Assembly: GCA_043754515.1 (NCBI GenBank)
Contig: JAYUUO010000264.1
Span: 1 to 24,636 of the forward strand
From: Armatimonadota bacterium
GTDB lineage: Bacteria; Armatimonadota; Armatimonadia; Armatimonadales; Armatimonadaceae
Length of the DNA: 24,636 nucleotides
Direction: 5' to 3'
Within the stretch, counting starts at the first letter, position 1. Every line of letters starts with the position of its first letter. Shown one piece after another: positions 1 to 24,636 of the stretch. The notes under the pieces were generated by a model, which saw only the letters and a list, made by a program, of their open reading frames with translations, was not told where the DNA came from and did no database searches. The position numbers were made by a program, and so were the translations under genes.

Positions 1-99
1 AGTCTGGACAGGCAATCGTCAAAACAAGTTTTGACTGTACTTGTTTCGCCGATGACGTGGGTTTCAACCCGCGTTCCTTGACGAACCGCGTAACTCCTA
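1..99 (+). mobile_element. MITE-like element, copy 1 (right part only; cut by the window edge)
   Basis: Near-identical to 9098-9195 and to the reverse complement of 15808-15905; ends in the TIR GCGTAACTCCTA at 88-99. Confidence 0.85.
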
Positions 100-118
100 A
101 TACTTGTAGTGCTGTCAT
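100..118 (-). pseudogene. Probable 5' end (MTALQV) of a divergent gene interrupted by MITE copy 1
   Basis: Minus strand: TATAAT (151-146), purine-rich leader AGGGAAGACGAAAGAAT, then ATG ACA GCA CTA CAA GTA T running straight into the TIR. Confidence 0.4.
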
Positions 119-263
119 ATTCTTTCGTCTTCCCTGGCTCTCTCGATTATACCGCCTTCCGGGCGGGTGTACGGGAACGTTCACGTTCCGCACCCGAAAA
201 TACATCTGGTGTTAGCAACGCACCTGTGATGCGGTCGCCCTATTTCCCCCGTCACGTCTCACT

Positions 264-290
264 TTGCCATCACGTTATCCGTGGTATAAT
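264..290 (+). promoter_or_regulatory. Extended -10 sigma70-type promoter for the opp operon
   Basis: TG-G-TATAAT at 282-290; TTGCCA at 264-269 (15-bp spacer, suboptimal); about 70 bp upstream of ATG 363. Confidence 0.6.
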
Positions 291-362
291 CGCTCAATCC
301 CGCGAAAGGTACGTCCCCGACGCTCGTTCCCAGACGCTTACCGGACGCCGTTCATCGCCGCC

Positions 363-2393
363 ATGCCAAACGTACGCCGTTCGCTTCCGCCCTTTTTAGC
401 CGCCGCCGGAGGCGTGATACTCGCCGCGCTCGGGTTCGCCGGAACCGGTTGCTCGAACAACCCCTACCCGCCCGGCGAGTCCGGGTCGAACACGCTCTAC
501 CGCGTTCTGACCGACGACCCGAAATCGCTCGACCCGTCGTTCTCCTACACCGTGGACGAGGCGTATGTCACCGACCTTGTCTACCCGTCCTTCTATAAGT
601 ACCACTACCTGAAGCGCGAGCCGTTCGAGATCGAGCTCAACATCGGTGCCAAGCCGCCGCTCCGCGAACCGATGATGGTTACCGTGGCCGACGAAAAGGG
701 CGTCACGAAACAGGTAAAGGGCGAGCGGTACACGTTCACGATCCGCCCCGACATCCGGTTCCAGGACGACCCTTGCTTCCCTGGCGGAAAGGGTCGGCCC
801 GCGACCGCGTCAGACATCGTCTACTCGTTCAAGCGCATGGCCGACCCGAAGGTGCAGTGCCCCGTCGCCCCGTTCTTTGAAGACAAGATCGTCGGCTGGA
901 AGACGTACAGCAAGGCGATGGAGGCCGCGAAGGGCGACGAGCGCGGCAAGCAATACGACCGGGATATAGAGGGGGTGCGGGTAGACCCGAAAGACCCGCT
1001 GACGTTCACCGTCACCCTGAACCAGCCATACCCGCAGATGCGCTACCTGATGGCGATGCACTTCACGACCCCACAGGCGCGCGAGGCGGTGGAGCATTAC
1101 GGCGACGAGATAGCGCGTCACCCGGTCGGTTGCGGGCCGTACTACATGAGCGACTTCCAGCCCAAGCAGCGCATCGTGATGTCGGCGAACCCGAACCGAT
1201 TCAAGGCCTTCTACCCGACCGTGGGCGCGCCGGACGACGCGAAGAACGGTCTGCTGGCGGACGCGGGCGAAGAACTGCCGCGTGCGCCGAAGATCGTTTT
1301 CGACATTATCAAAGAGGCGACGCCCGCGTGGAACCTGTTCCAGCAGGGCTACCTCGACTCGGCGGGCGTCGGCACCACGAACTACCAGCAGGTCGTGACA
1401 CCGAGCGGTGGCCTCTCCCCCGACCTTATAAAGCGCGGCGCGATCCTGAAAAAGGACGCGCAGGTGAACGTTTACTACTGCGCGTTCAATATGGAAGACC
1501 CGACGTGGGGTGGCCTCGACGAGAAGCACAAAAAGATGCGGCAGGCGGTCTCGCTCGCGATTGACAGCAAGGAGTATATTGACCTCCTCTTGCAGGGTAA
1601 TGGCATCGCGGCGCAGTGGGTGCTACCGCCTTCGGTGTTCGGCTACGACGCCGCCTACAAGAACCCGCTTCGCCAGCCCGACATCGAGCGGGCGAAGAAA
1701 TTGCTCGCCGAAGCCGGATACCCGGACGGGGTAGACCCCAAAACTGGCGAGAAACTGGTGCTCAACTACGACAACAGCGGCATCACCGCGGCGGGGCGGC
1801 AACAGGCGGGGATCATTTCGCGCATGATCGAGCGCACCGGCATCAAGGTCGTGAACCGTGCCACCCGCCCGAATATCTTCCAGGACAAGATCCTAAAGAA
1901 TCAGCACCAGTTCATCTTTTACGGCTGGTTCGCGGACTACCCCGACCCTGAAAACTTCGTGTTTCTGCTCTACGGGCCGAACAAGAAGCCGGGTCCCAAC
2001 TCCGCGAACTACGCGAACCCCGCGTATGACAAACTGTTCGAGCAGATGCGGGCGATGGACGACGGGCCGGAGCGCGGGGCGATCATCGTCAAGATGCGTG
2101 ACATGGCGACCGAGGACTGCGCATGGATCCCGGTCTATCACAGCGTCTCGCTGTCGCTGGCGTGGGGCTGGAACAAGAACGTCAAGGCGCACCCGATCGC
2201 GAACGATTACAACCAGTACCGGACCGTTGACGTGGCGGAACGTGCGCGCAAACAGCGCGAATGGAACCAGCCGAATTTCGTGCCGACATTGATTATTCTG
2301 GGTCTGCTCGCCGCCGGAACGATACCCGCCGTCGGGGTCGTCAAACAGCATGTCAACCGGCGCATCCGCATTCACGAAGGGGGGGACGTGTAA
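363..2393 (+). CDS. oppA: Peptide ABC transporter substrate-binding lipoprotein (SBP family 5, OppA/DppA-like)
   Basis: Signal peptide with lipobox-like AGTG-C; motifs DPKSLDP, HPVGCGPY, KMRQAVSLAID, AKKLLAEAGYPDG, GWFADYPDPENF. ATG 363 preferred over TTG 264 because it directly begins the signal peptide. Confidence 0.92.
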   Translation: MPNVRRSLPPFLAAAGGVILAALGFAGTGCSNNPYPPGESGSNTLYRVLTDDPKSLDPSFSYTVDEAYVTDLVYPSFYKYHYLKREPFEIELNIGAKPPLREPMMVTVADEKGVTKQVKGERYTFTIRPDIRFQDDPCFPGGKGRPATASDIVYSFKRMADPKVQCPVAPFFEDKIVGWKTYSKAMEAAKGDERGKQYDRDIEGVRVDPKDPLTFTVTLNQPYPQMRYLMAMHFTTPQAREAVEHYGDEIARHPVGCGPYYMSDFQPKQRIVMSANPNRFKAFYPTVGAPDDAKNGLLADAGEELPRAPKIVFDIIKEATPAWNLFQQGYLDSAGVGTTNYQQVVTPSGGLSPDLIKRGAILKKDAQVNVYYCAFNMEDPTWGGLDEKHKKMRQAVSLAIDSKEYIDLLLQGNGIAAQWVLPPSVFGYDAAYKNPLRQPDIERAKKLLAEAGYPDGVDPKTGEKLVLNYDNSGITAAGRQQAGIISRMIERTGIKVVNRATRPNIFQDKILKNQHQFIFYGWFADYPDPENFVFLLYGPNKKPGPNSANYANPAYDKLFEQMRAMDDGPERGAIIVKMRDMATEDCAWIPVYHSVSLSLAWGWNKNVKAHPIANDYNQYRTVDVAERARKQREWNQPNFVPTLIILGLLAAGTIPAVGVVKQHVNRRIRIHEGGDV

Positions 2394-2394
2394 C

Positions 2395-3333
2395 ATGCTC
2401 CGCTATATGATCCGCCGCGTGCTGTACGCGGTACCCATCCTGATCGGCGTGCTCCTGCTGACGTTCTTCCTGTTTTTCGGCACGCAGTCGCCGGAGACGA
2501 TAGCGCGGCGCAATTTGTCGTCGCGCAACCCGACGCCCGCGCAGATCAAGCAGTGGCTGGGTGACCACGGCTACAATAAGCCCCTCGGCGAGCAGCTCAA
2601 ACGCTCCACGGTGGATATGGTCCTGTTCAAGTTCGGCAAGGCGGACTCGTCGGGCGAGGACATCTGGACACGCATCAAGAAGGGCACCGGGCCGTCCGGC
2701 ACCATCGCGGGCCTGAGTTTCCTGACCAGTCTGGTGGTTGCGCTCGGCGCGGCGATCGCGGTCGCGTACTTCCGGGGGACGTACGTGGACAACTACGCGA
2801 CCTTTCTGTGCGTGCTGATCATGTCCATCTCGTCCGTGGTGTACGTGATCGGCTTGCAGTTCTTTTTAGCGAAGATACTGCGCTACGGGCCGGTCTGGGG
2901 GTTCAGCCAGCACGACAACGCGCGGTTCGTTCTGATCCCGGTGATCGTCGGCACGGTGACGGGTCTCGGGGCGAGCGTGCGCCTGTACCGGACGTTCCTG
3001 CTCGACGAGATCAACCAGGACTACGTCAGGACGGCGCGGGCGAAAGGCGTCCCCGAACAGATCATCCTGCTCAAACACGTCCTGAAGAACGCGATGATCC
3101 CGCTCATCACGTCCAATGTTTCGGCGATCCCGACGCTGATCCTGGGCGGGCTACTGGTCGAGTCGTTCTTCGGCATCCCGGGGCTGGGAACCTACACGAA
3201 CGACGCCATCGGCTCGCAGGACTTCTCGGTGATCCGGGCGATGGTGTTCCTGGGCACGCTCCTGTATATCATCGGCAACATATTGAACGACATCTGCTAC
3301 GCGCTGGTTGACCCGCGCATCCGATTGGAATAG
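2395..3333 (+). CDS. oppB: Peptide ABC transporter permease (OppB/DppB-like)
   Basis: MLRYMIRRVLYAVP start; EAA loop DYVRTARAKG; LKHVLKNAMIP; DICYALVDPRIR end; ATG lies 1 nt after the oppA stop. Confidence 0.93.
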   Translation: MLRYMIRRVLYAVPILIGVLLLTFFLFFGTQSPETIARRNLSSRNPTPAQIKQWLGDHGYNKPLGEQLKRSTVDMVLFKFGKADSSGEDIWTRIKKGTGPSGTIAGLSFLTSLVVALGAAIAVAYFRGTYVDNYATFLCVLIMSISSVVYVIGLQFFLAKILRYGPVWGFSQHDNARFVLIPVIVGTVTGLGASVRLYRTFLLDEINQDYVRTARAKGVPEQIILLKHVLKNAMIPLITSNVSAIPTLILGGLLVESFFGIPGLGTYTNDAIGSQDFSVIRAMVFLGTLLYIIGNILNDICYALVDPRIRLE

Positions 3334-3345
3334 TCACGGCACGGC

Positions 3346-4380
3346 ATGGGAAAACTTTTCGACTACCTGTTCAATAACGACATCGCCCATAACGTCATCC
3401 CGATCGCGTTCCTCGGGTTGCTTTTCTACGCCCTGTTCGCGGCGGGAAGACAGCCCCTCTGGGCGGAAGCCTACCGCCGGTTGCGCCGAAACAGCGTGGC
3501 AATATTTGCCATCGCCATCATCGGCGTCTACGGCATGGTCGCGACTCTTGACAGCCTCGGCACGACGGACAAAAAATCGCAAAAGTATGTAACGTTGCTC
3601 GACCGGATCGCGGGGCGAGAGCAGGAGCGAACCTACTCCAAGCCGATGGCCAGTATGACGACCGGTGAGCCGAAGCCGCAACGACTCAAGCAACCCGGGA
3701 CACACCTGATCGGCACCGATGGCACGGGGCAAGACGTTTTCTACCGGATGCTGAAAGGGGCGCGGACGGCGTTCATCATCGGCGGCCTGACGAGCCTGAT
3801 CGCGACGCCGTTCGCGCTTCTTTTCGGCCTCGCGGCGGGCTACTACGGCAAGACGGTGGACGACCTCATCCAGTATGTCTACACCGTGCTGTCCTCAATC
3901 CCACCAATTCTGCTCCAAATCGCGCTGGTGCTGGTTCTAGGACGGGGCATCGAAAAGATATGTTTCGCGCTCGGCATCACCGCGTGGGTCGGCCTGTGCC
4001 GCCTGGTGCGTGGCGAGACGCTAAAGCACCGCGACCGGGAGTACGTGCGCGCGGCGAAGGCGTTAGGCGTGTCCGACTTCCGGCTACTGACGCGCCACAT
4101 CCTGCCGAACCTGCTCCCGGTTGTGATTATCTCGGTCACGCTCGGGTTCTCGGGGTTCATCCTCGCCGAACCGATCCTGGCGTATCTCGGTATCGGCGTG
4201 GACGCGGACATGGGTTCGTGGGGGAACATGATTGACGCGGCGCGCGACGAACTGGCGCGCGACCCGGTGATCTGGTGGAACATCACGGCGGCGTCTGGTG
4301 CCCTGTTCGTGCTGGTGCTCGCGTTCAACCTGCTCGGCGACGCCTTGCGCGACGCGGTTGACCCGCGTTTGCGAAGCTAG
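3346..4380 (+). CDS. oppC: Peptide ABC transporter permease (OppC/DppC-like)
   Basis: HLIGTDGTGQDV, EYVRAAKALG, RHILPN, FNLLGDALRDAVDPR motifs. Confidence 0.93.
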   Translation: MGKLFDYLFNNDIAHNVIPIAFLGLLFYALFAAGRQPLWAEAYRRLRRNSVAIFAIAIIGVYGMVATLDSLGTTDKKSQKYVTLLDRIAGREQERTYSKPMASMTTGEPKPQRLKQPGTHLIGTDGTGQDVFYRMLKGARTAFIIGGLTSLIATPFALLFGLAAGYYGKTVDDLIQYVYTVLSSIPPILLQIALVLVLGRGIEKICFALGITAWVGLCRLVRGETLKHRDREYVRAAKALGVSDFRLLTRHILPNLLPVVIISVTLGFSGFILAEPILAYLGIGVDADMGSWGNMIDAARDELARDPVIWWNITAASGALFVLVLAFNLLGDALRDAVDPRLRS

Positions 4381-4381
4381 A

Positions 4382-4430
4382 AGTCGGTTGCGCTGGTTAA
4401 AGAATGCGGGTTGAAACCCGCGCTCCGACT
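4382..4430. repeat. REP-like palindrome / hairpin related to the MITE interior
   Basis: Outer arms AGTCGG...CCGACT and inner GCGGG-TTGAAA-CCCGC (4406-4421); the reverse complement GGGTTTCAACCCGCATTCTTTAAC matches MITE GGGTTTCAACCCGCGTTCTTAAC. Confidence 0.55.
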
Positions 4431-4546
4431 GGGGGGGGCAACCCGTGCGCTCAGCCCGCGCGCCCCGGCCCGCGCTCGGCTTTTAGCGCGGAGCAATTAC
4501 GCCCAGTCCCGCGTTCCGCTGTAGAATGGTTTAAGGAGGGCTAACC

Positions 4547-4828
4547 ATGATTGACATGTCGACACAACAGTTTGTAAATGTCGCGAAAGCCAAACAGATC
4601 TACCAGGAGCGGATTCGCCCGACGCTAACGCAAGGCGACAAGGGAAAGTTCGTGACGATCAACATCCAGACGTGTGAGCATGAAATTGACGAGGATAATT
4701 TCGCCGGGGCGCGGCGGGTGCATCCCCGCTTCGGCAAGGATGCGCCGCTCCTCACGATACGCGCCGGATACAAAGCCGCCGCGAAACGAGCCGGTTCGTG
4801 GTTGGATCTCGAGGAAGCAAACTGGTAA
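4547..4828 (+). CDS. Small hypothetical protein, upstream partner of the aspartic protease gene
   Basis: Strong RBS TAAGGAGG; IY..RIRP...GKFVTINI pattern recalled from small ORFs preceding clan AA proteases; TAA/ATG overlap with the next gene. Confidence 0.75.
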   Translation: MIDMSTQQFVNVAKAKQIYQERIRPTLTQGDKGKFVTINIQTCEHEIDEDNFAGARRVHPRFGKDAPLLTIRAGYKAAAKRAGSWLDLEEANW

Positions 4829-5196
4829 TGATAATCGGCGAAGTAAGCGCGGATAAGGAAATCGTGTTCTCACTGCCAGTACGCGACTCGCGAGGGAGAG
4901 ACCATCTGACGCGCGTCGTACTGGACACCGGGTTCGGGGGACATTTAATACTACCGGCGGAAATGATAGCGGGGCTAGAGTTGGTCTACATTGACGAAGT
5001 GGAGATCTGGGCGGTTGGGGACGCACCACAAACCGTCCGCCAGTTCGAGTGCGTAATCACTTAGGACGGCGGCCTGAGACTCATACCGGTTCTAGAACTT
5101 GCGGGGCAGCCGCTGATCGGGATGCGCCTGATGTACGGCTCCGACTTGCACGCCCACATGGTTGACGGCGGCTTCGCCACCGTCGCCGCGCTTTAA
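4828..5196 (+). pseudogene. Clan AA (retropepsin-like, AF_0612-type) aspartic protease with an in-frame TAG at 5062-5064
   Basis: VLDTGFGGHLILP catalytic motif; after the TAG (expected Trp of the WDG motif) the frame continues DGGLRLIPVLELAGQPLIGMRLM...AAL to TAA 5196, including the PLIGM motif. Confidence 0.8.
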
Positions 5197-5240
5197 TTTT
5201 ATACGCCCGAAAAACACCAATCGAAGAGAAACAATCAGCC

Positions 5241-6362
5241 TTGTCCGAACCGCTTTTATCCGTACAAAACCTCAAGACCTACTTCAAAACTCAGCGCGGC
5301 CTCGCAAAAGCCGTGGACGGCGTGTCGTTCGACATCGAGCGGGGCAAGACGCTCGCCATCGTCGGCGAGTCCGGCTGCGGCAAGTCCATTACGTCGCTGT
5401 CGCTCTTGCAACTCGTCCCCGAACCCGCCGGGTATATCGCGGGCGGCAAGGTCGTGTTCGAGGGGCACGACCTACTGGATCGCACCTGGGAGCAGATGCG
5501 CTCGGTGCGCGGCAGGGACATCGCCATGATCTTCCAGGAGCCGATGACCAGCCTGAACCCGACATTCACTATCGGCAACCAGATCACCGAGGCGATGACG
5601 ATCCACGGCAAGAATGCAGGCGAGGCGTGGGCGCGGGCGGTTGACCTGCTCCACCGGGTCGGGCTACAGAACGCCGAGGCGACCCTGCGCCAGTACCCGC
5701 ACGAACTCTCCGGCGGGATGCGCCAACGCGTAATGATCGCCATCGCGCTCGCGAACCGCCCCAAACTCCTGATCGCGGACGAGCCAACCACCGCGCTCGA
5801 CGTCACGGTGCAGGCGCAGATCCTCGCGCTGATCCGGGAGGTCCAGCAGGAGATGGGCATGTCGGTGCTACTGATCACGCACGATCTAGGGATCGTCGCC
5901 GAAGTCGCCGACAACGTCTGCGTCATGTACGCCGGGCAGATCGTGGAGTACGCGCCGACCGCCGACCTGTTCCGTGACCCGAAGCACCCGTACACGAAGG
6001 GCCTGTTCGCGAGCCTCCCGGCGCGGAACCGGCGCGGTCAGGACCTCGCCACATTGGAGGGTATCGTGCCCGACCCGACCGAATGGCCCGCCGCGTGCCG
6101 GTTCGCGGAGCGGTGCGCGTTCCGCTGGGAGTCGTGCGTGACCATCGCGCCGAAACTGTTCCCGCCGGACGCGGATCGCCCGGTGCGCTGTCATTTGTAC
6201 GATCCTGCCATTCCCGGCCGCCCGAACATCGCCGCCGCGAGAGAGGCGGGCCTGACGGGCGACGTTTCCGCCGATGTCGCGGGCGCGACTGCGGGGGACT
6301 CGGACGTGGCGGTGCCTGAATCCCGGAACGGCGCGGCGGCGTTCGATAGTCCGGTAGAATGA
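5241..6362 (+). CDS. oppD: Peptide ABC transporter ATP-binding protein (OppD/DppD-like)
   Basis: Walker A GESGCGKS, ELSGGMRQR, LIADEPTTALD, HPYT and C-terminal CRFAERC motifs; TTG start. Confidence 0.93.
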   Translation: MSEPLLSVQNLKTYFKTQRGLAKAVDGVSFDIERGKTLAIVGESGCGKSITSLSLLQLVPEPAGYIAGGKVVFEGHDLLDRTWEQMRSVRGRDIAMIFQEPMTSLNPTFTIGNQITEAMTIHGKNAGEAWARAVDLLHRVGLQNAEATLRQYPHELSGGMRQRVMIAIALANRPKLLIADEPTTALDVTVQAQILALIREVQQEMGMSVLLITHDLGIVAEVADNVCVMYAGQIVEYAPTADLFRDPKHPYTKGLFASLPARNRRGQDLATLEGIVPDPTEWPAACRFAERCAFRWESCVTIAPKLFPPDADRPVRCHLYDPAIPGRPNIAAAREAGLTGDVSADVAGATAGDSDVAVPESRNGAAAFDSPVE

Positions 6363-6381
6363 AGCGGGGAAACAACAAGCC

Positions 6382-6981
6382 ATGTCTATGACATTAACAC
6401 CGCCTGTGATCGGCAACGCGTTCGCCACCGCGCCGAACACCCCGCGCCGCATGCCACTGTCCAGGGAGCAGTACTCACTCCTCGGCAACGCCGGGATGTT
6501 GCCGGAGCGTTGCGAACTGATCGACGGGGAAATAATTGAAAAATTGTCACAGAGTCCTGACCATACACAATCTATGCGCCGGGTCGAGCGGGTCATGCGC
6601 CGCCTTTTCGGCGAAGAGTTCGTCTACTCGCAAACGCCGCTGGTACTCGGAGCGCATGACGAACCGGAACCGGATGTTTTCGTGACTACTCTGCCGGAAG
6701 CCACGTTCCTGCAAAGACAGCCGACCGCCTCCGACTCTTGTCTGTCCATCGAAGTGTCCGTAAGCACCCTCGACTTCGACACGGGGCGGAAGGCGTCCCG
6801 GTACGCTCTCGCGGGTGTCGCCGACTACTGGGTCGTGGACGTAGAGAGCCGACGTCTGCTCGTCTTCCGCGATCCGGCGGGCGGGGCGTACCCCGCGCCG
6901 CTGGAGTTCGATGAGACACAGATCGTGTCATCGCTCGCCGCGCCGCTCGCCGCTATTTCCGTGGTAGACTTGCTACCATAA
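6382..6981 (+). CDS. Uma2 (DUF820) family putative endonuclease
   Basis: ELIDGEII, EPEPDV, IEVSVSTLDFD, K..RYA.AGVADYWVVDV motifs. Confidence 0.9.
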   Translation: MSMTLTPPVIGNAFATAPNTPRRMPLSREQYSLLGNAGMLPERCELIDGEIIEKLSQSPDHTQSMRRVERVMRRLFGEEFVYSQTPLVLGAHDEPEPDVFVTTLPEATFLQRQPTASDSCLSIEVSVSTLDFDTGRKASRYALAGVADYWVVDVESRRLLVFRDPAGGAYPAPLEFDETQIVSSLAAPLAAISVVDLLP

Positions 6982-6999
6982 ACGGGCGGAAAAACCGAC

Positions 7000-7569
7000 A
7001 TGTCCATCACGCTGACCCCCGCCATATCGCGCAAACACTTCACCCGGCCCGAGTATCACTTCCTCGCGGACAACGGCTTCTTGCGGGACGCCCGGTACGA
7101 ACTGCTCGGGGGAGATATTCTGGTCCAGATGCCACAAAAAGAGCCACATGGCAGCCTCGTGATGGCTATCGTCTTCCTGTTCGCGCGGCTCTTCGGCGAG
7201 GAGTTCATCCGGTGCCAGATGCCGGTCGTGCTGTCGAATGACGGCGAGCCGGAGCCGGATGTCGTGGTAACGTCGTCATCGCGCTCCGTGTATCAAACGG
7301 GGGGTATACCGACATCGGCGGATGTCCGGCTCGTTCTCGAAGTGTTCGTTTCCACGCTCCCCTACGACGTCGGCGAGAAGGCGGAGAAGTACGCGCAGAG
7401 CGGGGTAGCCGAATACTGGGTCGTGGACGTAGAGAGCCGACGTCTGCTCGTCTTCCGGGCACCGTCGCCGACCGGCTACGCGGTAACCGCCGTATTCACG
7501 GACGCCGATGCCGTGTCACCGCTCGCCGCGCCGCTCGTTGCTATTCCCGTAGGAGATTTGTTGCCTTGA
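7000..7569 (+). CDS. Uma2 (DUF820) family putative endonuclease, tandem paralog
   Basis: ELLGGDI, EPEPDV, LEVFVSTLPYD, KYAQSGVAEYWVVDV motifs. Confidence 0.9.
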   Translation: MSITLTPAISRKHFTRPEYHFLADNGFLRDARYELLGGDILVQMPQKEPHGSLVMAIVFLFARLFGEEFIRCQMPVVLSNDGEPEPDVVVTSSSRSVYQTGGIPTSADVRLVLEVFVSTLPYDVGEKAEKYAQSGVAEYWVVDVESRRLLVFRAPSPTGYAVTAVFTDADAVSPLAAPLVAIPVGDLLP

Positions 7570-7571
7570 GT

Positions 7572-8396
7572 ATGCCCGATTCCGTGCCCGTCGTGTCCGT
7601 CAAAAACCTGCGCAAAGAGTTCCCCGTGCGCGGAGGTCTGTTCGCGAAGAAAGAGTTCAAAGTCGCCGTGGATGACGTAGGCTTCGACATCGCGGTCGGC
7701 AAGACCCTCGCGCTGGTCGGCGAATCGGGGTCCGGCAAGTCCACGGTCGGCCTGATGTTGCTCGGCCTGCTCGACGTGACCGGCGGTACGATCGCGTTCG
7801 AGGGGCATTCGCTCGCGGACACGAACCGGCTCGCCCTGCGCCGCCGGATGCAGGTGGTGTTCCAGGACCCGTACGCGTCGCTGAATGTGCGGATGACGGT
7901 ACGCGAAACGCTGACCGAGGGCATGATCGTGCACAACATGGGCGACGCGAAGAGCCGCGAGGAGCGGGCGGGTTCGCTCCTCGGGCAGGTCGGACTGCCC
8001 CGCGCCGCTCTGGATCGGTACCCACACGAGTTCAGCGGCGGCCAGCGTCAGCGCATCGCCATAGCGCGCGCCCTGTCCGTCGAGCCGAAGTTCATCGTGC
8101 TCGACGAGCCGACGTCCGCGCTGGACGTTTCCGTGCAGAGTCAGGTGCTCAACCTGCTCCGTAAACTGCAACGCGAGAACGGCCTGACCTATCTTTTCGT
8201 GACGCATAACCTCGGCGTCGTGGAGTATCTCGCCGACGAGGTCTGCGTGATGGAGCACGGCAAAATAGTGGAGCGCGGCTCGGTGGACCGAATATTCGAC
8301 GCTCCGGAGCAGGAGTATACAAAGCGGCTTCTCGGGTCCATCCCGTCGCTCGACCCGTCACGGCACCGCCTCGCCCCTGCTGCTCCCCCATCATGA
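7572..8396 (+). CDS. oppF: Peptide ABC transporter ATP-binding protein (OppF/DppF-like)
   Basis: GESGSGKS, VFQDPYASLN, EFSGGQRQR, VLDEPTSALD; start ATG 7572 (alternative TTG 7566). Confidence 0.92.
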   Translation: MPDSVPVVSVKNLRKEFPVRGGLFAKKEFKVAVDDVGFDIAVGKTLALVGESGSGKSTVGLMLLGLLDVTGGTIAFEGHSLADTNRLALRRRMQVVFQDPYASLNVRMTVRETLTEGMIVHNMGDAKSREERAGSLLGQVGLPRAALDRYPHEFSGGQRQRIAIARALSVEPKFIVLDEPTSALDVSVQSQVLNLLRKLQRENGLTYLFVTHNLGVVEYLADEVCVMEHGKIVERGSVDRIFDAPEQEYTKRLLGSIPSLDPSRHRLAPAAPPS

Positions 8397-8405
8397 TAAT
8401 GGCAT

Positions 8406-8421
8406 TGGCACGAAACTTGCT
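8406..8421 (+). promoter_or_regulatory. Sigma54 (RpoN) -24/-12 promoter
   Basis: TGGCACG-AAAC-TTGCT is an exact match to TGGCACG-N4-TTGC(A/T); intergenic, about 120 bp upstream of ATG 8540. Confidence 0.8.
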
Positions 8422-8539
8422 ATGGATAACAGTCGGGTGAGGCGTTAGTCGGTCCGACGCGGCCCGCGAAGTCTGGTCGGCTGAGGTCGTGTAATACCGG
8501 AGCGGTTCGGAAGATCCACGCGCTCAACGGGGAAATATT

Positions 8540-9331
8540 ATGTCTTCCATACCCAAACTCTCAATCCTTGTCGTTTGTGTCGGTCTGGTGCTCGCTATCT
8601 ACCGTGCTTCTCTAGTTTCCCGGCCCCCCGCGGCGGCGACGGCGTCGCCCCCCGTCAGCGATGGGCACGGCAAGGGGGGGCTTGTTCGATAATAGTAAGC
8701 GGGTTTACTACAACATCAACCGGGCGCAAGGCCACATGGAAGCACTCTCCCAACAGGAGAGCGGACTCGCCGTTGCTGACGGCGCGTTCCGTGTACATAT
8801 AGACTCAACGAGCAAGCAGATATTTGATGTCGGCATGAGCTGTCACTTCAATACGGTACGCTTCGAGCAGGGCGAGAAGGTTCACTCCCATTTCAAGGCG
8901 CGGTCGAAGTCGGCCAACTTGATCGCCGTGATTATGCAGAAGGACAGGGCACTCGAATATAAGCCGTGCTGGACGAAGTTCCTGGTGCTCAAACCCGAGT
9001 GGGAGACTCATGATAGGAGTTACGCTGTTGGCGGTTTCGGATGCCCGGATCTGTCCGTCCCACCCGCAAGCGGGTACCCGACGTCCGGCTACGAAGTAGC
9101 CTGGACAGGCAACCGTCAAAACAAGTTTTGACTGTACTTGTTTTGCCGATGACATGGGTTTCAACCCGCGTTCTTAACGAACCGCGTAACTCCTATCATG
9201 AGCATACGTTCGCGGCGGACCATTACGAGCCGACCGAGGCGATGATAGGTTTTAAGTTAGGGCAGTCTCAAGGAACCGTTGACGTCGCCGATGTGACGCT
9301 CACGCGGGTGCCGCCGGGGCCATGGCCATGA
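8540..9331 (+). pseudogene. Membrane-anchored CBM4/9-like carbohydrate-binding-domain protein, paralog 1 (frameshift plus MITE insertion)
   Basis: MSSIPKLSILVVCVGLVLAIYR N-terminus; frameshift at or near the G7 run 8674-8680; MITE at 9014-9195. The repaired frame is collinear with 10231-10863 (FKARS, EYKPCWTKFL, PEW, TFAAD.YEP, GTVD...VTL). Confidence 0.85.
9014..9195 (+). mobile_element. MITE-like element, copy 2 (complete, 182 bp)
   Basis: Perfect 12-bp TIR TAGGAGTTACGC/GCGTAACTCCTA; flanking direct repeat TCATGA (9008-9013, 9196-9201); no transposase ORF. Confidence 0.9.
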
Positions 9332-9350
9332 TGGGAAGGATCACACCGAG

Positions 9351-10184
9351 ATGAAACCGCTTCTGAAGTCCGCCCTGCGCGAGGACGTTAATATACTATC
9401 GCTTGCCACCGCCGCCGCGCTGTCTCTCGCGCTACTAAGTCCCGTGCCGGTTTTAGTCGCCTTTGTCGCCGAGGCGGCGTATCTGATGTACGTGCCGGAC
9501 GCGGCGTGGTACGCCGTGCGCGTCCGACGTTGCCAGGACGCGGCGCGGCTAGCCCGCCGCGCCCGGTCGCAACGTGACATCTTCCCGCAACTGTACGAGG
9601 CGAGCCGCGAGCAATACCTACGCCTGGAGGCCCAACGCGTCATGTTGGGCGTTCAAGCGCAGGCCGAAGACGATAAAGACGCGTTCGTGTTGATGAGCAG
9701 GCTGGACGATCTACTCGACCTGCTGTTACAGGTGTCCGCGAAAGCGTCGTCGCTACCGCTGGAGCGGATCATGGCGGGCGACAAGATGGTGGCGGAGGCG
9801 GAGCTACCCGAACAAGGCTTGTTCCAGCATTTCGAGCGCGAGGCGGAAGCTCTGCGCGAGATGGCGCAACGCGAAACGCGCGTGGAGCACCGCCAGGTAC
9901 TCAACAAGGGGGTCGTCTCGCTGGAGCGCGAGGGCGACCAGATCGCTTTACAGGGTTATCACGCCTACACGGCGCAGTTCCTGCTCGACTCCGCCGAGTC
10001 GCTGATCGGCGACGCGGAGCGACTCCTGACGCGGATAACGGTGGCTATGGAGGGCGATGATCGTGCCGGGCGAGACGCGGCGCGGGCCGATACCGAGGAT
10101 CTGATTGCTTCCGCGCGCTCGATCTCCGAGCGACTCTCGAAATGGCTGGAGGCGGAAAAAGAGCAGGCAACCCAGTCGGCCTGA
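9351..10184 (+). CDS. Hypothetical protein with an N-terminal membrane hairpin and a helical/coiled-coil body
   Basis: 277-aa ORF with RBS GGAAGGA; hydrophobic ILSLATAAALSLALLSPVPVLVAFVAEAAYL followed by E/R/A/L-rich sequence. Confidence 0.75.
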   Translation: MKPLLKSALREDVNILSLATAAALSLALLSPVPVLVAFVAEAAYLMYVPDAAWYAVRVRRCQDAARLARRARSQRDIFPQLYEASREQYLRLEAQRVMLGVQAQAEDDKDAFVLMSRLDDLLDLLLQVSAKASSLPLERIMAGDKMVAEAELPEQGLFQHFEREAEALREMAQRETRVEHRQVLNKGVVSLEREGDQIALQGYHAYTAQFLLDSAESLIGDAERLLTRITVAMEGDDRAGRDAARADTEDLIASARSISERLSKWLEAEKEQATQSA

Positions 10185-10230
10185 TCCCGCGCCGTACTGC
10201 CCTCGCGCGAGACGCGAACGGAATATATCT

Positions 10231-10863
10231 ATGTCCCCCATCACCAAAGTATCCACAGTTATCGTCTGTATCGGCGCCGCCCTAGGAATCTACCACCTGG
10301 CGACGCCGAAGCGCGTCCCAATCGCGGTGGCCCCCCCGGCCATCGCCGTCAGCACGCCCGCCTCTCCTCCCGCTACCGCGCATCCGTCCCCCGCCAATTT
10401 GTTACCGGTCAGCACTTCTTTCTATACGATCAATGGTGCCATGTCGAAGAAAGAGGACCTACCGCTGGAGGCCGCCGGATCGGCCGACGCACCCGGTGCC
10501 TTCCGGGTTTCGACCACTAAAACCACCCGGCAGATATATGACGTCGGCCTGACCTATCCTCTGGTGGATGTGGCGTTCAAAAAGGGGAAACTTGTCACGG
10601 CGCGGTTCAAGGCGCGGTCCCCGTCCGCCGCCATGATAGTCATACAGATGCAGAGCAACATCGCGCCTGAGTACAAGCCCTGTTGGACCAAGTTCCTCAC
10701 GTTGTCGCCGGAATGGGCTGCGTGTGAGTACACATTCGCAGCGGATAGGTATGAGCCGAACCAGGGCGTCTTCTCCATCAAGTTCGGGTAATCTCCCGGC
10801 ACGGTAGACTTAGCGGGGGTGACATTGTCCCGTGCCGGGAAGGACGCCGTGCTCGCCCCCTAA
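10231..10863 (+). pseudogene. Membrane-anchored CBM4/9-like protein, paralog 2, with premature TAA at 10789-10791
   Basis: KFG*SPGTVDLAGVTLSR aligns to paralog 1 KLGQSQGTVDVADVTLTR, so the stop replaces Gln; the frame continues to TAA 10861-10863. Confidence 0.8.
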
Positions 10864-10970
10864 CCCAGGTATGCGGGACGAGAGCGGAGCAACTTTGACC
10901 GGCTGACGCGGGTCGAGTAAGCGGACACCGTGCGATTCGCGAAAGCGGCGGCATGAAGGAGAGCGATTAT

Positions 10971-12179
10971 ATGAAACCTATCGGACGGCTCATTGTTTTT
11001 CTACTGGTGGCGGGGCTCGCGTTCGGCGCGTGGCGGATATACCAGGGCACGGCTGGTAAAACACCGGCGACCGCCTTCGGGGGCGGCGCGTCACCCGGCG
11101 GCGATCCGGGCGCGGGCGGTACGTCCGGTGGCGGCGCGGCCCCGCGCGGCAACGGCACCCCGCTCATTCTGATCACCTCCGCGACCAAAAAGGGCTGGCT
11201 TGAAGCGCAGGTCGAACGGTTCAACGCCGAAAAGGGCGGTAACGTCCAGATCAAGTATCTCGAAACCCGCGACACGTTGCAGGCGATCATCAACGGCAAG
11301 GAGAAGCCGGTGCTTTGGAGTCCCAGTTCCCCGGTCTGGGCGACGGGCCTCGCGCAGGGTTGGGCGACGAAGCACGGCGGCGCGCCCTTGATCAACGACA
11401 GCGACCCGAACACGTACCGCCTCTACCTGCGCACGCCGCTCGTTTTCGTGACCACCCGACAAAAGGCGGGCTTCCTGCGCCCGCTCCTCTCTGGCTCGCA
11501 GGCGTGGACGAACCTCGCTGATTTGGATGCCGGGCGCAAGAAAATACCGGGACTCACGCGCCCGTTCGTTTGGGCGCACGCCGACCCGGTGAAGTCGAAC
11601 AGTGGGTTTCTGACACTCGGTCTGCTCCTCGATTCCTACGTCCAGAGCACGAACGGCGCGACTACGGCGGAGCAGGCGGCGGTCAGCGCGGGCTTCGCGG
11701 GATACCTGCGGCGGGCGGAGGCGACGATGCCGGTGGACGCGGCGGTGCGCGAAGGATCGTCCGCGCTCCTGAAGGCGTTTCTAGCCGACCCGAACCACTA
11801 CGACGTGATAACAGCCTACGAATCGTCCGCTCTCGAAGCGGCGGGAAAATACCCCGATCTGGTGGTGCTGTACCCGAACCCGACCGTGGTCTCCGAACAG
11901 GCGGTGGTGGTGCTGAATGCCGACTGGGTGACGCCCGCGCAGAAGGAGCAGGCCGCCGCGCTCCTAACGTTCCTCGGCACGGAAGACTCTCTGCGCGAGG
12001 GAGTCAACAGCCACTTCCGCCCGCAACGGCAGACCGCCAGCGTTTCGCTAACGCCGGAACTGTCCCGGCGGCGGGCGCAGGGCTTCCAGGACACCTTCAC
12101 TTCATCGGAGGTGCCGTCCTACGACGCGCTAAACAACGCGACCGCGCAGTGGAATCAGGTCATCGCTAAGAGGAAGTGA
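10971..12179 (+). CDS. Extracellular solute-binding protein (resembles the SBP_bac_11 type usually paired with vWA proteins)
   Basis: RBS AAGGAG; N-terminal TM/signal and Gly-rich linker; motifs PVLWSPSS, TPLVF, HADPVKSNSG, YES, YPNPT. Confidence 0.8.
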   Translation: MKPIGRLIVFLLVAGLAFGAWRIYQGTAGKTPATAFGGGASPGGDPGAGGTSGGGAAPRGNGTPLILITSATKKGWLEAQVERFNAEKGGNVQIKYLETRDTLQAIINGKEKPVLWSPSSPVWATGLAQGWATKHGGAPLINDSDPNTYRLYLRTPLVFVTTRQKAGFLRPLLSGSQAWTNLADLDAGRKKIPGLTRPFVWAHADPVKSNSGFLTLGLLLDSYVQSTNGATTAEQAAVSAGFAGYLRRAEATMPVDAAVREGSSALLKAFLADPNHYDVITAYESSALEAAGKYPDLVVLYPNPTVVSEQAVVVLNADWVTPAQKEQAAALLTFLGTEDSLREGVNSHFRPQRQTASVSLTPELSRRRAQGFQDTFTSSEVPSYDALNNATAQWNQVIAKRK

Positions 12180-12229
12180 GTGTCGCGGTATCCGTCTTGC
12201 CGCGACACCGCCTCCGGGCGTCAATTATT

Positions 12230-13315
12230 ATGGCAACTGTATCCGAAACCATGGCGGCCCTCGACGCGCTCGCGCCGCCGTACCTCTGCATGGAAAATGA
12301 CCCGCGCGGCCTGTTGATCGGCGACCCGGACGCGACAGTGTCGCGACTCGCGGTGTGCCTCGATGTGACCCCGGCGGTCGCGGACGAGGCAGTTAGGCGC
12401 GGCGCGAACATGATCGTCGCGCACCACCCACTGATTTACCAACCGCTCAAGCGAATCGTCGCCGACGAACCGCACCCCGGCGGTGTCGTACTTTCCTGCA
12501 TCCGTGCCGGTGTCGCGGTCGCGTGCGCGCACACCAACTGGGACGTCGCGGAGGGCGGCATCAACGACGTGCTGGCGGGGCTACTCGGTCTGTCAAACAC
12601 GCGCCCCGCGCAGGTGACCTACCGCGAGGCGTTGGCGAATATCACCTTATATGTCCCGCTTGCGAACCGCGAAGCCGTCCGGGACGCCATGGCGGACGCG
12701 GGCGCGGGCTTTCTCACCGGCTCGCTTTACGACCGGTGCGGCTTTTGGGGCGAGGGGACGGGCACGTTCCGACCGCTCCTGGGCGCGGTCCCGCATATCG
12801 GCACCGTCGGCAAGCCCGAGTTCGTGACCGAGAACCGACTGGAGACGATTCTGCCCGCGCACGCCGTTCCCGCCGTGCTCGCCGCGATGCGAAAGGCACA
12901 CCCGTACCAGGAGATCGCCTACAATGTCTTCCCACTCACGAACACCGGCAAAGAACACGGCCTCGGGCGGATCGGCACGCTAACAGAACCGCTCCCTGCC
13001 GCCGACTTTTTAGCCCATGTCAAAGCCGCGCTCGGCTTCGACGCCGTGCGGATGCGCGGCCCCATAGGTCGTCTCGTACGGACGGTCGCGGTCGGCGGCG
13101 GTGCCTGCGCGTTCCTAATGCCCGACGCGATTCGGGTGGGCGCGGACGCCCTGGTGACGTCCGACGTGCGGCACCACGAGTACGTGGACGCCGAATCGCG
13201 CGGCTTCCTCCTACTCGATGCCGGACACGCCCAGACGGAAACGCCAGGCACGCGAGAACTGGCGCAGCGTCTGCAAGAGCGGCTACCGGGCGTCGTGGTA
13301 GACTTTTTGGCGTGA
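12230..13315 (+). CDS. Nif3-like dinuclear metal centre protein (YqfO type, with central PII-like insert)
   Basis: D..GLLIGD, CLDVT, AHHPLIY, HTNWD, AHPYQEIAY, TSDVRHH, DAGHAQTE motifs. Confidence 0.92.
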   Translation: MATVSETMAALDALAPPYLCMENDPRGLLIGDPDATVSRLAVCLDVTPAVADEAVRRGANMIVAHHPLIYQPLKRIVADEPHPGGVVLSCIRAGVAVACAHTNWDVAEGGINDVLAGLLGLSNTRPAQVTYREALANITLYVPLANREAVRDAMADAGAGFLTGSLYDRCGFWGEGTGTFRPLLGAVPHIGTVGKPEFVTENRLETILPAHAVPAVLAAMRKAHPYQEIAYNVFPLTNTGKEHGLGRIGTLTEPLPAADFLAHVKAALGFDAVRMRGPIGRLVRTVAVGGGACAFLMPDAIRVGADALVTSDVRHHEYVDAESRGFLLLDAGHAQTETPGTRELAQRLQERLPGVVVDFLA

Positions 13316-13404
13316 CGGGATAGCCGGTGGCGGGAGGCCAGACGAGCGAAGCCTCGCACCAACGCCGATGTAGTGCGTCTCCCCCCAAGCAAACTCCCCG
13401 CCCC

Positions 13405-14244
13405 CTACCGCGCGACCGTCTCCCCCGTGCGCCCGATGGGCACGAAGCGCGGGCGGCGGGCGACGCCGAAGTTCGGCGGGCGCGGCGGTGTCGGTGTCGC
13501 GCCGATCTTGTCGCCGCCGACCACGGGGTAGATCAGCCGGTCGGGACGCTCCCACCAGCCCGGCTCGTTCGTGGCGTGGTTCGTGACGCGCCCTCCCGCC
13601 CCGATTTCGCACGCCACCTCCGCGACCACGATGGGGCGCTGCGTCGCCAGTAGGTCCCCGCCGAGGTCGAATACGCCCCGCTCGTACGATCCCTGGCCCT
13701 GCGCCATCAGCGAGTCCCGGTCGAACGCGCCGAGCATCGCTCATACCGTCACACCGCGCACCTCCGCGCCGTCATCCCGCGCCGCGAGCGCGGAGTCCCA
13801 GACGTATCGGAGCCAGCGCGCCTGCTCGAACTCACAGTCGCACCCGAGATGAACCTCGGTGACAGTGACTGGGATTTGATAGCGGCTGTACGCCTCCAGG
13901 ATCAGGGTGCGCGGTTCCGCGAGGAGCCCGTCTCCTGAAACGCGCACCGCTTCGATGTCCGCGTATCGCTTGTGGCTGTTATCCCCGTGTGTGTGGGCCG
14001 GATACCAGTTCATCAGCTCGTCCGTCCACCGCCAATCGGCATCCGATAGGTTGCCGGTCGGACAGACCCTCTCCCACGAGACAGGGTAGCGCACCGTGGT
14101 CACGCCGAGTCCCGCCACCGCGTCGAGATCACCTATTCGTTCCGTATGCCCACAGGCGCGGAACTGGTCATAGAAGTCGTCGCCCAGGCGCGCTAGCGAA
14201 CATTCTAACCCGCCCCAGAGCGCGGGATATTGTTGTCGTTTCAA
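13405..14244 (-). pseudogene. GH1-like glycoside hydrolase remnant of the family found with glf and glycosyltransferase genes
   Basis: LWGGLECS, RYPVSWE, YADIEAVRV, VTEVHLGC, GWWERPDRL motifs; large internal deletion near 14010-14025; TGA at 13741-13743 at an expected Trp (VTV*AMLGAFD). Confidence 0.8.
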
Positions 14245-14277
14245 AAGTGTGTCCCCCTTAACTGGCTCGGGGCGTCA

Positions 14278-15463
14278 TTACCCATGACCCGAAGTGCCGA
14301 TATGGGCACTACTTTTTTCCACCGTCGCGTCGAGTAGTCCCGCCATTCGCGCGACTATATTGTCCCAGGTGTTCGCCTCGGCGTACCGGTCGCCCCGCTC
14401 GAGGCGCGCGGCGTCACCGTCAGATAACGCATCTTCACACGCCTTGGCAAACGCTTCGGGCGTGTCCGCCACGCGGGCCGTGTCGCTGTAATGCTCCACG
14501 ATGTCTGGAATCGGTGTGGATACTACGGGCCTTCGCGCGGCATAATACTCCAGCGTTTTCGTCGGGGAAAGGAAACGCGTCGTGTCCGAGAGCGCGAACG
14601 GGACCAGGGTTACGTCCGCGCCCTCTAAATAGCCGGGTAACTGCTCATAAGAACGTTGCCCCGTGTAGTAAATGTTACGCCGCCGGAGCAGATCCGCCTC
14701 CGTAATTTTGGCTAAGGCACCTAACATCACGATGCTCCAGTCGGGGTGCGCGTCCGCGACCGCCGCGAGGTTGTCCCAGCCCATCCGCTCGTCAATCACG
14801 CCGTAGTAGAGCAGGCGCGGCTCCGGCAATCTCGCCATATCCTCAGGGATTATCGTCGCCGGGTCTAACGTCTGGCGGAAATGCGCGATGTCTATGCCGC
14901 TGTTGAACTGATGCACATTCGCGTGTATGCCCTTCCGCGCGGCATACAGGGACGGCCCCCCGGTGAACATCACGTCGCTCGCTGTCATCAGTTCCGCCTC
15001 CTTCGCCTTGAGCGATGGGGGGCGTTTTTGAAGCTTCCCAGTTCATCCACACAGTCGTAGCAGACGGTGAGCGGGTCGTACATGCGCCGCGCCCCGATAG
15101 CGGCGGGCGTGTAAAACCAGTGAACGAGATGCTCCCAGCACGGATTACTCGCGCGGAGTCCAGCGATCAGTGCGTCCAGTGGCCGCGTCCACGCCGCCCC
15201 ATTTTCTTCGTCAATCAGCGCGTCCGCCCCCGCGCCGCCGGTGTACGGCTTCAGCATGGGCGTCGCCACCAGCAGATGCGGCGTCACCGCGCCTGCTCCA
15301 GTCGTGGCTCGGTCTCGCCTTCCGGGAGCGGCAGGGCGTCCTCCAGGAAGACGACCGGATGCCGTTCCGAGAGCCGACTCATCACGTGTTGCGGACGTTG
15401 CCACACGAAGTTCCAGCGCAGGTGGCAATGCACCATAATCCCATAGGAGGGCGTGGCACCCAT
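14278..15463 (-). pseudogene. GT-B fold glycosyltransferase, frameshifted
   Basis: HLRWNFVWQRPQHVMSR, then WFYTP / YDCVDEL, then FTGGPSLY / YYGVIDER / FLSPTKTLEY occur in changing frames; shifts near 15290 and in the C6 run at 15017-15022, possibly also near the start. Confidence 0.85.
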
Positions 15464-15466
15464 GGG

Positions 15467-15991
15467 TTACCGGTCTTCCCCTACACCAACCGGAACCGAC
15501 TTGACGTTCGCGACCACGCCGCTTCGCGCCCTCATGGGGACGGTCACCGTCGCCAGCGAGGGGGCTATCACCGTCGCGGGCGTCGGCTTCAGCCCCGCGC
15601 GCAGTAGATCGCTTACTGGGAGCGGCGCGTCTACCGTGGTACGCGCGGCGTCCCGCTTGCCGGTTATCTTGTCGAACGTCGCGAGTGCCTGCCCGACGAC
15701 CTGATCCATATTATAGTACTCACACGATTAACACCGTCTTACCGGCCTGCGAGGCGAACCGCTCCACGAGAACACTGCCCGCGAAGCCGGCACCGACTAT
15801 CAAGTAATAGGAGTTACGTGGTTCGTTAAGAACGCGGGTTGAAACCCACGTCATCGGCAAAACAAGTACAGCCAAAACTTGTTTTGACGATTGCCTGTCC
15901 AGACTACTTCGTAGCCGGACGTCGGGTACCCGCTTGCGGGTGGGACGGATGGATTTTGGCGTCGCAAACGCGCAACTCCTATCAGTGCCAT
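15467..15991 (-). pseudogene. glf: UDP-galactopyranose mutase remnant
   Basis: N-terminal YLIVGAGFAGSVLVERFASQAGKTVLIV abuts, out of frame near 15720, the C-terminal YYNMDQVVGQAL; the MITE sits 10 nt after ATG 15991 (RBS GAGGA). Confidence 0.85.
15808..15981 (-). mobile_element. MITE-like element, copy 3 (174 bp, inverted)
   Basis: TIRs TAGGAGTTGCGC / ACGTAACTCCTA; body nearly identical to 9054-9195. Confidence 0.88.
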
Positions 15992-16054
15992 AAGGTTCCT
16001 CGGTGTATTCTACGGCGTCCCCGTCGCCGACGCCGACGCGCCAGTCGCCATGTT

Positions 16055-16699
16055 CTACGGCTTGCCCGCCGCCCACGCTGCCGTCACAGTACGCAACGTC
16101 GGGAGCGGCGTCTGCCATAGCCACGCGACCGTGAGCCAGAAGCCGGATAGCACCGCGCTTTCGTAGTTGCCGTTCGCGTCGTGCATTCGCGCGGCGTATT
16201 TGCCTGTCAGAGAGTCGCGGACGTAAAACTCTGCCGTTCGGATCGCCGGATCAACTATCCAGTATTCGGTGACGCCGCAGGTTTCGTACTCGGCGAACTT
16301 AATCTGCCGGTCGCGCTCCTCGCTCTCGGGCGACACGATCTCAATGGCGAGGTCGGCGGGGCCGTCCAGGTAGTTCGGCAGGATGCGGACGACGTTCCGC
16401 GTCAGCACTACCGCGACATCCGGCTCGCGCCCCCGGTTCACCGCTTGCAGACGCATCTGGAACGGGGCGTAGATCACCCGCCCCGTTCCGCTGTCCTCGG
16501 TAAATGTTCTCAGAAGCGTCACCAGAAACGCGCCGATTTCGGTGTGTGTATAGCTGACCAAAGAATCCCGCCTCCGTATCTTGCCGCCTTCCCACTCCGC
16601 AAACTCGCCCTCGGTCTGCCGCAAGAACTCATCATAGGTCACGTGCGCGGGTGACGTGACGTTCCCGTCCGCGCTCTTCGCCCAAATTGCCGTCGCCAT
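16055..16699 (-). CDS. Uma2 (DUF820) family putative endonuclease, different subfamily from the tandem pair
   Basis: AEWEGG, REPDV, GPADLAIEIVSPES..RD..IKFAEY...GVTEYWIVDP motifs. Confidence 0.9.
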   Translation of the reverse strand: MATAIWAKSADGNVTSPAHVTYDEFLRQTEGEFAEWEGGKIRRRDSLVSYTHTEIGAFLVTLLRTFTEDSGTGRVIYAPFQMRLQAVNRGREPDVAVVLTRNVVRILPNYLDGPADLAIEIVSPESEERDRQIKFAEYETCGVTEYWIVDPAIRTAEFYVRDSLTGKYAARMHDANGNYESAVLSGFWLTVAWLWQTPLPTLRTVTAAWAAGKP

Positions 16700-16886
16700 C
16701 GGTTCCGCTCCCTTCTGTTTTTCTGTTTGTGTAGTCGCTACTTCGTTATCGGCGTATCGTCGTTTCTATTCGCCGGCGGACAGCGGGCGCATAAACGCCG
16801 GGCGCTATGTCTTCCAACGCGTGCGTAGCTCCGTCATCCGTGCCCGGTACACATCCGGCGGGTCGGTGGCGGGCCTCCCCGTCCCT

Positions 16887-18194
16887 CTACGTATGATACT
16901 CCGCGTTGATTTTCACGTAGTCGTACGAGAAGTCGCAGGTGTAGAACTGCGCCTCGCTCTCCCCCGCGCCCAGGTCAACGTGGATGGTCAGCTCCTTGAC
17001 CGCCATCGCCTTCGAGAGCGCGGGCGCGTCGAACCTCGTCGGGGTGCCGCCCGCGAAAATGCACGTTCCCGCGAGAGACGCCGTCGCCCGTTTCGGGTCG
17101 AAACGCACCCCGGCACGGCCCGCCGCCGCTAGAATACGCCCCCAGTTCGGATCGTTGCCGAACAGCGCGGTCTTGACCAGCGGCGATTCGGCTATGGTTT
17201 TGGCGACTTTGCGGGCGTCCGCGACCGTTTCCGTACCCGTCACGCGCACCGTAACCAGCTTCGTCGCGCCCTCGCCGTCGCGGGCTATCTCTTTGGCGAG
17301 ATGAATGCAGACGCGAGTCAATGCGCCCGCGAATACCTGGTAGTCCTCCCCGCTCGCGGCGGTAATCGCGGCGTTGTTCGCCGCGCCGGACGCTAGCACA
17401 ATACACGAATCGTTGGTCGAGGTGTCGCCGTCTACGGTCAGGCAGTTGAACGACACGGCGACCGCTTCGATCAGCGCGGCATGGAGCGCGTCGTGGGTGA
17501 TCACGGCGTCCGTGGTCAGAAAGCCGAGCATCGTGGCCATATTCGGCGCGATCATGCCCGAGCCTTTCGCCATCCCGCCGACGGTGACGACCGCGCCGGA
17601 CGCCGGGAGCATGAAGCGAACCGCGTACTCTTTCGTAAACGTGTCCGTAGTCAGAATCGCCTCGGCGGACTCGGTGGCGGCTCGCGGCGTCGCGGCGAGT
17701 AGAGTCGCCGCCTCGCGAATCCCGGACTCGACAATCGCCATCGGGAGCAACGTGCCGATAACGCCGGTAGACGCCGTGAGCACGTTCTCGGCGGGGATGC
17801 CGAGCGATTGCCCCGCGATCCGCGCCATCTGCTCATTGTCCGCCTCGCCGCGCTCGCCGTTGCCCGCGTTCGCGTTCCCCGCGTTCACCACGATAGCGAT
17901 GGGGGAGGCGGTCACTCGCTCGCCATCCGAACTGGCGTCGCGGAACAGCGTTTCGTTGCGGGTGACGCAGGGCGCGCGAACGACGTTGGTCGTGAACACG
18001 CCCGCCGCCGTCGGGGACGCGCCCGAGTCCGCGTCGGCAATTAAGACGCAGATGTCGCGCCGCTTGCGCTTTATCCCGCACCGCACCCCGGCGACGCGAA
18101 AGCCGCCCGCCGCGACCACGCCCCCGCCGCACTCTTCATAGGGAGGGAATGTCGTCCCCGCATGTCCCGCGCCCGATTCCGTGCTTACGGCCAT
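16887..18194 (-). CDS. argJ: Bifunctional ornithine acetyltransferase / N-acetylglutamate synthase
   Basis: GVFTTN, NAGNANA, STGVIG, KGSGMIAPNMATML autocleavage motif, DGDTSTND, DGEGATK, DPNWGR; the ATG overlaps the argC 3' end. Confidence 0.96.
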   Translation of the reverse strand: MAVSTESGAGHAGTTFPPYEECGGGVVAAGGFRVAGVRCGIKRKRRDICVLIADADSGASPTAAGVFTTNVVRAPCVTRNETLFRDASSDGERVTASPIAIVVNAGNANAGNGERGEADNEQMARIAGQSLGIPAENVLTASTGVIGTLLPMAIVESGIREAATLLAATPRAATESAEAILTTDTFTKEYAVRFMLPASGAVVTVGGMAKGSGMIAPNMATMLGFLTTDAVITHDALHAALIEAVAVSFNCLTVDGDTSTNDSCIVLASGAANNAAITAASGEDYQVFAGALTRVCIHLAKEIARDGEGATKLVTVRVTGTETVADARKVAKTIAESPLVKTALFGNDPNWGRILAAAGRAGVRFDPKRATASLAGTCIFAGGTPTRFDAPALSKAMAVKELTIHVDLGAGESEAQFYTCDFSYDYVKINAEYHT

Positions 18195-19249
18195 AATCCC
18201 GCGCCCTCCAATCCAGCGGTCTCTCCGAAGCCGCACATCAGGTTCATGTTCTGCACCGCCTGACCCGCCGCGCCTTTGACTAGGTTGTCAATCACCGATG
18301 TTACGATAACGGTACCGGTGCGCGGGTCAACGGCGGCGCAAATATGGCAATAGTTCGAGCCGAGGACATCCTTCGCGCGCGGCTGATCGCCCGCGTCGCG
18401 CACCACGACGAACGGCGCGTCCGCGTATCGTTCGCGCAAATCGGCGGTGATCTCAGTCGCCGTCGTTTGCGGGTTGATCAGGTGTCCGTAACACGTCGAG
18501 AATATCCCGCGCGTCATCGGCACCAGATGGGGCGTGAACGTCACCCGGACCGGCTCGCCCGCAACGGCTGATAGCGACTGTTCGATCTCGGGGATGTGTC
18601 GGTGTGTCCCGCCGACGCCGTACGCCGCAACCGATTCGTTCGCCTCGGAGAACTTGAACGCGAGGTCGCTCTTCGCCCGGCCCGCCCCGGAAATTCCCGT
18701 CTTGGAGTCTATGACGATGCCGCGCGGTTCGATTCGCCCCGAACCGAGTAGCGGCGCGAGCGCGAGAACTGCCGCCGTGACATGACAGCCGGGATTCGCG
18801 ATCAGCCGCGCCTCCCGGATCGCGTCCTTGTGGTACTCCGGCAGTCCGTAAACGGTTCGGGAGTCGGCGAGCAGGTCGGACGCGGAGTGTGGCATCTTGT
18901 AAAACGTTTCCCACTCCGCGATGTCCTTCAGGCGGAAGTCTGCGGCGAGGTCAATAACACGTCTGCCGTCCGCGAGGAGTTTGGGCGCGGCGACCATCGA
19001 GACGCCGTTATCCTGAGCGAGGAACACGAGTTCCGCGCCCGCGACCCCCGCCGCTTCGATGCCGCCGTGTTCGCAGACCAACTCGCCGACGCCCGAACCG
19101 GCAAGCCCCGCGAACACGGATTTGAGCGGCTTCCCAGCGAACGTTTCGGACACGACGCTGACCACCCTGACATGGGGATGGCGCGCGAGTAGCCGCGCCA
19201 GTTCCCCGCCGACATACCCGCTCACCCCGACTATAGCGACCGATATCAT
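18185..19249 (-). CDS. argC: N-acetyl-gamma-glutamyl-phosphate reductase
   Basis: GVSGYVG, DLAADFRL, YGLPE, ANPGC, SGAGR, HRHIPEI, FTPHL, DNLVKGAAGQAVQNMN; RBS GGGGAG before ATG 19249. Confidence 0.96.
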   Translation of the reverse strand: MISVAIVGVSGYVGGELARLLARHPHVRVVSVVSETFAGKPLKSVFAGLAGSGVGELVCEHGGIEAAGVAGAELVFLAQDNGVSMVAAPKLLADGRRVIDLAADFRLKDIAEWETFYKMPHSASDLLADSRTVYGLPEYHKDAIREARLIANPGCHVTAAVLALAPLLGSGRIEPRGIVIDSKTGISGAGRAKSDLAFKFSEANESVAAYGVGGTHRHIPEIEQSLSAVAGEPVRVTFTPHLVPMTRGIFSTCYGHLINPQTTATEITADLRERYADAPFVVVRDAGDQPRAKDVLGSNYCHICAAVDPRTGTVIVTSVIDNLVKGAAGQAVQNMNLMCGFGETAGLEGAGLWP

Positions 19250-19305
19250 TCGTTTTACTCCCCGCCCCACCACTTCGACAACGTAATCTGAAACTCTATC
19301 CAGAC

Positions 19306-19354
19306 AAAAAAAGCCGGACGCAACATCCCCGTCAATCGGTCGTTGCGTCCGGCT
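19306..19354 (-). terminator. Intrinsic terminator 2 in the argC leader
   Basis: Perfect 13-bp stem AGCCGGACGCAAC/GTTGCGTCCGGCT, 17-nt loop, U7 tract on the minus strand, about 55 nt before the argC ATG. Confidence 0.8.
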
Positions 19355-19388
19355 CCCCCAAACTCTTCGGCTTCGTAATGAAATACAC

Positions 19389-19468
19389 AAAAAAAGCCCG
19401 CCGCGACACACCGCCTTCTACGCCGCCGCTCGGTTGCAACGAGCGGCACGTACGGGGGTCACGGCAGG
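19389..19468 (-). terminator. Attenuator-type terminator 1 in the argC leader
   Basis: CCUGCCGUGAC (19468-19458) pairs with GUCGCGGCGGG (19407-19397; 11 bp, 2 GU), encloses an inner stem GCCGCUCG/CGAGCGGC, and is followed by C-U7. Confidence 0.6.
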
Positions 19469-19481
19469 GTCTCTTCGCGAT

Positions 19482-19574
19482 TTAGGCTTCGCGCGTGCCC
19501 CGATCCGTGATCCCGATACGGGAACGACGGTCGCGGCGGCGAAGCGAACCGCATGATTCGCTCTTGTAGAACAT
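19482..19574 (-). CDS. Putative arginine-rich leader peptide MFYKSESCGSLRRRDRRSRIGITDRGTREA
   Basis: ATG 9 nt after the -10 box; 8 Arg in 30 aa, 6 of them within 8 codons; lies between the promoter and the terminators upstream of argC. Confidence 0.7.
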   Translation of the reverse strand: MFYKSESCGSLRRRDRRSRIGITDRGTREA

Positions 19575-19583
19575 AGTTTTGCT

Positions 19584-19612
19584 AGTATAGCCCTTGGCGG
19601 GGGGATCGTCAA
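19584..19612 (-). promoter_or_regulatory. Sigma70-type promoter of the argCJ leader
   Basis: TTGACG (19612-19607), 17-bp spacer, TATACT (19589-19584). Confidence 0.85.
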
Positions 19613-19628
19613 GGCACTGGTCCGCCGC

Positions 19629-21515
19629 TCACTTTCTCGATAGCTCGCGCGACTGGATCGCCTTCAGCCGCGCCGTATCGAACTTCGGCTCGCGCCCGAA
19701 CGTATGCAGGCCGTTCTCCTCGGGATATACGTCCGTCAGTTGCGTGTAGCAGTAGCCGAACATGTGCGCGTTGTTTATCAGGATGTGGCATGTCGCCTCG
19801 AAGCGGTAGTAGAACTCATCCAGAGTCTGGGGGTCCGCGCCGTAGCCCCAACTGCTCTTGCGGTCGAGCGTGTTCTCCGTCGCCGACTTCGCGGCCGCGC
19901 CCGCCTCCCAGCGGAAGCCCCCGAACTCACTCACGAAGTAGGGCTGCCCCCGGTACGGCGTAGACCACCGGGCGACGGTGCTGGCGGACGAGCCGGTCGG
20001 CGTGCGCGGGTTCGTGAACGCCGCCCAATCCGGCCCCGCGACATGGCGTGCGCGGAACTTCTCCAAGCCCGTAGCGAAGTCCTTCTCCTTGATGTAGTCG
20101 TGCGAGTCGTACACGTCCGTGTCGCGGACGCGGTGCGAATAGCCGGACGTGTCGAGTATCGGGCGCGTTTTATCGGCGGCCTTCGCGGCGAGGAACAGGG
20201 CCTGCGTCGCGTCGTCGAGCGTGGTAACGCGGTCGTGGAACGGTTGCCACGTCTCGTTGAGCGGGCACCACCCGACGATGCACGGGTGTGAGTAGTCGCG
20301 CTCCAGTGCTTCGAGCCACTGCGCCGCGTAGGTGATCCCTGGCTGTTGGTGGTCAGAATTCGGCCCGTACCCGCCGCAGCCCCAGTCGGCGAACTCGCCC
20401 CAGACGAGGTAGCCCATCCGGTCGGCGTGGTATAAGAACCGCTCCTCGAACACCTTCTGGTGCAGGCGTGCCCCATTAAACCCGGCGTCGAGCGAGAGCT
20501 GAATGTCTCGTATCAGGGCGTCGTCGGTGGGCGCGATCATCACGCCATCGGGGTAGTAGCCCTGATCCAGCACCAGCCGCTGGAAGATCGGTTCGCCGTT
20601 CAGAAGCATGGCCTGGCCCGCGATGGCCACGCTACGTAGCCCCGCGTAGCTGAGTACCCTGTCCGCGACGACGCCGCCCGCGTCCACGAGCGTTATCTCA
20701 AGGTCGTACAGGAAGGGGTCCTCCGGCGACCATCGCCGCCGCCGCCGCTCGGAGATGGCGAGTTCGAGGCGCGGCGCGAAGTCGAGGTCGGCGCGGACCT
20801 CGGACTCGCAGACGGTTCCCGCGTCGTCCGACAGCACCGCCCGCAGGCGGTACCCCCGCGCGTTGTTCGTGAGCGGCTGCTCGACGGTGAGGCTGCCCGC
20901 GCCCAGGTTGGGCGTTATACACGTCCGTTTGAGCGCGGCGGGGAGCGGAAGTGATTCGAGCCACACCGTCTGCCAGATGCCGGTGGTGCGGGTGTAGTGG
21001 CACCCGGCGGGGTGTAGCGTGGTGACCTGTTTGCCGCGCGGCTGGGGGGCGCGGGCCGTGTCGCGGGCGCGGACGACCACTGTCACCGCCTCGCCGCCCC
21101 CGGCGACGCCTAGCAGGTTGCACGAGAATGGCGTGAAGCCGCCCCGGTGTCGCCCGATCTCGACCGGCAGCCCGCCGGTGCGCTCCGAGATAGCCCATAC
21201 CGTGGCGTCGTAGTCTACCGCCCCGAAATGGATCACGGTCTCGCGCCCCGCCCAGTCCGCGGGCGGCGTCATCGCGCGGCGGTACCAGACGGCGTGCATG
21301 AAGTCCTTGTGCCCGACGCCGGACAGGTCGGACTCCGGGCAGAAGGGCACCCGTATCGCACGGTCGAACGCGGCGCGAGCGGTGTTGAGGCCGCGCTCGA
21401 CGCCGCTGTCCGCGCTGTCAATCTGGAACTCCCATTCGCCGTTCAGGCAGACATAGATGGGGACCCGGTCGCGGTCAACGCGCGTGAACCGCGGGCGGGG
21501 GTGTCGGTCATCAAT
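19629..21515 (-). CDS. Glycoside hydrolase family 2 (beta-galactosidase/glucuronidase-like); start codon anomalous, possibly a pseudogene
   Basis: HPRP.F.R, LNGEWEF, HFGAVDY, TGIWQTVWLE, LDQGYYPDG, RLHQK, HPCIVGWCPLNE, SEFGG, YTQLTDV..E.NG. The frame is open to 21515 (ATT), while the TTG/ATG after RBS AAGGAG are out of frame. Confidence 0.85.
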   Translation of the reverse strand: MDDRHPRPRFTRVDRDRVPIYVCLNGEWEFQIDSADSGVERGLNTARAAFDRAIRVPFCPESDLSGVGHKDFMHAVWYRRAMTPPADWAGRETVIHFGAVDYDATVWAISERTGGLPVEIGRHRGGFTPFSCNLLGVAGGGEAVTVVVRARDTARAPQPRGKQVTTLHPAGCHYTRTTGIWQTVWLESLPLPAALKRTCITPNLGAGSLTVEQPLTNNARGYRLRAVLSDDAGTVCESEVRADLDFAPRLELAISERRRRRWSPEDPFLYDLEITLVDAGGVVADRVLSYAGLRSVAIAGQAMLLNGEPIFQRLVLDQGYYPDGVMIAPTDDALIRDIQLSLDAGFNGARLHQKVFEERFLYHADRMGYLVWGEFADWGCGGYGPNSDHQQPGITYAAQWLEALERDYSHPCIVGWCPLNETWQPFHDRVTTLDDATQALFLAAKAADKTRPILDTSGYSHRVRDTDVYDSHDYIKEKDFATGLEKFRARHVAGPDWAAFTNPRTPTGSSASTVARWSTPYRGQPYFVSEFGGFRWEAGAAAKSATENTLDRKSSWGYGADPQTLDEFYYRFEATCHILINNAHMFGYCYTQLTDVYPEENGLHTFGREPKFDTARLKAIQSRELSRK

Positions 21516-21558
21516 CGATCAAACTCCTTGAAATATCGGCGGGCGAGAGCACGGACAC

Positions 21559-21587
21559 AGTATATTGGGGTACCCAACAAATGGCCA
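21559..21587 (-). promoter_or_regulatory. Candidate GH2 promoter with a palindromic operator in the spacer
   Basis: TGGCCA, 17-bp spacer, TATACT; the spacer contains TTGGG-TAC-CCCAA. Confidence 0.45.
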
Positions 21588-21798
21588 CCCGAGTGGAAGC
21601 AGAGGGCCGTTACCTGCGCTGACCCCGGTCCCTCGCGGTGATCCGCGCCCACTTACGCGGCGGAGGATTACCGCGTTCGGGCTGACATCCGGGAAAGGCG
21701 CGGGTGGCGGTAGGTCTATCACCCCACCCGGATAGCCTTCTCCGACAACCCCGCCGGGCGGTTCGGCGGTGACGGAACTGCTACCCATCCCAAGTGCG

Positions 21799-22407
21799 TC
21801 AGGGGGTGACTTGGAGACTCGGCTCTTCCGCGTCGGACGTCACCCCGAGCAGACGTAATACGGAGTCCTCGCGCATGAACGCGGGCAGTTCGTCGTCATC
21901 GTCCGCGTCCCTCTCGAACATAAACGACGGGGCGAAGCGGTAGGAGGGCTGGGACGCGTCCGCGCGCAGTGCCGAACTGCCGTCGCTCCACGCCTCGCGC
22001 CGCGACCGACTGAGAATGTTCTTATCCTCGGGCGTCAAGGACAGTTGCTGAACCATGAGACGCAAACCGTGATCGGCGAGCGCGAAGTTTCCGAGGTCAC
22101 GGTGGAGCATACAGAACGCGAAAAGACCGTGTTGCTCGTCCTTTTCCATCAGGCAGGCGATCTGATAATACTGACGCGTTACGAGAACCGTGCCTTCCAC
22201 GTCGTCATCGGGTGAAGCACCGCGTTGCTCGGACATCCGGGCACGCAATCGCAGCGCGACCATGGAGACCGTCTCGTCAAGTATATCTTGGGACTCGACG
22301 TCGGGCGCGGCACTCTTCAGAGATTTACCGCTCTCCCAATCCGCGACAGCGATTCCGACCACGCCAGGCCATAGACGGATCATTAATCTGTTCAGCAATT
22401 CTTCCAT
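21799..22407 (-). CDS. Hypothetical protein with a roadblock/profilin-like N-terminal domain and an acidic tail
   Basis: PGVVGIAVADWESG...QYYQI...GLFAFCMLHRDLGNFALA resembles the small G..GAALVD.ESG...LFLYL.LDR..ANLALA family; RBS GGAG before ATG 22407. Confidence 0.65.
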   Translation of the reverse strand: MEELLNRLMIRLWPGVVGIAVADWESGKSLKSAAPDVESQDILDETVSMVALRLRARMSEQRGASPDDDVEGTVLVTRQYYQIACLMEKDEQHGLFAFCMLHRDLGNFALADHGLRLMVQQLSLTPEDKNILSRSRREAWSDGSSALRADASQPSYRFAPSFMFERDADDDDELPAFMREDSVLRLLGVTSDAEEPSLQVTP

Positions 22408-22643
22408 GTCTTCGACTCCAGTGGCCACGCTAGAGAATCACCGGTCATCTTTCGTTGGGAGACTGCTCCGAAATGATCGGACGCGTGGGATAGCCTTAAA
22501 CCACGTTATACCGCATGTCCGATGGCGTATCATACCCGCGCCGCTCCCCGGTTAAACTCCCCGGATCAGACGGCGACGTGGGGCGACGTGACGTGCGGAT
22601 AAAAAAAGTAACGCGGCGCGGCGGCCTTGCCGTAGAACAGACT

Positions 22644-24116
22644 ATGAGTTCATTAAAGGACACGCGCCGCATCCAACTCGCGGCGGTCGCCCTCGCTTGC
22701 GCGCTGTTCGGTGCCATTGATCTGGTGGTCGTTTTCCTCACACCGGGTGTTCCGCGCGAACCCGCGCTCTTGCCGCCGGTCCTGTCCGCGGTGATCGTGA
22801 TGATTGCGCTACCGTTCCTGCTCCGCCTGTTCGAGCGGCAACAAGTCCACATCAACGAACAGGCCGCCGAGATCGAGACGCTACACGCGATGGACGGGGC
22901 CATTGTGTCGGAGATGGAACTCCCGAAACTCCTGCCGGTCGCCGCCGAAAAGGCACTCACGGCGTGCGACGGCGAGGCGAGCGGCGTCGTTATCTTCGAC
23001 CCGATCAGCGGCAAACTCGCCGGGGAATCGTTCCGCATGCCGGACGTTGACGGCGAGGTGGCAAAAACGCAATTCATGTTGCTATCACGGGCCGGTAGCG
23101 TGACCGGCGACGCGGATTGGGACACGCTGGTCGAGCCGCTGGTCGCCGCCGGTGTCGGGGGCGTGGGCGGGGCGAACGGCTACCTCCTGGTCGCGCGGCG
23201 GCGGGGCAACAACCGCCCCTTCACGCCGACCGACCGCCGTCTGCTCTCCGCCCTGTGCGGCACCCTGCGCATCGCGGTCGGGAACGTTCGCGCGCTGGTC
23301 GCGGCCCGCGAAGCACTCGCGGTACGCGCGGAGCTTCAGGTCACCCGCGTACACCAAAAGCGCGATCAGGCTCTCGCCCGCGCCATGACGGAGGGCCTGC
23401 TCCCCGAGATCCCGGAGCGGATCGGCGCGTGGGAGTTCTCGCAGAAGTATCAGGCGCAGAGCGACGAGGCACCGGTCGGCGGCGACCTGTACGACCTGTT
23501 TCGGATCGCGCCGGGCCGGTGGGGCGTGTTCATCGCCGACGTTTCGGGGAAAGGGTTGGCGGCGGCGCGGAAGGTGGCACTGGTGAAATACGCCCTGCGC
23601 TCGTACGCCCGCGAGCACGCGTCCCCGGCGCATGTGCTCGACCATCTGAACGAGACGCTGTTCGACGAGCCGGAGATGACCGGATTCGTGACGTTGTTCT
23701 ACGCGGTGCTGGACGAGCAGGGGGGAGAAATAGCCTGGGCTTCGGCGGGACACGAGACGCCGGTGCTGCGCCGCGCGAACGGCGACTGCGAGACGCTGTA
23801 CCCGACGGGACCCGTGCTCGGCGCGATGAACGAGATCACGTATACCGAGGGGCGTAGCGTGTTCAACCCCGGCGACGGTCTGCTCCTGTTCACGGACGGG
23901 ATGAGTGAGGCGCGCTCGAAGGGGGACCGCGTGGTGATGTTGGAGGTCAAGGGGATCGAGCGCGAACTCGGGTATGTCTTAGCCGCGCCGCCGGACGCCG
24001 AAACGCCGCCCGTCGCGGAGGCGTTGATGGGCGCGCTGTACCGGTTCACGGGCGGCACGCTAACGGACGACACCGCGCTGTTCTGGATGCGGTACGCGCC
24101 CGGAAGCGGCGGGTGA
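22644..24116 (+). CDS. SpoIIE/RsbU-like PP2C protein phosphatase with two N-terminal TM helices and a GAF-like domain
   Basis: VGGDLYD, IADVSGKG, SAGHE, GPVLG, LFTDGMSEA, DDTAL motifs; start ATG 22644 (upstream alternative 22515). Confidence 0.9.
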   Translation: MSSLKDTRRIQLAAVALACALFGAIDLVVVFLTPGVPREPALLPPVLSAVIVMIALPFLLRLFERQQVHINEQAAEIETLHAMDGAIVSEMELPKLLPVAAEKALTACDGEASGVVIFDPISGKLAGESFRMPDVDGEVAKTQFMLLSRAGSVTGDADWDTLVEPLVAAGVGGVGGANGYLLVARRRGNNRPFTPTDRRLLSALCGTLRIAVGNVRALVAAREALAVRAELQVTRVHQKRDQALARAMTEGLLPEIPERIGAWEFSQKYQAQSDEAPVGGDLYDLFRIAPGRWGVFIADVSGKGLAAARKVALVKYALRSYAREHASPAHVLDHLNETLFDEPEMTGFVTLFYAVLDEQGGEIAWASAGHETPVLRRANGDCETLYPTGPVLGAMNEITYTEGRSVFNPGDGLLLFTDGMSEARSKGDRVVMLEVKGIERELGYVLAAPPDAETPPVAEALMGALYRFTGGTLTDDTALFWMRYAPGSGG

Positions 24117-24248
24117 GTAAGTCTACCGCGTCTCTCGACAGGCCTTGTAGCCCGTGCCATAATAGGCGCGTGCGGAATCGAAAAAGATCCCGCCCTTTCA
24201 AGATGCCGCAACAAACAGCGGCACTGTCAACGCTAGCCAAGGAGGCTG

Positions 24249-24636
24249 GTGTTTTATGAGTGTCCCAATAGCGCGCCCTTATGCCGCGCCCTTATGGTCG
24301 TCAGCGTCTTGTTCGCTCTCTGCTTGCCCTCCCTGGCTGGGCAATACGTCCTCTCGTCTCGCTCCGGCGGGTCGGATCTTAGCGGCGGGTATGGCCTGAA
24401 CAAGTCTGCATCAGGTTACGGTGCCTCTGTCACCATCAAAACGGAGTATGTGTTCACCTTCACATGGATGGGTGATAATGCGGCGGATCTCCCGCCTCAA
24501 AACGTCGTAATGACGCGGACGACTTCCGCCAAGGCAGACATCTATGGGAACCCCGGTTCGGGGAACGTGGACTCAAATCTCGGCGACACCGCCGCCATTG
24601 TAGTTCAGGGGAGTTCCTCGTCGGCGAGTGTTGATG
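24249..24636 (+). CDS. N-terminal part of a probable secreted protein (runs off the window; start GTG 24249 or ATG 24294 uncertain)
   Basis: Open frame ...LMVVSVLFALCLPSLA-GQYVLSSRSGG...EYVFTFTWMGDN... with a signal-like segment; RBS AAGGAGG at 24239-24245. Confidence 0.6.
   Translation, partial: MFYECPNSAPLCRALMVVSVLFALCLPSLAGQYVLSSRSGGSDLSGGYGLNKSASGYGASVTIKTEYVFTFTWMGDNAADLPPQNVVMTRTTSAKADIYGNPGSGNVDSNLGDTAAIVVQGSSSSASVD

Follow-up and report, generated by a model that had tools for sequence, protein, structure and literature searches.

The window, by which we mean the whole stretch of DNA analysed (24,636 nt, with all coordinates being positions in it), comes from a genome of 5.13 Mb that is 92.7% complete, referred to below as G000. 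The nearest ArgC relatives with a name are assigned to Armatimonadetes, Armatimonadales and Capsulimonadaceae, which puts G000 probably in Armatimonadales. On the minus strand it carries argC and argJ, preceded by a promoter, a short uORF and a series of segments with the potential to pair in alternative ways. The features are as follows.

19612-19584, minus: sigma-70-type promoter TTGACG-17-TATACT (-35 TTGACG at 19612-19607, -10 TATACT at 19589-19584)
19574-19482, minus: leader uORF of 30 aa, near-leaderless, with its ATG (19574) 9 nt past the -10 box and no Shine-Dalgarno motif
19541-19518, minus: Arg control codons, which are segment 1 (RRRDRRSR; codons 12-14, 16, 17 and 19, all CGC or CGU)
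19490-19520, minus: segment 2, pairing with segment 1 (anti-antiterminator) or with segment 3 (antiterminator)
19449-19469, minus: segment 3, which pairs with segment 2 or forms the 5' arm of terminator A
19389-19410, minus: segment 4 and U7, the 3' arm of terminator A, with segment 5 as alternative partner
19306-19354, minus: terminator B, which is segments 5:6, a perfect 13-bp stem and U7
18185-19249, minus: argC, N-acetyl-gamma-glutamyl-phosphate reductase (TIGR01850, 391 bits)
16887-18194, minus: argJ, ornithine acetyltransferase/N-acetylglutamate synthase (TIGR00120, 437 bits), overlapping the argC stop

The original prediction had described the promoter, an ATG 9 nt downstream of it and a 30-aa ORF with RRRDRRSR, and all of these are in place; the downstream genes, which it took to be argC-argJ, are confirmed as such by the profile matches. 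The promoter is the sole promoter-like site in 19000-20200, where a consensus scan would be expected to give 0.1, and it begins 17 nt past the stop of an upstream glycoside-hydrolase-like gene. Judging from the promoter sequence, transcription probably starts near 19577. The uORF has six Arg within eight codons, and at least five Arg in 6 codons arises in 0.4% of shuffled G000 leaders (2000 trials). Its peptide matched no Pfam family. Ahead of argC there is a GGGGAG Shine-Dalgarno sequence, near 19263-19258.

Elsewhere in the window, a gene for a Uma2-family putative endonuclease (16055-16699, minus) follows argJ after about 190 nt, and two ORFs on the plus strand that look similar to Uma2 by eye (6382-6981 and 7000-7569) interrupt a peptide ABC transporter operon. 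The minus strand from 13405 to 16124 carries a series of short ORFs for sugar metabolism that appear to be fragmented, among them a glycosyltransferase-like ORF (14278-14988) and a weak glycosyl hydrolase family 1 piece (13741-14244).

Distribution of the leader and choice of Arg codons

Among 61 genomes of the order Armatimonadales, 58 gave an argC match, and upstream DNA was taken from 58 argC loci in 57 genomes. One genome has two loci, and those left out are one genome with a C-terminal fragment and the three without an argC match. A promoter followed by a uORF with an Arg cluster is present in all 58 upstream regions, from 20 genera and both families, the uORF being within 1.5 kb of argC at 56 of the loci and at 1.5-1.6 kb, behind inserted genes, at the other two. 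The original prediction had looked to related genomes for a conserved Arg-codon cluster upstream of argC, and this is what we find, at 58/58 loci and in frame in 56/56 leaders, with the proviso that the genomes are related by descent and the counts are therefore not independent events.

In the relatives, too, a TTGACN-like/-10 pair precedes the uORF. Reading on from the -10 box, 51 of the 56 leaders have an ATG, and in all 51 the first one shares the frame of the Arg cluster; the other 5 have an in-frame GTG. The spacing from -10 box to start ranges from 6 to 48 nt in the 56 leaders and is 9 nt in 26 of them, and no Shine-Dalgarno motif was flagged before the uORF in any of the 56. There are at least four Arg in 6 codons in 53/56 leaders, as against 3.6% of shuffles. 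The conservation of start and frame in 56/56 leaders suggests that the uORF is translated. Within the peptide only the Arg cluster is common to the leaders (RRxR or RRRxRR in most), the N-terminal part being variable in sequence and length and the first Arg of the cluster falling at any point from codon 7 to codon 18.

In several genomes of the sister family there are one or two extra ORFs, acetyltransferase-like or methyltransferase-like by eye, between the putative attenuator and argC, and from their position these would fall under the same control.

For other families of the phylum we looked at 58 argC loci, a hand-picked subset of 263 genomes with an argC match, and found an Arg leader with a terminator at 5 of them (4/8 in one family and 1/2 in another). 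One of 69 further ArgC loci, mostly from Desulfobacterota with a few from Armatimonadota, was scored as an Arg leader; it has mixed codons and was not counted.

The argG, argH and argB genes of G000 are on other contigs (C93, C36 and C27). No Arg leader was seen ahead of argB, argG or argH in G000, nor at 30 argG loci, and control thus appears to sit at argC-argJ. In some relatives argC and argG share a strand, with argG 7-13 kb downstream. The sole other promoter-ORF-terminator unit in G000 with the Arg core motif is on contig C153 (plus strand, near 6086), where an ORF of 33 aa that includes a cluster of three Arg codons lies ahead of a membrane-protein-like ORF.

With regard to other regulators, the genome search for argR that was part of the original prediction gave no PF01316 match in G000 or in any of the 71 genomes of the order (search control 9/14), and PF02863 was not found in G000, for which 92.7% of the genome is represented. 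However across the phylum just 5 of 301 genomes have PF01316, and its absence from the order is phylum-wide background that says little, since it is rare also in lineages where no Arg leader was found. There was no Rfam match in the window at gathering score, nor in 4 relatives at E <= 1, and no match to T-box RF00230 in the window. T-box matches are present on other contigs of G000, at C229:8476-8725 and C241:10186-10422, with scores of 96.7 bits (above the cut-off) and 54.3 bits (below it), and it would thus seem that T-boxes and leader peptides are used side by side.

G000 has other candidate leaders. On contig C36 (minus strand, near 45888) there is a candidate alanine leader attenuator, near-leaderless like that before argC, with a promoter, a start 6-9 nt past the -10 box and an Ala-rich uORF of 20-45 aa. 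It precedes genes for an Lrp-family regulator and a PRK07682-like aminotransferase, a pair that we take to resemble alaR-alaT of B. subtilis. This candidate Ala leader is present in 4/4 genomes of the genus of G000 (with a terminator called in 2) and at 0/26 other loci of the order. On contig C48 (plus strand, near 3481) a Thr/Ile-rich ORF of 28 aa follows a promoter-like site and resembles ilv/thr leaders; the ORF behind it is not ilv-like by eye.

In the case of codon choice, the 237 core Arg codons of the 56 leaders are 147 CGU, 87 CGC and 3 CGA, with no CGG and no AGR, CGU and CGC together making up 234 of them. Arg codons outside the core in the same uORFs include CGG and AGR, and in the long ORFs of G000, which are a crude ORF set, CGU is 11.8% and CGG 28.1% of Arg codons. 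CGU is 62% of the control codons as against 12% of genomic Arg codons. Among the 23 alignable sister-family leaders, the first and second Arg codons always end in U or C, at positions outside helix 1:2, and the last core Arg codon is CGU in 23/23, even though the base opposite its third position is a G, with which C would make the better pair. Base pairing could account for part of the CGY bias.

The tRNA-Arg anticodons of G000 are GCG (two), UCG (two), CCG, CCU and UCU, with no ACG found at the default threshold. Contig C219 has an array of 14 tRNA genes that includes one GCG and one UCG tRNA-Arg. Across the order the GCG type is found in 63/71 genomes and the ACG type in 7/71, and no TadA was found above the cut-off in 41 genomes. 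By the standard wobble rules CGU and CGC are both read by one isoacceptor with a GCG anticodon. Since GCG and no ACG tRNA-Arg was found, one isoacceptor, with about 57% of Arg codon demand falling on it, would by those rules read the control codons, and tRNA-Arg(GCG), beside which no second CGU/CGC reader was found in G000, is most likely the species sensed. In the available text of PMC1183508, selective-charging theory predicts that attenuators use the codons of the most starvation-sensitive isoacceptor, and control codons that are read by one isoacceptor fit that prediction as it is given there.

Helices, terminators and folding models

The original prediction laid out four segments, pairing as 1:2, 2:3 and 3:4. 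Segments 1 to 4 do fold in G000, each of the three helices better than shuffles (z = -3.8, -2.9 and -5.2 respectively), but the layout was incomplete for this genome, as it missed the second terminator, terminator B (19354-19306), before argC. The z values for terminator B and for 4:5 are -7.5 and -0.6, and the entire leader folds with z = -4.9. Duplex energies in kcal/mol are -28.7 for 1:2, -27.0 for 2:3, -21.8 for 3:4, -16.8 for 4:5 and -25.6 for 5:6. The 1:2 helix is a probable pause hairpin. Terminator B is located between the first U tract and argC and is cleaner than terminator A, which was not called by the consensus scan and is atypical in closing over a long inner helix. G000 and 21 sister-family leaders each have a tandem pair of U-tailed hairpins. 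In G002, a relative from the same genus as G000, no U tract follows the 3:4 hairpin, and terminator B is retained, with a G-C pair replaced by A-U.

Covariation was assessed in the 23 alignable sister-family leaders, which are not of the leader type of G000 itself. The original prediction had also called for covarying stems, and in this set compensated pairs were found both in 2:3 and in 1:2 plus the terminator. For the 2:3 helix 97.8% of positions are paired and 4/16 pairs are compensated, a level reached by 0/500 shuffles, with slid controls at about 50%; for 1:2 plus the terminator the figures are 97.3% paired and 4/27 pairs compensated, reached by 6/500 shuffles. The structures were derived from the same sequences, and the paired percentages are thus inflated, while the compensated pairs are not. 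Segment 4 against segment 5, in 21 sister-family leaders, is 90.4% paired with 0/9 pairs compensated, and the 4:5 duplex is stronger than the shuffled mean in 23/23 sister-family leaders, with p <= 0.05 in 8/23. In G000's own family 23 leaders were searched automatically for 4:5 and 2:3 partners, with results that were mostly not significant.

In the folding models the ribosome is a mask and the transcript ends short of the 3' arm of terminator A. Such truncated-transcript snapshots were used because folding of full-length leaders at equilibrium is insensitive to ribosome position, mostly returning the terminator wherever the ribosome is placed. The 5' arm of terminator A was set by hand in G000, and the multi-locus survey was limited to arms past the uORF stop. 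In the G000 model the probability that segment 3 pairs with upstream sequence is 1.0 for an A site at each of the first five Arg codons, about 0.4-0.5 at codons 20-22 and 0.0 at the stop. Modelled antitermination in G000 is at its peak with the ribosome on the Arg codons, and the masking of strand 1 by the ribosome has, in these models, the effect that the original prediction envisaged.

In the G000 model the fifth Arg is the sole ribosome position at which helix 4:5 appears (0.40-0.59). In the model of G002 a stalled ribosome gives 2:3 together with 4:5 (4:5 at 1.00), 4:5 also appears with the ribosome at the stop (0.58-0.92), and 3:4 forms only with the ribosome at the stop. A relay through 4:5 is the likeliest way past terminator B, and we regard it as plausible and not as established.

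Free G000 RNA has 1:2 at lengths of 80-120 nt and shifts to 2:3 at equilibrium by 130-170 nt. As untranslated RNA prefers 2:3 at equilibrium (0.62-0.98 in G000, with a mean of 0.82 in the sister family), termination without translation must depend on 1:2 folding first.

The folding survey found a usable terminator past the uORF stop at 58 of 62 other loci, with none usable at 4. The 5' arm of the terminator is more sequestered with the ribosome at Arg than at the stop at 39 of the 58 loci, equally so at 18 and less so at 1. Switching was seen at 15/29 loci in G000's own family as against 22/26 in the sister family, and the 18 flat cases are mostly long leaders of G000's own family.

Mode of action and alternative readings

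The four features by which a classical attenuator is recognised in sequence are all present before argC-argJ, these being the uORF, the cluster of codons for the end product, an intrinsic terminator, and the exclusive 1:2, 2:3 and 3:4 helices. On this and on the folding models, we think it very probable that the element is a classical ribosome-mediated leader-peptide transcription attenuator that senses the charging of Arg-tRNA. The ribosome would load at the 5' end of the mRNA and trail RNA polymerase. With Arg-tRNA plentiful it would reach the stop and mask segment 2, allowing 3:4 (terminator A) and then 5:6 (terminator B) to form, and transcription would end. With Arg-tRNA scarce it would stall on the CGU/CGC codons with segment 1 masked, and 2:3 would form and prevent terminator A. 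A less certain step is that the freed segment 4 would then pair with segment 5 and block terminator B, as in the his leader.

The same hairpins could also relay a stall due to arrest by the nascent peptide, which would sense free Arg, ornithine or citrulline, or would through an R-X-R (+X+) motif respond to macrolides or ribosome stress. Among arrest peptides, SpeFL and the arginine attenuator peptide of fungi sense a free metabolite in this way. A non-Arg residue does interrupt the cluster in nearly all leaders to give R-X-R, and an Arg-Leu-Arg motif marks a hflX uORF candidate in the available text of PMC8632094. However codon X in the sister family begins with an invariant G that is part of helix 1:2, its remaining two bases being unpaired and variable, and RNA pairing can thus explain X. 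The conserved peptide upstream of the stall site that is seen in AAP, SpeFL and TnaC types was not found in these leaders, the N-terminal residues expected to occupy the exit tunnel being unconserved in both sequence and length. Lys is found within the core, in place of Arg, only once in 63 windows, and CGG, which an arrest peptide would tolerate, is at 0/237 core codons. The genes downstream are moreover for arginine synthesis. We consider peptide arrest very unlikely.

It is also conceivable that the leader is a general sensor of translation speed or coupling that is not specific for Arg, with slowing near codons 9-17 giving read-through and the Arg codons being a by-product of GC-rich helices. 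CG-rich stems do read as Arg in one frame, and the modelled window covers codons 9-17 whatever the residue. But such a sensor would not account for a reading frame kept in 56/56 leaders despite many spacings, nor for the restriction to U or C at the third positions of the first two Arg codons, outside helix 1:2, and the constant CGU at the last, where C pairs better (23/23 sister-family leaders in each case), and we give it even less credence than arrest. Least probable of all is an element acting at the level of RNA or DNA (a riboswitch, protein-binding site or operator) in which CGYCGY-N3-CGY reads as Arg by chance. As one would expect of such an element, nucleotide conservation in the core is strong and extends to synonymous positions, but the start codon and frame are conserved as well, Rfam gave no match (the window at gathering score and 4 relatives at E <= 1), and the motif with promoter, short ORF and terminator, which might recur if it were a regulon site, is absent at argB, argG and argH of G000 and at 30 argG loci.

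Comparison with known systems

Repressors and T-boxes have long been seen as the means by which arginine is controlled, and the comparative survey of Lopatovskaya (2010) reportedly lists no arg attenuators. Our search of the openly available literature found no Arg-codon attenuator of arginine biosynthesis genes, and the view in the original prediction that this is an undescribed form of arg control holds for the literature covered. Term look-ups gave none in the available text of PMC2965389, PMC8632094 (with one supplement), PMC2659441, PMC13236596, PMC4833913, PMC5737381 and PMC5314783.

It is a wider claim that arginine has its own class of leader-peptide attenuator, universal in Armatimonadales, near-leaderless, tuned to tRNA-Arg(GCG) through wobble-read CGU, and often with two terminators and a his-like relay, and for this we see the case for and against as evenly balanced. 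If the leader before argC is indeed an attenuator, arginine would join the amino acids whose synthesis is under classical attenuation, and the regulation of the pathway entry steps would be explained in an order with no detectable ArgR. It would also provide a natural test of the selective-charging theory, as described in the available part of PMC1183508, in a lineage that reads CGU/CGC by a GCG anticodon. The element, of about 270 nt, is portable and so testable in a laboratory host, and is a possible reporter of Arg-tRNA.

There are several known systems with which the argC leader can be compared, each taken here as it is described in the available text of the source cited. In E. coli a small ORF upstream, argL, affects expression of argF (10.1101/511675). 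It too is a small ORF at an arg gene, but it overlaps the argF start in another frame, a stop codon in argL raises expression, and that text describes neither an Arg run nor a terminator for it. The whiB7 uORF has a polyarginine stretch for which a role is only speculated (10.1101/2025.10.10.681568). In S. aureus the rbfL uORF senses arginine limitation through slow decoding of Arg codons (PMC13009471); it differs from the argC leader in using the rare codons AGA/AGG, in blocking a downstream RBS and in lowering a biofilm regulator, and is thus translational and of opposite sign. In Salmonella orf34/speFL consecutive Arg codons make speF expression respond to arginine (PMC6386406), but there the target is ornithine decarboxylase, the ORF has a conserved domain, and control is by Rho, RBS unfolding and RNase G, not by an intrinsic terminator. 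The leaderless polycysteine sORFs of mycobacteria are attenuators that control the operon behind them (10.1101/834739), and have a leaderless run of a single amino acid like that before argC, though for cysteine and in a different phylum.

The closest likeness is to hisL of Salmonella, and also to trpL, leuL, thrL, pheL and ilvL, all of which share with the argC leader a short uORF, a run of end-product codons over the first of a set of exclusive helices, and an intrinsic terminator. The argC leader differs from hisL in being under Arg control, in being near-leaderless with no Shine-Dalgarno sequence, in having tandem U-tailed hairpins (G000 and 21 others), and in having no homology to the Rfam leader families. 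In the Salmonella his leader A:B and E:F oppose B:C and D:E, as given in the available text of PMC4046918, and as far as that description goes the scheme matches the six-segment layout proposed here for the leader before argC.
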